A stretch of DNA of 64,000 nt, from assembly GCA_947574135.1 (NCBI GenBank), contig CANPIM010000001.1, positions 57,447 through 121,446 of the forward strand, in the 5' to 3' direction. Source of the stretch: an uncultured Lachnospiraceae bacterium. Its GTDB lineage: Bacteria > Bacillota > Clostridia > Lachnospirales > Lachnospiraceae. The notes beneath the pieces are model-generated. The model was not told the DNA's origin. It was given only the letters and a program-made list of their open reading frames with translations, and ran no database searches. A program made the position numbers and the translations under genes. Below, piece by piece: positions 1 to 64,000 of the stretch; positions within the stretch are counted from its first letter, which is position 1; the number at the start of each line of letters is the position of its first letter.

Positions 1-52
1 TTCCCACACAGGGCCATTTTCCACACAGGGCTGCTTACCAGACGCCCCTTTC

Positions 53-1423
53 TTACTTGGAGCGGTAAGCTGCCTCCGCTTCCTTTAAAAAGGCTGCCAA
101 ATTCTTTGCCGTATCCTCCACCGACTGCTGTCCCAAAAACATCATCTGGAGCTGCTCGGTTCCAAAGGTTGTCACAAAATCTCCCCACTCAGGCAAATAG
201 GAGGGGTTGTTTGCAAATGAAATCTGGTCACTCATTACCTGATCCATGTAGACCTTTACCGTTCCCTCGGAGAAGGCCGGATCGTCCGCCAGCTTTGTAT
301 TGATGGGAGTAAAGCCCATACTGATAATATAATCCCTGCTCACTTCCGGATTAAGGAGGAAGGCAATAAGCTTCCAGGCCGCCTCCTTATTGGCGCTCTT
401 GGCGCTCATGGCATAGCCGGTCTGTCCGGAGGTATCAAAGGCTTTTCCAGAGGATCCCACGGGAAGCATGGTGGTGTTGAAGGCGCCCTCCCCCATACTT
501 TCGTTACAAATTCCCACCACCTCATTAGACTGGATCAAAAGTCCGGAGGAGCCGGTGGTAAAGCTCTCCACACATTCCCGAAAGGCCCAGTTTAAGCTGT
601 CCGGGGACGCGGCCTTATCCTGGTAAAGAGCCGCATATTTCCCCAGGCCCTCTATGGCCTCCGGCGTATCGAATACACAGAGCCCCGTCTCCGGATCAAT
701 GACATTGGGACTTCCCACCTCGCCCAGCATCCACATCACCGCATGGGTCATACCATAGTTTCCGCCCCGAAGCGCATAGCCGAATTTTCCGTCTCCCTGG
801 GCCGCCATAGCCATGGCTACCTTATAGAAATCGTCGGTGGTCACCGGCGGCTCCATGCCTGTGGCCTCCAGCATCTCCGTATTATAATAAGTAGCCGTTC
901 CCCAGAGCCCATAGGGGAGATAATAGAGCTTCCCTTCAATGACCCGGCCCAGCTGAAACGCAGCGTCCACAATATTGTCCTACTCCTCCCAGCTCTCCAC
1001 ATAGGGAGACAGATCCTCAATATTTCCCGAGGATGTAAGAAGCGCCAGCCAGGAATCATTCATCTCTATCACATCCGGAAGCTGGTTAGCTGCCGCTAAG
1101 TTAAACATTTTCTCTGCTGCCTGATCATTGGGCGTGCTGATCATCTCCACCTTAATCCCCGGATTCTCCACCATAAACGCATCCAACAGCTCCTGCACCA
1201 TAGCGGTTTTCGTTTCCGTGGGCTGTGTCTCCAGGTAAGTGAGCGTAATCTGTCCTTCTGCCTCTCCCGCCGCCTTCTCATCTGCTTCACTGCTCTCCCC
1301 ACTGACGGTCTCCTCGGGTGTACCTCCTACGGACTCCTCCTTCCCGCCGCAGCCGGTGAGTAAACCGGCCATCAGGGTCAGGCATAGCATCCCGGCCAAC
1401 AGTTTCTTTTCTCTGTTTTTCAT
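53..1423 (-). pseudogene. Carbohydrate ABC transporter substrate-binding lipoprotein interrupted by an in-frame TAG
   Basis: ORFs 980..1477 and 53..970 are in the same frame: ...GAG GAG TAG GAC AAT ATT GTG..., with TAG at 982-980. ATG at 1423 follows a GGAGG RBS. Lipobox LLTGC. The C-half has family-1 SBP motifs (LYYLPY, YYNTEML, P.TTDDF). Confidence 0.85.
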
Positions 1424-1445
1424 CTTCTTTCCTCCTTTAAAAATT

Positions 1446-2492
1446 TTATTTCTTGTAATATTGGCAAGCTTCCGCAAACATCACTCTTACATGCTCCGTA
1501 GAAATATCCGCCTCAATGCCCTGGGAAGGCCCTAAGATATACCCGCCACAGTCCTGAAAACAGGCAAGAGCCTCCCGCACCGATGCCTGAATGCGTTCTT
1601 TGGGCCCCTCCGGCAGCACATGCTGGGTATCGATTCCCCCGTACATAACCACCTTTCCCCCGAACCTCTGCGCCATGGTCCTGATATCCATGCCCGCCGC
1701 GCTCACCTGAATGGGATTCATAATATCCACACCCATCTCTATAAAATCCGGAAAAAGCTCTGAAATGGCTCCAAAGCTATGTTGTAATATAGCTATATCA
1801 TACTCTTTTATGGTGTCATACAGCCGTTTCAGCTCTGGCTTAAAAAATTTACAAAACATCTGCCGGGAAATCAGAAGATCCCACTGGATGCCAAAGTCAT
1901 TGCAATTCTGCATCATAAGAATCCGCCCATTGGCTGTCTCCAAAACCTTTCTGGCATAATCTATCCAGAAATCCGTGATTCTCCGAATAAGGGCCGCCGA
2001 CACCTCCGGCTCCGCCACCAGATTCATCAGGGTGTTTTCAAAGCCGCAAAGCCAAGTCACATTGTGGAAAATCGGGGCCCAGAGCCCGCCCTCAATGGCA
2101 AATTCCTCATGTTCCTCCAGGGCCTTCTCCAGCCAGGCTGTGTCAAAATCCTCTATTTTGGGAAAGGGATAGGCCTCCACCTCCTCCACAGAGGAAACCT
2201 CTGCCAGAGGATGATAATTGCTGGTATCCCCAAAGCTTCGGATATCCAGGGGCACTCCCCAAAAGTCCGCCGGCTTTCCCATATAGGTCCGGCTTTCCCC
2301 CTTGTATTCCAGAGGCTGGAACAAATGCCAGATATCCAGATCCAGGACCCTGTACATGTCCTCCACAGACGGACAGTTCAGATCCCTGGCCATGCGTTCC
2401 TCCTCCGGCGGGTTGGTTCCCATGATTCCAAAGGGCACCCGGTCTGTCTCCTGATATTGTAAGGTCCGCAAAACTCTTTCTTTTTTTGTCAT
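1446..2492 (-). CDS. UroD/MtaA-CmuA family methyltransferase-like protein, possibly inactivated
   Basis: N-terminal MTKKERV..DRVP, NDFG.Q, GVDIMNPIQ, YGGIDTQ and GGYILGPS. The usual HSCG metal motif reads HSFG (codon TTT). Confidence 0.8.
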   Translation of the reverse strand: MTKKERVLRTLQYQETDRVPFGIMGTNPPEEERMARDLNCPSVEDMYRVLDLDIWHLFQPLEYKGESRTYMGKPADFWGVPLDIRSFGDTSNYHPLAEVSSVEEVEAYPFPKIEDFDTAWLEKALEEHEEFAIEGGLWAPIFHNVTWLCGFENTLMNLVAEPEVSAALIRRITDFWIDYARKVLETANGRILMMQNCNDFGIQWDLLISRQMFCKFFKPELKRLYDTIKEYDIAILQHSFGAISELFPDFIEMGVDIMNPIQVSAAGMDIRTMAQRFGGKVVMYGGIDTQHVLPEGPKERIQASVREALACFQDCGGYILGPSQGIEADISTEHVRVMFAEACQYYKK

Positions 2493-3550
2493 CTACCTCA
2501 CCCCCAGCTTCTGCCACGCGTCAAAATAAATCTCTGCATTCTCCACCGGGGTATTGGCAGGAATATGATTCCCCACAGCCATGAAAAATCCTGGACAGCG
2601 CTTTCCAATATCCATACAGCGCTTTACCTCACCGTAAATCTGCTCCCGATTTCCGTTTAGCAGGATTCTCGTATCCGCATTTCCCACCATTACATGGGTC
2701 TTTCCGTAATGCTCCGCCACGTAGGATAGGTCCGTGGCCGGCTCCATGACAAAGCCGTGAACTCCGCAGGCAGCAATGTCATCGATAAACGGGGTATAGT
2801 TTCCGTCGCAGATATAGAGAATCTTCTTTCCCGCCTCCAAAAGCGGAGCAAAATATTTCTTATACTGGGGAAACAGAAACTCTCTGTACCAGTCCAAGGG
2901 CAGGAAGGGGCCGCTGGCCCATACAATGTCATCGTGTACGGAGACAATGGGAATGTCTGACAGGCCAGCCCCTCAAAGTAGGACTGTATCCATTTGGCAT
3001 ACCGCTCCATCACCTGTCCAAAGGCGTGGTAATCTCCCCCGGCCGCCAGAAGCAGCATATCCCAGCCGCACACCTCGATAAGGCCGGACATCCCCGTCAC
3101 ATAGATCCCGCTGGTATTGACACAGTCCGGATAACGTTCTGTCTGAATCCGGTAATTTTTATTAAAATAATCGCAAATCTCCTTGGGATCCCGCTCTCCG
3201 TAAGCCTCAAAGAAGTCAAAGCTGTAGATATCCTCCGCATCCTCAAAAAGCTCAAATTTTTCCTGGTCAAAATCCGTGCCCCCGGCTGCAAAGACGCAGT
3301 GTCCCATCTTGGTCCGCTTATCTCCGAAAATAAATTCATCCAGAGGCGTATTGTACATAAAACTGTAATCCCAGGCTTTGACAAAGGCGCTGGTAGCCGC
3401 CTGTTTTTCCTCCCCTGTGCTTTCCGGCCCAACAGCCTGGCCTGTCACCTTTTTTATCAGATCTCAGTGATAGTGGGCAGAATACTCCGTGTGGGGCACA
3501 TGCTTTGGCATATCCAGTGCAAATGCAGCTAATCCGTACTCTTTTCCCAT
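2493..3550 (-). pseudogene. UroD-family protein with in-frame TGA and a frameshift
   Basis: ATG at 3550 with a GGAGG RBS. TGA at 3466-3464 (EYSAHYH*DLIKKV). The frame slips at ~2961 (GCC TG TCA GAC ATT); the other frame restores SDIPIVSVHDDIVWASGPF and continues into ORF 2493..2897 (GNADTR, AVGNHIP). Confidence 0.85.
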
Positions 3551-3620
3551 AGTTTCCTCCTGACTTTTCTATGAAATAAACTGATTTTCTCCCAAGACCT
3601 CAATATCTATAAGAAATCAC

Positions 3621-5302
3621 ATGGAATTTGTGGCCTACTACTGCCTGGAATACGACACCTATGCAGCCAGGTCCCACCCCCAGTGGCAGGTGGCTACTTC
3701 TGACGGCCAAGGACTGATTCGGGATGACACCTATGCCAAATGGCCGGTAGACTGTCTGCGCACCAAATATGGAGACTACTGTCTGGAACAATTAGAGGAG
3801 ATTGTCTCTTCCTATCATCCGGACGCCCTGTTTTTGGATATTTTTGGCTCCTCTCTATGCTATTGCCCGGCCTGTCAGGCCGCCTTTCGTGAACGCTTTG
3901 GCTATGAGCTGCCAAAAGCCCCTTGTGATTTAGCCCTTCACAGGGAGGATATTGTGGATTTTCTAAACAAAAGCAGCGAGGCCTATCTGCGCCGAATAAA
4001 GGAACGGCTAAAGGCCATGGATCCCACCCTGGCTATTACCACCAACTTTGCCAGTCATTACCCGGAGACCTTCCGCCGGCAGCTGGACTATCAGTTTGCA
4101 GAGCCTATTTTGCAGGACAACTGGTTTTCCTCCGCTTACACCAGAGACACGGCTAAGGGCCGCTTTCCTAGCACGTGGACGGAACCCTGGAAATGGAGGA
4201 GGCCCGCCGGGTGGGAGCTGCCTTTGGGGAGATTGAGAAAATGCATCCCTTCCTTTCCGGCAACACGCCTGTGCGCTATGCAGGCATTCTCCAGGATGAC
4301 GCCAGCCTTTACGTAAATATTCCGGATTTTTACCAGGACGCCACCTTACGTCTCAAACAATCCGGCCCTCATCTGCGGGCCATTCTGGGCGCTATGAAGC
4401 TTTGCGAGCATGCCAAGATTCCCTGGAATGTGGTTCCCAGCACAGAGTGGGATTCTCTGAAGGAATATTCTCTGCTGCTCCTGCCAGAGCTGTTTATCCT
4501 TTCAGAGCCCATGGCCGATAAGCTGCGAGCCTATGTAAGACAGGGGGGAACGCTTATCTGCGCCGGACACTCTGGGCTCTACCAATCTAAAACCCAGAAA
4601 AGAGGGGATTTTTCCATCAGGGATCTCCTGGGTGTACGCTATCTACGAACCAATCAGGATTACCGCTCCAACGGCTGGAGCGCCTACCTTGCCGGGGATA
4701 AGTCTATAGGCGGACTATTTGCCTGCTCCACGACTCCTCCCGTAAGCGATGTTTTTCTGGAGGTCCAGCCGGATACGGCCTCCTGCTTTCTGCGCTTCCA
4801 GCTGCCCTGTGATGCCCATCACTGGGTCAACTGGTGGAGCCCGCCTCCCTGCGGCGAGAGCTCCCTTCCGGCGGGAGTTCACAATTCCTATGGAAAGGGA
4901 AGCTGTTACTATTTTTCCTTTGATCTTTTCACCATGAGTGCAGACGAAGCTTATGCATGTGTCCATGACCTTTTTGCTTATGTTCTGAAACAAACAGAAG
5001 CTCCCGCTGTCTCCAATGTCCTGGAGGCCCCCCACATGGTACGCACAGCCTTTTCCCAAAGAGAGAACGGAAATCTGTTACTCCATCAGATCTCCCAGCT
5101 TCCCAAGCATTTTTCAGGTCAATGCCTTCCTCTGTCCGGGGGACTTTTGCGCATCCGAAAACCCCACGCCCAGGCCAAGACTCCAAAAGCCGGGCTGGTA
5201 TATCCTGCCTGTGCGCCCCTTCCCGTGGCGGAGGAGGATGGCTTCTGGAATATAGAGCTTCCGGATTTTACCCTGCAACAGCTGGTGGAGATTACCTTTT
5301 AA
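3621..5302 (+). pseudogene. Glycoside hydrolase-like protein (GHL6/alpha-fucosidase-like TIM barrel plus beta-galactosidase trimerisation/GATase-like domain), 5'-truncated and frameshifted
   Basis: Begins mid-barrel (FVAYY) and contains PDALFLD. The frame breaks at ~4165-4175 (RFP / HVDGTL). The C-half has LLLLPE..G.LI..G.SG and YGKG.CYYF. Confidence 0.7.
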
Positions 5303-5312
5303 AAAGATTTCC

Positions 5313-5395
5313 TTTTACAGGACGCAGTTTCCTGTAAAAAAAGAGACTGGCGCAAAATTCCGATTCTTTTCACGCGGATTTGCACCAGTCTCTTT
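5313..5395. terminator. Two adjacent hairpins between convergent genes (bidirectional terminator)
   Basis: TTTTACAGGA/TCCTGTAAAA stem at 5313-5339, and AAAGAGACTGG.GCAAA/TTTGC.CCAGTCTCTTT at 5340-5395. Confidence 0.7.
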
Positions 5396-5397
5396 TC

Positions 5398-6156
5398 TCA
5401 CAGCCACTCCTTATATTTCTTCCGATAGCTCCCCGGAGAGATCTCCATATAGCCCTTAAAGGCTCTGGAAAAAGCCTTCTCATCCTTATATCCCGCCGCT
5501 TCCGCTGCCTCCCAGATGCTCTTTCCCTCCATGAGCGCCTTGCTGGCCTGGTTCATGCGCACGGACAGCAAATACCGGGAGGGGCTCATGTGAAAGTTTT
5601 TCTGGAACCATCTGGAAAAATATGACCGATCCAGGCCTACGCAGGCCGCCAGCTCATCCACTGTGGGACAGCCATTTCCCCGCTCCTCCAAATAAGAAAG
5701 CACGGACTGCATACGGCTGCCCACAGGAGCCTGGGGCTTGATCCGCTGCCGAAGCCGCCTTAAAAACACCCCAAACAGGCAGAGCACCTCCTCAAAGCAA
5801 TCGGGATTTTCCTGCAATGCCTGGATTCCCTTCAGGAGATAGTAGAGCTCTCCATTTTCCTGAATTTTTATTTTCTCGTACCCCATAACAAAATCCGGCC
5901 TGCATTCTACATGGAACCACAGCACCTCTAAGGGATTCTGGGGATTATGCCACAGGGTATAGGGCTCCATAACCGGAAACACATATAAATATCCATGCTC
6001 CAGGAGCTCGTTCTGTCCCTCCACCTGGCGGTAGGCCTCTCCTCCGCACACATAGTAGATCCGGTGAAAGGTGGCACATTCTCCGGTCATCCCCCAGCCG
6101 GGCGGGCAGACGGTATAATCGTTTTGAAACAGGTCAAAAAAATCCCATGCCTTCAT
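5398..6156 (-). CDS. AraC family transcriptional regulator
   Basis: Cupin-like N-terminus and double HTH (VDELAACVGLDRSYFSRWF; GYKDEKAFSRAFK). Start set at ATG 6156, after AGGAG. Confidence 0.93.
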   Translation of the reverse strand: MKAWDFFDLFQNDYTVCPPGWGMTGECATFHRIYYVCGGEAYRQVEGQNELLEHGYLYVFPVMEPYTLWHNPQNPLEVLWFHVECRPDFVMGYEKIKIQENGELYYLLKGIQALQENPDCFEEVLCLFGVFLRRLRQRIKPQAPVGSRMQSVLSYLEERGNGCPTVDELAACVGLDRSYFSRWFQKNFHMSPSRYLLSVRMNQASKALMEGKSIWEAAEAAGYKDEKAFSRAFKGYMEISPGSYRKKYKEWL

Positions 6157-6160
6157 TTTT

Positions 6161-6287
6161 CTCCTATTAAAGTCGCTGCGCGACGGCACTGAAGAGTAAA
6201 GTCCCTTCGGCGCACTTTTTACGAGAGGAACTTTTATGCGTGCACGCCCGCATAAAAGTTCCTCTCGTGCGCCTTTGTGACTTTACT
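6161..6287. repeat. Structured intergenic repeat (REP/MITE-like or cis-RNA), copy 1
   Basis: Perfect 20-bp inverted repeat at 6221-6240/6249-6268, plus outer stems. The first 55 nt match 61545-61599 at 48 of 55 positions. Confidence 0.85.
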
Positions 6288-6495
6288 GGTTGAATCTATT
6301 CAAATTTCATGAACTGGAACTGTGGGGGCCTCTTGGGCGCTTTTGCGACTTTACTGGTTGAATTTATTCAAATTGGTAAATCGGAACTGTGGGGGCCTCT
6401 TGGGTGCTTTTGTGACTTTACTGGTTGAATTTATTCAAATCGGTGAACTGGAACTGTGGGGGGCTCTTGGGGCGCTTTTGCAACTTTACTGGCTT
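6269..6495. repeat. Tandem array of 67-68 bp units, about 3.3 copies
   Basis: Units start at 6269, 6337, 6404 and 6472. Consensus is approximately GCGCTTTTGYGACTTTACTGGTTGAATTTATTCAAAT-N9/10-GGAACTGTGGGGGCCTCTTGG. Confidence 0.95.
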
Positions 6496-6512
6496 GTTGT
6501 TTTTTGATTGGG

Positions 6513-7850
6513 CTAACCGAAGTAGGCGTCTATGGTTTCCCGGGCAATCTGGGCCCAGCGCCACAGCTTTTGGGGCTTATAATCCACGGTGCTGATATCT
6601 TTCAGCACAATCTCGATGGAGCAGCCTTCTGTCTCCCGAATTATTTGCTCAATCTCTTTTCTAGCCAGATCTTCGTGGAAGTCTCCCACGGCAAAGATGG
6701 CCGGATTGGGCTTACAGCTCATGACATATTTGCCTTTACAGCGCTGGGCCGCCGCCTTCCAGTTATTCCAGGGGCTCATGGATACCTTGCGCAGGTTGGG
6801 AATCTGATCCATTAAATCCATCTTAAAATGCAGGGGCTCACAGCAGCCATAGTAGTTCATGCCAAACTGCTTTAGCCACTCCATCTCATACTGGAGGGAG
6901 AACTGCATATGCATGGCCGGGCTTACCTCAGAGAAAATCTGGGCATTTCCGCAGCCCCACATCTGCCGAGTGTCACAGCCTCTCTGTCCTTCCTCCCGGG
7001 GAGCCAGATCCTTCGTAAACCCGTATCCTCCGGAGCCCACCCGGCAAGAACTGTTGTTCGATGCCCAAATGCCCAGTTCCCGGTATTTCTCCATGCGCAC
7101 CATGGCACAGTCCACATACCGCTTTACCACGGCCTCCACAAACTCCGGCTCCTCCACCATATTGAGCATGGTTTCCTGGATGCCCAGCACTCGGATCAGG
7201 TAATCCCAGGGAGTAAACCAGAGGCCTCTGGCCCCCACCACGATTACCGGCAGGATCCCCGCAAAGATTTCCTCCATCAGCTCCGTGTACTGCTTCGTCC
7301 GTTCCATATCCAGGATAATCTCCGGCTCCCTGATCTTTTCAATATCCTCCATACTGTGGATCAGAATATGAAAATGCCTGGATACCACCTCGCTGTTTCG
7401 GTCGGTTCTCCGGATATCCACCACCTCGTCAATGCCAAAGCCGCTGTCATACACCACCAGAGGGCTCTCCACATAGGGCTCAATGATGCAGTTTCCAAAT
7501 CCGTGCTCATAGCAATAGAGCTCCTTGCGCAGAAAATCCTCCAGCTCCCGGGCAAAGGGATGGGTACAGTAAAGGTTCAGCTCTCCCGTTCCGTTGAGCT
7601 CATTCCAGCAGATCTCGTCCACATAGACAGGCGGCCTGGTCATCTGAAGGTCATTGGCTGCCGTCCAAAGCTTTCGGTTCTCCTCCATCTCCGGCCGGGC
7701 CGCATACTCTGCCTTTTTCCTGCCAAGCTCCCGCAAAACCGCCACATCCTCCCCGGGTAGCTTAAGGCTGTCGGGATCCACTCGTCCAATGGGCTCCCCC
7801 TCCTTTCGGGTAATGCCAAATCGATCCGCCAAATTCAAATATCTGCTCAT
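6513..7850 (-). CDS. UroD-like/methyltransferase-fold protein of the YGCCEP subtype
   Basis: Motifs WFTPWD, AQIFSEVSP.MH..F, YYGCCEPLH, RKVSMSPW and KPNP. ATG at 7850 after AAGGAGG. Confidence 0.75.
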   Translation of the reverse strand: MSRYLNLADRFGITRKEGEPIGRVDPDSLKLPGEDVAVLRELGRKKAEYAARPEMEENRKLWTAANDLQMTRPPVYVDEICWNELNGTGELNLYCTHPFARELEDFLRKELYCYEHGFGNCIIEPYVESPLVVYDSGFGIDEVVDIRRTDRNSEVVSRHFHILIHSMEDIEKIREPEIILDMERTKQYTELMEEIFAGILPVIVVGARGLWFTPWDYLIRVLGIQETMLNMVEEPEFVEAVVKRYVDCAMVRMEKYRELGIWASNNSSCRVGSGGYGFTKDLAPREEGQRGCDTRQMWGCGNAQIFSEVSPAMHMQFSLQYEMEWLKQFGMNYYGCCEPLHFKMDLMDQIPNLRKVSMSPWNNWKAAAQRCKGKYVMSCKPNPAIFAVGDFHEDLARKEIEQIIRETEGCSIEIVLKDISTVDYKPQKLWRWAQIARETIDAYFG

Positions 7851-7980
7851 AGCGCCCTCCTTTCTCAACTCCTGTTTCTTCTATCTTACCACCTCCCCTT
7901 CCCGGTCACAACCAACCAGTGTGCGCTTTTCGTTGCAGTATGTGACATTTCAGCTGACTTTTTCTATACTTTTCTGTGTT

Positions 7981-8028
7981 AAAACAGGGATATCCCCAGA
8001 CCATGCAGTCCGGGGATATCCCTGTTTT
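7981..8028. terminator. Rho-independent terminator downstream of rhaM
   Basis: Stem AAAACAGGGATATCCCC/GGGGATATCCCTGTTTT. Confidence 0.88.
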
Positions 8029-8048
8029 ACTTCTATCCGTATGTGTCC

Positions 8049-8375
8049 TTACTCCAGATGATAAACCTCTTCCATATCAGACCAGAACTCTCCTTCTGCC
8101 CGATCCTCCAGGGGCTCCATGAGGGGCGTGACTGCATCCCACCATTTCTGGGTGGCCGGGTCTGCCGCCATCATGGCCATATCTGCCTCATAATCATCCC
8201 CATCATACTCAAAATAGGAAAACATGTAGTCTCCTCTCTGATAGATGGAGTAATTCTTCAGATGGCATTTCTTAATCATCTCATTGACACCCGGGAAGGG
8301 ATTGGCGTGATAAGCCTTGTACTGCTCCACTCCCTCGGGTTTTACCTTGATCATCTGTCCAAATCTGCGTACCAT
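8049..8375 (-). CDS. rhaM: L-rhamnose mutarotase
   Basis: RFGQMIKVKPE..EQYKAYH, NYSIY, LFSYFEY-like segment, WW..V and W.DMEEVYHL. ATG at 8375. Confidence 0.88.
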   Translation of the reverse strand: MVRRFGQMIKVKPEGVEQYKAYHANPFPGVNEMIKKCHLKNYSIYQRGDYMFSYFEYDGDDYEADMAMMAADPATQKWWDAVTPLMEPLEDRAEGEFWSDMEEVYHLE

Positions 8376-8446
8376 TTTCGTTCCGTCCTTTCCCTTGTTA
8401 TCCTGCGGCTGTTTTTGACCGCACATGTTAGCTGAAAGCCCAGGCC

Positions 8447-9496
8447 CTATTCGTAGATCTTGTTGGCCTCGTCAAACAGCGCCTTGATATTTCTGGGGGG
8501 AACATCCGGCTGCAGTCCCTCGTGGCTGGGAGAAATAATCAGTCCTGTGGGGAAGTAGCCTCTCAGCTCCTTCACCTTGTCGGCCACCATCTCCGGTGTG
8601 CCGTGGGGAAGAAGATCCTGGGTATCCACGCCGCCGCAGAAGGAAACCTTTCCCTCGAACTTGGCCTTCAGATTTGCCGGATCCATGCCGGCCGCCAAAG
8701 CCTGGATGGGATGAATCACATCCACGCCCGCCTCAATGAGAAGGGGAATGGCCTCCACAATGGAGCCGCAGGAGTGGTATACCACCTTTACCCCATAGCT
8801 GTGGGCCAGATCAATAAGCTTTTTCGCTCCTGGGATTACAAACTCGGAGATCAGCGCCGGACTGATCATCAGTCCTCTCTGGCTTCCCACATCATCGCCG
8901 ATGAGAATGGCGTGAACCTTTCCCTTGGTAGCCTCCAGGAAAATCTTCAGAGCCTTTAAATAAAATTCCACAATCTTGTCATCCACATAGTGAACCATTT
9001 CCGGCTCTGCCACCATATTCATGAGGCAGGTCTGCATGCCAAAGGATGCGCACACATCCTGGAAATGGCAGGCCCAGAGCATTCCCATCACTACCTTGTC
9101 GTCAGGAGCCTCGTCTACCAGGCGCCTGCACTCCTCCGGATCGATATAGAGCTCCGGATCCGGCCAGGGGAAATTCACGGCCTTCACATCCTCCAGATCC
9201 TCACAGTGGGTAAAGCATCCGTCCGCTGTCAGGGTCCGGTGCTCCGTATCCACATTGCTGCCGTTCATATACCAGTCAAAGGCTGCGAAAATCGCGGAGC
9301 AGGTGGGGGATTTGTAGGGAATCTCCACTGCGTAGAAGTCATCGCCGCAAACCTTTTTCAATTCCTTAATGTCCTTTACCCCATAAAAATCACACAGGGC
9401 CGGAACTGCATCCGGTGTGGGGTCTCCCAGCCAGCAGGCGGGTCTGTCTACCGGCTTTCTCTCTACGGTTGCTTTAAAACGTTCGATACTGTTCAA
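8447..9496 (-). CDS. UroD/MtaA-CmuA family methyltransferase-like protein
   Basis: GDDVGSQRGLMISP, YHSCGS, GVDVIHPIQ, FCGGVDTQ and ISPSH. Confidence 0.88.
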   Translation of the reverse strand: MNSIERFKATVERKPVDRPACWLGDPTPDAVPALCDFYGVKDIKELKKVCGDDFYAVEIPYKSPTCSAIFAAFDWYMNGSNVDTEHRTLTADGCFTHCEDLEDVKAVNFPWPDPELYIDPEECRRLVDEAPDDKVVMGMLWACHFQDVCASFGMQTCLMNMVAEPEMVHYVDDKIVEFYLKALKIFLEATKGKVHAILIGDDVGSQRGLMISPALISEFVIPGAKKLIDLAHSYGVKVVYHSCGSIVEAIPLLIEAGVDVIHPIQALAAGMDPANLKAKFEGKVSFCGGVDTQDLLPHGTPEMVADKVKELRGYFPTGLIISPSHEGLQPDVPPRNIKALFDEANKIYE

Positions 9497-9523
9497 CTTC
9501 TTCCCCTCCTGTTTTCTCTCAGA

Positions 9524-10807
9524 TTACCACTGACAAGGTGTAAAGTCTGCTACATTATCCTTGTTGATAACGTCGGTTCCAATGTAGGATACACGGCTGA
9601 TATCCACGCCATTGAAATACTCAGCCATGGTTCTAACGGCAAGACCGGCGTCACCCTGGCAGGACTGATAGCTCATCATGTACAGATCTCCGCTCTCAAC
9701 CAGCTCTGCACCCTGCTTGGAGATACCGGCGGCCACTACCAGAATGTCGCTTCTGTTGGCAGCCTTGATAGCCTCTACTGTACCGATGGCCTGGTCGGAG
9801 TCGTCTGCCAGCACAATGGCCTTCAGATCATCGCCATGCTTGGTGATCCAGTCGGCTACCACCTGCTTCACAGCAGCTGCCTCAAATCCCGGAGACTGAA
9901 TATCCAGGGTCTTGATGTTGGGATACTTTTCAGCCAGCTCGGTCAGAGGACCATAGCAGCGTGCATAATAGGGAGAACCGCCTACATTATGGGTAATATA
10001 AGCCACACCGCCTTCTCCGTTCATAGCCTCTCCCAGAGAATCAGCCAGAGTTCTCATCTGATACCAGTCATTGGGGCCGGTAAATGCCATAACATAGTTC
10101 ATAGCATCTGCATTTACTGTGGTGTTCACACAGAAGGCCGGGATGCCTGCATCGGTGATTTTCTTAAACTGCTGAGCCGCATGATCCGCACTTACGGGGA
10201 TAACGCCAATGGCATCAGGCTGCTCATTGATAGCCTGGTCAATATAGCCGTCCTGTGTGGACTGATCCCAGTTGGGGTCATAGATATCACAGGTCATGCC
10301 CACAGCCTCACAGGCCTGCTCAAAGGCCTCGGAGAAGCAGGTGGTCCATGCATGTGCGCCATGTACGATCATAATGACATGCTTGCCCTTGCAGCCGTCA
10401 GCCGGGGAAGCGGGAAACTCTGCATCCTGGCTCTCATCCCAGTCCAGATACTCATAGAAATGCCACTTTGCAGAATCGCTGTCATCCAGAGCCTCCAGCT
10501 CCTCTGCAGTACCCTCTGCAGCCGGTACGTCAAAGGTCACGCCGGGAGCCAGCATGGGATGTCCGTCTGTGGTCATGAGAGTTGCAACAGCCTCGTCAAA
10601 GAGCGCCAGGGACTCATCCAGATTACTTCCGCCGCCTTCAGCCGGTGCCTCAGCCTCATCGCCGCCCTCTGCGGCCGGCTCGCTTTTCTGCTCCTGCTCC
10701 TGGGTCTGGGCCGGAGTGGAATCATCTCCGGAGCTTCCGCAGCCTGCCAGACAGCCTGCCACAACCATCACTGCACTCAGTAAGATTGCTAAACTTTTTC
10801 TTTTCAT
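9524..10807 (-). CDS. Monosaccharide ABC transporter substrate-binding lipoprotein (RbsB-like, type 1 PBP)
   Basis: Lipobox LAGC, acidic linker and a PBP1 core (DQAINEQPDAIGVIPV; GIPAFCVN). Confidence 0.9.
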   Translation of the reverse strand: MKRKSLAILLSAVMVVAGCLAGCGSSGDDSTPAQTQEQEQKSEPAAEGGDEAEAPAEGGGSNLDESLALFDEAVATLMTTDGHPMLAPGVTFDVPAAEGTAEELEALDDSDSAKWHFYEYLDWDESQDAEFPASPADGCKGKHVIMIVHGAHAWTTCFSEAFEQACEAVGMTCDIYDPNWDQSTQDGYIDQAINEQPDAIGVIPVSADHAAQQFKKITDAGIPAFCVNTTVNADAMNYVMAFTGPNDWYQMRTLADSLGEAMNGEGGVAYITHNVGGSPYYARCYGPLTELAEKYPNIKTLDIQSPGFEAAAVKQVVADWITKHGDDLKAIVLADDSDQAIGTVEAIKAANRSDILVVAAGISKQGAELVESGDLYMMSYQSCQGDAGLAVRTMAEYFNGVDISRVSYIGTDVINKDNVADFTPCQW

Positions 10808-10875
10808 CTTTCTTCCTCCTGTTTTGATTTCTATAATAAAAGCCTTCGCCTTTATTACCCAATGAAATATGCTTC

Positions 10876-11895
10876 TCAGCCCTTTCCTATTTCCTTTAAA
10901 TACTCCTGATGAAGATTGGGCCGGGTTCCCAAAACCTTGCTCTTTCTATACTGGGCAATGGTTTCATAGCAGATACAGGCAATGAGGATAATGGCAATCA
11001 CCAGCACCTGCATCTCCGTCTTTTTAAAGAGGGCTCTCAGGAATGCCACGGCAACCAGGGATATGTAGGTATTCAGCACGCTGCCGTGTCCGCCCGCAAT
11101 ATCGGTTCCTCCGATAATGGTGGCCGTCAATGCAATCATCAAAGGCGCAATTCCTTTCTCACCCATGCTGATATTGGCCGCTCCGGAATAGATTCCGTTT
11201 AAGGCTCCCCCCAGGGCACAGCAGGAGGAGGAGAGCACAAAGGCCACAGTCGTCACCTGATTGCTCTTTACGCCGGCCAGCCAGGCTGTCTCCAGGTTGC
11301 CGCCCACCATGTAAATATTTCTGCCGGTCCTGGTATTTCTCATAAAGATCATGACAATCACAATGACCAGGGTAGTAATCAGGAAATACAGGGAAAAGGG
11401 CACTCCCGGAATCAAGGCTCCGTTCAGGGCCTCATTAGCCGTATAATCCCGGCCGATGCTCTGCTCCTCGGGGGAGTACATATACATCACGCCCCGCAGC
11501 ACAAACTGCATACCCAGAGTAGCGATAAAGGAATGGATCTTAAGCTTGGTCACCAGAAATCCATTGATAAGCCCCACCAGCACTCCCATACAGGTGGCGA
11601 TAAGAATACAGACCAGCCACGGAAGCCCCTGGCGGGAATGAAGCCCCAGACACAGAAGAGCTGCCAGAGTGGACACGTACTGCACCGTCAGGTCCATATG
11701 CCCTGCAATGAGGCAGATGGTAAAGCCCAGGCCCAGCCACATGACCAGGCTGCCGTTTCCGGTTACGGAATTGATATTAAACGCTGTAAAAAAGTTGTTT
11801 CTGAAAATGCCTGCAAACAATACGATCAGCAGGAAAAGATATGCCCGGTTATTGTTCAGAAAGCTTCCGTTAATCTTAATTTTTTTTCTTTCCAT
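10876..11895 (-). CDS. Sugar ABC permease (RbsC-like)
   Basis: Hydrophobic; GHMDL, FIATLG, TRTGRNIYMVGGN and IIGGTDIAGG.GS. Confidence 0.93.
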   Translation of the reverse strand: MERKKIKINGSFLNNNRAYLFLLIVLFAGIFRNNFFTAFNINSVTGNGSLVMWLGLGFTICLIAGHMDLTVQYVSTLAALLCLGLHSRQGLPWLVCILIATCMGVLVGLINGFLVTKLKIHSFIATLGMQFVLRGVMYMYSPEEQSIGRDYTANEALNGALIPGVPFSLYFLITTLVIVIVMIFMRNTRTGRNIYMVGGNLETAWLAGVKSNQVTTVAFVLSSSCCALGGALNGIYSGAANISMGEKGIAPLMIALTATIIGGTDIAGGHGSVLNTYISLVAVAFLRALFKKTEMQVLVIAIILIACICYETIAQYRKSKVLGTRPNLHQEYLKEIGKG

Positions 11896-12947
11896 CAGCC
11901 TTTCCCCAACTTTCTTTCCGAATAAGTGTTAATCCATACGATTGCCAGGAATACCACGCCCTGTACGGCGTATTTGGTGTAGGTGCCAAGACCTATCCAG
12001 GACAAAATATTATTCAGGATTCCATAGGCCAGCACGCCTCCCAGAGTGCCCACCACGGAGCCCTGGCCGCCTCCCAGAAGCGTTCCGCCCAGAAGCACAC
12101 AGGTCAGACAGGAAAAGTCATAGCCAGTACCGTTCTCATAGGAAGCCGTCTTTCGAAGGGCTGCGTAGAAGATGCCGCCCACAGCCGCCGCCGTGCTGCA
12201 GAGCACATAGGACATGGTCACCACCTTGGTACAGTTGATTCCGGAAAACCGGGCCGCCTCATAGCTGGTACCCACCAGCTTTAGCTTCTGGCCAAAGGAG
12301 GTCTTGGAATGGATAAACCAGGAAATGGCAAAGAGCACCAGCATCACAATGGCCATGAGAGATATGACGCCTCCGATATAGGTTCTGGAAATGGAGTAAA
12401 AGGTGTTTGCCGCATTCTGGGCATATTCCGTATCTGCCGCCACGCTGTCTGCATACAGCTGCTTTCCGCCCCACACCACCCGGATAATTCCGGAAAGCAG
12501 AAGGTTGAAGCCCCAGGTCCAGATAATGGGATTGGCCTTTAATTTACCAATCATAAAGCCGTTGATAAGTCCGATGCACACGCCGGACAAAAGACCGATG
12601 GCCAGTGCAATGGGGAAGCCCAGGTTGATGCTCTGCACGGTCATCATACCGGCCATAGCCATGGTCAGGGGAATGGACATATCGTTCATGTTTCCCGCAT
12701 ATACCACATAGATCAGGCCGCTGCACACCATGCCCTGGAGGGCTACGGCCTCCAGAATGGACTGGACATTGCTGGCGCCAAAGAAGCTGCCTCCATTGAC
12801 CATGGCGATAATCATGCCCATAACCACCAGGGCCACAACGATCACCCAGATTCCCAGCTTATTGAAAAGAATGATTCCTTTGTTAATCTCTGTCTTTCTG
12901 GTGTCCACCTTTGCCGGGTTGGGATTGTTATTTACTTGTTCTGACAT
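11895..12947 (-). CDS. Sugar ABC permease (RbsC-like)
   Basis: Hydrophobic; FGQKLKLVG...EAARFSGI and LLGGTLLGGGQGS. Confidence 0.93.
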   Translation of the reverse strand: MSEQVNNNPNPAKVDTRKTEINKGIILFNKLGIWVIVVALVVMGMIIAMVNGGSFFGASNVQSILEAVALQGMVCSGLIYVVYAGNMNDMSIPLTMAMAGMMTVQSINLGFPIALAIGLLSGVCIGLINGFMIGKLKANPIIWTWGFNLLLSGIIRVVWGGKQLYADSVAADTEYAQNAANTFYSISRTYIGGVISLMAIVMLVLFAISWFIHSKTSFGQKLKLVGTSYEAARFSGINCTKVVTMSYVLCSTAAAVGGIFYAALRKTASYENGTGYDFSCLTCVLLGGTLLGGGQGSVVGTLGGVLAYGILNNILSWIGLGTYTKYAVQGVVFLAIVWINTYSERKLGKG

Positions 12948-14476
12948 GTTACATACTCTCCTTTCCCATTGGCCGCGATCAACAGGGAATTCTCCGTGAT
13001 GCCCTCCTTTGGTATCTCGCCGATGATATGGCCCTCTCTCAGGATAACCGCCCGGTCACATAAGCCTACCACCTCCGGCAGGTCGCTGGAGATGAGAATC
13101 ACCGCATTGCCCTGCTCCACATATTTTTTCACCACATTGTGGATAATCTGCTTTGCGTTTACATCCACGCCTCGGGTGGGCTCATCCAGAATCAGCACAT
13201 CCACGTCCGCTGCCAGCCATTTGGCCATGAGCACCTTCTGCTGATTTCCACCGGAAAAGCTGTTCACCCGGCGGTTCCGGTCTGCGGGATACACGCTCAT
13301 CTCATTGATTTTCTCGTCCACCAGATCATTGTTCCAGCCGTTGGAATACAGGATTCCCTTGGAGTACTTGTCAATCACACAGGACATGACATTATCGGCC
13401 ACACTCTGGGTCAGCGCCAGCCCCACCACCTTGCGATCCTCGGTAAGATAGCCTACACCGGCCTTGATGGCCTCCCCGAAGTTTTTGAATTTCACTTCTT
13501 TTCCGTGGAGATAAACCCTGCCTTTGTCGTAGGCGTCCACCCCGATAAGGGCTCTTGCAATCTCGGTCCGGCCTGCGCCGGCCAGGCCGCTGATAGCCAG
13601 GATCTCTCCCTTGTGCAGCTCAAAATCCACATGATGGAAGAAGCCCCACCGGGTAAAGTCCTCCACCTTCAAAACCACCTCGTCGGAAATTTTGCTTCCG
13701 CTCTCCGCGTAGAAGCTCTTCACCGGCTCGCCTACCATCTGCTCTACCAGCTGCTCTGTATTGATCTCGCTGACATCGCACTCTCCCACCTTTCGTCCGT
13801 CCCGCATCACCGTTACCCGGTCTGCGATCTCGAAAATCTCCGACATATGATGGGATATGTAAATAATAGCCAGTCCCTCTTCCTTAAGCTTGCGGATAAT
13901 GTCAAACATCCGCTGCACCTCTTCTCTGGAGAGGGAGGAGGTGGGCTCATCCATAACCAGAATCCGGGGCTGGGCGTCCAGCACCTTGGCAATCTCCACC
14001 AGCTGGGCATCACACTGGCTGATGTCTGCAATATTGATGGTGGGATCCAGGTTTCCCAGTCCTACCCGCTCCAGACATTCCCTGGCTCTGGCAATGGCCG
14101 CCTTTTTGTCGATAAACAGAGCATTTTTCTTGGGAAGGCGTCCCACCAGAAGATTCTCATAGATGGAAATCCGGCGGGCCAGGGACAGCTCCTGATACAC
14201 CATACCAATGCCGGCCTCCTTGGCCATAATAGGCGTATGCAGCTTTTTCTTTTCCCCCTCAATAAAAATCTCGCCGGTATAATCATTGAACAGACCGGCC
14301 AGCACCTTCATCAGCGTGGACTTTCCGGCTCCGTTCTCCCCCATAAGCGCGTGGACCTCTCCCTTTTTTACCCGGAAATCCACACGGTCAACGGCCAGAG
14401 TACCGGGGAACCGCTTGCTCACGCCGCGCATTTCCAATGCCAGGACCTCTCCCGTTCCTTTTGGTTCTTGACTCAT
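12932..14476 (-). CDS. Sugar ABC transporter ATP-binding protein (RbsA/MglA-like, two NBDs)
   Basis: Walker A GENGAGKST, MDEPT, SGGNQQK and LDEPTRGVD. Confidence 0.96.
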   Translation of the reverse strand: MSQEPKGTGEVLALEMRGVSKRFPGTLAVDRVDFRVKKGEVHALMGENGAGKSTLMKVLAGLFNDYTGEIFIEGEKKKLHTPIMAKEAGIGMVYQELSLARRISIYENLLVGRLPKKNALFIDKKAAIARARECLERVGLGNLDPTINIADISQCDAQLVEIAKVLDAQPRILVMDEPTSSLSREEVQRMFDIIRKLKEEGLAIIYISHHMSEIFEIADRVTVMRDGRKVGECDVSEINTEQLVEQMVGEPVKSFYAESGSKISDEVVLKVEDFTRWGFFHHVDFELHKGEILAISGLAGAGRTEIARALIGVDAYDKGRVYLHGKEVKFKNFGEAIKAGVGYLTEDRKVVGLALTQSVADNVMSCVIDKYSKGILYSNGWNNDLVDEKINEMSVYPADRNRRVNSFSGGNQQKVLMAKWLAADVDVLILDEPTRGVDVNAKQIIHNVVKKYVEQGNAVILISSDLPEVVGLCDRAVILREGHIIGEIPKEGITENSLLIAANGKGEYVTCQNK

Positions 14477-14509
14477 ACTGTCTTTCCTCCTCTTTTCTCT
14501 ACTGCTCGG

Positions 14510-15148
14510 TTACCCTAAAATCTCCCGTACCTTGGAAGCCATGGCCTTGCCCAGTCTCTCGTGAGAATCCGGATGCATATGTACCCCATCCACTGTGGCG
14601 GCCTTTCCGTACAGGGACGCGTCCAAAAAGGCAAGACCTGCGCCCTCTGCAAATTCCTTATAAGCCTCGGCCAGGGCCTGGGAGCGCTCTGTCCCGTACT
14701 CTCCAAACATATCGTAAAACAGGGGATGATTTTTGTAAGAGGGATCAATATGGATGGGCGATACCAGGAGAACCTTGGGCTTCTCTCCCGCCATGGGAGT
14801 GATGCTCAGCACGTCCAGATACCGCTGGAGGCCAAAGGCAATGGTGCGGGCGCTTACCCCGAACCGGGCCTTCAGATCGTTGGTACCCAGCATCAGAATC
14901 ACCAGATTCAGGGGAGACTGGGAGTCACAGCAGGGCCCAAAATATTTGATGCCGCTTAAGCGTCCCTCCAGCACATCCTCAAACACGGAAACCCGGCCGT
15001 TGTAGCCCTCCTCAATGACCTGATAACCTTCTCCCAGCTCCTTTTGCAGAACTCCCGTCCAGCGCACATCCTCCGGATATCTGCTTCCATCCTCCGGCAC
15101 CGCGCCCCAAGTATTGGAATCCCCATAACATAATACCCTCTTTTTCAT
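14510..15148 (-). CDS. SGNH/GDSL hydrolase (esterase)
   Basis: Blocks YGDSNTWG, EEGYNGR, LGTND and DGVH. Confidence 0.93.
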   Translation of the reverse strand: MKKRVLCYGDSNTWGAVPEDGSRYPEDVRWTGVLQKELGEGYQVIEEGYNGRVSVFEDVLEGRLSGIKYFGPCCDSQSPLNLVILMLGTNDLKARFGVSARTIAFGLQRYLDVLSITPMAGEKPKVLLVSPIHIDPSYKNHPLFYDMFGEYGTERSQALAEAYKEFAEGAGLAFLDASLYGKAATVDGVHMHPDSHERLGKAMASKVREILG

Positions 15149-15250
15149 TCAAACCTCCCGTTTCCTTTGCATACTCTGTCATTTTGTTATCTCTTATCTT
15201 CTATTATAGCAAATCCTCCGTCATATTCAACAAATGTTTGTTTTTAAATT

Positions 15251-15261
15251 TAAACGTTTCA
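15251..15261. promoter_or_regulatory. LacI-type operator candidate
   Basis: TAAACGTTTCA between divergent promoters (extended -10 TGCTATAAT on minus at 15203-15211; TTGACA at 15282). Near-identical to 19731-19741. Confidence 0.55.
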
Positions 15262-15350
15262 CCATTAAATTTAAATTTAACTTGACAATTTATCTAATTT
15301 TAATTCATAATAAACTCATATTTTGTATACTTTTTGTATGGGAGAATCTT

Positions 15351-17603
15351 ATGACAACCTTAAAAGAAGTGGCCGAGCTGGCCGGTGTGTCCATCGCCAC
15401 CGTTTCCTACTGCATCAACGGCACCAAAAACATCAAGCCTGAGACAAGACTCAAGGTCATGCGGGCCATTGAGGAGCTCAATTACATTCCCAACCGCTCT
15501 GCCAAAAATCTCCGGGAGCCTGACAACCGGGAGATTGGTATTGTGATCCCGGATATTGAGGATCACTATTATTCCGAGATCCTAAAGGGCATTGTATATG
15601 AGGCGGAAAATGCCAATTATGCCCTGAATATCGCCTTTACCTACCGGGCTCCCAACCAGGAGTGCAAGATTATCCAGGATTTTATCAGCCGGAATGTGAG
15701 CGGCCTGGCCATTCTCACCTGCCAGCCCTCCAACACGGATTTTTTCAAGAACAGTGTGGTGCGCTACCACATTCCCTGTGTTTTTATTGACCGGATTCCT
15801 CAGGGGTTGAACGTAAACTTTCAGACCTTTGACAATTATACCACCATTCACTATCTGACCCGGCAACTGCTCTTGCATGGCTATCAGACCATCGGGCTTA
15901 TGACCGGGCCGGAGGATCTTCTGAGCGAATCGGACTGTATCTATGCCTTTACCGATGCCCATATTGAGCACAAGAAGGTCTATTATCCCGATCACATTCA
16001 TTCCTGCGATATGACCAAGGAGGGGGCTTTTCGCATTTTTATGAATTCCCTCCACAAGGGCATTCCCCAGGCTATTATCTCCTCCTCAGAGGATATGACC
16101 AAGGGCATTGTGGAGGTGTTAAACCTGTGCCATATCCGGATTCCGGAGGATATCTGTGTCATTACCCTTGGGGTGGAGTGCTGGAACAGCTCCAACTACC
16201 ATCCCCATGTGCTCCACACCTCCAGACAGGCCTACACCCTTGGGAAAAACTGCTGCCAGCTTCTTCTGCGCAACATCCAGTCCCCCCATCTCTTTGAGCC
16301 GGAATTTATGCTCCATCAGGAGCGCCACCTGGAGGACTCTCTGGTATTTCCCCCGCCTCCCAGGCCCTTCTCCTTCCCCACCAGCCAGAGGAAGCTTAAG
16401 ATTTTGGCTTTGTCCCTGCCCACGGTCCGGGCTCTGGACGCAGTTTCCCTGGAGTTTTCCCGGCTTTACGGCGCCCAGGTGGACATCGACTACCTGCCCA
16501 TGCGGGAGCTCTTTCACGCCATCTGCCAGGATTCCCGCAGGCTCCAGAGCGAATACGATGTCTATGTGGTGGATGTATCCTGGATGCGCTATCTGATTCA
16601 GGAGAAGCTTCTCATGGATATCACGGACTTTATCCAGTCCTGTACCCTGGAAACCGCCCATATGATACCGAAAAACCTGGAGAACTGCTGCTACAAGGGC
16701 CGGTATTACGGCCTGCCCATTATCGGCGGCACTCATCTGCTTTTTTACAGGAAGGATTTCTTTAACAGCACCAAGCTACAGCAGGCCTTTAAGGAGCAGC
16801 ACCATATCTCCCTTCGGCCTCCCAAGACCTGGACGGAATTTAACGGCATCGCCCGCTTTTTCACCCGATCCTTAAACCCGGAGTCTCCCTCCACCTATGG
16901 CACCTCCCTGCCTGCCTCCATGAGCGAGGAGCTGGCCCTGGAGATCCTGGTCCGGCTCTGGAGCTTTGGCGGCGGCCTCTTTGACCAGAATAACCGGCTG
17001 CTCTTAAATACCCCCCAGAATCTCCGGGGTTACCAGAGCATCCTGGAGACCTGCTCCTACGCGTCTCCCCATTTTATGACCCACAACCACCAGAAATCCT
17101 TCCAGGATTTCAGCACAGGAAAAACGGCCATGCTCATCTCCTTTACGGAGTATGCGGGGGATCTGAAAAACTATGTGCCCAACGATATGCTCTCCAGCGT
17201 GGGCTACTGCACCCTTCCCGGAGGCACGCCGGCCAATGTGGGCTGGCAGATGGGCATCAGCAAATCCACAAAAAATAAGGCCCTCATCGAGGACCTGTTT
17301 AAATGGATCTGCACCAAGCATACCAGCTATTACCTGACCATTCTGGACGGACAGGCTGTTATGAAATATCCCTACCAGAACCATGAGCTCCTGAAGCTCT
17401 ACCCCTGGCTGGACTTAACAGACGAGGGCATCCGCCTTTCCCACTCCCGCATCTATCCCCTACGGGGAAAGACCAGCAATGTTCCACCCTATCAGGTGGA
17501 GGCCGTGCTCTGTCAGACCTTTTACCAGATCTGGGAGAACGGCATGCCCATTGAGGAGGCTTTGGCGGATGCCCAGAAAGAGCTGTATCGTCTTTTTGCT
17601 TAG
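15351..17603 (+). CDS. LacI-family regulator fused to a C-terminal family-1 sugar-binding (type 2 PBP) domain
   Basis: MTTLKEVAELAGVSIATVS HTH, PBP1 effector domain, then YYGLPIIGG..LFYRKD and PPKTWTEF. Start moved to ATG 15351 (GGAG upstream). Confidence 0.9.
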   Translation: MTTLKEVAELAGVSIATVSYCINGTKNIKPETRLKVMRAIEELNYIPNRSAKNLREPDNREIGIVIPDIEDHYYSEILKGIVYEAENANYALNIAFTYRAPNQECKIIQDFISRNVSGLAILTCQPSNTDFFKNSVVRYHIPCVFIDRIPQGLNVNFQTFDNYTTIHYLTRQLLLHGYQTIGLMTGPEDLLSESDCIYAFTDAHIEHKKVYYPDHIHSCDMTKEGAFRIFMNSLHKGIPQAIISSSEDMTKGIVEVLNLCHIRIPEDICVITLGVECWNSSNYHPHVLHTSRQAYTLGKNCCQLLLRNIQSPHLFEPEFMLHQERHLEDSLVFPPPPRPFSFPTSQRKLKILALSLPTVRALDAVSLEFSRLYGAQVDIDYLPMRELFHAICQDSRRLQSEYDVYVVDVSWMRYLIQEKLLMDITDFIQSCTLETAHMIPKNLENCCYKGRYYGLPIIGGTHLLFYRKDFFNSTKLQQAFKEQHHISLRPPKTWTEFNGIARFFTRSLNPESPSTYGTSLPASMSEELALEILVRLWSFGGGLFDQNNRLLLNTPQNLRGYQSILETCSYASPHFMTHNHQKSFQDFSTGKTAMLISFTEYAGDLKNYVPNDMLSSVGYCTLPGGTPANVGWQMGISKSTKNKALIEDLFKWICTKHTSYYLTILDGQAVMKYPYQNHELLKLYPWLDLTDEGIRLSHSRIYPLRGKTSNVPPYQVEAVLCQTFYQIWENGMPIEEALADAQKELYRLFA

Positions 17604-17622
17604 ACGCCTGCTTCTATGGCAG

Positions 17623-18264
17623 TTATGCAGTGGCGGCCAGCTTCTTTGCAAGCTGTGCTGCGCTGGCTGCATCCTCACTGTAGCCGTCGGCGCCAATCTC
17701 ATCTGCGAAGGCCTGGGTAATGGGGGCTCCGCCTACCATGATCTTAATTCTATCCCGGAAGGGCTGCTCGTTGAGAGCTGCAACCGTATCCCGAAGAGCC
17801 GGCATGGTGGTGGTCAGAAGAGCAGAGCAGCCAACCAACGTTGCATCCGGATTCTCATTTACGGCCTCTATAAATTTCTCTATGGGTACATCGATGCCCA
17901 GATCAATCACCTCAAAGCCGGCGCTCTCGATCATCATGCCAACCAGGTTCTTTCCGATATCATGCAGGTCTCCTGCAACGGTTCCCAAAATCATCTTTCC
18001 TGCAGAAGAGGTTCCGCCGCTGGCCAGATGGGGCTTTAACACCTCCACACCCTTCTTCATAGCCCGGGCAGCCACCAGCATCTCCGGCACGAAGATCTCG
18101 TTATTCTTAAACTTTTCGCCTACCACGCCCATGGCGTCAATCATGCCCTGATTCAAAATCTCAACGGGATCGCAGCCTTCGTCGAGGGCTTCCTGCACAA
18201 GTCCTCCCACCAGCTTTGCCTTTCCTTTTTCAACGGCTTCTGCAACTTCCTGAATTTTCGACAT
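17623..18264 (-). CDS. Methyltransferase corrinoid (B12-binding) protein
   Basis: Cap domain (G...M..VG..F...EIFVPEM), DLHDIGKNLV B12 motif, SALLTTT and VGGAP. Confidence 0.96.
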   Translation of the reverse strand: MSKIQEVAEAVEKGKAKLVGGLVQEALDEGCDPVEILNQGMIDAMGVVGEKFKNNEIFVPEMLVAARAMKKGVEVLKPHLASGGTSSAGKMILGTVAGDLHDIGKNLVGMMIESAGFEVIDLGIDVPIEKFIEAVNENPDATLVGCSALLTTTMPALRDTVAALNEQPFRDRIKIMVGGAPITQAFADEIGADGYSEDAASAAQLAKKLAATA

Positions 18265-18398
18265 TTTCCAGTCCTCCTTGTATTTTGTTCACAACCACCA
18301 TGAATTCCATTCATGTTACTCTTATTTTAGCTTTTTCCCACAAAAACCGCAAGCAAAATGCCCAAATTTCTTTCCTACAGAATGTTTGAATTCTCTCC

Positions 18399-19649
18399 CT
18401 ATTTTCTGGCATTTTGTACAGCCCTGTACATGGCCATAATATTTTCCGGGGGAACATCCGGCAGAATATTGTGTTCCGTGTTAAATACAAAGCCTCCGTC
18501 ATGGTGGAAGATGTCGATCATCCGACAGGTGTACTCGTACACCTCCTCCGGTGTGGCGTGGTTTAAGACCGAGCGGGTATTGCAGCCACCGCCCCAGAAG
18601 GTGATGTCCTTTCCGAACTCCTTCTTTAACCGGGCAGGATCCATCTGGTAGGCTGTGGTCTGCACCGGATTGATGATATCATAGCCCGCGTCAATGAGAT
18701 CTCCCATCACGCCGTAGATGGAGCCGCAGGAGTGGAGGAAGGTTTTCATATGGCTGTGGGTATGTACATACTCGTTAAGCTTGGTGTGATAGGGCTTAAA
18801 CAGCTCCCGGTACTTCTCCGCGGACATAAACATGTTCTTATCCATGCCCAGGTCATCCCCAAACCGCAGAATGTCCACCACGTCTCCCACAGCCGCACAG
18901 GTCTTTTCCAGGGTGTGGAGATGGCGCACCATGAGCTGCTCAATAAGCTCCTCCACGCTTTCCGGCTCCGCGTAGATATCCATCAGGAAGTTCTCCATCC
19001 GGCGCAGGAAGGTGCCCCACTCAAAAAGATTACAGCCGCAGGTAATCATCAGAGCCCGATCCGTGCTGGCCCGAAGCTTCAGGCACCGCTCCCTGAGATC
19101 TGCATAGAAGGCATCCTCTGTGGGGAAATCCTTCATATGATCCCAGGGCCCGTGCACCAGCGCGCTCCAGAGCACCTGTCCCATGGCATGATCCAGATCG
19201 TCGTAATTATCCGGATAGTCCTCCTTGTAGGGGAAAATCATCTGGTCAAAGCACATGCCTCCCTTGGGCATCCGGGCAATGAGCACCCCGTCCTGGTACA
19301 CATCGTAGCCACCGTCCGCGGTTTTTACCGGCTGAAACCAAGCGGGCCACTGACCGATTTTGCCATTGCTTAAGGTCACATCGTACCAGTCGCTGTCCTT
19401 CTCATTATATACCCGGGCCACGTCTAAGGCATCGGCGCCAATAAGATCCAGCACACACTCCTCCGGCTGGGCCACCTGCTGTACCACGTCGTAAATCCGG
19501 GTATGCCCCTCCTTCATTCCCAGATGCTCCTTTAAATTGGCATAGGCCTGGCCGGAGATTCCCGCGCTCACATTGCTGCCCAGATCCATGGGCAGATAAT
19601 CCGGCTCTTTATGGTTGATGGCTGCTAACACACGTTCTCTTGAAGTCAT
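18399..19649 (-). CDS. UroD/MtaA-CmuA family methyltransferase (candidate MT1), upstream of the corrinoid protein
   Basis: MTSRERV, FGDDLG, FLHSCGS, INPVQ, FWGGG and GGFVFN.EHNI. ATG at 19649. Confidence 0.9.
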   Translation of the reverse strand: MTSRERVLAAINHKEPDYLPMDLGSNVSAGISGQAYANLKEHLGMKEGHTRIYDVVQQVAQPEECVLDLIGADALDVARVYNEKDSDWYDVTLSNGKIGQWPAWFQPVKTADGGYDVYQDGVLIARMPKGGMCFDQMIFPYKEDYPDNYDDLDHAMGQVLWSALVHGPWDHMKDFPTEDAFYADLRERCLKLRASTDRALMITCGCNLFEWGTFLRRMENFLMDIYAEPESVEELIEQLMVRHLHTLEKTCAAVGDVVDILRFGDDLGMDKNMFMSAEKYRELFKPYHTKLNEYVHTHSHMKTFLHSCGSIYGVMGDLIDAGYDIINPVQTTAYQMDPARLKKEFGKDITFWGGGCNTRSVLNHATPEEVYEYTCRMIDIFHHDGGFVFNTEHNILPDVPPENIMAMYRAVQNARK

Positions 19650-19730
19650 ATGTACACACCTCTTTCTTTTTGATAACCCCATTATAGCGCACAAAAGAAA
19701 GAAAAGGCGGCTTTTTCCCAAATAAAAATC

Positions 19731-19741
19731 TAAACGTTTTA
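19731..19741. promoter_or_regulatory. LacI-type operator candidate
   Basis: Palindromic TAAACGTTTTA just upstream of TTGACC (19750) of the second LacI fusion gene. Confidence 0.55.
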
Positions 19742-19841
19742 CTTTTCTCTTGACCTTTCCCCGGGCTCTCTGCTACCATGGATCCAAAGAATCCACACAG
19801 CTCTCTCAAAAAAGAATTGGACAAGAAAGGAGCCTGCACCT

Positions 19842-22163
19842 ATGGCAACCTTAAAGGATGTGGCCAGAGACGCCGGCGTCTCCATGGCTACGGTTTCCTG
19901 CTGCCTTACGGGCAGCAAGCCTGTAAAGAAATCCACCCGCATGAAAATCCTGGACTCCGTGGAACGGCTAAAATACATTCCCAACGCCTCCGCCCGGAAC
20001 CTGAGATCCCCCCGCTCCCGGCTGATCGGGGTGGTCCTCACGGATATTGACAACCTGTACCACGCGGAAATTTTTAAGGGAATCTCCAGCACCCTCCAAA
20101 GCCAGGGCTATACGGTGAGCGTGGCCTTTTCCAACAACCAGCCGGATCAGGAATGTGAAATTATTAACGATTTTATCAGTCAAAATGTGGCAGGCCTTCT
20201 CCTTATTACCTGCCAGCCCCAAAATACGGATTTTTTTCAGAGCCGCATTCTGAATTTTCATATTCCCGCCGTTTTTTTGGAGCGGATCCCCCTGGATCTG
20301 GACGTATGTCTGGCAGGCTTTCAAAATGAAGAGACCACCTTTTTCCTCACAGACGCTCTTCTTAAAAAAGGCTACAGGCAAATCGGTCTGGTCCTGGGAC
20401 CTCCCTCCTTCTCCTCGGAGCGGGACTGTATCCTGGGCTATCAGCGGGCCTTTGTTAAAAATGGTCTCTCCCCGGACTCTTCTCTTATCTGCACCACCAA
20501 CCTGACCAAGGAAGATGCCTTTAAAACCGTGCTCACCACCTTAAGCAAGCGTCCCCTGGAGGCGGTGATCTCCTCCTCGGAAACCCTGCACTGGGGATCC
20601 CTGGAGGCCTTAAAAAACCGGGGCCTTTCCATCCCCGGACAGGTTCTTCTGCTCACCTTTGGGGAGGAGTCCTGGAGCCAGGCCCACCGGACCCCAGGGG
20701 TTATCTATACCTCCCGGACTGCCTTTCACCTGGGCTCCTGCGCCGCAAGCCTGCTATGGAAGCATATCCGTTACCCGGACTGTACGGAAAAAACCCGGAT
20801 TCTGTCGGATTCCATTCTCAGGGAGGTCCTGGATATTCCGCCGGTTGGCCAGAAATGCTCTCCCAAGGCCAATCCCCTTGAACAGGGGGCCCCGGAGAAG
20901 GTGTGTCCGTCCAGCACGGACATGCAGCTTCGCGTCCTTCTGGCGGATCTGTCCACGGCCCACAATGTGGAGCTCCTAAGCGATTCCTTTACCCGTGGCA
21001 CCGGTATCCGCCTCTCCTTTCAATATCTTCCCCAGAAGGAGCTGCTGCCCTATATCAGCCATCACTCGGAGGAGACCCAGGCCTTTGACATTTGCATGTA
21101 TGATATTCCCTGGCTGGATTATCTGGTGCAGAATTCCCTGCTTATGGATCTCACGGATTTTATCACTGGGGGAGATTTTCACCCGGAATATATTTTCCCG
21201 GAAAACATGGAAAACTGCCGCTGTCAGGACGGCTACTACGGGATTCCCCTTATTGGCGGCTCTCAAATCCTCTTTTATCGAAGGGATCTCTTTGAGGACA
21301 GCCAATGCCAGAAGCTCTATTACAAGCTTCATGGCATTCCCCTAAAGCCGCCCCGGACCTGGACGGAATTTAACCGGATCGCCGCCTTTTTCACCCAGGG
21401 GGAGAATCCCCAATCCCCCACCCTGTTTGGCACCTCCCTGGCTGGCATCACCGATGAGGAGCTGGCCCCGGAGCTTTTGATTCGCCTCTGGGCCATGAAC
21501 GGCCGCCTGTGGGACGCCTACAACCGCCCCTGCCTGAACTGTCCGGAAAATCAGGCGGCCCTTATGAGCGTCCTGGAGACTCTGCGCTACACAGGCTCCC
21601 ATCCCTTTGCCACCTCCATCCCTCAGACCGTGGAGGATTTCTCCCAGGGCAGGACAGCCATGCTCATCACCTACACGGAATACGCCACCCAAATCAGCCG
21701 AAGCCTCCACGAAAATATTATCGGTCAGGTGGGCTATAAGATTTTGCCCGGAAGGCGCCCTGCCAGCATTGGCTGGAATCTGGGGGTAAACCCCTATTCT
21801 CAAAGGCTCTCTCTGGCCTGCCGGTTTTTTGGATGGCTCTGCCAGAAGGACACCAGCTTTTATATGACCATCCTGGACGGACAATCCCCGGTTATGGCTC
21901 CCTACCACAGCCTGGAGCTTTTAAAGCTCTACCCCTGGATGTCCATTACAGAGGAAAGCTTCTCCTACACCCAAAAAAGAAAAGGACCCTATAAGCATAA
22001 GGCCCTTGTGGTTCCCCAAAATAAGATAGAAGCCATTCTCTGTCAAACCCTTCGGCAAATTCTCCTGGAGGGCTCCTCCGTCTCCCAGGCTCTTTCCGAC
22101 AATCAGGAGCGGCTTAAAAGCCTTCTTTTGTCCTACGGCTATCCCCGGCCCTTTACCAGATAG
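19842..22163 (+). CDS. Second LacI/solute-binding fusion regulator (paralogue of 15351..17603)
   Basis: MATLKDVARDAGVSMATVS HTH. The C-terminal part has YYGIPLIGG..LFYRRD and PPRTWTEF. Confidence 0.9.
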   Translation: MATLKDVARDAGVSMATVSCCLTGSKPVKKSTRMKILDSVERLKYIPNASARNLRSPRSRLIGVVLTDIDNLYHAEIFKGISSTLQSQGYTVSVAFSNNQPDQECEIINDFISQNVAGLLLITCQPQNTDFFQSRILNFHIPAVFLERIPLDLDVCLAGFQNEETTFFLTDALLKKGYRQIGLVLGPPSFSSERDCILGYQRAFVKNGLSPDSSLICTTNLTKEDAFKTVLTTLSKRPLEAVISSSETLHWGSLEALKNRGLSIPGQVLLLTFGEESWSQAHRTPGVIYTSRTAFHLGSCAASLLWKHIRYPDCTEKTRILSDSILREVLDIPPVGQKCSPKANPLEQGAPEKVCPSSTDMQLRVLLADLSTAHNVELLSDSFTRGTGIRLSFQYLPQKELLPYISHHSEETQAFDICMYDIPWLDYLVQNSLLMDLTDFITGGDFHPEYIFPENMENCRCQDGYYGIPLIGGSQILFYRRDLFEDSQCQKLYYKLHGIPLKPPRTWTEFNRIAAFFTQGENPQSPTLFGTSLAGITDEELAPELLIRLWAMNGRLWDAYNRPCLNCPENQAALMSVLETLRYTGSHPFATSIPQTVEDFSQGRTAMLITYTEYATQISRSLHENIIGQVGYKILPGRRPASIGWNLGVNPYSQRLSLACRFFGWLCQKDTSFYMTILDGQSPVMAPYHSLELLKLYPWMSITEESFSYTQKRKGPYKHKALVVPQNKIEAILCQTLRQILLEGSSVSQALSDNQERLKSLLLSYGYPRPFTR

Positions 22164-22167
22164 AGGG

Positions 22168-23646
22168 CTAGAACTGCACCGGGGTCACATCCTCCGTGAG
22201 AGGAGCCATGCGGTACTCCGGAAACTGGTCCAAAAGCTGATCCAGGCACTCTGCCGTCTCCTCAATGACGTCATGGCCCAGCATGACCACGTTTTTTCGC
22301 CCCAGGGTGCTGGAAACCGCGCTCTCTATAATGTCCGCCTCCCTGGGCTCCCTTACCGCATCCTCGAAGCTGGCATTCCAGTCATAGTACACATAGCCCT
22401 GACTTTCCAGCTCTGCCGCAATTTTCTGGCGGACCGCCTTGTTGTACTGGTTAACGCTGCCCCCGGGAAACCGAAACAGCCTGGCATCCACCCCGGTGAC
22501 CTCCTCAATGATGGCATGAGCACTGGAAAAATCTTCCAGATACGCATCCACACTGGCATAAACCTCCTTGTAGTCGTGGTGATTGCAGTGGATACCAATG
22601 GTATGTCCCTCCGCCGCAATGCGCCGGGCCACCTCCGGATATTTCTCCACATTCTCCCCTATGAGGAAAAAGGTGGCCTGCATATTGTGAGCCTTCAGGG
22701 TATCCAGCACCTTCTCCGTATTCTCCTTGGAGGGGCCGTCGTCAAAGGTCAGGTACATGGTCTTGGGATGAAAATACAGATCGATCCCAGCAGCCATGCC
22801 GGCGGCGATCTGCTGCTGATAGCCTGCATCCGTAAGCTGCTGCCGCTCGGCCCGGTTGGAGAGAAAGCCCGTCTCCACCAGGCAGGAGGCCATACCGCAC
22901 TCCCGGATCACATAGAGCGTCTCCTCCTCCCGAATCTCCCGTCCGTCTGCGCCGGTATTTTCCAGAATCCCTGTCTGGATAAGCCGGGATAACCGTCTGC
23001 TCTGATCTCCCGCGTTCTGCGCGCTGTACCACACCTCCATTCCCGTTACCTTTGCCACCTCGCTGGCATTCTGATGAATGCTCACAAAAAGGTCCGCCTG
23101 GGCCGTCTCGGCCAGCTTTACCCGCTCCTCCAGGCTGAGCGCCTGATCCGTATCCCGGGTCATCTGCACCTGATAGCCCATGCTTTGAAGCTCCCTTCCC
23201 ACCGCCTGGGCAATCTGCAGATTGATCTCCTTTTCCTGCACCCCGTCCCGCACACAGCCGTCATCCGCTCCCCCGTGTCCCGGATCCAGAACCACCAGAA
23301 GCTCCCCGGCCTCCTTTAAGGTCGCCCCCGGGGGAAAGCCGGGAAGGGTCTCCTCTATCCTTGCGGCTTCCTCCGCCTGGGCCGCCATTTCCGTGGCCGG
23401 CAAAAGCACCGGCTGCACTCCGGTGGCTACAAGAAAGTCCTGCTCGGCGGACTCTGCCGTCCGCATACGCCCTGCCAGGCTTCCCGCCCCATAGTTGAGG
23501 GCCGCCGCTCCCAGAACTGCCGCCAGAAGCAGAGCCCCACTTCTTAAGACCCGACGCCTCCACCTTCTCTTCCAGTTCCTCCTCTCACGGTATACTCCAA
23601 TATATCCTGCACAGACTTCCCCTGCATAAATTTCCGTTCTCCGCAT
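22168..23646 (-). CDS. N-acetylmuramoyl-L-alanine amidase (Amidase_3) fused to a NodB polysaccharide deacetylase
   Basis: N-terminal TM segment; amidase motifs LDPGHGG, EKEINL, SIHQN, LVETGFLSN; NodB motifs LTFDDGPS, HCNHH, FRFPGG, DWN, LGHD. Confidence 0.92.
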   Translation of the reverse strand: MRRTEIYAGEVCAGYIGVYRERRNWKRRWRRRVLRSGALLLAAVLGAAALNYGAGSLAGRMRTAESAEQDFLVATGVQPVLLPATEMAAQAEEAARIEETLPGFPPGATLKEAGELLVVLDPGHGGADDGCVRDGVQEKEINLQIAQAVGRELQSMGYQVQMTRDTDQALSLEERVKLAETAQADLFVSIHQNASEVAKVTGMEVWYSAQNAGDQSRRLSRLIQTGILENTGADGREIREEETLYVIRECGMASCLVETGFLSNRAERQQLTDAGYQQQIAAGMAAGIDLYFHPKTMYLTFDDGPSKENTEKVLDTLKAHNMQATFFLIGENVEKYPEVARRIAAEGHTIGIHCNHHDYKEVYASVDAYLEDFSSAHAIIEEVTGVDARLFRFPGGSVNQYNKAVRQKIAAELESQGYVYYDWNASFEDAVREPREADIIESAVSSTLGRKNVVMLGHDVIEETAECLDQLLDQFPEYRMAPLTEDVTPVQF

Positions 23647-23801
23647 ATGTATTCGCTCCTCTTCTACGAAGGAAAGCAGCTCCGCCTCCCATCCAAAAAA
23701 GGAGGGGCCCCTGGATTTGCCTCGACTTTCGTTCTCTTCTATCTAAGCATATCCTTTGGCCCCGTCAAACTTTCATAATTCCCGCATCATTTTTGCATCT
23801 T

Positions 23802-24644
23802 TTAGATATTTTTCAGAAAAAGCTCATGGATTCCCTCATAGAATCCAATGGTGACAATGGTGCTGCCCTCCTCCATGCCGGGAAAGCGATATTTGACATA
23901 CTTAGAGGTCGTCTCCAAAAGAGGATTCTCCGACTCATAAGCCTCCTTTCCCGTAAGCCCAAGATAATCGCTCCAGTCCTCCAGGATCTCCTCCGGCAAA
24001 AGCTCCTCCCAGCTCTTCTCGGTCCGGACATAGAAGCCGTAAAGCTTTCCGGAGTCCGCATCAATATAGGCCTCAATCAGTCGGTGGGCCTTATCCGCAT
24101 TCTGATGGCTGGTGGAAAGGCTGACCCGCCACACGGACATATTGTTCTGCGGCTCCAGAACGTCAATGGCAGAATAGAGTACCGCCGTGTAGGAGGCCGG
24201 CTCTACCTCCCGCACATCCTCCGGCATAACGCCCAGCTCCTTTAAGCTTAAAAGCTCCTCATTGCAGATCTTGAAAATTTCTTCCTCGGAGATCTCCCGC
24301 TCCGAGGGTCCCTGACGATTTACCACAAAGGCATAGGTGCCCAAAAGCTCCTCGTAATCCATGTTCCCGGCCCCGGATCGGGTCATGGCGCTTAGCTCGC
24401 TCTCAGGAAGGACCTCATGGTTCAGACATTCTGCCAGCAGGTAAAGCTTCTCATTGCTGTTCAGGGTGTAACGATAGCCCTCACTGTCTCCGGTGGTCTC
24501 CTCCACGGTTATCCGGTTAAGTCTCCCCCGATCCTGATAACGGGCCAGTTGCTCCGGCCCCAGCACGGAGAGGAGCAAAACGGCGCCAGCCAGGGCCGGC
24601 ACGGCTATCTGTTTCCACCTTTCCCCTTTTTCCCTTGTCTCCAT
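23802..24644 (-). CDS. Hypothetical membrane-anchored protein
   Basis: 280-aa ORF with an N-terminal hydrophobic segment, 3 bp downstream of the kinase gene. Confidence 0.75.
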   Translation of the reverse strand: METREKGERWKQIAVPALAGAVLLLSVLGPEQLARYQDRGRLNRITVEETTGDSEGYRYTLNSNEKLYLLAECLNHEVLPESELSAMTRSGAGNMDYEELLGTYAFVVNRQGPSEREISEEEIFKICNEELLSLKELGVMPEDVREVEPASYTAVLYSAIDVLEPQNNMSVWRVSLSTSHQNADKAHRLIEAYIDADSGKLYGFYVRTEKSWEELLPEEILEDWSDYLGLTGKEAYESENPLLETTSKYVKYRFPGMEEGSTIVTIGFYEGIHELFLKNI

Positions 24645-24647
24645 GGC

Positions 24648-26060
24648 CTACTCCTTTACCTCCCCGTAGGGAATCAAAAATCCAAAGCAGCTCCCCTCTC
24701 CCAGGACGCTGGTAATCACAAGCTCACTTTCATGTAGCTTTAAAATCTCCGCACACAGAGCCAACCCAAGCCCCGCTCCGTTATGGCTTCGGGATCGGGA
24801 TTTATCCACCATATAAAAGGCCTCGGTGATTTTTCTTACCTCCTCCGGAGGAATCCCCACTCCGTAATCCTTCACGGCAAACCAGTATCCCTCCTCTCTT
24901 TTCTCCCCCAGGATCTCCACCCGGCTCCCCTCCTCCGAGGCCTTGCAGGCATTGTCCACCAGGTTTAAAAGCACGGTTTTCAAAAGGTTTACCTCCGCCC
25001 GGATCACCCCCGGATCATACTGAAATACCAGGGGATGCTCCTCGTGTCCCCCATACATGTCCCGAAGATATTCGAACATAAGTTCTGCTTTTGTCTCCTG
25101 GGCGTCCAGGGAATATCGCTTGGTGACAATAATATCCAGGAGCCGCAGAGACATGGCCTCCAGCCGCTTTCCCTCTGTATAAATATAATTGGCGGACAGA
25201 AAATGCTTTTCCTCGTCAAGCTTCCGGGTTCGCAGAAGATCCGCGTAGCCAATGACCGCCGTTAGAGGGGTTTTCAGCTCGTGGGAAAAGGCGGCGATAA
25301 AGTCCTCCCGGGCCCGTACCTCCTCCTGAAGCTTGCAGATATTTTCCTCCAGCGCATTGGCCATATGATTAAAATCACAGGTGAGCTGGCCCATCTCGTC
25401 CCCGCTTATCTGCTCTGCCCGATAGCTGTAGTCCCCCGCCGTCATCTTTCGGGCCGCCTGGGTCAAAAGGCGAATGGGACGGGTCAGCCAGGAGGCAATA
25501 AAAAACAGAAACACAGAGCTTAAGACCAGAATCAGAAGGGTCAGGTTTCGGTAAACCGCAAAGCCTCTGGTCCGCTCTCCGTATACCGGGGTCACATCCC
25601 GCAGGGTTTCCAGATACAGGACCCGATCCAGGGTGGTAATGCGCATCCCCGTCTGGATGTAGTAATGCTCCTCATCCGGGTGAAGGATCTGATAGACTCT
25701 GGTTTTCTCCTGAATATGATTTAAAAGCTCCGTGTCCTCCACAAATCCTTCGCTGGCATAGAGCACCTGCCGCTCTTCATCGGAGATCCTTAAAAGCCGT
25801 CCGGTGACCTGGCCGCTCTTTTCCAGATTGGCCCCGATCTCCTCGATAACGGAATTTTGCAGCATATGATATTTGGAGGGAATATTTAAGGCCGCCGTCT
25901 CAAAGGCAAACCGCAAAATGCTGCTCTCATCCATGGCCTGTCCCGTCTCCCGATCCAGGGATGCCTTGAACACGTCGTTGACAAACACATAGCCGCCGAT
26001 TCCAAAGGCCACAGCAAGTGTAATCATGGTGCACAACAAAATTTTATAGGAAAATTTCAT
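24648..26060 (-). CDS. HAMP-domain sensor histidine kinase
   Basis: Two TM segments, H-box FSHELKTPL, N-box NLVDNA, DYGVGI and G.GLGL. ATG at 26060. Confidence 0.95.
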   Translation of the reverse strand: MKFSYKILLCTMITLAVAFGIGGYVFVNDVFKASLDRETGQAMDESSILRFAFETAALNIPSKYHMLQNSVIEEIGANLEKSGQVTGRLLRISDEERQVLYASEGFVEDTELLNHIQEKTRVYQILHPDEEHYYIQTGMRITTLDRVLYLETLRDVTPVYGERTRGFAVYRNLTLLILVLSSVFLFFIASWLTRPIRLLTQAARKMTAGDYSYRAEQISGDEMGQLTCDFNHMANALEENICKLQEEVRAREDFIAAFSHELKTPLTAVIGYADLLRTRKLDEEKHFLSANYIYTEGKRLEAMSLRLLDIIVTKRYSLDAQETKAELMFEYLRDMYGGHEEHPLVFQYDPGVIRAEVNLLKTVLLNLVDNACKASEEGSRVEILGEKREEGYWFAVKDYGVGIPPEEVRKITEAFYMVDKSRSRSHNGAGLGLALCAEILKLHESELVITSVLGEGSCFGFLIPYGEVKE

Positions 26061-26105
26061 AGGGCCTCCTGTCCGATTGCTCCTTCTTCCCCGCAATCCC
26101 CCACC

Positions 26106-26759
26106 TTATATTTCCAGCCGGTACCCCACCTTGTATACGGCTACCAGATTCTTCTCCCAGCCCATCTTCCGCCGAAGCCTCTGTACATGAAGCTCCAGGG
26201 TCCGGCTGTCCGCCAGATAGGCATCCTCCCAAACCTTCTCATAGAGGGTTTCCTTGAATAAGGCCACATTTTTATTCCGGATAAAGAGCACCAAAAGCCC
26301 GTACTCCTTGTTGGTCAGCACTACCGGCCTGCCGTTTCGGGTTACCTTCCGGGCCTCCAGATCCACAGTCACATCCCCGGCCGTCAAAAACTGCTCCGTC
26401 TTGTGAAATCTGCGCAGCACCACCTCCACCCGGGCCAGCAGCTCCAGGACCTCAAAGGGCTTTACCAGATAGTCCTCTGCCCCAAGCTTTAGTCCCCGCA
26501 CCTTATCCCGCACATGGTCCTTGGCCGTTATAAAGATCACCGGCACCTTTAAAGGCCGGATGTATTCCATAATATCAAAGCCGTCGGCCCCTGGCAGCAT
26601 CACATCCAGAAGGACCAGATCAAAGCTCTCCTTCTCAATGCAGTCAATGGCCTCCAGGCCGTCCTGCACACTCTTGCACTGATAGCCTGCGGCCGTCAGG
26701 TTCAGATCGATGAGGTCACAAATGGGTTTTTCGTCGTCCACAATTAAAATCCGTATCAT
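26106..26759 (-). CDS. OmpR-family response regulator
   Basis: ILIVDDE, LLDVMLPG, FITAK, KPF and a winged helix. ATGA overlap with the upstream gene. Confidence 0.95.
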   Translation of the reverse strand: MIRILIVDDEKPICDLIDLNLTAAGYQCKSVQDGLEAIDCIEKESFDLVLLDVMLPGADGFDIMEYIRPLKVPVIFITAKDHVRDKVRGLKLGAEDYLVKPFEVLELLARVEVVLRRFHKTEQFLTAGDVTVDLEARKVTRNGRPVVLTNKEYGLLVLFIRNKNVALFKETLYEKVWEDAYLADSRTLELHVQRLRRKMGWEKNLVAVYKVGYRLEI

Positions 26760-27880
26760 TGTTCTATCTGCCATCCCCAATATTCCCGTATTTTTCGGAT
26801 AAGCTCCTCCATGGTGTCCTCCTCCGTACAGCGGTAGGTCTTTTCAAACTCCGTATCCACCTCAAACCCATTGGTCCGCTGATAATAGATGGAGCAGCGG
26901 GTCTCCACCTGAAGCCCCCCGGTGGCGCCTTCCGTGCTGTACCGGGCCAGCACCACCAGATCCTTTAGCCCGTCTCCGTCCACATCCCGCCCGTTAATGC
27001 CCCGAAGGGAATACAGGCTGTCATAGTCTCCCATGGGCTGCAGGCTCCACACAATCTCCCCCTGCTCATTGATAAGATAGATAAGAAAGATATTATATTC
27101 GGAAATACGCATAGTCCCCGGCACCACCTGCAGCCGCCCCAGCTTTTCAAATTCCCGGGTATAGCACTGTCCCGGCTCCATGACAAAGCCGTTTTTCAAC
27201 AGCTCCTCCAGGGTGGAGGCCGTGTACAGATATTCCGCCGATTCCCCGTCCCGCACAAAGGAGATAATGCAGTTGGCGCTTTTATTCATACTGAACCGGT
27301 TGATCTTGTCGGAGATCCGCCAGTCCCGGTAAAAGGTTCCCTCCCCCTGAAACAATACGTCCCCCACCTTATAGGGAATCCCTGCATAGTCTCCCGTGTC
27401 ATTGACGCATTTGGTAATGAGAATAATATCCGTAAGCCCGTCCCGGTTTACATCCGCAAAGGACACGGCGGCAATCTCCCGGGTACACTGGAGAAGCTCT
27501 CCCGGTCGGCTGTTGTTGGTCTCCAGCTCCTTGCATTTATAAAGAATCTGCCCGGAAGCATTTGCCACAAAGAGCCCAAGCCTGCGCCAGGTTTTCTCCA
27601 TAGCCGGCACCAAGGTCAGCTCCTCCTCCCCGAAGGATTCCAGCACAATGGGAAAGACCTGCTCCTCCAGAATCTTGTAGCCCTTTTCCTCCAAATCCTC
27701 CAGCTTCTCAATGGCCTGGAAGCTTGCCTCATATTTTTGATAATCCCGCAAAAGCTGTCCATCCTCCCCCTTGTCCCCACCAGCCTGGACCCCCAGAGGC
27801 ATGGCAAGAGTCAGAAGCCCCGGCAAAACCAGAGACAAAAGCATTTTCTGAAATCTTTTGTTTTCCTTCTGTGTATTCAT
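26756..27880 (-). CDS. Secreted protein with FG-GAP/VCBS-like Dx[DN]xDG motifs
   Basis: Signal-like N-terminus; motifs DVNRDGLTD and DVDGDGLKD in two similar halves. Start set at ATG 27880. Confidence 0.7.
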   Translation of the reverse strand: MNTQKENKRFQKMLLSLVLPGLLTLAMPLGVQAGGDKGEDGQLLRDYQKYEASFQAIEKLEDLEEKGYKILEEQVFPIVLESFGEEELTLVPAMEKTWRRLGLFVANASGQILYKCKELETNNSRPGELLQCTREIAAVSFADVNRDGLTDIILITKCVNDTGDYAGIPYKVGDVLFQGEGTFYRDWRISDKINRFSMNKSANCIISFVRDGESAEYLYTASTLEELLKNGFVMEPGQCYTREFEKLGRLQVVPGTMRISEYNIFLIYLINEQGEIVWSLQPMGDYDSLYSLRGINGRDVDGDGLKDLVVLARYSTEGATGGLQVETRCSIYYQRTNGFEVDTEFEKTYRCTEEDTMEELIRKIREYWGWQIEQ

Positions 27881-28161
27881 ATGCGTATCCCAACCCAGCG
27901 TTTCGCTGCCGCTCTGCCATTTTTCAGGCAACTGCGGTTTCCTGTGCTCTCTTTCTCTGCTTTCTATTATAGCCAAGACCTGGCGGCAAGTCAACGAAGA
28001 GGCCGGTTGGTTGTGGCATCATTTTTGCATCTTTTCCGTATTTTCTGCAAATAAAAACCGCTAATTTTCCTGTTGTATTGAAAATCAGCGGTTTCCCATT
28101 TTTCAATTTTTTACAATTTATCAGGACTCAAAAGCTTAAATCCAGACTCCCTGTTTTATTG

Positions 28162-28971
28162 TCAGGCCTTCTTGGGCTTGGAAATCAGGCCCTCTCTGTA
28201 GGCGCCGATATACTCCAGGCAGAACTCGTCATTCTCCAGAAGAGCGTCTGTGGCGTAGATCATGCCCAGCATATCTGTGTTGGTGGGGTCTACAATGGCG
28301 CTGTCCATACCGGCGTTCATGGCCAGTACCATAAAGGCCTGGTTTACATTCTTTCTGGCGGGGAGGCCAAAGGAGATGTTGGAGAGGCCGCTGGTAATGT
28401 GGATATCCGGATACTCTGCCTTAATCTGGCGGCAGCACTGGGCAAACATGGTCAGGGCTGTCTCATCCGTGGACAGGGTCACAACCAGGGGATCGATATG
28501 AATCCGGGAGGGAGCGATGTTGTATTCCTTGGCCTTCTCCATAATCTGATGGAATACCTCCATTCTGCGCTCCACAGAGGTGGGAATGCCCTTGTCGTCG
28601 CACAGAAGGGCCACTACCTGCCACTTGGTGTCCGCGATCACCGGGAAAATGGTGTCAATCTTACCGCTCTCCATGGAAACGGAGTTGATAAGACCCGGCT
28701 TTTTACAGAAGGGGATGGCAGCCACACAGGATCTGGGACTGGGGCTGTCAATGCAGATGGGCGTATCGGTCACTTCCTGAATCAGGTCGATCATCCAGTG
28801 CAGGGTCTCTGTCTCCACATCCTCCGGCACGGACGCGCAGCAGTCAATAAAGGTGGCATTGGCGTTGGCCTGAATCTCTGCTCTGTGCTTAATAAACTCC
28901 CCATCCCTCTTGGCAATGGCCTCGGCTACCACCGGAATGGAACCGTTAATCTTTTCCCCAATAATAATCAT
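28162..28971 (-). CDS. Methyltetrahydrofolate:corrinoid methyltransferase (pterin-binding, AcsE/MT2-like)
   Basis: IIGEKING, ICIDS, LINSVS, IHIDP and GLSNISFGLP. Confidence 0.93.
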   Translation of the reverse strand: MIIIGEKINGSIPVVAEAIAKRDGEFIKHRAEIQANANATFIDCCASVPEDVETETLHWMIDLIQEVTDTPICIDSPSPRSCVAAIPFCKKPGLINSVSMESGKIDTIFPVIADTKWQVVALLCDDKGIPTSVERRMEVFHQIMEKAKEYNIAPSRIHIDPLVVTLSTDETALTMFAQCCRQIKAEYPDIHITSGLSNISFGLPARKNVNQAFMVLAMNAGMDSAIVDPTNTDMLGMIYATDALLENDEFCLEYIGAYREGLISKPKKA

Positions 28972-29172
28972 TCTTTTGATACCTCCACTTTTTATTTGAC
29001 GTTTCCTAAAGCTGTCTTTATTTTAATACATCTTGTACGATACTTCAATCCCTTTTTTCCGAATTTTCCAGAGTTTTTTCCAGGGTTTTTTAAAAAACTC
29101 TTTTCAGATTCGACACTTTGTACAAACAATGAGCGAGGCTTCCTACAAACTGAAGGAGCCCCGCCCATTCTC

Positions 29173-30210
29173 TTAATCACTGATATGAATCACAGCTTTT
29201 ACCATATCCTGTTTCTTCTCAATACTATCCTCCAGTGCCTGGGAAATCTGGGAAAACTCATAAGAATTTGTCACGATTTTCTTCAAATTTACCCTCTTGC
29301 TCCCGGCAAGCGAAACGGCTGTAGGGTACAAATTCCGATAACGGAAAACGGTGCGCAGACTGGCCTCCTTATTCTGCAGCGTCCCAAAATCATACTCGAA
29401 TTTGGGATTTGCAGACATTCCCACCAAAACCACTGTGCCACCCCGTTTTACCAGTTTAGCCGTCTGTTGAGTGGTGACCCCGGTGCCCGCTGTCTCAAAC
29501 ACCAGATCTGCTCCCTGCCCTTTGGTCAGTTCCAGGACCCGTTCCACGGTATCCTCTGCTTTTCCGTTTATCACTTCCGTGGCTCCTATCTCCTTTGCCA
29601 TCCCAAGTCGTTTCTCCAGGATGTCCGCCACATAAACCTCTGTGATTCCTGTGGCCTGTAAGGCCATTAACGTACAAAGCCCGATACAACCGCTTCCAAG
29701 GACAACCGCACTCTGTCCCATCCGTCCTTGTGACTGGGCCACCGCATGGAGTCCCACGCAGAAGGGCTCCAAAAGGGCTCCCTCCACCGTGCTCATATGC
29801 TCCGGAAGCTTAAACACCATATCAGCCGGGTAGGCCAGATATTCCACAAAAGCTCCGTCATAAGGCGGCGTAGCCAAAAAAACCACATCCGGACACAGAT
29901 TGTATCTTCCGGTCCTGCAAAATTCACAGGTTCCACAGGGAATCCCGGGTTCTACGGCTACCCTGTCTCCCACGCGTATATTCCTTACCGCTTTTCCAAC
30001 CTCCGTGATCTCCCCCGCACATTCATGTCCCAAAATCATGGGGTTTTCCACCACGAAATCTCCAATCCTTCCGTGCTCATAGTAATGTACATCCGAGCCG
30101 CAGATCCCGCAATCCATTACCCGGATCAGCACCTCATTTTCCCGGATTTTCGGCATAGGCCGTTCCTGCTCCTCAACTCTACGGATGCCGGTCATTACAG
30201 AAGCTCTCAT
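29173..30210 (-). CDS. Zn-dependent polyol dehydrogenase (sorbitol/xylitol dehydrogenase-like)
   Basis: CGSDVH, GHE, structural-Zn C..C..C.......C and G.G.IG. Confidence 0.93.
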   Translation of the reverse strand: MRASVMTGIRRVEEQERPMPKIRENEVLIRVMDCGICGSDVHYYEHGRIGDFVVENPMILGHECAGEITEVGKAVRNIRVGDRVAVEPGIPCGTCEFCRTGRYNLCPDVVFLATPPYDGAFVEYLAYPADMVFKLPEHMSTVEGALLEPFCVGLHAVAQSQGRMGQSAVVLGSGCIGLCTLMALQATGITEVYVADILEKRLGMAKEIGATEVINGKAEDTVERVLELTKGQGADLVFETAGTGVTTQQTAKLVKRGGTVVLVGMSANPKFEYDFGTLQNKEASLRTVFRYRNLYPTAVSLAGSKRVNLKKIVTNSYEFSQISQALEDSIEKKQDMVKAVIHISD

Positions 30211-30222
30211 CCCTACTCCTCC

Positions 30223-30771
30223 TTATTCCTCAACCTTCGGCAGGCGATCAATCCTGGGGTCCGTAAAAATATCATATTCATCAAAGCTTGGGGTGCTAAA
30301 CTCGGAGATTACGGCTCCCTCCTCTCCCGCCTGAAACCAGTGCTTTGTATTGGGCTCCATGGTATACTGCTCTCCCCCGTGCAATACGATCTGGTGAAAT
30401 ACCGTGTAGGTTCCCTCATGCCCTGCGGGGACCTGGTCTCTTCCGCCCTTGGTCTCCTCACCCTCCACATAGAGGAATACGCTTCCGTAACGGCAGCGGA
30501 AGGTTTCCTCCTTTCCGGGATACTTCTTTTCCGGAATAGGCGCATGGGTATGCTCCGGACAGGTCTGCCCGGGAAACAAGACCATTTCCTTGGCACAGCA
30601 GCGACTGGTATTGATATAGGTGAGCAGGGTAAGTCCTACCCGTTCAAAGTCTGCCAGTCCAAAATCCGCCACCTCTATTTTCTTTTTCTCCTGGGGAGTC
30701 AGTACAATCCCCGCCTTATCATAATATTCCAGCGCTCTCTCACAAACCGCTTGATAAACCTCTTTTCGCAT
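30223..30771 (-). CDS. D-lyxose/D-mannose ketol-isomerase family cupin
   Basis: YCAKE-like segment, QTCPEH.H, KEETF, HWFQA and SEFS. Confidence 0.88.
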   Translation of the reverse strand: MRKEVYQAVCERALEYYDKAGIVLTPQEKKKIEVADFGLADFERVGLTLLTYINTSRCCAKEMVLFPGQTCPEHTHAPIPEKKYPGKEETFRCRYGSVFLYVEGEETKGGRDQVPAGHEGTYTVFHQIVLHGGEQYTMEPNTKHWFQAGEEGAVISEFSTPSFDEYDIFTDPRIDRLPKVEE

Positions 30772-30807
30772 ATGGAATCCTTTCCTCTCTTTCTTCCAGA
30801 ATTTCTT

Positions 30808-33339
30808 TCAGCGCACGGCCCCCACAGACAAGGCCTTTCCCTTTGCGCCCTTTACCCGTATGGTTTTTGTCTCCCCCGGAAGCAGGTCAAAATAATTATC
30901 GCTGCAATCCAGATCCCCTTTTACATATACCCCGTGTACATATCCGGCGGACGTCAGGGTAATCAACCGATCCGCATCTGCATCCTTCATCTCCAAAACC
31001 TGAACCTGACTTTGCTCATATCGAAGCTTCCGATTGTCCTCCATGCGCAGACTGATATTGTCAATCTCTTCATGGTCCACATACAGCATATAGGTTCCGG
31101 AGAGCATGTCGTAGTCCCCCGGCTCCTCCTCAAGGACATAGGCTCTGGAATGAGGCGGAAGCACAAAGGATACCTCTCTGGTTTTATCCACTTTTCCGTC
31201 AAAGGATACATAGCCAAAGCGTCCCCTCACCTCTATCTCCTGGGGCGTGTCATTCAATCCCTGGAGGACTACCCGGTTATCTACCATGCGAAGGGTGAAT
31301 TTCTTATGGGCCAGGGCCCGTTTTACCCCATAGAAGGGGATTTTCCTCCGCAGATAATAATCAATAATGGTCCAGCCCACTTCTCCCCAGGCATCGTTAT
31401 ACATCCAGAACAATCCGCCTCCGCACTGCTGCTTAAAGCGCATAGCCTCCAGGGAATACCCATACATCAGGCTGTGGCACATGCCGCCGTACAAAATATA
31501 GTCCTCCATGGATAAATTCTCCGGATGATCCAGATAATTTTTCTCAATGACCGCGTTTATCGTGCCCTTTTCAAACACATTGCTGTGCATATGCCAGATT
31601 TCGCTTTCCCGATCAAGAGGCGCCTCCTCCATGTACTCCCGGGTGCTCTCCAGGCAGCAGGGACCGATAAATCCATATTCACTGATAAATTTGGATTCGA
31701 TAGTATCATAATCCTTTGCCTCAATGCGCTCCTCCATCTTCTTGCTCATCAGCGCATTATGCCACCGGTGCACATCTCCCACCGTGTCAGAATTGGGAAG
31801 CTTCCCTCCATAGGGCGAGCTGTTCCAGTAGGGAATCTCCTTGCAGTTTTTATGGATGATCTCTTTGGCCAGTACATTGGCCACCCAAAGTCCATAGGGA
31901 TGCTCATAGGTAAACTCGATATTCCAGCGGGGATTATCAATGGAATTGAAAATCCAGTGCACCTCATTGGTTCCGCAAAACAGCCCTAAACAGCAATGAT
32001 TCCTAAGCCGCTTTGTCTGGTAATCAAATTCCTTTGCCATCTCGTCCCGGAACCACTGGTGATGATCCGGATAGGTGGAGCAGGCAAACATAAAATCATG
32101 CCACAAGAGAATTCCCTTTTTGTCGCAGAGCTCATAGAAAATCTCCCTCTCATAAAGCCCTCCGCCCCACACACGGATCATATTAAAGTTTGCCTCCACA
32201 GCCTCATCTGTCAGCACATGATACTTCTTTTCCGGTACTCTGGCGTAAATAAAATCATTGGGTATCCAGTTTCCACCCTTGCAGTAAATCACCTGTCCGT
32301 TGACAATTAATTGGAAGTTTCGATCTTCTCCTTTTATCAGACTTGTGTCCAGGGTAAGGGTGCGGATTCCATAGCGGAACATGGGCCAGCTCTCCTCAAT
32401 CCCTTCAGAAAGGACCTTGATCTCCACCTCATACAGGGGCTGCTCTCCATAGCCGTTGGGCCACCAAAGCTCTGCATGGTCCAAATCCAGCTCAGTCTCC
32501 ACATAATTATATCCGGAGGTGAGAAGCTCCCCGGGCAGAAGCTTTTCCGCCGCCTGCCTTCCATCCTTGCAAATGCGAATCTGCACATCGCAGGACCGGG
32601 TTCCGATAAAGCTTAAGTTCTCCACATTGACAGTGGCCTTTAGCTTTGCGCCTTGGCCATCGGCCCCTGTATGTATTTTCAACGTCTCCAGATGAATGTC
32701 CCGAATGGCAATGCTTTTATAGCCCCTCAAAAAAACATTGCCTGTGATGCCAACGGTAATTACCTTTGGCCCCCAGTCCCAGCCCACGGTGTATTGGGGA
32801 CGCCGTACAAAGGAGCGCCGGGCGTCTCCCCGAAACTTTCCACCATTTCTGCTCTCTAAGCTTACCGCATGGTCAAGCTCCGCCAAATCCTCCTCGGATA
32901 CCTCCTCCAGGCCACTGGTCACCCGAACCGTAAGGATATTTTCCCCCTCTGTTAAAAACTCCTTCACATCATAGACAAAGGGATAATGTACATTTCGATG
33001 GGTCCCGATATGATGTCCGTTTAGAAAGATATCACTTCTTGTATCCAGTCCCTCCAGAACCAGCTCTATCATGTCATCCTCCCAATCCAATGTGGCTCCG
33101 GAAAAGCGTTTTACAAACCACCAGGACCGGTTCTCAATCCATTCCGACTCCCGGCAATAATCGGACTGCAGCGGCTCCTTGATCACGCCCTTCTCCAAAA
33201 GGGGCATTCGTACATCCGCCGGAAGATCGCAGTCATACCACCCTTCTTTTCCTGCCTCCACAACACTTGCATAGCTTTTGTCCCATTTCAGAGGCGCCTC
33301 CTTCAGACGCCAGCCTTTCTTTAGCTCTAAAATTTTCAT
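30808..33339 (-). CDS. GH2 beta-mannosidase-like glycoside hydrolase
   Basis: WDWGP, LWWPNGYG.QPLY, KGGNWIP, NMIRVWGGG, WHDFMFAC, GTNE and SEYG. Confidence 0.93.
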   Translation of the reverse strand: MKILELKKGWRLKEAPLKWDKSYASVVEAGKEGWYDCDLPADVRMPLLEKGVIKEPLQSDYCRESEWIENRSWWFVKRFSGATLDWEDDMIELVLEGLDTRSDIFLNGHHIGTHRNVHYPFVYDVKEFLTEGENILTVRVTSGLEEVSEEDLAELDHAVSLESRNGGKFRGDARRSFVRRPQYTVGWDWGPKVITVGITGNVFLRGYKSIAIRDIHLETLKIHTGADGQGAKLKATVNVENLSFIGTRSCDVQIRICKDGRQAAEKLLPGELLTSGYNYVETELDLDHAELWWPNGYGEQPLYEVEIKVLSEGIEESWPMFRYGIRTLTLDTSLIKGEDRNFQLIVNGQVIYCKGGNWIPNDFIYARVPEKKYHVLTDEAVEANFNMIRVWGGGLYEREIFYELCDKKGILLWHDFMFACSTYPDHHQWFRDEMAKEFDYQTKRLRNHCCLGLFCGTNEVHWIFNSIDNPRWNIEFTYEHPYGLWVANVLAKEIIHKNCKEIPYWNSSPYGGKLPNSDTVGDVHRWHNALMSKKMEERIEAKDYDTIESKFISEYGFIGPCCLESTREYMEEAPLDRESEIWHMHSNVFEKGTINAVIEKNYLDHPENLSMEDYILYGGMCHSLMYGYSLEAMRFKQQCGGGLFWMYNDAWGEVGWTIIDYYLRRKIPFYGVKRALAHKKFTLRMVDNRVVLQGLNDTPQEIEVRGRFGYVSFDGKVDKTREVSFVLPPHSRAYVLEEEPGDYDMLSGTYMLYVDHEEIDNISLRMEDNRKLRYEQSQVQVLEMKDADADRLITLTSAGYVHGVYVKGDLDCSDNYFDLLPGETKTIRVKGAKGKALSVGAVR

Positions 33340-33359
33340 AATGTTATGAAACCTCCTTT

Positions 33360-34196
33360 TTAACCCTTTACGGCCCCTGCTACCATGCCTTTTATAATTT
33401 GCTTGGAGAATATAAAATACAGGAGCATAGCCGGGAAAATTGCCAGCAGCATAGCTGTCATCATTTTGGGGAAATCCGTACTAAATTGGCCCTTAAAGAG
33501 TGTGATCCCTACAGGCACGGTCATCCATTTCTCTGAATCAATCAGAATCAGGGAAAAGGTAAATTCATTCCATACATAAAAAAACTGAATAATTCCAATG
33601 GTTACTAAAATTGGCACGCACATGGGCAAAATAATGGAAAAAATCGTGCGGTACCGGGAGCTGCCGTCAATGGCTGCCGCCTCCTCCACCTCAATGGGCA
33701 TGGATTTCACATAGCTTTCCACCAAAAACACGGAGATGGGAAGTCCAAGGGCCGTATAGGGCAACACCAGGGTAAACCAATTATCCGTAAGCCCTGCCTT
33801 TGTAAACAGAACATACATGGGGACCATTAGGGCATGAACCGGAACCAGCATCCCTAAAAGAAAATATCCGTACAGCATGTTCCTTCCCCGAAACCGATAG
33901 CGGGAAAGAAAATATCCAATAATAAATCCAAAAAGCAGGATAAAAAACAGGGCCAAACCGCTGTTGCGGATGCTGTTTCCCAGCCAGGTAATAAAATTAC
34001 TCTTGGTCAGTATATCGATGTAATGCTGAAAGCTTGGGTGCTGGGGCAGCGCAATGGGGCTGTGATAAAACTCTGCCTTTTCTTTCAAAGAGGAGTAAAA
34101 CAGCCAAATTGCCGGAAAAATGCAGGTGAAGGAAAACACCATCAGCAATGCGTTGGGAATCCAATGAAGCAGGCTCCCTTTATTTTCCTTTTTCAA
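33360..34196 (-). CDS. Carbohydrate ABC permease (MalG-like)
   Basis: EAA loop EEAAAIDG.S and WNEF. Confidence 0.95.
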   Translation of the reverse strand: MKKENKGSLLHWIPNALLMVFSFTCIFPAIWLFYSSLKEKAEFYHSPIALPQHPSFQHYIDILTKSNFITWLGNSIRNSGLALFFILLFGFIIGYFLSRYRFRGRNMLYGYFLLGMLVPVHALMVPMYVLFTKAGLTDNWFTLVLPYTALGLPISVFLVESYVKSMPIEVEEAAAIDGSSRYRTIFSIILPMCVPILVTIGIIQFFYVWNEFTFSLILIDSEKWMTVPVGITLFKGQFSTDFPKMMTAMLLAIFPAMLLYFIFSKQIIKGMVAGAVKG

Positions 34197-35086
34197 ATCT
34201 CCTCACCTCCTGTAAACCGAAGCAGCAAGCTTCTGCTGCCCCCTACCAGAATCAGACTGACGATTAAAATTACAATGGACATGGCGCTTCCATAACCCAT
34301 CTTAAAGGACAAGAAAGAGGTTTTATACGCATACATGGCCATTACGCTGCTGGAATAGCCCGGTCCCCCGTTGGTCAGGGAATAGATAAGGTCAAAAATT
34401 TTCATATTGCCCGCAATACACAGGGTCACACACACAATCAGCGTATTTTTAATCAGGGGAAGTGTAATATATACCGCCTTTTTCCATCCGCTGGCGCCGT
34501 CAATCTCCGCCATCTCAAAAATCTCCGAATCCACAGACGCCAGGGCCGACATAATAATAATCATATAGTAGCCAATATATTGCCAAATCAGAGGAATCGC
34601 CACCAGGGGCAACACCAGCTTGTCATTGTTCAGCCAGGCCTGCACCTTATCTCCCATTCCGATAAAGGTCAGAAAGGAATTCAATAGCCCATAATTGTAG
34701 TCATAAATCAGACTCCAGATAAATCCCACCACTACAGCCGAGAGAACCGCAGGGAAGTAGCTCATCACCCGGTGAAAGCCCTTTAGCTTTATATGGCGGC
34801 CGCTGAGCAAAAAGGCCAGAATAAACGCTATGCCAATCTGTCCAATCAGGCATACTACCGTCAAATAAATATTGTTAAACAGAGACTTCCGAAAAACCGG
34901 GTCTTTCATGACCTCTATGAAATTTTGAAGTCCCACAAAAGTCTTTTTGGCGCCTCCGCTCCAGTCAAAAAATCCATAATATCCGGCCAGAATAACTGGA
35001 ATCAGAATAATAAAGCTATACCATAGAAGTCCGGGCAGCATGCACAAGAAGATGCTGCTTTTTTTCATTTTCAGGCAAGTTTTCAT
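34193..35086 (-). CDS. Carbohydrate ABC permease (MalF-like)
   Basis: FVGLQNF, EMAEIDGAS, TNGGPG and G..SA. ATG at 35086 after AGGAGG. Confidence 0.95.
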   Translation of the reverse strand: MKTCLKMKKSSIFLCMLPGLLWYSFIILIPVILAGYYGFFDWSGGAKKTFVGLQNFIEVMKDPVFRKSLFNNIYLTVVCLIGQIGIAFILAFLLSGRHIKLKGFHRVMSYFPAVLSAVVVGFIWSLIYDYNYGLLNSFLTFIGMGDKVQAWLNNDKLVLPLVAIPLIWQYIGYYMIIIMSALASVDSEIFEMAEIDGASGWKKAVYITLPLIKNTLIVCVTLCIAGNMKIFDLIYSLTNGGPGYSSSVMAMYAYKTSFLSFKMGYGSAMSIVILIVSLILVGGSRSLLLRFTGGEEI

Positions 35087-35105
35087 ATTCCCTCCTATTA
35101 TTTTT

Positions 35106-35136
35106 AAAGGATGCCGCATGGATTACGGCATCCTTT
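35106..35136. terminator. Stem-loop after the SBP gene (partial terminator or mRNA stabiliser)
   Basis: AAAGGATGCCG-N9-CGGCATCCTTT. Confidence 0.75.
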
Positions 35137-35143
35137 TTAATTC

Positions 35144-36483
35144 TTACAGCTTATCCTGCTCCGCCTGAATCTCTGCCGCCAGATCCTCCGGGGTCTTGGT
35201 TCCATTCAGTAAATCTTGCATTCCTGTATTCATGGCCTCGATGACCGCGCCGTCCATTTGCAGATCATAGGTGGGCGTCAAATCCACCGTATTCATCAGG
35301 GCAATGAAATCCAAAGTCAGCTGAGAAAATGCCGTGGTATCCACATCCTCCACAATTCCTGCGCCAATCAGGCCGTAGGTCTGGGTGGCATATTCCGCCA
35401 TCTCATAGCCAGTGGTCTTAAGCAGGAAATCCATAGCCAAATCCAGCTTCTCCCCTGTCAGATTTTTGTTGACCGCAAAGTACCATCCACAACCGCCAGA
35501 GATGCTGTCCGCCTTTCCTCTATCCACAGCCGGAAGAATGGCTACCTTGGTCTGTCCCAGAATCGTATCATCCGCAAAGGAACTGATAGCCGCAATCCCC
35601 CAGTGTCCGGATACTGTAGCAGCTGCCTTTCCCTGGGCATAATACTCTGCCGCCTGGGTATCGGAAATCGTATTGAAATCCGGGTTAAACAGCTTCTCCG
35701 TAGCCATTCTCTGCATAAGCTCCAGAGCCTTCACAAAGGAATCATCCGTAATTTTGCCGTTCCGTCCTTGGCAATGATACTCTGGGTCCACTTTTGTCCT
35801 GTATACCGATCTCCAATGGTGGAGAGCAGGCAGGACTCCGCCGGCCATTTATCCTTATTGCCTAAAGAGAATGCGGAAATTCCCTTCTCCTCAAACTTCT
35901 TGGCGGCGGCAAAGATATCCTCCCAATTGTCCGGAAATGTATCGTATCCCGCTTCCTTCCAGAGATTTTCATTATAGTATACAATGGAGGTCAGAGACAT
36001 CTGATTGGGCATGCCATAAATCTGTCCGTCTCTGGTGGCCACATCAAACACGCCGCTTTTAAACTGATCCTTGTATTCATACTGATCCAGATAATCATTG
36101 ATGGGAGCCATCAAATCATTCTCCACAAAATTATCCACCCAGGAGCCCTTTACCATAAATATGTCCGGCATTTCATTTACCGCGGCCTGGGCCTGAATCT
36201 TTGTCGTGTAATCGCTCTGCGACATAGCCTGCTGGGTTACGGTAACATTGGGATTCTCCTCCTGCCATTTTTCCAGCATCGTCAGATAGCTGTCGCCCAC
36301 CGCATTGCTCTGTCGCTCCTCCTCCAGATAATAATGAGCTACCGTAAGCTCCATTTTGTCTCCGTTCGCCTCTGTCCCGGAGGTTCCTGCCTCCTGAGTA
36401 CCGGATTCGGAGCCAGATCCGCAGGCGGTAAGCACCAGGGCCGCAGCCATAATCCCCGCTATCAAACGCATTCTCTTTCTCAT
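35144..36483 (-). pseudogene. Carbohydrate ABC substrate-binding lipoprotein with a 1-nt frameshift
   Basis: ATG at 36483, lipobox LTAC. GCA AAA TT ACG GAT at ~35750 lacks one base; restoring TTT gives AKFTDDSFVKAL and joins ORFs 35731..36588 and 35144..35848. Confidence 0.8.
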
Positions 36484-36752
36484 GTTTATATCCTCCCTTT
36501 CTGCCTTTTGTCCAGGCCTTGCTGTATTTGTTAAGCTTATTATAATGAATTTTCCAAATGAAAAAACCCGAGGAATTGCCTTTGACATCTCCCGAATTTT
36601 ACTATCCCTTTCTCCTCTTTTGCCCTTTGCATGAAAAATATCTCCATTTTTTGCTTTTTATCCATCAAATCTGTCCATTCTTTTTCCTTCGTTGAAGTTT
36701 CCACCTGTAAATGCTAAAATAAAGCCAAATAAGGCAGGAAGGAGGTCTCTCC

Positions 36753-38492
36753 ATGCACAAATCCATTTCTATGCGCAAGCAAATCACCATTCTGTTCATC
36801 TGTCTGGTAACCCTTCCCATATTGCTTATCTACACGGTGGCAAGTCATATTTTTATCCAAAACTCCCGGCAGGATTTAAAGATCATTTATACTGCAAATA
36901 TTCAGGAGATGGGAACAAATCTGGAAGGCATTTTTCAAAACGCCCTGGAATTATCCCAGTATCCCCTGATGGAACAGTCTCTCCGCACATATCTCACCGC
37001 GGACAGCACAAGCGCTAATTACATGATCTTTAAGCAAAACGCCAGCGCTATGCTGGACTCCATTCCCTATGGCTACAAAACGGCCATTCATGATATCGGA
37101 ATCCATACGGAAGAGGGAGACTCCATTATATCCAATAATAATGTAAAGCTGTCCCAGGAGGATCGAAGCGTCTTATCCCAGATGGAAACCCGCCCCTATT
37201 GGGATTATTCCAGCTGCGCCCACTCCAGAGACTACATTTATCTCATGCGCCATTTGCGCAATCCCAGCGCCCTTTCCCAGTATGTGGGCTATATCAAGCT
37301 AGCAATCCAAAGCTCCGCACTGCGTACTACTATGTTAAACAGCCGGCAGAATGAACAAACCTCCTACTTTCTGCTCACTCCCCAAAGCCACCTGGTCACC
37401 TGGATCGATGACGCCCATTATCTGGAATATAAGGAGGCTGATTTTACCTACGAACAGCTACAGGAAAAGAGGGCCCTGGAGGGCTCCAGCTGGCTTTGGG
37501 AAAATTGTCTTGTCTCCTCCTATGAATTGGAAAACGGATTGATGCTTTACAGCATTACCCAGCCGGAAATTTTAACCCAGGTCAGCCATACCTTCCTGAC
37601 AACCATGACAATACTGGCTATCCTGGTATTTCTCTTCTCTCTTTTGCTCTCCCTGTATTTTTCCCGGATCATTACCAGACCGCTGAAAATATTGGGGGAT
37701 CATATGACCTCTTTGTCTCAGGAAAACTTCTCTGTCCGCGCCCAAATAAAGGGCTGCTCAGAGATCACAGTTTTGACAGAGCATTTCAACCAGATGGCCC
37801 AGCGCCTGGAATTTTTATACAATGAGGTTTATATGGGAGAATTAAAGTGGAAGCAATCTCAGCTAAAGGCCCTGCAGGCCCAGATCAACCCCCATTTTCT
37901 CTATAATACCCTGGATACCATCTACTGGATGTCAAAAATGGGAGAAACCGAACAAGTCAGCGCTATGGTTTCCAACCTTTCCCAGATGATGCGCACCACT
38001 CTGACCCCCACATCCAATGACAAAATTCCGCTGAAAAAAGAGCTGGAGCATTTAAACTGTTACATCGCAATTCAACAAATCCGGTATGGGAAAAAAATCC
38101 AGTTTCTTGTCACCTGCCCTCCCCATCTGGAGCAGCTTTCCGTTCTCTGCTTTTTGCTCCAGCCTTTAGTGGAAAACGCTTTGGTGCACGGCTTGTCCAA
38201 CTGTCTGAGTGGGATTGTCAAAGTTCACATCTTCGAGGAGGGCCCGGCTTTGATCTATGAGGTGTCCAATAATGGAACCCCCATCGACGAAGAGGATATC
38301 CATGCCATCATTACCAGCCCGGAGCGCTCCCTTCGCGGATTTGCCCTGCGAAACATTGGGGAGCGCATTCAGCTGAAATACGGGAAACAATATGGGCTGA
38401 GCTGTTATCGGGATCAGGAGTTCAGTACATTTCGAATCACCCAGCCGAAAGAAAAGGAGAATTCCAATGACGAAAATATTACTTGTGGATGA
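36753..38492 (+). CDS. YesM-like sensor histidine kinase
   Basis: LQAQINPHFLYNTL and LQPLVENA, with a HAMP domain. Confidence 0.95.
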   Translation: MHKSISMRKQITILFICLVTLPILLIYTVASHIFIQNSRQDLKIIYTANIQEMGTNLEGIFQNALELSQYPLMEQSLRTYLTADSTSANYMIFKQNASAMLDSIPYGYKTAIHDIGIHTEEGDSIISNNNVKLSQEDRSVLSQMETRPYWDYSSCAHSRDYIYLMRHLRNPSALSQYVGYIKLAIQSSALRTTMLNSRQNEQTSYFLLTPQSHLVTWIDDAHYLEYKEADFTYEQLQEKRALEGSSWLWENCLVSSYELENGLMLYSITQPEILTQVSHTFLTTMTILAILVFLFSLLLSLYFSRIITRPLKILGDHMTSLSQENFSVRAQIKGCSEITVLTEHFNQMAQRLEFLYNEVYMGELKWKQSQLKALQAQINPHFLYNTLDTIYWMSKMGETEQVSAMVSNLSQMMRTTLTPTSNDKIPLKKELEHLNCYIAIQQIRYGKKIQFLVTCPPHLEQLSVLCFLLQPLVENALVHGLSNCLSGIVKVHIFEEGPALIYEVSNNGTPIDEEDIHAIITSPERSLRGFALRNIGERIQLKYGKQYGLSCYRDQEFSTFRITQPKEKENSNDENITCG

Positions 38493-39972
38493 TGAGGATT
38501 TTATACGCCAGGGAATGCGATGCACCATTCCCTGGGAGGAAAACGATCTGGAGGTCCTGGAAGCCTCCAATGGACAGGAAGCCCTGGAGCTGGCCCTGGA
38601 ACACAGGCCGGACATTGTCCTTGCAGATATTCAGATGCCCCTTATGGGCGGGCTGGAGCTGGCGAAAAGACTTGGGGTCCTGCTCCCCCAGACAAAGGTT
38701 ATCATTTTAACCGCCTATGGAAATACGGATAATCTTATGAGCGCCATTGATGTAAAGGTAAGTGGTTTTTTGGTAAAAAGTGCGGACAGCAAAAAAATCC
38801 TGGATACAGTCTTAAAAGTAAAAAGGGAGCTGGATGTGCAAAAAACCCAGGCGCAGAAGCTGAATCAGATTCAGGGGATTTTTAATGAAAATCAGACCCT
38901 GATCAAATCCACCCTGGTTTCCCGGTTTTTAAATAACCAGATTTCTTTTTCCCATTTTTCCAAAAAAGGCGCGCAGCTTGATATCAAGCTTCAGCATTCC
39001 CCTCTGGGACTGGCTATCATAAAATGCAACTGCTCCGATGAAAAGTATATTCTCGGACAATTCCTGCAGCATTTTCAGGAATATAGCCCCATCTGCTTTT
39101 TTTCTCAGCCCAAAACCCTGACTATTCTTTTGGATGCCAGCCAAAAGCCCCTTACCGCTCCTCTGTTGGAACAGATTCTTCCCAATCTGACTCCCCTTAT
39201 CCTGGGAAACTTCATAGCGGTTATGTGCCCCATACAGTCCTATGAGGAGCTTCCCATGGCTTTTAAAATCCTTCTGGACACCCTTGAGCATTGCTTTTGG
39301 AATACCGCACGTCCTTATACCATGCTCACTCCCCAGGTCCAGATCAGTCCCCAGTCTCCCCTAGAGCCCTACAACTATGAAAGGGCCATTATCAAGGCTA
39401 TTATGGGAAAAAATCCATCCGATATTTCCATAGCCTTTTCTTCTTACTATCAATACATGAAAACCCATCAGGCAACCCGGCAGGCATTTCTGGACTCGGT
39501 CCTCAGGCTGCTGGTTTTGATCAGCTCCATGCTGGAGGAGGACGTGGATATTAAGAAAATGAAAGAGCTCATTTTGGAAACCGAAACACCGGAAGAAACT
39601 CTGGATCTGGTTAGCAGCCTAACCACTCCCATCCCTCATGGCTCCTCCTTCCACTCACAAATCAGTTCCGCACTCAACTACATGCAGGAGCATTTTACCC
39701 AGGATCTCTACCTGGAGGATGTGGCCAAGGCCGTCTATCTATCTCCCGGATATCTATGCCGCATTTTTAAAAGTGAAACCGGCTACTCCTTTAAGGAGTA
39801 TCTCCACAAGCTGAGAATCGAAAAGGCCCAACAGCTTATACGGGAAACGGATCACAAATACTATGAAATTGCAGAGCTGGTGGGCTATAAAAATTATAAG
39901 TATTTCTCTTCCTATTTTAGTAAGATCACGGGATGCAGCGCCAAGGAGTATCGGATATCTACGCTGGGCTAA
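38467..39972 (+). CDS. YesN-like response regulator (REC plus AraC)
   Basis: LLVDDE, DIQMP, and a C-terminal AraC HTH (LSPGYLCRIFK; GYKNYKYFS). Confidence 0.95.
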   Translation: MTKILLVDDEDFIRQGMRCTIPWEENDLEVLEASNGQEALELALEHRPDIVLADIQMPLMGGLELAKRLGVLLPQTKVIILTAYGNTDNLMSAIDVKVSGFLVKSADSKKILDTVLKVKRELDVQKTQAQKLNQIQGIFNENQTLIKSTLVSRFLNNQISFSHFSKKGAQLDIKLQHSPLGLAIIKCNCSDEKYILGQFLQHFQEYSPICFFSQPKTLTILLDASQKPLTAPLLEQILPNLTPLILGNFIAVMCPIQSYEELPMAFKILLDTLEHCFWNTARPYTMLTPQVQISPQSPLEPYNYERAIIKAIMGKNPSDISIAFSSYYQYMKTHQATRQAFLDSVLRLLVLISSMLEEDVDIKKMKELILETETPEETLDLVSSLTTPIPHGSSFHSQISSALNYMQEHFTQDLYLEDVAKAVYLSPGYLCRIFKSETGYSFKEYLHKLRIEKAQQLIRETDHKYYEIAELVGYKNYKYFSSYFSKITGCSAKEYRISTLG

Positions 39973-41642
39973 TCCAGAAGCTCCCCAAATACCCGGGGCA
40001 GACTCTCCACCATATCCCCGGGGCTCATGGCATAGACGGTCTTTTCCCCGGCACACAGATCCCCGGCTCTACCATGCATCCAGACAGCCAGGGCCGCCGC
40101 CAAAAGGGGCTTCATTCCCTGTCCCAAAAAAGATACCATCATGCCGGCCAGCACATCTCCGCTTCCTCCCTTGGCCATGCCGCAGTTTCCGGTGATATTT
40201 ACAAAGGTTCGGCCACCCGGATCGGCAATTAGAGTTCCATGCCCTTTGAGTACCAGAATACAGCCATACTCCCTGGCAAAACGCCGGGCCTCCAAAAGCC
40301 TTTGCTGCTGGGACAGCTCCCCTCCCAGATAGGCAAATTCCCCGTCATGAGGGGTGAGCACCGTGACCCATCCCCGACTGGCCCGCTCTCTTAACAACTC
40401 CCTCCGGTTTCGGATGGCATACAGAGCGTCCGCGTCCAGAACCAATGGCTGCCGAAGCCGTAAAAGAAGTTTTCCCACCAACCGCTCCACCTCCCGGGAT
40501 CGGCCCATTCCCGGCCCCATCAGCACCGCGTCACAGTGCTCCGCCCGGTTGGAAATGCTCCAGAGGGATTCCATAATAAGCCTTCCCTCCTGGTCGCAGG
40601 CCAGGGGATAGGGCATGGTCTCCAGGCTCTTTCCCGCCACAATCCCATAAATCTGGCTGGGAACCCCCACATATACCAGGCCGCTGCCACTGCGCACCGC
40701 CGCCTGGCTGGCCAAAAGGGGCGCCCCGCTGAGCCCCACGCTGCCTCCCAGCACATAGACCTTCCCAAAGGTTCCCTTATGCCCGTCCTCCGGGCGCTCC
40801 GGCAGAAGCTTTGCCGCCTCCCGCAGAGTCAGGGCTTCCAGGGTGACACAAGAGGCGCGTTCCCCCGTCTCCTCCTCCTGAATCGGCGTCTGGTCCGCCC
40901 TATACCGAAGCGGCGTCTGAAGCCACGTCTCCCGTACCTCTCCTGGAATCCCAATATCGTGCACCCGCACCTTGCCCGCATAAAGCGCGCCCTTTCCCAC
41001 AAAATGGCCGGCCTTAGGGCAGGTAAAGGTCACCGTCGCAGTCGCCCGTACCGCTGTTCCCAAAATCCGCCCCGTATCTGCTTCCACCCCGCTGGCAATA
41101 TCAGCAGACACCACCGGGGCCGGGCTCTCATTCATCCACTGAATGGCGGTCCTGGCCGCCCCCCTTACCTCTGCGTTTAAACCTATGCCGAAAATGGCAT
41201 CCAATATCACATCCGCAGCCTGGCTCCAGATCCTTTGCTCCTCCTCCTCGGGTCTAAAATCCTCCAGAATCCCCCCGGCCGCCAGTAGACGCTCCTCCAT
41301 TGTCCGGCAATCCGGGGTCATACGCTCCCGCCTTCCCACCAGAAAGGCCCGCACAAGAAAGCCCTGCTCCACCAAAAGCCGGGCAGCCGCCACACCGTCT
41401 CCTCCATTGTTCCCTTGGCCGCAAAATACCGCTGCCCGCAGAGGCCCTGCCTCCTTTTCCCCTTCCTGCGCAGCTCCTCTTCCCTCTGCCCTTTCCTGCC
41501 GGCTCCTTTTCCCGCAAAGCTCCAGAGCCGCCCTGGCAAAGCCTGCCGCCGCCCGCTCCATTAAATCTGTAGAGGGGATTCCTATTTCTTCTATGGCTGT
41601 GCCATCCATTCCCCGCATTTGGTTTGCTGTGGCTATCCGCAT
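39969..41642 (-). CDS. nnr: Bifunctional NAD(P)H-hydrate epimerase/dehydratase
   Basis: CGQGNNGGDG, DAIFGIG, HKGTFG, LDADAL, TPHDGE and AKGGSGDVL. Confidence 0.95.
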   Translation of the reverse strand: MRIATANQMRGMDGTAIEEIGIPSTDLMERAAAGFARAALELCGKRSRQERAEGRGAAQEGEKEAGPLRAAVFCGQGNNGGDGVAAARLLVEQGFLVRAFLVGRRERMTPDCRTMEERLLAAGGILEDFRPEEEEQRIWSQAADVILDAIFGIGLNAEVRGAARTAIQWMNESPAPVVSADIASGVEADTGRILGTAVRATATVTFTCPKAGHFVGKGALYAGKVRVHDIGIPGEVRETWLQTPLRYRADQTPIQEEETGERASCVTLEALTLREAAKLLPERPEDGHKGTFGKVYVLGGSVGLSGAPLLASQAAVRSGSGLVYVGVPSQIYGIVAGKSLETMPYPLACDQEGRLIMESLWSISNRAEHCDAVLMGPGMGRSREVERLVGKLLLRLRQPLVLDADALYAIRNRRELLRERASRGWVTVLTPHDGEFAYLGGELSQQQRLLEARRFAREYGCILVLKGHGTLIADPGGRTFVNITGNCGMAKGGSGDVLAGMMVSFLGQGMKPLLAAALAVWMHGRAGDLCAGEKTVYAMSPGDMVESLPRVFGELLD

Positions 41643-41764
41643 TCTATTCTCCCCCTAAACCATTTATTTCTCTTATCATACTCCAGAGGGCGAAATAAAA
41701 CAATATTTAATAGGGATGTCCCCTGATGATCCATTGGCTAATGTGTGAAAAATAAGGAAATTTA

Positions 41765-41793
41765 TTGACAATTTCCCTCCCCATATCTATAAT
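41765..41793 (+). promoter_or_regulatory. Consensus sigma70 promoter with an overlapping inverted repeat
   Basis: TTGACA-17 bp-TATAAT. GGAAATT-N7-AATTTCC straddles the -35. Confidence 0.85.
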
Positions 41794-41815
41794 TTTGACA
41801 AACGGAGGATAAGAC

Positions 41816-42676
41816 ATGTACCAAAAAATGAAATGGCTTCGCATGGAAACGAAAAAAAGAGAAAATCAAGGCAAACCGCCCCTTCTTTCCCCGGATGTTG
41901 TAAAGACAGAGGATTTTATTTTTTCCCAGACGCTGGAGCACAAAGGAGACAGCGGAGAGCTTCTGCTGGCCAGACGGAAAGGAAATCCCAAAGAACAATA
42001 CCTGGTGAAGCATGCCTATACGGATTGCGCCTGCAATGAGTTTGTCTATACCAAATTGGCCCAGGCTATGGAATACACCATGCCGTCTGCGGTTTTGTTT
42101 CAATTATCCCAAGGGGAAAAGCGGTCCTATTTCCAAACAGAGTACATCATTGGTGAACAATTTTTGCATGTGCTTGATCCGGCGCCGAATTTTGAAACTA
42201 TCCGGGAGCGGGCGGAAAATTGGCAGCAATATTTCTCTTTTTACGGGCTCTACGGTCTTACCGGGGAGAGTGACGGTCTTGAGTTTCTGCTTGCAGACAA
42301 TGGGAAGATTTATCGTGTGGATACCACGGACGCTTTTCCAATCAGCTGCTGGCAGCTGGATCTTGCCGGGATTGATGAGACCCCAGGCGGTCTAAGTGAT
42401 AAGGCCAAAGAAATGCTGTTTTCCTGGGATCTTTCTTCCTCCCTGGATACCCGCACCTGTGATTCCCTCCTGGAGTATTGTCTAAAAAAGGATTCCCACA
42501 GCCGCTCTCTTTTCCTGGAGCCCTTTGTCCGCATCCGGGACATTCCCCAGGATTATGTGGACGATTTCCTCAATACTCTTTGCTATTTTTATCCGGACTT
42601 TATTGGCGACTTTTTCAAGCGCTATCTCTTGGCCCTTAAAGAGCAGTGCGCAAAATATGAAAAAGAAAGACGGTGA
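41816..42676 (+). CDS. HipA-like/atypical kinase-fold protein
   Basis: GDSG loop, YLVK, NE, then ESDG.E and IYRVD at spacing typical of HipA-like kinases. GGAGG RBS. Confidence 0.6.
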   Translation: MYQKMKWLRMETKKRENQGKPPLLSPDVVKTEDFIFSQTLEHKGDSGELLLARRKGNPKEQYLVKHAYTDCACNEFVYTKLAQAMEYTMPSAVLFQLSQGEKRSYFQTEYIIGEQFLHVLDPAPNFETIRERAENWQQYFSFYGLYGLTGESDGLEFLLADNGKIYRVDTTDAFPISCWQLDLAGIDETPGGLSDKAKEMLFSWDLSSSLDTRTCDSLLEYCLKKDSHSRSLFLEPFVRIRDIPQDYVDDFLNTLCYFYPDFIGDFFKRYLLALKEQCAKYEKERR

Positions 42677-42686
42677 AGGCTTTCCC

Positions 42687-43040
42687 TCACCGCAAATCCA
42701 ATTCCCTTTGTTCCAGCTCATTGAGGGAACAAATCAAAAAGGGCCACGAAGGCTCTTTCTCCCGGCTTCCCCGGTATAACCGGCTTCGGTTAACCACCAA
42801 AACCTCCTCAAAAAGCCCCTCCTGGTAATCCCGCATTAGCTGTTTCATTCCTGGGCGCTCTTCCTCATTTCCCGGTAATCCATTGTCCCCATAGCACCCC
42901 GAGATTTCCAGCCCTCGCCTTTGTGCGTAATTCTCCAGCCTTTGCCTTTGTACGCTAAGGGCCTCCAGCCGCGCTTCCGGGCTTCCGCCTGCATCCACGC
43001 GGCAATATACTGCCACCCGCTTTCCCTGGCCTTCCTTCAT
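42687..43040 (-). CDS. Resolvase (serine recombinase) catalytic-domain-only protein lacking the nucleophile
   Basis: VAVYCRV(D), Q...L..YA, Y.D.G..G...RPG...L and V....RL.R. AGGAGG RBS; no DNA-binding domain. Confidence 0.8.
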   Translation of the reverse strand: MKEGQGKRVAVYCRVDAGGSPEARLEALSVQRQRLENYAQRRGLEISGCYGDNGLPGNEEERPGMKQLMRDYQEGLFEEVLVVNRSRLYRGSREKEPSWPFLICSLNELEQRELDLR

Positions 43041-43154
43041 GAATTCCCTCCTTTTCCTTATTGAGCGCTCTCAGAAATCTGGATACAAAGACTTTTTGAG
43101 AGCACTGGTATTCTATCACAGAAGGGATGCAAAGTTTGTCAAAAGCGGGCTCCT

Positions 43155-46100
43155 CTACGCCCCCAGCCTGGCAATATCAATCAGCTCCAGCTTCTCCGGA
43201 CTGCTATTCTCCAGACTTTCCACCAGGGCCTTGGCTGTATCAATGGCTGTGAGCACATTGACCCCGGTTTCTATGGCATTGCGGCGGATAATAAAGCCGT
43301 CATGGCTGTGCTCCACCCCCTGGGCGGGTGTGTCGATAACCAGATCCACCTCATGGCTCAAAATCAAGTCCAAAATATTGGGGGACTCCTGCTCAAGCTT
43401 TCGTATGAGGCGCACGGAGACATCGGCCTCCAGCAATACCCGAGCCGTGCCCTTGGTGGCATAAATATTGTAGCCCAGAGCCTCGAACCGTCGGGCAATG
43501 TCCACCGCCTCCTCCTTGTCCTCATCCCGCACGGTTATAATCATATTTTTGTAGCGGGGCAGGCGGATGCCGGCTCCCAGAAAAGCCTTGTAAAGGGCCT
43601 CCTTAAAGGTGCGGGCAATGCCCAGGCACTCTCCGGTGGATTTCATCTCCGGTCCCAGGCCGATATCTGCCCCCCGGATCTTCTCAAAGGAAAATACGGG
43701 CATTTTCACCGCATAATAGGGGGACTCTGGCTGCAGTCCCGGGGTATACCCCAGCTCCCTAAGCTTTTTTCCCAAAATCACCTTGGCAGCCAGAGACACA
43801 ATGGGAATCCCTGTCACCTTGCTGATATAGGGCACCGTGCGGCTGGAGCGTGGATTCACCTCAATCACATACACCTTCTTGCCACACACGATAAACTGAA
43901 TATTAATAAGGCCTTTGACGTGAAGAGCCCGGGCCAGGCGTCTGGTGTACTCCTCAATAATCCCCCGCACCTCCCCATCCATGCTTCTGGCCGGATACAC
44001 GGAAATACTGTCACCGGAATGAATGCCCGCCCGCTCTATATGCTCCATAATGCCGGGAATCAGAATATCCTCCCCGTCGCAGACCGCGTCCACCTCAATC
44101 TCCTTTCCCTGGAGATATTTATCCACTAAAATGGGATGCTCCTGGGCAATCCGGTTGATAATGCCTATAAACTCCTCCACATCCCGGTCATGGATGGCAA
44201 TCTGCATGCCCTGGCCTCCCAGCACATAGGAGGGGCGCACCAAAACCGGATAGCCCAGCTCTCGGGCCGCTTTTTTTGCCTCCTCCACCGTATATACCGT
44301 ATGTCCCTTGGGCCTGGGAATCCCGCATTCCTCCAAAATTTTGTCAAACAGCGCCCGATCCTCCGCTGCGTCCACATTTTCCGCAGAGGTTCCCAGGATC
44401 GGCACCCCCATTTTCATCAGCGCCTGGGTAAGCTTTATAGCCGTCTGCCCGCCAAACTGGACCACCGCCCCCTGAGGCTTCTCCAGATTTACAATATTTT
44501 CCACATCCTCCGGGGTCAAAGGCTCAAAATACAGCCGATCCGCAATGTCAAAGTCTGTACTCACAGTCTCGGGATTATTGTTCACAATAATGGTCTCATA
44601 GCCCTCCCGGGAATAGGCCCAGGCACCATGCACGGAGCAGAAGTCAAATTCAATGCCCTGGCCGATGCGAATGGGGCCGGAGCCTAGGACCAGCACCTTT
44701 TCCTTTTGTCCGGTCCCCGGAACCGCTTCATTCTCACCGTCATACACGGAATAATAATAGGGCGTGCAGGCCGCAAATTCCGCCGCGCAGGTATCCACCA
44801 TCTTGTAGGCTGCCGTAAGGCCCAGCTCCCGGCGCATGGCCTTAACCTCCTCCGCGGTTTTCCCGCTTAAGGCTCCGATAACATGGTCCGGAAACTCCAG
44901 CCGCTTGGCCTCCTTCAAAAGCTCCCCGCTAAGCTCCTGCTGCCTTAGGGCCTGCTCCATCTCCACCAGAATGGCAAGCTTATGGATAAACCACACATCG
45001 ATTTTCGTAATCTCATGAATCTCTTCATAGGAAATCCCTGCCCGAATGGCCTGGGCTATAAGCCAGATCCGCCGGTCATCCACCACCTGCAGCTGCTCAA
45101 GCAGCTCCTCCCGGGACAGACGGGTGAAATCATATCCGTCTGTCGTTTTCCCAAAAGCTCCCTCTCCCCAACCCTCCGGGGCCAAAAGGGAGGCTGGCAC
45201 CAGGCTGTCCACATGCTGCTCCAGAGAGCGGATGGCCTTCATTAGGGCTCCCTCAAAATTCTGGCAAATGCTCATCACCTCCCCGGTGGCCTTCATCTGG
45301 GTGGTCAGGGTGCGCTTGGCGCTGATAAATTTGTCAAAGGGCAGCCTGGGAAGCTTTACCACACAGTAATCCAGCATAGGCTCAAAGCTTGCCATGGTCT
45401 GTCCCGTAATGGCATTGGGAATCTCATCCAGGGTATAACCCACGGCGATCTTGGCCGCCACCTTGGCAATCGGATAGCCGGTAGCCTTGCTGGCCAGGGC
45501 AGAAGAACGGCTCACCCGGGGATTCACCTCGATGACACAATATTCCAGGCTCTTTGGATGGAGCGCATACTGGACATTGCAGCCACCGGTGATCTTGAGC
45601 TCGTTGATTATATTTAAGGCGGAGGTCCGGAGCATTTGATATTCCTTATCCCCCAGGGTCTGGGAGGGCGCCACCACAATACTGTCTCCCGTATGCACGC
45701 CTACCGGGTCAACATTTTCCATGTTGCACACCGTGATGCAGTTCCCTGCCCCGTCCCGCATAACCTCATACTCAATCTCCTTCCAGCCGGCAATGCAGCG
45801 CTCCACCAGCACCTGTCCCACCCGGGAAAGGCGCAGGCCATTGGACAGGATCTCCTCCAGCTCCGCCTGGCTTCGGGCAATCCCCCCGCCGCTGCCTCCC
45901 AGGGTATAGGCCGGGCGCAGCACCACGGGATAGCCAATCTGGCTGGCAAAGGCAATGCCGGTTTCCACATTCTCCACCACCAGGGAGGCGGCCACCGGCT
46001 CACCGATTTTCTCCATGGCACTCTTAAACTCCAACCGATCCTCTGCCTTTTTTATGGTCTGCGCGGTGGTTCCTATAAGCCGCACCTGATGCTTCTGCAA

Positions 46101-46421
46101 AAAGCCCCGCTCTGCAAGCTCCATGGCCAGGTTCAGCCCTGCCTGGCCTCCCAGAGTGGGGAGCACGCTGTCCGGCCTTTCCTTTAAAATCAGCTGCTCC
46201 ACCACCTCCACGGTGAGGGGTTCGATATACACCCGATCCGCAATATCTCTGTCCGTCATAATGGTGGCCGGATTGGAGTTTAGAAGCACCACCTCCAGTC
46301 CCTCCTCCTTTAAGGAGCGACAGGCCTGGGTTCCTGCATAGTCGAATTCTGCCGCCTGCCCGATGACAATGGGGCCAGACCCAATGACTAACACCTTCTT
46401 TATATCCGGATTCTTAGGCAT
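43155..46421 (-). CDS. carB: Carbamoyl-phosphate synthase large subunit
   Basis: [40 protein letters not shown], duplicated ATP-grasp and an MGS domain. Confidence 0.98.
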
Positions 46422-47493
46422 GCCTTCTCACCTCCATCATCTGTATAAATCTGTCAAACAGGTAAGCGGAATCCTGGGGCCCCGGGCAGGCCTCCGGATG
46501 AAATTGTACCGTAAAAATGGATTTTCCCCTGTAGGATAAGCCCTCGTTGGTCCCGTCATTGACATTCTCAAAGGCCGGAACCGCTATGTTTGGATTCAGG
46601 CTGTCTGTGTCCACGGCATATCCGTGATTCTGAGAGGAAATGTATACACGCCCGTCGGACAGATCCCGCACCGGATGATTGCCTCCCCGATGGCCATATT
46701 TAAGCTTATAGGTATCCGCCCCTGTGGCCAGAGCCATAAGCTGATGTCCCAGACAAATGGCAAAAATGGGAATCTCTGTCTCATAAAGCCTTCGGATCTC
46801 CTGAATGGGCCCCTCACACTCCTTGGGATCTCCCGGGCCGTTGGACAGCATTATGCCGTCTGGATTTGCTTCCAATATTTCCCGCGCCGGTGTTTTGGCA
46901 GGATAGACCATTACCTGACAGCCCCGTTTTTGGAGAGAGCGGGCAATATTCCGTTTGGCTCCCAGATCCAGCAGAGCCACCCGGTATCCTGCTCCCGGCA
47001 GCACATAGGGCTCCCTACAGGTTACCCGCTCCACCACATTTCCCGCAGTGTATGCTTTGATCCGGTGCAGCGCCTCCCCCAGATCAAATTCGGCACGGGT
47101 GGTAATCATGCCATTCATGGTTCCCCTCTCCCGCAGAATCCGGGTCAGCGCCCTTGTATCAATTCCTGCAATTCCCGGGATATTATATTCCTCCAGAAAA
47201 TGCCCCAGGGAATCCTGGCTTCGAAAATTGCTGGGCATTCGGGACAGCTCCCGAACAATCAAGCCGTCCGGCCAGGGCCGCCGGGACTCCATATCCTCCC
47301 GGCAGATCCCATAATTTCCTATGAGGGGATAGGTCATAACCACCGCCTGTCCTCCATAGGAGGGGTCTGTCAGCACCTCCAGGTATCCTGTCATAGAGGT
47401 ATTAAACACAATCTCACTTATAACCTCTCTCTGGGCTCCCATGCTTGTACCTGTAAATATTTGTCCGTTTTCCAGTATCAGAAAAGCTTTCAT
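46414..47493 (-). CDS. carA: Carbamoyl-phosphate synthase small subunit
   Basis: [22 protein letters not shown] and QFHPE. ATG at 47493. Confidence 0.97.
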
Positions 47494-47529
47494 CCTTCGG
47501 ATCCTCCCCTCCTGGCAGCGATTTTTTCC

Positions 47530-47586
47530 AAAAAAAAAGACATAGCGTGCCTTCTGCTGCAACTGCAAGCAGGCACCTTTGCCTCA
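47530..47586 (-). terminator. Leader terminator (attenuator candidate) upstream of carA
   Basis: Long imperfect hairpin (AGGCAAAG-GTGCCT...AGGCAC-GCTA-TGTCT) followed by a T9 tract, lying between the promoter and the RBS. Confidence 0.6.
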
Positions 47587-47596
47587 AATCTTCCCC

Positions 47597-47625
47597 ATTA
47601 TACTATATGGTTTTTGGGACTGCAA
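47597..47625 (-). promoter_or_regulatory. sigma70 promoter of carAB
   Basis: TTGCAG-17 bp-TATAAT on the minus strand. Confidence 0.75.
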
Positions 47626-47735
47626 GTATTTTTTATGTGTAAAATGCTTTTTCTGTTTTGATTTCCTGCAGAGCAAAAAGAAACGGCACAGCGCAGGCCA
47701 TACCGTTTCCCCCAAAAATTCTTCTGTTTTAGCTC

Positions 47736-48377
47736 CTACAGCTTACTATACCCAAAGCCGTTTACAATGGCATCCACCCGGATATTTTTCTTGCACAGCG
47801 GACACTGATTAAAGGCATAGGTCTGATAGTCCGGCAGATCCTTCTGGCTGAAGATGGTGTTTACCGGAACACCGTTGGCCTTGGTAATGGCGCTGAACAG
47901 GGCTGCAATGCCGCTGACGATTCCTCCGTAATAGGCAATGCTCTGAAGGGCCCGATCAATGGTCTGTCCCGTGGTGGCCGTGGCCAGAAGCAGCAGCACA
48001 TTCTTTTTCTCAATCATAAACTGGGTGTTGTCACGGAAGATCAGCTGGCCGTTGTTATCCAGCTCCGGGGTCACCACATACAGGGTCTGATGCTGGTTTA
48101 CCGACATGACGCCCGCCTTCTGCAGCTCATCTGCCAGATAGGCGCCGATGACGCCGCACCCGTCCATACAAACAATGGTATCCACCACAGTGGTCATGGA
48201 ATATCGCTGCGCCAAGAGCTTTGCCGCTCCCTGTGCCTCGCTTTTTCTGGACTTCAGGGTGGTCATATCAATGTAGTGATTGATATGTGAGTGGTTGGTG
48301 GCAAAGTGTCCCGGTATCACCCGCAGAAATACGGAGCCGTCCGCCTTGGACGGGATTTTCATGGTACGTTTTTCCAT
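47736..48377 (-). CDS. Type I phosphoribosyltransferase-fold protein (OPRT-like, degenerate PRPP motif)
   Basis: GHF...SH..HYID and VLLLLATATTGQT in place of V.DD..TTG; C-terminal CPLC. Confidence 0.75.
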   Translation of the reverse strand: MEKRTMKIPSKADGSVFLRVIPGHFATNHSHINHYIDMTTLKSRKSEAQGAAKLLAQRYSMTTVVDTIVCMDGCGVIGAYLADELQKAGVMSVNQHQTLYVVTPELDNNGQLIFRDNTQFMIEKKNVLLLLATATTGQTIDRALQSIAYYGGIVSGIAALFSAITKANGVPVNTIFSQKDLPDYQTYAFNQCPLCKKNIRVDAIVNGFGYSKL

Positions 48378-48414
48378 AGCTGTTCCCCCTTTTCCTTTTT
48401 AAGGTTCCTGTATC

Positions 48415-49839
48415 CTATTCAGGCAGATATATCTTCTGCTCGAAAGAATTCTTAATGACCTGGCGTCCCTCCTCCAAACTGGAGATCACACCCATGGCTT
48501 TTAGCTGCATGATGCTGTTGCCCAGCACAGCTCCCTCAATGGGGCCTGCCACCACCTTTTTCCCCGTAGCCTGGGCCGTGAGCTCGCAGAGCAGCTCATC
48601 CTGAATGCCTCCCCCCACCATATTGATGCAGGGAATGCGCTTGCCTGTAATATCCTCCATGGCCTCCACGGCCCGCTTGTATTCCTGGGTCAGACCATTA
48701 TAGACCGCCATGGCCATCTCTCCCAGCCCCTTAGGCGTTCCCTGGCCCTTCTCCTCACAGTAGGCAATGATCTCCTTCATCATATTGTAGGGCGCCGTAA
48801 ATCGGGGATCCTTGGGGTCAATGACAAAATCCTTTCTTTCCGCCGCTCTGGCCTCCCGGATAATGTCCGGGAAGGAAACCTGGGCCTCAAACTCGCACCA
48901 GTTCTTCCGCAGATTCTGCATAATCCAAAGCCCGTTTATGTTCTTCAAAAACTGGATCTTGCCCTCGATGCTGCCCTCATTGGTATAATTATATTTATAG
49001 GAAGCTTGGTTGAGAATGGGCTCCTCCAGCACCATGCCCAGAAGAGACCAGGTGCCGCAGCTTAAGAAGGCCGCATCCTCCGACTCCATAGGAGCGCCGG
49101 CCACGGCCGAGGCCGTATCATGGCTGCCCACCGCGATAAGCTTTACGCCTGACAGCCCGGTTTCCTCCACCACCTCAGGTGACAGATCCCCAATCACCGT
49201 TCCCGGCATGACAATGTCTCCAAACAGCTCCTTCTTAAGCCCCAGCCTTTCAATAAGCTCAAAATCCCATTTTCTGGTTTTGGCATCCAAAAGCTGGGAG
49301 GTGCTGGCAAAGGTGTATTCCGTATACATAATTCCCGTCAGCAGATAGCCGAACAGCTCCGGCATAAACAAGAGCCGGCTGGCATTGTCATAAATCACCG
49401 GGCGCATGCCCTTCTCCGCATAGAGCTGGAAAATGGTGTTAAAATACATAAACTCCAGTCCCGTCCGGTTGTAAAGCTCCTCCAGGGGCACGATCTTGGC
49501 AATCTCCTCCATCATGCCGTCTGTCCGGGAATCCCGGTAATTGACAGGATTGCCAATAAGGTTTCCGTCCTTATCCAGAAGGCCGTAATCCACCCCCCAG
49601 GTGTCCACTGCCAGGCTCTGAATGGGAATCTTTCTGGCTGCCGCCTTTTTCAATCCCTGCTTCATCTCAAAAAAAAGCCGGAACAAATCCCAGTAAATAT
49701 GTCCTCCTATGCGTACCTCGTCGTTGGGAAACCGGTGCAGCTCCTCCATCTCCATCTTTCCGTCCTGATACTTACAAAGCACCATTCTCCCGCTTGAGGC
49801 CCCAAAGTCAAAGGCCAGATTGTAAATCGCTTCGCTCAT
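48415..49839 (-). CDS. rhaB: Rhamnulokinase (FGGY family)
   Basis: LAFDFGASSGR, DTWGVDY, GSHDTASA, SCGTWSL and TNEG. Confidence 0.88.
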   Translation of the reverse strand: MSEAIYNLAFDFGASSGRMVLCKYQDGKMEMEELHRFPNDEVRIGGHIYWDLFRLFFEMKQGLKKAAARKIPIQSLAVDTWGVDYGLLDKDGNLIGNPVNYRDSRTDGMMEEIAKIVPLEELYNRTGLEFMYFNTIFQLYAEKGMRPVIYDNASRLLFMPELFGYLLTGIMYTEYTFASTSQLLDAKTRKWDFELIERLGLKKELFGDIVMPGTVIGDLSPEVVEETGLSGVKLIAVGSHDTASAVAGAPMESEDAAFLSCGTWSLLGMVLEEPILNQASYKYNYTNEGSIEGKIQFLKNINGLWIMQNLRKNWCEFEAQVSFPDIIREARAAERKDFVIDPKDPRFTAPYNMMKEIIAYCEEKGQGTPKGLGEMAMAVYNGLTQEYKRAVEAMEDITGKRIPCINMVGGGIQDELLCELTAQATGKKVVAGPIEGAVLGNSIMQLKAMGVISSLEEGRQVIKNSFEQKIYLPE

Positions 49840-49921
49840 AATCCTTTACCCCTTCTCTATTATTATCCGGAAATCAGTCCCGGTCCTTCCCCTGCTCTGT
49901 CTGGCTTTCCAGGGCTGCCGC

Positions 49922-50707
49922 CTACTCCCCGGCTTCCTCCAGATCCTCTCCGGAAAACACCTTTACGCCCCGCTCCTCCAAAAATTCCCGCCAATCCTCA
50001 TCCACCTTACAATCGGTCACCACCATGTCTCCCTCTCCCAGCTCCATAAACCGGACAAAGGATACCTGGTTAAACTTGCTGCTGTCCACGGCCAAAATGG
50101 TCTGACGGGCACAGGATCGCATGGCGTTTTTCATATCCGCCTCCACCTCGCTGGAATCGGTCACTCCCTTTTCCATATGGATTCCCTTGCAGGAGATCAC
50201 GGCCTTGTCCACATTGTACCCGTGGAGCACCTTCTGGGCCGCCGTTCCCACCAGGGACAGGGAGGAATCCCGCAGGCTGCCGCCGGTGGATATGACCCGG
50301 ATGCCCTCATGTCCTGCGAACTCAATGAGCACCTCCACGGAATTGGTCACCACTGTCAGATTATTCATTTCCTTCAGCTCTTTGGATATCATCAGGGACG
50401 TGGAGGATGCATCCAGCATAATGCTGTCCCCCTCTTCCACCAGTCCTGCCACCAATTTTGCTATGATCTGCTTCTCCTGACGGTTGGTTTTTTCCCGTAT
50501 GCGCAAGGGCATATCCAAACTGGTGTTTGTGTTTAGAACGGCTCCCCCATAGGTGCGCTTCACATATCCCTCGCTCTCCAGCTTCTCCAGATCCCGGCGA
50601 ATGGTCTCGTCCGTCACATCATACCTCTGACTCAGCTCAGAGACCAGCACTCGCTGTTCCTTTTGTAAAATAGACAGGATTTCATTCTTTCTCTCAATGG
50701 CCAGCAT
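49922..50707 (-). CDS. DeoR/GlpR family regulator
   Basis: VTDETIRRDL..LE HTH, DASST and VTNS. Confidence 0.95.
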   Translation of the reverse strand: MLAIERKNEILSILQKEQRVLVSELSQRYDVTDETIRRDLEKLESEGYVKRTYGGAVLNTNTSLDMPLRIREKTNRQEKQIIAKLVAGLVEEGDSIMLDASSTSLMISKELKEMNNLTVVTNSVEVLIEFAGHEGIRVISTGGSLRDSSLSLVGTAAQKVLHGYNVDKAVISCKGIHMEKGVTDSSEVEADMKNAMRSCARQTILAVDSSKFNQVSFVRFMELGEGDMVVTDCKVDEDWREFLEERGVKVFSGEDLEEAGE

Positions 50708-50844
50708 CCCTTTCCCTCCCCTCTGGCCTTTTATTTTGTCTATATTGTAGCATACTTCCTGTTGGTTTTATAGTCTTTTTTGAAAAAATCAACAAAAAAC
50801 CATTCCGTTCCTGAAATCTCTGTCACCAAAGAGCGATTCCTCTC

Positions 50845-52128
50845 TCAAAGAAATGCATGGGGCAAAAACAGAATCACATCCGGGGCAAAAATAATTATTA
50901 GGATCACAAAGGCAAATACCCCGTAGAAAAGCGCCATTCGCCTTATGACCTTTGTGGAGGGAACGCCTGCAATCTGAGAGCTGAGCAGCAGCGTCAGGCC
51001 ATAGGGCGGGGTCACAAACCCCACACAAAGCGTCACTATCACCAAAATGGCAATGTGCAGGGAATCCAGCCCTGCCGCCGCCGAAAGCTCCTGTATAATA
51101 GGAAGAAATACAATAATGGCCGGGACTGCATCCATAAAGCAGCCCAATATCAGGAACAGGACAGCCAGAAAAAACATGGTCCCGTAATAGCTGCCTGCAA
51201 TAGGCCCGGCCAGCTTAAGGACCAGCTTGGGAATCTGCAGGTATGTCATCATATAGCTGAAAGCGCCGGCGCCGGCTGCACAGAACATGGGATGGGCCAT
51301 TCCCACCAGGCTTTTGCGAAGTATGGCAAAGACATCCGAAAGCTTTACGGTCCGGTACACAAGGGCGGTAAGCAAAAAGCAATAGATTGCGGCGATCATG
51401 CCGCTCTCTGTGGCTGTAAAGGTTCCCCCCAGCACTCCCGCAATGATAATGGCCGGAACCAGCAGGGCCAGGATGGCCCGTCGAAAGGCTGCCCATATCT
51501 CTTTGATGGTGGCTCTCTTTTCCCGCAAATGAATGGAGGGATATTTCTTCGACCACATATAAACCGCGGTCATCATGGTTAGGGCAATGAGAACCCCCGG
51601 AATAAAGCCGGCCATAAACATGGCTGCCACGCTGACGCCTCCATATGCGCCATAGACAATCATTAGCATGCTGGGCGGAATAATGGGCCCCATGGTGGAG
51701 GCAGAGGCATTGATAGCCGCTGCCATCTCCGGAGGATATCCCTCCTTTTCCATGGCCGGTATAAGCATACCCCCAATGGCCGCCGCATCTGCGTTTGCAG
51801 AACCGGAAATCCCTGCCATAATAAGATTGGCAAAAATATTTACCTGTCCCAGACCGCCCCGGATATGTCCCACCAGCACATTGGCAAAGCCCACCAGCCT
51901 GTCTGTGATTTCTCCGTATTCCATGATGTTACCCACCAGCATAAACAGCGGAATGGCCAGCAGGGTAAAGCTGTCCAGCATGGAATACATTTGCTGGATA
52001 AGGGCCAGGGGCGTAATGCCTGCCAGCAGGGCCGTGAGAAGGGAGGAGACTCCCAGACTCACGGCAATGGGGCATCCCAGCAGGCAGGTGACAAAAAAGC
52101 TGATAAACAGCACAGCAATGAGATTCAT
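50845..52128 (-). CDS. dctM: TRAP transporter large permease
   Basis: LLAIPLFML.G, SGSANADAAA, IIPPS and TPPYG. Confidence 0.95.
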   Translation of the reverse strand: MNLIAVLFISFFVTCLLGCPIAVSLGVSSLLTALLAGITPLALIQQMYSMLDSFTLLAIPLFMLVGNIMEYGEITDRLVGFANVLVGHIRGGLGQVNIFANLIMAGISGSANADAAAIGGMLIPAMEKEGYPPEMAAAINASASTMGPIIPPSMLMIVYGAYGGVSVAAMFMAGFIPGVLIALTMMTAVYMWSKKYPSIHLREKRATIKEIWAAFRRAILALLVPAIIIAGVLGGTFTATESGMIAAIYCFLLTALVYRTVKLSDVFAILRKSLVGMAHPMFCAAGAGAFSYMMTYLQIPKLVLKLAGPIAGSYYGTMFFLAVLFLILGCFMDAVPAIIVFLPIIQELSAAAGLDSLHIAILVIVTLCVGFVTPPYGLTLLLSSQIAGVPSTKVIRRMALFYGVFAFVILIIIFAPDVILFLPHAFL

Positions 52129-52667
52129 GCTCCCCCTCCTTTCCGCAGCTTGTCCTGTACTGCTTTCCGATCCGTTCCTGCAAGCACCAGGATTGCCTGC
52201 TCCAGCAGGAAATACAGCATGGCAATCCCGCCGATGGGGATGCAGATGGTGGAAAATATCAGGCGGATTCCCGATGGCTGAGAAAAACGGCTCATGGTAA
52301 TCCGTGCATATTGAAAGCCATAAATAACCAGGATCAGCACAAAGGCAGTGGTAACAGCCCAGGTAAACACATCCGCGGCTTTGGCCGCCCTGCCCCTTAG
52401 CAATCCCCTTACCACATCAATCATATAGTGGCTGTGATGCCGGATGCCCACGCCTGTCCCCAGAAATACCGCCCATATATAGGCAAATCTGCTGATTTCA
52501 TCGGCGGAAGCCACCGCAGTAAAAAACTGACGGGATGCCACGTTGACAAAGATTGCTCCCACAAAGATGATAATAGAAATGCTTCCGGCAAACAGCTCCA
52601 GCGCTTCCAGTCTGTCTCCTATGGAAACCATATAAAAAGCCAGTTTCAATTTTCCAGATTTTTCCAT
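52125..52667 (-). CDS. dctQ: TRAP transporter small permease
   Basis: Four TM segments, EISRF..IW..FLG and H..ID. Start is 52667 or 52679. Confidence 0.9.
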   Translation of the reverse strand: MEKSGKLKLAFYMVSIGDRLEALELFAGSISIIIFVGAIFVNVASRQFFTAVASADEISRFAYIWAVFLGTGVGIRHHSHYMIDVVRGLLRGRAAKAADVFTWAVTTAFVLILVIYGFQYARITMSRFSQPSGIRLIFSTICIPIGGIAMLYFLLEQAILVLAGTDRKAVQDKLRKGGGA

Positions 52668-52690
52668 ATAATCACCCATCTCTCCTGTTT

Positions 52691-53785
52691 TTACTCCTGA
52701 AGCTCCCGAATTCTTTCAAGAATCTCCTCACACCCCAAATCTGCGGCAATTTTATCATGGAGAGGAACCACCAGCTCCCGAAAAGCCTGGACATCCACCT
52801 CTGTAAAGGTGACTCCCTCTTTCTCCAGCATCTCCCGGTATCCTGCATCTACCTCCAGCTGATGAGAGAGGGAATAGGGCGCAGTCTCCCTGGCCGCCTC
52901 ATAAATGGCCGCCACATACTCCTCTGGCAGGTTTTCCGTACACTTGTGGGAAATATATAACTCTGTGGCCAGCCACTGGTGCTCTGTCAGGGCCACATAG
53001 GGCGCCTGCTCATAGTGCATGGAGGCTGCATAGGAGGACATGGTATTTTCCGCTCCGTCCACCATTCCGGTCTGGAGCGCCGTATAAACCTCGCTGAAGG
53101 CCACAATGGTAGGGGCCGCTCCCAGAGCCGTCCAGATCATTTCATCTACAGAGGAGGGCATAATGCGAATCTTCATCCCCTTCAAATCCTCCAGAGAGGC
53201 TACCTGCTCCTTGGTGTAGAGATACCTAGCCCCGTTGCCCATAATGGTCATCAGGTGGAAACCCAATCCCTTTTCCTCCACAATGTCCCCATATAGGTTA
53301 AAAAAGGCCTCATCCTCCACCATACGCGCCATATGCTCTGCGTCATGAAACAGGTAACAGGTTCCCAAAAAGCTTAGCTCCGGAATGTATGCCGCCGTAT
53401 TGGCCCCATTGGCCATGAGCATGTCCAGGGTTCCCATGGACATGCTCTCCATCATAGTAGCCTCATCTCCCAGCTGGGAATTGGGATAAATCTCCACCAC
53501 CACGGCGCCCCCTGTCTTTTCCTTCACCAAATCTGCAAAATGTACCAGGGTATCGTTAAAGGGGTGATCAGCTGCCTGAGAATGGCCTGCCTTTAATGTA
53601 TAGGTGGCCTCTGTGGGTTCCTCCTCCCCTGGCTCCCCTGTGACTTCCTCTTTCCCGCTCTCTTCCACAGCGGGCGCTTCTGTCTGCTCTTCCTCCTTCT
53701 CATATGTATGAGAATTGCAGCCGGTCATTCCCATAGCCATGACTGTTACCAGTAAAAACGCAACCCATTTTTTCACGCTCTTCAT
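52691..53785 (-). CDS. dctP: TRAP substrate-binding lipoprotein
   Basis: Lipobox MTGC, YPNSQLG, DLKGMKIR, EVYTALQTGMVDGAEN. Confidence 0.95.
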   Translation of the reverse strand: MKSVKKWVAFLLVTVMAMGMTGCNSHTYEKEEEQTEAPAVEESGKEEVTGEPGEEEPTEATYTLKAGHSQAADHPFNDTLVHFADLVKEKTGGAVVVEIYPNSQLGDEATMMESMSMGTLDMLMANGANTAAYIPELSFLGTCYLFHDAEHMARMVEDEAFFNLYGDIVEEKGLGFHLMTIMGNGARYLYTKEQVASLEDLKGMKIRIMPSSVDEMIWTALGAAPTIVAFSEVYTALQTGMVDGAENTMSSYAASMHYEQAPYVALTEHQWLATELYISHKCTENLPEEYVAAIYEAARETAPYSLSHQLEVDAGYREMLEKEGVTFTEVDVQAFRELVVPLHDKIAADLGCEEILERIRELQE

Positions 53786-53846
53786 ATTCTCTTCTCCTCT
53801 CTTAATAGCTCTTCGTATCTATCTTGTAGTCTGCCCATATTGCCTC

Positions 53847-54962
53847 TTAATACAACAGCTGTAGCATCTTCTCATTATCCGCATATTTCAGCCGGAACAG
53901 GGCCTCCATAAAGTAATAATCTCCATACATGGCTGATTCCCCGATCCCCGAGCCCCGGGGATAATCCACAGTCACCTGCCGGATAATTCCATAGCGGTCC
54001 AGCTCCTGATACAGGCAGAGCTCCGTCTCCGCCTCCAAAAGTTCCTTTCCCCGCCTTATCCATCGCTCCCTCTGACCGGATTCCCCCCGTTGCCCCAGCA
54101 AATCTGCCATAAGCAGCATTCCGCTTGCAGCAATGGAGGCCGCGGAGGCATCCACAGGCATTTCCTCACAGTCCCGGAAGATCACGTCCCAGGCCGGAAG
54201 CTTATCTTTGTTCAGGTGTTCATAAAAATATTCCGCCAGCTTTAGGGCTGTCTCCAAATACTCCTTTTTCTCCGTATACCGATACAGATTGGCAAAGCCA
54301 TACAGCGCCCAGGCCTGGCCCCTGGTCCAGCAGCTCTCCGCAGAATACCCCTGATGGGTATCTCCGTAAATTCGAAAATTCTCATCCCACTTCACCACGT
54401 GATAGGAGGAACCGTCCGGCCGAAGGGCATATTGCATAATGCTCCTTGCCACCCTTTGGCAGATTTCCTTTTGTCCTGTCTCTCCCTTTAGCTCATCGCT
54501 GATCCAAAGAATGGGCAGATTCATAATGGTGTCCACAATGGAGATTCCCCGATAGCCTTCCTCCCTCCAGGCCTGAATCAGCTCCACCTGATCCACATAT
54601 AAATCCATCATATTTCTCGCCCCCGCATGGATCAGCGGCAGAAAGTCCGCCTGGGGACATATCCGATATCCCATAACACTGCTGGGACCAAAAATAAATC
54701 CCTGATCATGCGTTGTATTGTCTGTCATCCGACAACGCAGCCTCATGGTCCGCTCCCTGGCTGCCTCTCCCATCCTGGCATCCCCGGATTCCAGATAAGA
54801 AAGCCACAAAAGCCCAATCCAAAAGCCACCGGTCCAATGACCGTTTTGATTCACCAGCCATTCTCCGTTTCGGGTAATATGGGGAAAGCCCTCCAAGTGC
54901 TCCCACATATATTCCACCTTTTGCAGCCCCCTCTTATATGCAGCTGTAAACTTTTCTTCCAA
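53847..54962 (-). CDS. GH88 unsaturated glucuronyl hydrolase
   Basis: WTGGFW, HDQGF, IVDTIMN, TRGQAWALYG, DASAASIAA and YGDYYFMEAL. TTG start after AGGAGG. Confidence 0.9.
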   Translation of the reverse strand: MEEKFTAAYKRGLQKVEYMWEHLEGFPHITRNGEWLVNQNGHWTGGFWIGLLWLSYLESGDARMGEAARERTMRLRCRMTDNTTHDQGFIFGPSSVMGYRICPQADFLPLIHAGARNMMDLYVDQVELIQAWREEGYRGISIVDTIMNLPILWISDELKGETGQKEICQRVARSIMQYALRPDGSSYHVVKWDENFRIYGDTHQGYSAESCWTRGQAWALYGFANLYRYTEKKEYLETALKLAEYFYEHLNKDKLPAWDVIFRDCEEMPVDASAASIAASGMLLMADLLGQRGESGQRERWIRRGKELLEAETELCLYQELDRYGIIRQVTVDYPRGSGIGESAMYGDYYFMEALFRLKYADNEKMLQLLY

Positions 54963-55054
54963 TCAATTCCCTCCTTCTCTTTTCGTATCTGCCTTTTCAA
55001 GCTCTCTTGTCTGCCGGACAGAGATACGAATCTCCAAATATCCCGGCCTACCAT

Positions 55055-55146
55055 TTGACAAGGCGTTTTCATGCATCTTATAATATCCTCGAGGAGATAC
55101 TTTCATTATATCGAAGGGCTGTTTTCACGATGTGCTTATAAGCACA
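55055..55146 (+). promoter_or_regulatory. sigma70 promoter plus a Crp-type palindrome
   Basis: TTGACA-18 bp-TATAAT at 55055-55084; perfect palindrome TGTGCTTATAAGCACA at 55131-55146. Confidence 0.7.
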
Positions 55147-55162
55147 GAATTGGAGAAAATAT

Positions 55163-55870
55163 ATGAATATGCAAGAAATTGTAAAAGAAATTTGTAATTG
55201 CAGACTATTCCAAGATATGTCAGATGAAGAAATCCTCCTCTTTATTCAGCAAAATCCATGTAAAATCATTACCTACCGCAATGGGGACTGTGTGATTGCC
55301 AAGGATGAGGATCCCACCGGTATCGGCATTATTTTAGAGGGAAGTGTGGGAATCTATACAGACAGCTTCTACGGAGATCACACGCTCATTGGCATCGGGG
55401 ACAGCGATTATCTCTTTGGATTTATCGCCACCTTTTACAACCAATCCAATTCCATCACCACCCTCTACTGCCGAAAGCATTGTAGAATTGCCTACTTTCA
55501 GATTCTCCCCACTGATAATGCCATTTCCTTTATCGCCCGTACCTCTCCCAAACTACTTTCCAATATTTTCCAAATGCTCACCAAGCATATTCGGGATGAT
55601 TTTGACCGTATGCACATTATCAGTACCACCTCTGTCCGGACAAAAATTGTGCGCTATATTCTCTATCGTCATTCCTGCACCCAGGCCCTGTCCTTTGACT
55701 TGTTATACAGCCGTACAGAGCTGGCCTCCTTTCTGGGCATCTACCGCACCTCCCTGTCCCATGAGCTCTTAAACATGAAAAAACAAGGCCTGATTCAGTA
55801 TACCCGAAACACCTTGTTTATCACGGACCTAAACGCCCTCATTGCTATTGAATGTCAAAGCTACGAATAA
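55163..55870 (+). CDS. Crp/Fnr family regulator
   Basis: cNMP-like barrel (IILEGSV) and C-terminal HTH (SRTELASFLGIYRTSLS). Confidence 0.9.
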   Translation: MNMQEIVKEICNCRLFQDMSDEEILLFIQQNPCKIITYRNGDCVIAKDEDPTGIGIILEGSVGIYTDSFYGDHTLIGIGDSDYLFGFIATFYNQSNSITTLYCRKHCRIAYFQILPTDNAISFIARTSPKLLSNIFQMLTKHIRDDFDRMHIISTTSVRTKIVRYILYRHSCTQALSFDLLYSRTELASFLGIYRTSLSHELLNMKKQGLIQYTRNTLFITDLNALIAIECQSYE

Positions 55871-55878
55871 ATTCCCTC

Positions 55879-56181
55879 CTAAAGCACCAGCCACCACAGG
55901 CCAAAGATCTCTCCCAGCTGCCACAGGCTCCCCAGCAGCAGAGCCAGCACCCAATAGCCGGGATGCCAGCTGCGGCCCAGCCAAAAAAACCAGGTCTCCC
56001 ACGTCTCCCGGCTGATCTCTTGCAGTCCGCCTCCCCCCTGGGCTCTTCCCCAGATCCAGGGTCCGGCGCCCTCCTGCTGCAATACCTGAAAAAGCAAAGC
56101 GCCGGCAATAAGCAGCAGTAAAAAGGCGCCGGCCACTTTCCACCATTGCAGATAATTTCTCGAATTGTCTCTTTTCCTCAT
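55879..56181 (-). CDS. Small hypothetical membrane protein
   Basis: 100 aa, Trp-rich with hydrophobic segments, occupying the gap between flanking genes. Confidence 0.5.
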   Translation of the reverse strand: MRKRDNSRNYLQWWKVAGAFLLLLIAGALLFQVLQQEGAGPWIWGRAQGGGGLQEISRETWETWFFWLGRSWHPGYWVLALLLGSLWQLGEIFGLWWLVL

Positions 56182-56336
56182 GTCATCCCCACTGTATCCG
56201 AAAAACTATTTTAATTATGCTATCATCTCATTTTAGCTTATTTAATTACTTTTTTCAACATTTTTTATAATAATAAAATAATTAAATTAGTCTTATAGGA
56301 AATACTATTCCGATACAATTAGGTAGAGGTGATTTT

Positions 56337-56669
56337 ATGGACGTTATGGATGACAATTATATCCGAAAGCGCATTACACAGCTGCGCCTTGACAAAAATA
56401 TTTCCGAATACAAGCTGAGCTATGATCTGGGACAGAGTAAGGGATACATTCAAAGCATTTCCTCTGGCCGTGCACTGCCCTCCCTCTCCATGCTGTTTAA
56501 AATTTGTGAATACTTTGAAATCAGCATCTCGGAATTTTTCACGCCCCAGATTGAACATCCCGGTCTGCTGCACCAGATTACCCGGGAATTGGAGCTGCTT
56601 TCCGAGGCAGATCTCCAGCTGCTCCTGGGACTGGTCCTTCGGCTTAGAAGGGAGGCTTCCTCCCTTTAG
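56337..56669 (+). CDS. XRE-family HTH regulator
   Basis: RITQLR...ISEYKLSYDLG.SKGYIQSI.SGR..PS. Confidence 0.9.
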   Translation: MDVMDDNYIRKRITQLRLDKNISEYKLSYDLGQSKGYIQSISSGRALPSLSMLFKICEYFEISISEFFTPQIEHPGLLHQITRELELLSEADLQLLLGLVLRLRREASSL

Positions 56670-56700
56670 GAGAAAGGAGAAGAACGTATACAAAATTATA

Positions 56701-56741
56701 AAAAAAGCTATGCAGGGGCTTTCCCATTGCATAGCTTTTTT
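56701..56741. terminator. Bidirectional terminator
   Basis: AAAAAAGCTATGCA...TGCATAGCTTTTTT. Confidence 0.85.
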
Positions 56742-56787
56742 CAAAAAAATATAGAAACTATAATCCACGCTCTATAACAAACAGCCC

Positions 56788-56812
56788 TCCAGGCATGATT
56801 CCCATGCCTGGA
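56788..56812 (-). terminator. Hairpin downstream of PFOR
   Basis: TCCAGGCATG-N5-CATGCCTGGA. Confidence 0.65.
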
Positions 56813-56830
56813 TGACCATTTGCAATCTTT

Positions 56831-59800
56831 TTAACCCTCTGCCTTATACAGATCGCCCAGCTTCTTCAGATACTCATATCTGGCCTTTGCGCTGGCCTCT
56901 GCCTTGTCAAACAGCATAGCCGCACGGTCCGGATTTGCTCTCTTCAGAGAATTGTAGCGAACCTCGCCGTCCAGGAACTCCTTGTAATCTCCTGTGGGCT
57001 CCTTGCTGTCCAGAGTAAAGGCATCCTTGCCCTCAGCGGCTGCAGCCGGATTGAACCGGAAGCAATGCCAGTAACCAGCCTTTACAGCCAGCTCTTCCTC
57101 GGTCTGTGCCTTGCTCATGCCCTTCTTAATACCATGGTTGATACAGGGAGCGTAAGCGATAATCAGGGAGGGTCCCGGATAAGCCTCGGCCTCTGCAATG
57201 GCCTTTACGCACTGATTGAAGTCTGCGCCCATGGCAATCTGTGCCACGTATACATAGCCATAGCTCATGGCGATGGAAGCCAGATCTTTCTTCTTCACTT
57301 CCTTGCCGCCGGCTGCAAACTGTGCGATAGCACCGGTAGGAGTAGCCTTGGAGGACTGTCCGCCGGTATTGGAGTAAACCTCTGTGTCGAATACCATCAC
57401 GTTTACATCCTGTCCGCTGGCCAGCACATGGTCCACACCGCCAAAGCCGATATCATAGGCCCAGCCGTCGCCGCCGAAGATCCACTGGGACTTCTTAGCC
57501 AGGAAATCCTTATCCTTGAGAATCTCTTTGCCCTCGTCGCAGCCGCATGCCTCCAAAGCTGCAACCAGCTTATCGGTAGCAGCACCGTTGGTTGCCCCTA
57601 CATTGTAGGTATCCAGCCACTCCTGAGCTGCCGCCTTCACATCATCGCCGGCCTTGGCCATGAGAGCCTCTACCTTTGCCTTCAAACCGCCTCTGACAGC
57701 ACGCTGGGCCAGGCTCATACCATAGCCAAACTCTGCCGCATCCTCAAACAGGGAGTTGGACCATGCAGGACCCTGTCCCTTCTGATTTACCGTATACGGC
57801 GTAGACGGTGAGGAGTTGCCCCAGATGGAGGAACAGCCGGTAGCGTTGGCAATATACATTCTGTCTCCAAAGAGCTGGGTAATAAGCTTAGCATACGGAG
57901 TCTCGCCGCAGCCTGCGCAGGCGCCGGAGAACTCTAAGAGAGGAGTCTTGAACTGGCTTCCCTTTACGGTCGCCTCCTTGAATTTTGCGATCACGTCTGC
58001 CTTCTCCGGCAGGGTTACTGCATAGTCAAAGTATTTCTGAGACTCTACGTTTGCTTCCATATTTTCCATAGCCAGTGCCTTGGCGCCCTTCTTGCCCGGG
58101 CAAACATTTGCACAGGAGCCGCAGCCCGTACAATCCAGAGCAGAAATAGCCATGGAGAACTTGTAGTCTGCCATACCGGTCATGGGAACCATCTTCATTC
58201 CCTCAGGAGCTGCAGCCGCCTCGTCAGCGCTCAGAGCTACCGGACGGATAACGGCATGGGGACAAACGTATGCACAGCGGTTACACTGGATACAATTATC
58301 CGGATTCCATACAGGGATATCCACAGCAATGCCCCGCTTCTCATAGGCAGAGGAGCCGCTGGGAGTGGTGCCGTCCACATAATCCTTGAAAGCGGATACG
58401 GGCAGGGTATTTCCCTCCTGAGCATTTACCTTGGACTGTACATTGTTTACAAAGTCAACCACATCGGCTCTTTGACCGGCTGCAGTGGTAACGGCCAGAC
58501 CCTCGTCAGCTGCATTCTTCCAGCTTTCGGGAACCTGAATCTCCACTACCTGCTTGGCGCCTGCGTCAATGGCGTCGTAGTTCATCTGTACGATGGCATC
58601 TCCCTTGCGGCCATAGGTCGCCTTGGCAGCCGCCTTCATCAGATCGATGGCCTGCTCCTCGGGAATGATATTGGCAAGCTTGAAGAATGCAGACTGCAGC
58701 ACAGTGTTGATACGGCCGCCCAGTCCGATCTCCTTACCAATCTTAATACCGTCGATGACATAGAATTTAATGTTGTGATTTGCAATAAAGCTCTTTACCT
58801 GTCCCGGCAGATGATGCTCGATGCCCTCCATATCCCAGGGGCAGTTCAGCAGGAAGGTACCGCCGTCCACCAGCTCCTGTACCATGTTGTACTTGCGCAC
58901 ATAGGAAGGATTGTGGCAGGCCACAAAGTTTGCCTTGTGAATGAGATAGGTGGACTTGATGGGGCTCTTGCCGAAGCGCAGGTGAGACATGGTCACACCG
59001 CCGGACTTCTTGGAGTCATAATCAAAGTAAGCCTGTGCATACATATCGGTGTTGTCGCCGATGATCTTGATGGAGTTCTTGTTTGCGCCTACGGTACCGT
59101 CGGCTCCCAGACCCCAGAACTTGCAGTTGATGGTTCCCTCGGGAGTGGTTACCAGGGGAGCGCCGGTTTCCAGAGAAAGTCCGGTCACATCATCCACAAT
59201 GCCGATGGTAAATTTGGCCTTGGACGCATTGTCATATACGGAAACGATCTGAGCCGGGGTGGTATCCTTGGATCCCAGGCCGTAGCGTCCGCTGAATACA
59301 GGCGTATCGTTGAACTTGGTTCCCTTGAGAGCTGCCACCACATCCAGGTACAGGGGCTCGCCCAGAGCGCCCGGCTCCTTGGTTCTGTCTAATACGGTGA
59401 TCTTCTTTACGCTCTCCGGAATGGCGTCTACCAGAGCCTTGGCGCTGAAGGGACGGTACAGGCGAACCTTTACCACACCAACCTTGCGTCCGGCAGCTAC
59501 CAGATAGTCAATGGTCTCCTCAATGGTGTCGCACACAGAGCCCATAGCCACAATGACCTGCTCTGCATCCGCAGCGCCGTAGTAGTTAAACAGCTTGTAA
59601 TCGGTACCGATCTTGGCATTTACCTTATCCATGTATTCCTGCACAATGGCCGGCAGTGCATCATAGTAGGGATTGCAAGCCTCTCTGGCCTGGAAGAAGA
59701 TATCCGGATTCTGTGCGGATCCTCTCTGGCAGGGATGGTTGGGATTCAGTGCATTCTTGCGGAAAGCATCGATGGCATCCAAATCTACCATTTCCTTCAG

Positions 59801-60370
59801 ATCCTCATAATCCCAGGTCTCGATCTTCTGAATCTCATGGGAGGTACGGAAGCCGTCAAAGAAGTTGATAAAGGGAATCTTTCCCTTGATAGCTGCGCAG
59901 TGTGCAACGGGAGTTAAGTCCATAACCTCCTGTACGCTGGACTCACACAGCATGGCAGCGCCGGTCTGGCGGCATGCATATACATCAGAGTGATCGCCAA
60001 AAATGGATAATGCATGGCTTGCAAGGGCACGGGCGGATACGTTGAACACGCCGGGAAGCTGCTCGCCAGCCACCTTGTACAGGTTGGGGATCATCAGCAG
60101 TAAGCCCTGGGAAGCCGTAAAGGTGGTGGTCAGCGCGCCTGCTGCCAGAGAACCGTGTACCGCACCGGCTGCACCGGCCTCGGACTGCATCTCCGTTACC
60201 TGCACGGTCTGTCCGAAGATATTGGTTCTTCCCTGGGTTGCCCACTCATCCGTAGCCTCTGCCATGACAGATGATGGTGTGATTGGATAGATAGCCGCAA
60301 CATCCGAGTATGCATAGGATACATGTGCTGCTGCATGATTACCATCCATGGTCTTCATTTTTCTCGCCAT
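56831..60370 (-). CDS. nifJ: Pyruvate:ferredoxin (flavodoxin) oxidoreductase
   Basis: YPITPSS, MQSEAGAAG, two CxxCxxCxxxCP ferredoxin motifs, GACAGCGET and GGDGWAYDIG. Confidence 0.98.
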   Translation of the reverse strand: MARKMKTMDGNHAAAHVSYAYSDVAAIYPITPSSVMAEATDEWATQGRTNIFGQTVQVTEMQSEAGAAGAVHGSLAAGALTTTFTASQGLLLMIPNLYKVAGEQLPGVFNVSARALASHALSIFGDHSDVYACRQTGAAMLCESSVQEVMDLTPVAHCAAIKGKIPFINFFDGFRTSHEIQKIETWDYEDLKEMVDLDAIDAFRKNALNPNHPCQRGSAQNPDIFFQAREACNPYYDALPAIVQEYMDKVNAKIGTDYKLFNYYGAADAEQVIVAMGSVCDTIEETIDYLVAAGRKVGVVKVRLYRPFSAKALVDAIPESVKKITVLDRTKEPGALGEPLYLDVVAALKGTKFNDTPVFSGRYGLGSKDTTPAQIVSVYDNASKAKFTIGIVDDVTGLSLETGAPLVTTPEGTINCKFWGLGADGTVGANKNSIKIIGDNTDMYAQAYFDYDSKKSGGVTMSHLRFGKSPIKSTYLIHKANFVACHNPSYVRKYNMVQELVDGGTFLLNCPWDMEGIEHHLPGQVKSFIANHNIKFYVIDGIKIGKEIGLGGRINTVLQSAFFKLANIIPEEQAIDLMKAAAKATYGRKGDAIVQMNYDAIDAGAKQVVEIQVPESWKNAADEGLAVTTAAGQRADVVDFVNNVQSKVNAQEGNTLPVSAFKDYVDGTTPSGSSAYEKRGIAVDIPVWNPDNCIQCNRCAYVCPHAVIRPVALSADEAAAAPEGMKMVPMTGMADYKFSMAISALDCTGCGSCANVCPGKKGAKALAMENMEANVESQKYFDYAVTLPEKADVIAKFKEATVKGSQFKTPLLEFSGACAGCGETPYAKLITQLFGDRMYIANATGCSSIWGNSSPSTPYTVNQKGQGPAWSNSLFEDAAEFGYGMSLAQRAVRGGLKAKVEALMAKAGDDVKAAAQEWLDTYNVGATNGAATDKLVAALEACGCDEGKEILKDKDFLAKKSQWIFGGDGWAYDIGFGGVDHVLASGQDVNVMVFDTEVYSNTGGQSSKATPTGAIAQFAAGGKEVKKKDLASIAMSYGYVYVAQIAMGADFNQCVKAIAEAEAYPGPSLIIAYAPCINHGIKKGMSKAQTEEELAVKAGYWHCFRFNPAAAAEGKDAFTLDSKEPTGDYKEFLDGEVRYNSLKRANPDRAAMLFDKAEASAKARYEYLKKLGDLYKAEG

Positions 60371-60557
60371 TTTGTCTTTTCCTCCTTATTGTTTAGCCTC
60401 ATAAGGGCAATTACTAACACGGAAAAGCCTTTTATTTCAAGGCCTGCACAGGATTCCCCCGTGATATTCCATACAGATTTATTGTAACATATTACCGAAA
60501 AGTTGTCCATTCCAATGTTAGAATTTGGATGTACTTTTTAGGAAACACTCTTCCCGC

Positions 60558-61535
60558 CTAATTTCCCGCAAAAATCCGGGCAATGGGGGAATTGGAGGGC
60601 AGAATGAGAGTCTTTTCGTTGCTTCCCTTCAGGCTTTCCTTGGCCGCATCCAGGCTCCGCACAAAGGAATAAAAGTCGCTTCGGCTCTCATCCGCATAGG
60701 CATCTGAGAGAATCCGCATGTATTCCGCCTCGCCCTCCGCCACAATCTGCTCCGCCTGTGCCTTGGCCTCCGAGAGCATAATGGAAACCTCCTTGTCCGT
60801 GGTGTTCTGAATAATCTGGGCCTGGGAAGCGCCCTCCGCCGTGTACTGAGCCGCAATATTCTCCCGCTCGGAGATCATCCGACTGTAAACCGCCTGCTTA
60901 TTGTCGTCGGGCAGATCAAGCTTTTTTACCTCCACCGTCAAAATGGCAATGCCGTACTGGTCCGCCACGTCACCCAGGCTTTCCATAATCTCCTCGGTAA
61001 GAGATTTGATCTCAATCACCGTCTCCTTCTCCTCCAGCACCAGATCGTTGGACTCTACTTCCTCCTCCGTGTCGCTGACAGTCACAGTCATCTTTCCATC
61101 CCGGCTCTTAATCACCTCGTCCTGGGTCATATTGGACACCGTGTTTTTGGTTGTGTTGTATACAACTGCATTGATCCGGTTCTCCGCATTGTACACAGAG
61201 CCGCTTAAAGTCTGGGTAAACTTTAAGGGATCCGTTACCCGCCAGAGCACATAGCTGTCCACAATCATGGACTTTTTATCCGAGGTGATCACATCCGAGG
61301 CCGGCAGATCGTACATCAGGATCTCCTTGGGAATGGTGTCCACTGACTGGATAAAGGGAATCTTCATGGAAAGCCCTGCCACGGAAATCACCCGCTGCAC
61401 CTTTCCAAACTGACGGATAAGCTTATATTCGTTTTCCTGGCAGACAATCAGGCTGTTTCCCAGCAAAAGCAACACAATAACCAGTAAAATATATTTAATT
61501 GCCCCAAGACCTTTTCGTTTCTTTTTTTCTTCCAT
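60558..61535 (-). CDS. hflC: FtsH modulator HflC (SPFH domain)
   Basis: N-terminal TM segment, KIPFIQ.V, TSDKK, RMISER..IA and DFYSF.RSL. Confidence 0.93.
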   Translation of the reverse strand: MEEKKKRKGLGAIKYILLVIVLLLLGNSLIVCQENEYKLIRQFGKVQRVISVAGLSMKIPFIQSVDTIPKEILMYDLPASDVITSDKKSMIVDSYVLWRVTDPLKFTQTLSGSVYNAENRINAVVYNTTKNTVSNMTQDEVIKSRDGKMTVTVSDTEEEVESNDLVLEEKETVIEIKSLTEEIMESLGDVADQYGIAILTVEVKKLDLPDDNKQAVYSRMISERENIAAQYTAEGASQAQIIQNTTDKEVSIMLSEAKAQAEQIVAEGEAEYMRILSDAYADESRSDFYSFVRSLDAAKESLKGSNEKTLILPSNSPIARIFAGN

Positions 61536-61544
61536 CTTAAAAAC

Positions 61545-61671
61545 CTCCTATTGAAATCGCTGCGCGATGGCACTGAAGGGCAAAGTCACTTTGGCGCACA
61601 TTCTTTGAGAGAAACTTTCATGCGTAAATGCACGCCTGAAAATTCCTCTCGTGCGCCTTCGCGACTTTACC
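61545..61671. repeat. Structured intergenic repeat, copy 2
   Basis: 48/55 identity with 6161-6215 and a shared TTCCTCTCGTGCGCCTT...GACTTTAC 3' arm. Confidence 0.85.
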
Positions 61672-61754
61672 TCGTGTCTGCACGGCTTTGCCTCGTGTCT
61701 GCACGGCTTTACCTAGTGTCTGCACGGCTTTACCTCGTGTCTGCACGACTTTGC
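61663..61754. repeat. Tandem 21-bp repeat, four copies plus a partial
   Basis: Approximately GRCTTTRCCTCGTGTCTGCAC at 61663, 61684, 61705 and 61726. A partial second element head follows at ~61763-61802. Confidence 0.95.
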
Positions 61755-61808
61755 TTGGCAAACTGCGCCATGGCACTGAAGGGGAATGTCACTTTGGCTC
61801 ACTCTCTT

Positions 61809-62861
61809 TTATTCTTCACTCTCTGTATCGCTGCCGGATGTGTCTGTGGCTCCTCCTGCACCGGAGACTGTCCCACCGGTTCCGGAGACTCCGCTGAATA
61901 CGTCCAGGGGCAGAATCTGCTGGATCTGGTTTCCGTTTTCTCCCTGGATGATGATCTTCATCCCTGGCATGACTTCCTCCATGGTCTCATAGAACATCCG
62001 CTGCCTGGTGGTGTTGGGATACTTTACATATTCCTCATACATGGAATTAAAGCGGGCCACCTGGCCTTCCGCCTCGTTGATACGGCTCTCCTTCTGGGCC
62101 TCCGCATCCTGGAGTATCTTGTCCGCCTCAGCTCTGGCCTGGGGAATCTGCTCGTTGCGATATTTATTGGCGTTATTTAAGGCTGTCTCCTTGCCCTGCT
62201 TAGCCGTCTCCACCTCCTTAAAGGCTGTGATAACCTCATCGGTGGGAGGCTGAGCGTCCTGGATGGTAATATTTACCAGCTGGACGCCGATATCATAGGT
62301 TTCCAGCTTATCCATAATCATTTCTTTAATGTTGGCCTGTATCTCATTCTTTCCCGTGGTGAGCACCGCGTCCACGGAATAGGAGCCTATGGTGGTTCGA
62401 ATACAGTTCTGGGCAATGTTGTCCAAAATGGTCACCGGATCCTCGGAGGCGTACAGAGCCTTTACCGGATCGGAAATCCGGTACTCTGCGTAGAAATCCA
62501 CCCGGATGAAATTGTAATCCGAGGTAATCATCATGGCGTCATCGGTATAATTTTCCGCCTCGTCATAACCTACAGTAAGTCCCTGAATGGTGGTATTCAC
62601 CTTGGTTACGGTCTGAATCAGGGGAATCTTAAAATGAAGGCCCGGCTCTGTCACGGCCTTGGGCTGTCCCAGGGTGCAGACCACCGCCTGCTGCTCCTCC
62701 TGAATGGTGTACCAGCAGGAATTTGCCAAAATCACCAGCAGAACCACCAGCACTGCGATTCCCACATTCCGCATAACCTTCCTGCGCATCTTTTTGAGAT
62801 TTTCCACGCCGGGGCCTGGATTATCATTCACATCCCGATAGTTTTTTCTGAAATTCAGCAT
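61809..62861 (-). CDS. hflK: FtsH modulator HflK (SPFH domain)
   Basis: PGLHFKIP, MITSD.N, QPP..V..AF..V and AEGQVARF. Confidence 0.93.
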   Translation of the reverse strand: MLNFRKNYRDVNDNPGPGVENLKKMRRKVMRNVGIAVLVVLLVILANSCWYTIQEEQQAVVCTLGQPKAVTEPGLHFKIPLIQTVTKVNTTIQGLTVGYDEAENYTDDAMMITSDYNFIRVDFYAEYRISDPVKALYASEDPVTILDNIAQNCIRTTIGSYSVDAVLTTGKNEIQANIKEMIMDKLETYDIGVQLVNITIQDAQPPTDEVITAFKEVETAKQGKETALNNANKYRNEQIPQARAEADKILQDAEAQKESRINEAEGQVARFNSMYEEYVKYPNTTRQRMFYETMEEVMPGMKIIIQGENGNQIQQILPLDVFSGVSGTGGTVSGAGGATDTSGSDTESEE

Positions 62862-63017
62862 GTTTTATCCTCTCCTTATTATGCCGTATCCTTCTGCCTG
62901 CCGATCCCTTGGGATCTCCCCAGCTTTCAGAAGCCGGTAATGCAGGCAATTCCCTTGTTGCTGTCTCTTATTGTAGCAAATTTATCCCCTTTCGGCAACA
63001 GTAAGAAAAATGGAATC

Positions 63018-63049
63018 AAAAAACCGCCTCTCCCTTTCGGGAGAAGCGG
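63018..63049 (-). terminator. Rho-independent terminator
   Basis: CCGCCTCTCCC-TTTC-GGGAGAAGCGG with a T tract on the minus strand. Confidence 0.8.
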
Positions 63050-63102
63050 CTGTCTATGCTTCCATTTTCTTTCCTTTTTCCTTCCCTTGTCAAGCAAAGG
63101 GA

Positions 63103-63999
63103 TTAATTCTGCAGAATCCGTGTGGCGCATACAGGGCTTCGGTAGTAGGCGTTGGAAATAATAATGCCTGTCCGCTCATTGCTGGCATGTACCACCCGGC
63201 CGACGCCAATATAAATGGCCACATGATTGATGTTTCTGCCATTGCCGTAAAAGATAAGATCGCCCGGCTGAGCGTCGGACACGGAGATCCGGGTACCACA
63301 GTTGGCCTGAGCCCTTGAAGAATGGGGCAGGGACACGCCATAGTTCTTGAATACTGACAGCACAAACCCGGAGCAGTCGGCACCCTTGGTCAGGCTGGTG
63401 CCTCCCCATACGTAGCGGTTTCCCACATACTGCTTTGCAAACTCACAGAGAGCCACCCGCACATCTGTAACGCCCTCTCCGTACAAGGCCTCCGTAATGG
63501 TCAATGCAGTTTTCAGCTCGTTGCTCACCTCCACATACTCGGCAGCCACATAGCCTTCCTCTCCGTCAATATCAACCTTTACCCAGTCTCCCAGCTCTTC
63601 TATCACCAGAAGCTCCTCACCGGAGGGAACCATGGTCCAGTAGTCTGCCTCTGTGTTGGGCTCCATACGCACGTACAGGGCGTCCGCCTTTACATGAGCC
63701 ACCGTATGACCCAGCTCCAAGGCCTTGTCCACTGCCTCCTGGCCGGTCACCAGATACTCAGACTTTACATAGCCCTCCACCTCGCCGGAGGTGATATAGG
63801 CCCATTCTCCCTCTACCCACTCCACATTGCAGGCCGAGTCGTTGCGCATCTTCCCCACCAGCTTATAATCCGTGCCGGCTCCGGACCGGATATTCAAATT
63901 ATCGTCCACACTGGAGATAGCGATGTTGGTGTAGCCCTCCAGAGGCGTCCCTACCCAGAGGGTCTCGGAAGCCACCTTCTTTACATCCTCCACCGACAC
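63103..63999 (-). CDS. SH3b-repeat NlpC/P60 peptidoglycan endopeptidase (5' end outside the window)
   Basis: Two SH3b repeats (LNIRSG.G; LYVRMEP), YVWGG, DCSGF and GDLIFY...HVAIY.G...VHAS. Confidence 0.93.
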   Translation of the reverse strand: MSVEDVKKVASETLWVGTPLEGYTNIAISSVDDNLNIRSGAGTDYKLVGKMRNDSACNVEWVEGEWAYITSGEVEGYVKSEYLVTGQEAVDKALELGHTVAHVKADALYVRMEPNTEADYWTMVPSGEELLVIEELGDWVKVDIDGEEGYVAAEYVEVSNELKTALTITEALYGEGVTDVRVALCEFAKQYVGNRYVWGGTSLTKGADCSGFVLSVFKNYGVSLPHSSRAQANCGTRISVSDAQPGDLIFYGNGRNINHVAIYIGVGRVVHASNERTGIIISNAYYRSPVCATRILQN

Positions 64000-64000
64000 C

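Follow-up and report, generated by a model that had tools for sequence, protein, structure and literature searches.

A dispersed hairpin repeat adjoining Shine-Dalgarno sites in Acetatifactor-like Lachnospiraceae, probably a non-autonomous mobile element

Two copies of a structured intergenic repeat are present in the DNA analysed here, a 64-kb stretch from an uncultured Lachnospiraceae bacterium that is referred to below as the window. They probably belong to a previously undescribed family of small, non-autonomous, modular repeats of Acetatifactor-like Lachnospiraceae. The reading that we favor, with some reserve, is that of a non-autonomous, strand-specific mobile repeat which targets ribosome-binding sites (RBS) and is co-transcribed with its neighbors. 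The idea of a non-autonomous, RBS-targeting mobile element had been proposed from the letters of the window, and is now supported by further copies, by covariation, by empty sites and by the absence of the element from Rfam.

The two copies were verified at 6161-6287 and 61545-61671, together with the identity of 48 of their first 55 nt. Ungapped comparison gives 104 identical positions out of 127, and a repeat search of the window reports 83% identity across 126 nt. This resemblance is far beyond chance: when up to 3 mismatches are allowed, the 25-nt motif CTTCAGTGCCRTCGCGCAGCGAYTT occurs exactly twice in the window versus 0.00 expected occurrences. The paired changes described by the sequence-only reading are also present. 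On the plus strand, the small hairpin is GTCGC-TGC-GCGAC in copy 1 and ATCGC-TGC-GCGAT in copy 2 (G-C to A-T), and the outer stem is AGTAAAGTC/GACTTTACT in copy 1 and GGCAAAGTC/GACTTTACC in copy 2, where a C.A mismatch on the plus strand corresponds to a G.U pair on the minus, mRNA-sense strand. The inner stem of copy 1 is, as claimed, a perfect 20-bp helix (ACGAGAGGAACTTTTATGCG/CGCATAAAAGTTCCTCTCGT). The order read on the minus strand was likewise confirmed: the long hairpin, then the small-hairpin motif, the Shine-Dalgarno sequence (SD) and the ATG of the downstream gene, which belongs to the AraC family in one case and is hflC in the other. In this sense, the parts of the element are H, a three-tier hairpin of 93 nt, then T, a motif of 23 nt containing a hairpin of 5 bp with a 3-nt loop, and a tail of 7 nt (YTTnAATA), after which come GGAG and the start codon. 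RNA folding of the minus strand yields -64.5 and -62.7 kcal/mol for the two copies; relative to shuffles that keep the dinucleotides, z is -7.5 and -7.7. The possibility that T is part of a coding sequence for a peptide was considered and rejected, as the two window copies do not conserve a reading frame.

All features of both copies lie on the minus strand. Hairpin H of copy 1 (6195-6287), delimited by folding and covariation, is built of an outer stem AGUAAAGUC/GACUUUACU, a middle stem GGCGCAC/GUGCGCC and an inner stem of 18-20 bp, with a 7-nt 3' bulge. It is followed by the T motif CUUCAGUGCC-GUCGC-GCA-GCGAC (6172-6194, small hairpin at 6172-6184) and by the tail UUUAAUA (6165-6171), placed at the 3' end of the inserted block by the comparison of filled and empty araC sites. 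The flank outside the element (6154-6164) comprises the native SD GGAG (6161-6164), the spacer AAAA and the ATG (6156-6154) of the AraC-family gene (Pfam HTH_18/HTH_AraC). Upstream in the RNA sense, a 67-nt x 3.4 tandem array (6261-6492) overlaps the start of H, each unit being a diverged 5' half of H (CCAGUAAAGUCRCAAAAGCRCCCAAGAGG...). The whole intergenic region, from a 451-aa gene (stop TAG at 6513-6515) to araC, covers 6157-6512; its ortholog in relatives measures 8 nt. In copy 2, H occupies 61579-61671 with an outer stem GGUAAAGUC/GACUUUGCC that includes a U.G pair, the T motif CUUCAGUGCC-AUCGC-GCA-GCGAU lies at 61556-61578 (small hairpin at 61556-61568), and the tail is UUCAAUA (61549-61555). 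The SD GGAGG (61544-61548), a spacer and the ATG (61533-61535) of hflC complete the region 61533-61548; the product is an HflC-like Band_7 protein. Further upstream, a 21-nt x 4.2 tandem array of unit GUGCAGACACGAGGUAAAGCC (61665-61752) repeats the 5' outer arm of H, which is re-used by the 67-nt array as well. A third copy, 5'-truncated and decayed, was located directly after the hflK stop (61763-61807): it retains the 3' arm of H and a degenerate T (...GCCAAAGUGACAUUCCCCUUCAGUGCCAUGGCGCAG), and gives a weak covariance-model match at 61749-61877. Neither the arrays nor the third copy had been noticed in the sequence-only reading. Searches for the array units found the 67-nt units at no other locus and the 21-nt array to be private to the window genome.

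The search for further copies brought the number of distinct sites to about 40, in genomes of Acetatifactor-like Lachnospiraceae and in metagenomes, from the mouse gut. Exact matches to the T motif number 55, in 43 genome loci that are all from Lachnospiraceae. A scan anchored in H revealed at least 7 further copies among the matches listed, every one of them followed by T; for the metagenomes the 14-mer AAGGCGCACGAGAG proved too short a pattern, and among the matches listed only 5 were genuine. More copies were recovered using a covariance model of the element. Blocks of 130 nt that are 80-96% identical recur at about 40 unrelated junctions of many genomes. Copies from different sites inside one genome are up to 96% identical (mean 86%), versus 79% between genomes, and words of the element reach in mouse-gut metagenomes 40-500x the depth of the flanking single-copy DNA. 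Plasmids and phages returned no copies by blastn, and the only match among viral contigs, in a high-GC contig, was judged to be due to chance. No matching Rfam family was obtained for the whole window at the gathering score; at E<=10, the surroundings of both copies gave only far sub-threshold matches, mostly of plant miRNA-precursor models to the long hairpin. No description of the element family was found in the literature searched.

The further copies all have the sense orientation. At about 40 of 41 sites the element is sense-oriented and ends directly against the SD of a gene, so that orientation and distance to the start codon are not random among the further copies. At all sites but one, the 3' end (...YTTnAATA) stands 0-2 nt before GGAG(G), with the start codon 16-37 nt past T, and sequence conservation among copies stops at GGAG. 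For terminal T motifs uncut by a contig end or an N run, an ORF that starts with ATG and has a length of at least 60 aa lies 16-37 nt downstream, with one ambiguous exception (L006). One of the sites lies between convergent genes, without a gene start after the element. Nearly always, the gene upstream is transcribed in the same direction; some elements are located in 5' leaders, after promoters or divergent genes. In long intergenic regions (211-354 nt) the element still adjoins the SD. The genes served are functionally unrelated housekeeping genes, both downstream (rsmE, fabH, fabZ, pyrB, glmM, proC, uppP, adk, hflC) and upstream (prmA, accDA, fabF, rny, prfA). The 64-kb window has just 3 instances of AATAGGAG with a start codon after it, two of which are the copies themselves. 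Many of the 5' junctions differ, and no conserved target is established on this side: TAG is found there in 7 of 26 arrays, as compared to a 21% background use of TAG as stop codon, which establishes no enrichment. (A)ATAG precedes the optional module U in 8 of 8 cases. The minus strand of the window is G-rich, leading-strand sequence, and the folding strand therefore sits on the lagging-strand template. Gene callers can be misled at these sites, as ORFs run into the element and some stop codons lie inside it.

Orthologous sites devoid of the element were sought and found at the araC, hflK-hflC and epimerase junctions. The empty araC site reads TAG, GGAGAGAA, ATG in L173-L175 (AraC identity of 87% and 83%), and the filled site of the window reads TAG, 348 nt ending in CTTTAATA, GGAGAAAA, ATG. 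These sequences show that the block was inserted at the araC site, after the stop codon and ahead of an SD that was already there; a duplication is not required. This one pair is best explained without target duplication, a repeat of TA or TAG being possible, and it is the one clean filled/empty pair at which the 3' boundary is fixed to the nucleotide. The sequence-only reading had left the choice between an RBS-targeting and an RBS-carrying element; as the SD is native at this pair, targeting is supported and carriage is not. At the hflK-hflC junction, six lineages (74-93% HflC identity) have an empty site. The element is present there in the window and, independently, in a 57% relative (L019); in a 97% relative (L165) the junction is occupied by a different subfamily without T. 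At the epimerase site, the flank GAGGAAAGAG followed by ATG is common to the forms with and without the element. The hflK-hflC and araC neighborhoods consist of core genes, and the order of these genes does not depend on the presence of the element.

The sequence-only reading regarded its two covarying pairs as suggestive; with 40 distinct full copies the covariation is now strong, 19 of 39 pairs showing double (compensatory) changes. In these copies 92.6% of the cells are paired, compared to 36-54% in slid controls, and in 500 shuffles the observed value was never reached on 4 of 5 measures, the count of further pair types being reached in 88 of the 500. The small hairpin of T is closed by a G-C pair in 31 copies and by an A-U pair in 9, never by a mismatch. 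Compensatory changes preserve the pairing of both H and T, to a greater degree on the sense strand: the fold is -45.8 kcal/mol in sense versus -39.8 in antisense, the sense strand is the more stable in 37 of 39 copies, and G.U pairs number 60 versus 20. Beyond the needs of pairing, GCGCACGAGAG on the 5' arm is invariant, as are the loop and the flank of T. The predicted accessibility of the SD is 0.57 versus 0.45 for shuffled upstream sequence, a weak effect with a gain in 17 of 25 copies. Sequestration of the SD by the segment CCCUUC was examined and rejected: it appears in one MFE fold (copy 2), and the segment varies without compensation and is missing from the subfamily termed H'.

The family is built from modules, (H-T)n with an optional U module and the H' subfamily, the latter two being absent from the window. 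Copies are often arrayed (T-H-T-H-T), always as direct and never as inverted units, with 5'-truncated copies and private minisatellites upstream; decayed or truncated copies sit farther from the gene within sites. Among related genomes, the number of units at the fabH site is 0, 1 or at least 3, and consecutive junctions of one operon can each hold a copy (L004, L010, L038). The internal T-to-H linkers are of variable length, 0 to 12 nt or longer. Precise re-insertion alone therefore does not account for the arrays, in whose formation slippage or recombination must play a part.

Words of the element and T-H junctions are found in metatranscriptome contigs. The RNA depth relative to the flanks is 3-100x, which is not above the corresponding DNA depth of 40-500x; these values derive from assembled contigs, and contigs break at the repeat. 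Several contigs with a near-identical hflC are only 1.2-2.5 kb long, which fits assembly breaks at the repeat. Promoter and terminator scans of the sense strand called none in both window intergenic regions, and a promoter inside the element was rejected since the scans called none. A TTGACA-17-TATAAA promoter missed by the scan was nevertheless seen by eye upstream of the element in L012. No mobilizing or transposase gene was found among the 36 window ORFs (Pfam) or among the flanking genes at other sites, and the same holds for integrase, Y1 and RAYT genes.

The element is akin in kind to the BOX, BIME, ERIC and PATE repeats. BOX elements (boxA-boxB(n)-boxC) and the BIMEs of E. coli, which are mosaics of REP units, are thought to be non-autonomous and to affect the expression of co-transcribed genes (PMC3049150). 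Like the pneumococcal BOX and the BIMEs, the element is small, modular, dispersed in intergenic regions and devoid of coding capacity, varies in the number of internal modules, is co-transcribed with its neighbors and is predicted to fold extensively as RNA (PMC3049150). Its modularity is of the same type, (H-T)n with T-H junctions in RNA contigs, and at a single site n ranges between 0 and at least 3. This likeness to BOX and BIMEs is one of kind only, without any sequence relation; BOX and BIMEs occur in both orientations at variable distances from genes, unlike the sense-oriented, SD-adjoining element, and BOX has terminal inverted repeats whereas the element is asymmetric (H, T, tail). The Neisseria REP2 (CREN) and Borrelia IR repeats lack terminal inverted repeats, carry two internal stem-loops, lie upstream of ORFs and are tied to the RBS (Delihas 2011, PMC3184786). 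The element is similarly dispersed, with two stem-loops, immediately before ORFs and tied to the RBS, but REP2 and Borrelia IR are described as carrying promoter, RBS and ATG; in the element no promoter was detected, the SD is native at the clean pair and the ATG lies outside. Most copies of the element are also intercistronic, unlike those repeats. Processing of Correia elements (NEMIS) and of ERIC/IRU by RNase III or RNase E is reported to alter the stability of flanking cistrons (PMC3049150), and provides a model for the possible effect of H on RNA. These elements share with ours a size of about 100-150 bp, long mRNA hairpins and presence or absence at orthologous sites; they differ by 26-bp terminal inverted repeats, a TA target duplication, insertion in either orientation and no tie to the SD.

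The label "REP/MITE-like" given by the sequence-only reading holds as far as a non-autonomous mobile repeat is meant, but the element lacks what defines REP/RAYT repeats and classical MITEs. Presence/absence polymorphism typical of MITEs is seen at the araC, hflK-hflC and epimerase junctions; terminal inverted repeats are not, as H is internal and the ends at the araC site, CCCAATC... and ...CTTTAATA, are unrelated. REP/REPIN sequences are palindromes of 20-40 nt with a GTAG head, in inverted pairs, whereas the element has parts of 93 + 23 nt in direct copies and no GTAG. IS200/IS605-derived PATEs move by the "peel-and-paste" mechanism of HUH Y1 enzymes and have a conserved target of 4-5 nt that lies 5' of the left end. 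The element resembles PATEs in having no terminal inverted repeats at its extremes, hairpins on one strand, no need for duplication at araC, a fixed orientation to an asymmetric target and a folding strand on the lagging-strand template. In contrast to PATEs, its conserved junction is at the 3' end, directly before GGAG, the two "end" hairpins differ from each other, and no TnpA or TnpB partner was found in the 36 window ORFs or the flanking genes elsewhere.

Four other explanations were weighed. A host-selected cis-acting RNA, in which H and T would form an mRNA operator for a dedicated protein or ribonuclease in a dispersed regulon, and dispersal by recombination would be secondary, is unlikely but has a number of observations on its side: the sense orientation and fixed SD distance, the sense-specific folding, the transcription of the element, the ability of CCCUU(C/U) 5' of T to pair with GGAGG, as in the MFE fold of copy 2, and a combination of covariation with invariant single-stranded and 5'-arm nucleotides that suggests sequence-specific recognition. 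However, the genes served share no function, the same junctions are empty in relatives with 74-93% protein identity or hold the T-less subfamily in the 97% relative, a single site can hold anything between 0 and at least 3 copies, decayed copies accumulate upstream, the SD-pairing segment changes (CUUC/CUUU, absent in H') without a compensating change, and no Rfam family matches. It is very improbable that the repeats are recombination sites delimiting gene cassettes, in the manner of integron attC sites, or REP/RAYT repeats. Like attC, they are imperfect, bulged palindromes between co-oriented ORFs, structured on one strand and variable in their central part, and consecutive operon junctions may each carry one; yet the outer stem (GGTAAAGTC/GACTTTACC) has no GTTRRRY/RYYYAAC (R/L) core, the neighbors are syntenic core genes whose order is unaffected by the element, the scan of the 36 window ORFs detected neither an integrase nor a Y1 gene, and REP/REPIN is at odds with the size, the direct arrangement and the missing GTAG head.

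Intrinsic terminators or attenuators between genes would account for very stable hairpins downstream of stop codons, but H and T are followed by no U tract (CUUCAGUGCC comes after H), the scan called no terminator on the sense strand, the element is also present in 5' leaders after promoters or divergent genes, and its conserved end keeps its place relative to the downstream SD and not to the upstream stop codon; this explanation is extremely improbable. Hardly any credence can be given to independent local products, made at each site by slippage or template switching and converging on a good ribosome-binding context. The private 67-nt and 21-nt minisatellites are indeed of local origin, as are small palindromic insertions at these sites, but the family-wide identity of 130-nt blocks at unrelated junctions refutes such an origin, the chance expectation of the T motif is 0, and AATAGGAG is not a general RBS context in the window.

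On the preferred reading of an RBS-targeting mobile repeat, the element would be mobilized in trans, now or recently, by an enzyme recognizing the folded sense strand, either as single-stranded DNA on the lagging-strand template or as RNA, with the 5' edge of the SD as its target. With such an enzyme and target, the polarity, the lack of a target duplication and the accumulation of arrays beside the SD would be accounted for, in a style resembling that of IS200/IS605-type PATEs. After insertion, the element would be carried in the mRNA and may act there: the long H helix is probably a substrate of RNase III and/or a protector of the 3' end of the upstream cistron, and T with the A/U-rich tail may offer the downstream SD a standard, mostly unpaired context. 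A bolder extension, which we consider rather improbable, is guided homing to the RBS or domestication as a translational operator. Homing might involve an intermediate, single-stranded or made of RNA, that recognizes GGAGG or the anti-SD through its 3' end or through a partner protein, or else an omega-RNA-like scaffold (H + T) with the SD and start region as adjacent flank; domestication would produce a genome-wide translational operator bound by a dedicated protein. If true, this would be the first mobile repeat known with the SD itself as its address.

Bacteria commonly contain small dispersed repeats, which as a rule are only loosely constrained in where they lie and which way they point with respect to genes. 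The apparent target of the present element is a feature of every gene and would represent a new kind of target choice for bacterial mobile elements. The element is abundant in mouse-gut Lachnospiraceae, where its insertion may rewire operons by turning intercistronic junctions of 0-17 nt into structured spacers of 120-430 nt. The natural filled and empty alleles constitute a ready test of the consequences of a large hairpin before the RBS for translation and mRNA decay in Clostridia.

The element described here is dispersed, inserted, co-transcribed, oriented in the sense direction and abuts the Shine-Dalgarno (SD) sequence. Its unit joins a 93-nt three-tier hairpin (H; 6195-6287 and 61579-61671, both minus strand) to a 23-nt motif (T; 6172-6194 and 61556-61578, minus strand) with a 5-bp stem and a GCA loop, and to a 7-nt tail, UUUAAUA or UUCAAUA in the window copies. 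In both copies the tail is followed by GGAG(G), a short spacer and the ATG of an AraC-family regulator (copy 1, 6156-6154, minus strand) or of an HflC-like Band_7 protein (copy 2, 61535-61533, minus strand). The sequence-only reading had located both stretches correctly and its count of 48 identities in the first 55 nt was reproduced, 104 of 127 nt being identical without gaps (83% over 126 nt in a repeat search of the window). The compensatory changes it described between the copies are real. On the plus strand, the outer stem of copy 2 seems to contain a C.A mismatch, which in minus-strand sense becomes a U.G pair. It had overlooked a third copy, decayed and 5'-truncated, directly 3' of the hflK stop codon (61763-61807), and two minisatellites, one of 67 nt x 3.4 (6261-6492) and one of 21 nt x 4.2 (61665-61752), both of which repeat the outer arm on the 5' side of H. 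Folding energies of both window units are close to -63 kcal/mol (z near -7.5 relative to dinucleotide shuffles), and the 25-nt T motif occurs exactly twice in the window at up to 3 mismatches (0.00 expected). The window araC ORF can be extended to a GTG within T (6189), and the 451-aa gene upstream of copy 1 (6513-7868, minus strand) has no Pfam match.

Forty distinct full-length copies were aligned to the structural model. Standard pairs make up 92.6% of the cells and double-sided changes are observed in 19 of the 39 pairs, counts which do not represent independent events as the copies are related. None of 500 shuffles reached the observed percentage paired, covariation score or number of double-change pairs or cells; 88 of them did so for the number of further pair types. 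Sliding the partner by 1-3 columns lowers pairing to 36-54%, and a MAFFT alignment of 24 copies gives an agreeing structural picture. The T hairpin closes with G-C in 31 copies and with A-U in 9, without a single mismatch. The near or full invariance of the 5' arm GCGCACGAGAG, the T flank and the T loop, beyond the needs of pairing, suggests that sequence is recognized along with shape. Selection on the hairpins acts on the sense strand. H is more stable there than on the complement in 37 of 39 copies (mean fold -45.8 versus -39.8 kcal/mol), with 60 G.U pairs against 20.

An exact scan for CTTCAGTGCCNTCGCGCAGCGA, covering one genome per species, returned 55 matches at 43 loci, nearly all labeled Lachnospiraceae or Clostridia (Acetatifactor MAGs, mouse-gut isolates, 1XD21-13, IMSAGC_003). 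A scan anchored in H (AAGGCGCACGAGAG) gave mostly noise; 7 true copies were present among the matches listed, all continuing into a T variant (CUUUAGUGCC...). The covariance model, built on 24 copies, added full and partial copies within the loci already found. No match to the element was obtained in Rfam or in plasmid and phage records, no true match in viral contigs, and no description of the family in a literature search. In mouse-gut metagenomes, 31-mers of the element are 40-500x deeper than flanking single-copy DNA. Many metagenome contigs carrying a near-identical hflC (HflC 94-98% identical to that of the window; P0003, P0005-P0010) are only 1.2-2.5 kb long, which fits assemblies breaking at the element.

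The occupied sites share a common anatomy, read in the RNA sense. First comes either the stop codon of an upstream gene in the same direction or a leader following a promoter or divergent gene, then an optional decayed or truncated copy (H 3' arm and T), an optional third hairpin module, U (AATAG, then TCCRGCTAAGAAAT...ATTTCTGCYGG), an (H-T)n array and finally YTTnAATA, GGAG(G), 4-10 nt and ATG. With the exception of one ambiguous match (L006), an ATG ORF of at least 60 aa starts 16-37 nt past each terminal T that is not truncated by a contig end or N run, and copies found by the model rather than by the T pattern are placed likewise. About 40 distinct junctions are known, one exception being a copy between convergent genes, and upstream genes lie on the strand of the element almost throughout. 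The flanking genes have no common function (prmA-rsmE, accDA-fabH, fabF-fabZ, rny-proC, prfA-glmM, hflK-hflC, pyrB, uppP, adk, PTS, response regulators). Conservation ends directly past GGAG, every SD-to-ATG spacer being different. The element still adjoins the SD in long intergenic regions (211-354 nt), an arrangement that mere insertion tolerance would not produce. The string AATAGGAG plus a start codon occurs three times among the approximately 50 genes of the window, two of them being the copies. The third (~35080-35140, minus strand), a hairpin GGATGCCG-uaauccau-CGGCAUCC followed by UUUAAAAAUAAUAGGAGG and an ABC permease gene starting with ATG, does not match the family model; it probably represents a terminator or attenuator within the operon, 3' of the binding-protein gene. 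At L019 (~330-360), L001 (~380-390) and L127 (5960-5970), the upstream stop codon falls inside element-derived sequence, CAUAAG (H 3' arm) or CUUUAG (T); the element has thus reshaped the 3' ends of some genes.

Comparison of filled and empty sites shows that the element was inserted. Relatives with the same neighbors and an AraC 87% and 83% identical read GGA TAG / GGAGAGAA / ATG, and the window reads GGT TAG / 348 nt ending in CTTTAATA / GGAGAAAA / ATG. The simplest reading is that the block entered between the stop codon and an SD already in place, with no target duplication; a TA/TAG repeat is possible on the evidence of this one pair. In six lineages (HflC 74-93% identical), hflK and hflC overlap or are separated by 0-17 nt; in the window the junction is 273 nt long. 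In L165 (HflC 97% identical) it measures 118 nt and holds a different, T-less subfamily, H', with the tail GGAACTCTAAATA. It is also filled in L019, where HflC is only 57% identical, and was therefore struck more than once. At an epimerase junction, the flank GAGGAAAGAG / ATG is common to genomes with and without the element; those without it (L176-L178, 1272-1500) carry a different, purine-rich spacer of 229 nt, which contains tandem repeats of its own (GAAGUGAAAUAAAGAAGAGAAUCAGGAA...) and is unrelated to the element. Movement is further indicated by the fabH junction, where related genomes have a solo remnant, a single unit or three or more, and by identities of up to 96% (mean 86%, versus 79% between genomes) among copies from different sites within a genome.

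Related modules were also encountered. U (TCCRGCUAAGAAAU...AUUUCUGCYGG; its stems covary) lies 5' of H at many sites and always follows (A)AUAG; it is present in L002 (5115-5130), L020 (2973-2988), L040 (5505-5520), L074 (4109-4124) and L118 (406-421), also in L017, L037 and L153, and absent from the window. H' (L165, 1883-2000; L037, 5558-5669) retains the three-tier build of H (AGCCCC/GGGGGCU, GGGAGAAUUUUCAG/CUGAAAAUUUCUCCC) with a different sequence, no T hairpin and a tail GGAACUYUAAAUA running into GGAGG; in L165 it occupies the exact junction that holds copy 2 in the window. Small secondary palindromes, GGAGAUC-AUAA-GAUCUCC and ACAAUAGAAAGC/AAGCUUUCUAUUGU, have been inserted between T and SD in L025 (~2793-2830) and L010 (minus strand, 3' of 3606). 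Each copies a portion of the tail or the SD, and they look like template-switch products.

Words of the element and T-to-H junctions are present in assembled metatranscriptome contigs, and the element is therefore transcribed; these contigs, which carry no transcript ends, reveal no RNA depth in excess of DNA copy number. No promoter-like or terminator-like site was found on the sense strand of either window spacer, and predicted SD accessibility is slightly higher with the element (0.57 versus 0.45 for shuffled upstream sequence). Neither the neighbor genes at other sites nor the 36 window ORFs, which encode sugar transporters, URO-D-family enzymes, CarAB, a TRAP transporter, PFOR and NlpC/P60, yielded a transposase, integrase or reverse transcriptase. 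Several URO-D-family (uroporphyrinogen-decarboxylase-like) genes (1446-2492, 8447-9496 and 18399-19721, all minus strand) sit amid sugar ABC transporters, rhaM and AraC/LacI regulators. Two paralogous long ORFs (15234-17603 and 19842-22163, plus strand), each an apparent fusion of a LacI-type DNA-binding/sugar-binding regulator with an extracellular solute-binding (SBP_bac_1) domain, lie 4530 nt apart (repeat families D7, D9 and D12).

The element works like BOX and BIME (mosaic intergenic repeats), resembles Correia and ERIC in its expected RNA effects, and recalls Neisseria REP2 and the Borrelia IR repeats in its tie to the ribosome-binding site (PMC3184786). The element does not pass the defining tests for REP/RAYT, classical MITE, Neisseria REP2-type, integron attC and terminator identities, and its match to PATEs is partial only. 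Its new property is the near-absolute polarity combined with placement against the SD. The main rival explanation, an RNA operator selected by the host and read by a dedicated binding protein, is weakened since the genes served are unrelated, close relatives have empty sites and a T-less subfamily has taken the place of the element. The likeliest mechanism is mobilization in trans by an enzyme that would read the folded sense strand along with a target bordering the SD on its 5' side. The plus-strand GC skew of the window (-0.10 to -0.18) makes the minus strand the G-rich leading-strand sequence, so that the folding strand is on the template of lagging-strand synthesis; this, with the absence of both terminal inverted repeats and a duplication, gives a likeness to IS200/IS605-type elements. 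Here, however, the conserved junction is on the 3' side, internal linkers vary and no partner gene is seen. The minisatellites and small palindromic insertions indicate a further contribution of slippage and template switching to the arrays. Once transcribed, the 20-25-bp helix of H would likely serve as an RNase III substrate or 3'-end protector, by analogy with the Correia, ERIC and BIME elements (PMC3049150), and T with its A/U-rich tail may supply a uniform context to the SD.

Follow-up and report, generated by a model that had tools for sequence, protein, structure and literature searches.

The two paralogous regulators reg1 and reg2, encoded in a 64,000-nt stretch of DNA from an uncultured Lachnospiraceae bacterium (the window), are almost certainly cytoplasmic LacI/GalR-type transcription factors belonging to an old, fixed fusion family, in which a LacI helix-turn-helix (HTH), a hinge helix and a type-1 core are followed by a complete CUT1 solute-binding domain. 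We think it probable that these LacI-type proteins bind, as dimers, a palindrome of their own and that effector sensing resides wholly or mainly in the CUT1-like domain. What appears to be new here is the conserved palindrome, a methyltransferase link limited to one clade, and a core without the canonical effector residues beside a conserved CUT1-like domain.

An earlier note on this DNA had described two paralogous proteins of 750 and 773 aa with three modules each, and this description held up: both full-length ORFs are present (Table 1), their products align from end to end with 41% identity (E = 0), and Pfam together with AlphaFold recovered a LacI HTH, a type-1 core and a family-1 (CUT1) solute-binding protein (SBP) domain in each. 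The start codon of reg1 is an ATG preceded by a GGGAGA ribosome-binding site; the start of a longer, 789-aa frame at position 15234 is improbable beside the favoured ATG at 15351. All Pfam matches exceed the curated cut-offs, with the HTH at residues 3-48 of both proteins (PF00356, HTH_LacI; 70.5 and 52.0 bits, cut-off 27), Peripla_BP_1/3/4 at residues ~60-320 of both, and SBP_bac_1 plus SBP_bac_8 at residues 400-657 of reg1 and 381-672 of reg2 (PF01547, SBP_bac_1; 78.5 and 48.8 bits, cut-off 26). The AlphaFold models (AF2) are confident for reg1 (pLDDT 94.2, pTM 0.89) as well as for reg2 (pLDDT 92.4, pTM 0.87, with linker residues 342-357 under a pLDDT of 50); both contain a hinge helix at residues 49-55, the secondary structure of the reg1 model supports its module boundaries (Table 1), and the pTM values of 0.87-0.89 indicate that the predicted inter-domain arrangement is defined. 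Using Foldseek, the N half of the reg1 model was found to match RbsR, CcpA and PurR, and the C half to match CUT1 SBPs with TM scores of up to 0.86. PDB sequence matches at E ~1e-27 likewise identify the type-1 core. No chain spanning both a LacI half and an SBP half was found by Foldseek in the PDB.

Table 1. Features of the two regulator loci, with positions counted from the first nucleotide of the window
Feature	Position	Strand	Basis or remark
L-rhamnose-mutarotase-family protein (rhaM)	8049..8426	-	Last in reg1-divergent gene run
Second URO-D/MtaA-family methyltransferase, 349 aa	8447..9496	-	PF01208
CUT2-type sugar ABC transporter	9524..14476	-	Pfam
Lipoprotein Peripla_BP_4 SBP of CUT2 transporter	9524-10807	-	Pfam; lipoprotein signal ...LAGC
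Two permeases of CUT2 transporter	11895-12947 and 10876-11895	-	Pfam; BPD_transp_2
Double-NBD ATPase of CUT2 transporter	12932-14476	-	Pfam
GDSL esterase	14510..15148	-	Pfam; first gene of operon divergent from reg1
Candidate operator 1, AATTTAAACGTTTCACCA	15247..15264	.	CG-centred imperfect palindrome flanked by two predicted divergent promoters
reg1	15351..17603	+	750-aa LacI-type regulator with C-terminal CUT1 SBP-like domain
reg1 modules	HTH 15351-15524; type-1 core 15525-16325; linker 16326-16385; SBP-like domain 16386-17600
Corrinoid protein, 213 aa	17623..18264	-	B12-binding_2 + B12-binding; downstream of 416-aa methyltransferase
URO-D/MtaA-family methyltransferase, 416 aa	18399..19649	-	PF01208; divergent from reg2
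Candidate operator 2, AATCTAAACGTTTTACTT	19727..19744	.	Between reg2 and divergent methyltransferase gene
reg2	19842..22163	+	773-aa paralogue of reg1
reg2 modules	HTH 19842-20015; type-1 core ~20016-20822; disordered linker ~20823-20921; SBP-like domain ~20922-22160

The names under which such proteins are found at NCBI and JGI, 'extracellular solute-binding protein' and 'multiple sugar transport system substrate-binding protein', would fit genuine extracellular SBPs, and two neighbouring genes could also have been joined by a sequencing or assembly error; we regard either form of artefact as extremely improbable. The N-terminus of both proteins is a LacI HTH and not a signal peptide, and a 19-residue Kyte-Doolittle scan found neither a signal peptide nor a TM segment, the peak mean being 1.33 in reg1 and 1.21 in reg2 compared with 2.34 in the genuine lipoprotein SBP of the adjoining transporter, which is of the CUT2 type and is served by that SBP. 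Furthermore, at 90% identity at least 243 clusters (reg1 query) and at least 215 clusters (reg2 query) have equal length and an equal Pfam set, and this recurrence of an identical fused length, across hundreds of clusters that stem from independent assemblies, excludes chance or an assembly artefact. An exported protein or an artefactual fusion was ruled out by the HTH N-terminus, the hydrophobicity values and the recurrence in public clusters taken together, and the proposal that a normally extracytoplasmic fold sits here in a cytoplasmic regulator was borne out.

The LacI-SBP fusion is a large, uncharacterised and mislabelled family, found mostly in Lachnospiraceae, and not a one-off. The architecture is also less exotic than first implied: the LacI core is already built on a periplasmic-binding-protein fold, and such fusions are met frequently in public data. 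Stand-alone copies of the SBP-like domain, 419-452 aa in length, were met as well, and these may be real proteins or fragments. In our literature searches, we found no paper on the fusion architecture, nor one on sugar demethylation by a corrinoid-dependent route; the mlp-cluster preprint contains no mention of LacI or sugar genes (PMC10418091). The proteins that carry the 'extracellular' name, which make up hundreds of clusters and probably number in the thousands, are almost certainly cytoplasmic transcription factors, and once their annotation is corrected, the transporters and regulons reconstructed for Lachnospiraceae and for related Clostridia of gut and soil would change.

The divergent arrangement reported for both loci was confirmed: reg1 diverges from a run of genes coding for the GDSL esterase, the CUT2 ABC ATPase, two permeases, the Peripla_BP_4 SBP, a URO-D methyltransferase and rhaM, and reg2 from a URO-D methyltransferase followed by the corrinoid protein, so arranged that the 3' ends of reg1 and the corrinoid gene face each other. 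The real start of the reg2-divergent methyltransferase is likely the ATG at 19649 (416 aa) and not the listed TTG at 19721 (440-aa ORF); its homologues align from residues 16-25, and there is an AAGAGG ribosome-binding site in front of the ATG. This protein matches the MtaA/CmuA subfamily below the cut-off, and the MtgC-like corrinoid protein reaches 215.1 bits with pyl_corrinoid, for which the cut-off is 215.3. No terminator-like site was found between the two genes, and the corrinoid gene is probably co-transcribed with the methyltransferase gene upstream. Parts of a corrinoid-dependent system are present in the form of the corrinoid protein (B12-binding, B12-binding_2) and of PF01208 in both the 416-aa and the 349-aa protein. 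A search of the whole window with Rfam gave no match to a riboswitch or to any other RNA family.

Genomic context was obtained from 20 genomic stretches by tblastn and Pfam. A link to corrinoid methyltransferase loci is true of one clade, where the association is seen at 10 of 11 loci, but not of the architecture as a whole, as only 2 of the 11 loci outside that clade have it and other clades of the family adjoin CUT2 sugar ABC transporters without methyltransferases. BPD_transp_2 permeases with a double-NBD ATPase (CUT2) and a Peripla_BP_4 SBP of their own are neighbours in the window and at most related loci, and orthologues of the 349-aa methyltransferase (85-89% identical) are directly divergent from reg1 orthologues in other genomes (loci L031 and L032). 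Two regulators do bracket the methyltransferase/corrinoid pair in this genome, but the arrangement is specific to it and not general: in a genome of the same genus the orthologues of reg1 and reg2 are located on separate contigs, and in another genus only one regulator occurs.

A conserved CG-centred palindrome, AAT(T/C)TAAACGTTTA(A/G)ATT, is located upstream of both reg1 and reg2, and the 3.4-Mb genome contains exactly two strong sites, one upstream of each regulator gene. Among related loci whose regulator homologue is at least 31% identical, the palindrome lies upstream of the regulator in all 15; the exact AAACGTTT core is found no more than 260 bp upstream in 14 of these, and the fifteenth has one core mismatch. 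Further sites, which were not part of matrix building, adjoin methyltransferase, ABC or esterase genes in L032-L037. According to the mechanism we propose, each regulator would bind this palindrome as a dimer in its own divergent intergenic region and from there control its own gene together with the divergent operon, that is, the esterase, the CUT2 ABC transporter, a methyltransferase and the mutarotase in the case of reg1, and a methyltransferase and the corrinoid protein in the case of reg2. Based on a promoter-hexamer scan, which is a weak kind of evidence, both candidate operators lie upstream of predicted -35 boxes. This position is not usual for simple steric repression, and it is one seen at promoters that CcpA activates; the label 'repressor' would be only a family default for reg1 and reg2.

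Residues of the HTH are at least 90% conserved across the fusion family, and so are hinge residues A51 and L54, the latter being the equivalent of LacI L56. In LacI/GalR factors this Leu acts as a lever that opens a CpG in the middle of the operator, and the candidate operators here have a central CG. In an alignment-dependent comparison, LacI R197, N246 and D274 correspond to C196, S246 and G274 in reg1 and reg2 alike, and the commonest residues at these positions among 135 family members are, with the same dependence on the alignment, C/A/F, S and G. Of four ordinary LacI paralogues compared from this genome, three retain the Arg and Asp at the R197 and D274 positions. The canonical effector pocket of the core would have lost its key polar residues, and this bears on the earlier suggestion of a two-ligand sensor, in which the type-1 core and the CUT1 domain each bind a small molecule (e.g. 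a sugar in its methylated and demethylated forms) and the signals are integrated. In favour of this, each module is complete, has a confidently predicted fold and shows purifying selection, and the family-conserved E104, R148, E224, F227 and W278, which the core retains, could form a non-canonical site. However, with the canonical Arg197/Asn246/Asp274 set absent family-wide two working pockets are not evident, we saw no sign of two distinct ligands, and the positions that distinguish the reg1 and reg2 clades, which are spread over all domains at similar densities (HTH, 4; core, 5; SBP domain, 11), do not single out two pockets. We consider sensing of two ligands unlikely; a single sensor in the SBP-like domain seems at least as likely.

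The dN/dS of the SBP-like domain (~0.18) lies between that of the core (0.11-0.12) and that of the linker (0.36-0.97), and 40 of its positions reach a family-wide conservation of 80% or more, versus 11 in the core; judged by its sequence, it is under purifying selection and is a functional part maintained by selection. The CUT1 hallmarks D403, D408, W411, YRxD, PPxTW and GW are present, and by motif, not by direct alignment, D408 may be placed at the position of LpqY Asp80 and Asp70 of a Thermus protein, which bind sugar and drive domain closure (PMC7949145). The model is nearer to ligand-bound SBPs than to apo forms (MalE3, TM 0.84 bound versus 0.75 apo). An hhalign alignment to E. coli MBP (probability 99.5%) showed no conservation at the positions of its maltose-stacking W62, W230 and W340, and many of the conserved residues are general fold hallmarks and not proof of a ligand site. 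The clades control different loci, yet family-wide conservation is higher in this domain than in the core, which agrees with a ligand common to all or with a structural role just as well as with a specific sensor. The domain might bind no ligand and serve as a structural or oligomerisation module for DNA looping, or in protein-protein docking, with sensing in the altered core or absent. LacI has a tetramerisation helix that pairs dimers and loops DNA between two operators, and at L033, L035 and L036 two palindrome sites are 436-600 bp apart; operators outside the predicted core promoters and conservation of the domain family-wide, whatever genes are controlled, would also agree with such a role. 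However, the window loci carry one site each, conservation is at least 90% for the sugar-binding/closure Asp and the Trp residues that characterise functional CUT1 SBPs, and a 400-aa two-lobed domain in a closed-like shape would be a costly dimerisation module, so that we find a purely structural domain quite unlikely.

We favour a sensor in the CUT1-like domain, which would bind a sugar-like ligand in the inter-lobe cleft and pass the signal via the defined interface to the LacI core; the choice of effector-binding domain, the identity of the ligand and the direction of regulation are inferences. A more detailed version, which we put forward only tentatively, is a sensor swap in which the type-1 pocket was retired to scaffold or transmission duty and the CUT1 domain is the effector sensor, reporting here a methylated (possibly acetylated) sugar that is taken up by the CUT2 transporter and undergoes corrinoid-dependent O-demethylation. 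The conserved candidate operator would connect URO-D/MtaA-type methyltransferases and the corrinoid protein to a sugar ABC transporter, an esterase and a mutarotase. This link offers a testable handle on the targets of the widespread, poorly understood bacterial MtaA-like methyltransferases, and the ligand of the regulator should be a substrate or intermediate of the pathway. In addition, a LacI regulator in which two binding-protein modules are stacked and the core is without the canonical effector residues would be a natural experiment in the rewiring of allostery, and, LacI being a heavily engineered family, the fusion regulators could supply new biosensor parts.

Both regulators share with LacI, PurR, RbsR and CcpA the HTH_LacI domain, a hinge helix with a conserved Leu and a type-1 periplasmic-binding-protein core, and the regulator model matches DNA-bound RbsR, CcpA and PurR with Foldseek TM scores of 0.72-0.75. 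Like LacI/GalR repressors, they have a CG-centred palindromic operator, here a candidate site, in their own or divergent promoter region; unlike them, they have this site upstream of the predicted -35 boxes, C/S/G in place of the LacI effector residues, and ~400 extra C-terminal residues that form a second, type-2 binding-protein domain. This domain has the two-lobe fold of the CUT1 SBPs Thermococcus litoralis trehalose/maltose-binding protein (1EU8), Thermotoga maritima MalE3 (6DTQ) and Arad_9887 (5IAI) (TM 0.81-0.86, at an identity of only 16-21%), and it shares with CUT1 SBPs the SBP_bac_1/SBP_bac_8 signatures, the Asp of D-x-x-W, YRKD, PPxTW and GW. Unlike CUT1 SBPs, reg1 and reg2 lack a signal peptide or lipobox and have the SBP part fused behind a DNA-binding regulator, and, since the adjoining transporter is CUT2, they are not encoded with CUT1 (MalF/MalG-type, BPD_transp_1) permeases. 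LysR-type regulators use an effector domain of type-2 fold and E. coli XylR combines a type-1 fold with an AraC HTH, each having one binding-protein module as the cytoplasmic sensor of a one-component regulator, whereas reg1 and reg2 combine a complete type-1 and a complete CUT1 type-2 module in a single chain.

The three-module build that the earlier note had read from reg1 and reg2, the two LacI-type regulators of the window, was recovered by profile and structure searches alike. In both proteins, Pfam matches above the curated cut-offs place a LacI helix-turn-helix (HTH) at residues 3-48, the type-1 binding-protein core (Peripla_BP_1/3/4) at residues ~60-320 and a C-terminal solute-binding-protein (SBP) domain (SBP_bac_1/SBP_bac_8) at residues ~380-670, and their paralogy is borne out by 41% identity over a full-length alignment. 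In NCBIfam, the N-terminal 320 residues show only sub-threshold similarity to RbsR, CcpA, CytR and other named LacI-family regulators, and no equivalog was found for either protein. It had also been stated that both lack a signal peptide and transmembrane segments; none was found, and the highest 19-residue hydrophobicity is 1.33 in reg1 and 1.21 in reg2, as against 2.34 in the true lipoprotein SBP of the adjacent transporter, which has an LAGC lipobox. A start of reg1 at the in-frame ATG 15234 is unlikely and would add an odd AT-rich leader.

Features of the regulator loci, with coordinates in the window
Feature	Position	Strand	Remarks
reg1	15351-17603	+	750 aa; ATG start with GGGAGA ribosome-binding site
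reg2	19842-22163	+	773 aa
Candidate operator 1	15247-15264		AATTTAAACGTTTCACCA; reg1 intergenic region
Candidate operator 2	19727-19744		AATCTAAACGTTTTACTT; reg2 intergenic region
GDSL esterase	within 8049-15148	-	faces reg1
CUT2 ABC transporter	within 8049-15148	-	double-NBD ATPase, two BPD_transp_2 permeases, lipoprotein Peripla_BP_4 SBP
Lipoprotein SBP of adjacent transporter	9524-10807
URO-D/MtaA-type methyltransferase	8447-9496	-	349 aa; in reg1-facing run
rhaM, rhamnose-mutarotase family	within 8049-15148	-	in reg1-facing run
URO-D-type methyltransferase	18399-19649	-	416 aa from ATG 19649; faces reg2
Corrinoid protein	17623-18264		follows methyltransferase, faces reg2
URO-D/MtaA-family matches	1446-2492, ~2508-2936, 8447-9496, 18399-19649	-
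Amidase/deacetylase protein	22168-23646	-	492 aa; N-acetylmuramoyl-L-alanine amidase (CwlD-like) and polysaccharide deacetylase (PdaB/PgdA-like) domains

AlphaFold2 models based on family alignments were of very high confidence, with a pLDDT of 94.2 and a pTM of 0.89 for reg1, and 92.4 and 0.87 for reg2, in which disorder is limited to the linker at ~342-357. pTM values of this height in a chain with two modules point to a defined arrangement of those modules. Structure prediction, proposed earlier as a check on the domain boundaries, gives a model that Foldseek, run against the PDB, divides cleanly into a LacI-like N half and a CUT1 SBP-like C half. Matches to the N half are DNA-bound RbsR, CcpA, PurR and LacI (TM 0.72-0.75 on target); those to the C half are CUT1 sugar-binding proteins, namely 5IAI (TM 0.86), a sophoro-oligosaccharide binder (0.85), Thermotoga maritima MalE3 (0.84 maltose-bound, 0.75 apo) and 1EU8 (0.81). 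No PDB chain spanning both halves was found. Sequence searches of the PDB agree with this assignment.

Database searches show that reg1 and reg2 are members of a family and not a one-off fusion. With reg1 as the query, at least 243 clusters at 90% identity were obtained (E <= 0.001), and among the 120 matches listed all are ~750 aa long, nearly all with the same Pfam set; reg2 gave at least 215 clusters at E <= 1e-150. A search with the SBP domain by itself, using no word index, matched 289 clusters at 50% identity (E <= 1e-30), nearly all of them proteins of 730-780 aa with the domain at ~350-750, and the LacI HTH is still present in distant members. The ESM Atlas likewise holds many LacI plus SBP_bac_1 clusters, the biggest with 693 members. 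Source names are nearly always 'extracellular solute-binding protein' or 'multiple sugar transport system substrate-binding protein', labels that are misleading for proteins starting with an HTH. Among the named carriers are Blautia schinkii and Robinsoniella peoriensis, both with members of the reg2 clade, Anaerotaenia torta, Muricomes, Herbinix, Oscillospiraceae and a Desulfosporosinus. A full-length member occurs in 12-14 of 200 Lachnospiraceae genera sampled, a genome having as many as four copies and the window's genome exactly two, reg1 and reg2; a phylum-wide sample of 400 genomes gave a fused-type match in just one further genome. The SBP-like domain also stands alone, at 419-422 aa, in the public metagenome proteins P0127 and P0226, which begin exactly at its first strand and are without a signal peptide. 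The 422-aa form was found on several 8-12 kb contigs, and these copies could be true split forms or broken genes.

Which of the two binding modules senses the effector can be approached from residue conservation. In an alignment to Escherichia coli LacI, the equivalents of Arg197, Asn246 and Asp274 are Cys196, Ser246 and Gly274 in both reg1 and reg2, and the commonest residues at these positions among 135 family members are C/A/F, S and G. Of four ordinary LacI paralogues in the window's genome, three keep the Arg and Asp. The classical core pocket thus appears to be at least non-canonical. This bears on the proposal of the earlier note that the proteins are two-ligand sensors, with core and SBP domain each binding an effector, which we regard as unlikely. 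Comparison of the most closely related orthologues gave a dN/dS of ~0.18 in the SBP domain, 0.11-0.12 in the core and 0.36-0.97 in the linker, and 40 positions of the SBP domain are at least 80% conserved family-wide, as are 11 of the core. The SBP domain retains hallmark motifs that it has in common with the trehalose/maltose-binding protein, among them D408, the Asp of the D-x-x-W motif. By motif-based mapping, D408 would correspond to Asp80 of mycobacterial LpqY and Asp70 of a Thermus protein, which bind sugar and are implicated in lobe closure (PMC7949145). By these comparisons, the SBP domain behaves like a working part. Against a simple SBP-sensor reading, however, much of the conservation falls on residues typical of the fold, the stacking aromatics of MBP are not conserved in the domain, and the positions that discriminate the reg1 and reg2 clades are spread across all domains. 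On balance we favour, with moderate confidence, a mechanism in which effector sensing would fall mainly to the SBP-like domain, with the core as a scaffold for dimerisation and signal transmission; a wholly structural or oligomerising function of the SBP-like domain is quite improbable.

A CG-centred, palindrome-like site, the candidate operator, lies in each of the two intergenic regions. The 13-mer GTRAAACGTTTAR occurs only twice in the 3.4-Mb genome, at these two sites. The 260 bp ahead of the regulator gene were searched at 20 related loci, 15 of which have a regulator of 31% identity or more. Of these 15, 14 contain the exact core AAACGTTT, mostly inside TCTAAACGTTTAGA, the estimated chance expectation for an exact 8-mer being ~0.004 per region; the fifteenth, L031, has one mismatch in the core, and the five remotest paralogues are without the motif. 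In the window's genome, a weight matrix trained on the upstream sites gave no further site with a score of at least 18; at loci L032-L037, extra matrix sites outside the training set adjoin methyltransferase, ABC-transporter and esterase genes. The conserved palindrome, together with an HTH and hinge Leu conserved across the family, makes a good comparative case for DNA binding and local action by the proteins. As the flanks differ by clade (TTTAAACGTTT[C/A]ACC in the reg1 clade vs TCTAAACGTTTAGA in the reg2 clade) and the recognition-helix region carries the clade-specific residues Y20C and N23S, reg1 and reg2 may each be specific for one site, or there may be cross-talk between them.

Simple hexamer scans predict promoters for reg1 (TTGACA-18-CATAAT), the esterase operon (TTGAAT-16-TATAAT) and reg2 (TTGACC-18-TACCAT), and for the 416-aa methyltransferase there is a perfect TATAAT at 19686-19681. 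According to these scans, both operators lie upstream of the -35 elements predicted for the divergent promoters, which would not be the classical placement for steric repression and resembles that at CcpA-activated promoters. Some orthologous loci, though, have a second site 14-45 bp ahead of the methyltransferase start codon, and the regulation may be of either sign. For that gene in the window, use of TTG 19721 would give a 440-aa ORF (18399-19721, minus strand); an AAGAGG ribosome-binding site precedes ATG 19649, which is probably the true start.

The divergent layout described earlier, with reg1 opposite the esterase-ABC-methyltransferase-rhaM run and reg2 opposite the methyltransferase and corrinoid genes, is confirmed. 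The make-up of the run at 8049-15148, with its GDSL esterase, CUT2 sugar ABC transporter, MtaA-like methyltransferase and rhamnose-mutarotase-family protein, suggests that a methylated, perhaps acetylated, deoxy-sugar is imported and O-demethylated by a corrinoid-dependent step; literature searches on corrinoid-dependent demethylation gave no pathway of this kind. The suspected association of the architecture with such methyltransferases was followed by tblastn at 20 loci from other genomes and a maximum-likelihood tree of 22 regulators, and it stands in one clade only (n=11, support 100/99), where an adjacent operon contains a methyltransferase gene in 10 of 11 cases, reg1-type regulators pairing with orthologues of the 349-aa enzyme and reg2-type regulators with those of the 416-aa enzyme. 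Elsewhere it fails: only 2 of the remaining 11 loci have a URO-D match, and that a weak one, and these 11 loci lie beside CUT2 transporters with other enzymes, e.g. a GH20b-domain protein and a xylose-isomerase-like TIM barrel. The bracketing of the methyltransferase/corrinoid pair holds for the window and is lineage-specific, being found neither in G015, a genome of the same genus in which the reg1 and reg2 orthologues (L031, L037) are on separate contigs, nor in G036 (L032), which has a reg1-type regulator only and sites near both methyltransferase genes. The regulator set thus varies between these close relatives, G015 having two or three more distant paralogues besides. The window's genome has ~12 URO-D and three B12-binding matches; the window itself has four URO-D/MtaA-family matches vs one corrinoid protein, and one corrinoid carrier may serve several of the methyltransferases. 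GC skew is negative in all 2-kb bins of the window (-0.03 to -0.25).

In practice, these findings are of value mainly because they correct the annotation, supply a defined operator with its regulon and open a path towards the substrate on which the associated corrinoid methyltransferases act. Binding-protein folds re-used as sensors in the cytoplasm are well known, both from the LacI core itself and from LysR-type regulators, and the principle is therefore not new; a literature search found no paper describing a CUT1 domain stacked on LacI. Like LacI/GalR regulators, reg1 and reg2 have the DNA-binding domain and the core fold, but they differ in their two-module architecture and in being without the canonical effector residues. 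Their C-terminal domain resembles CUT1 SBPs in sequence and fold, but it is not exported and has no transporter partner, which rules it out as a transport SBP. The unusual part is the stacking of a complete CUT1 domain on a complete LacI.
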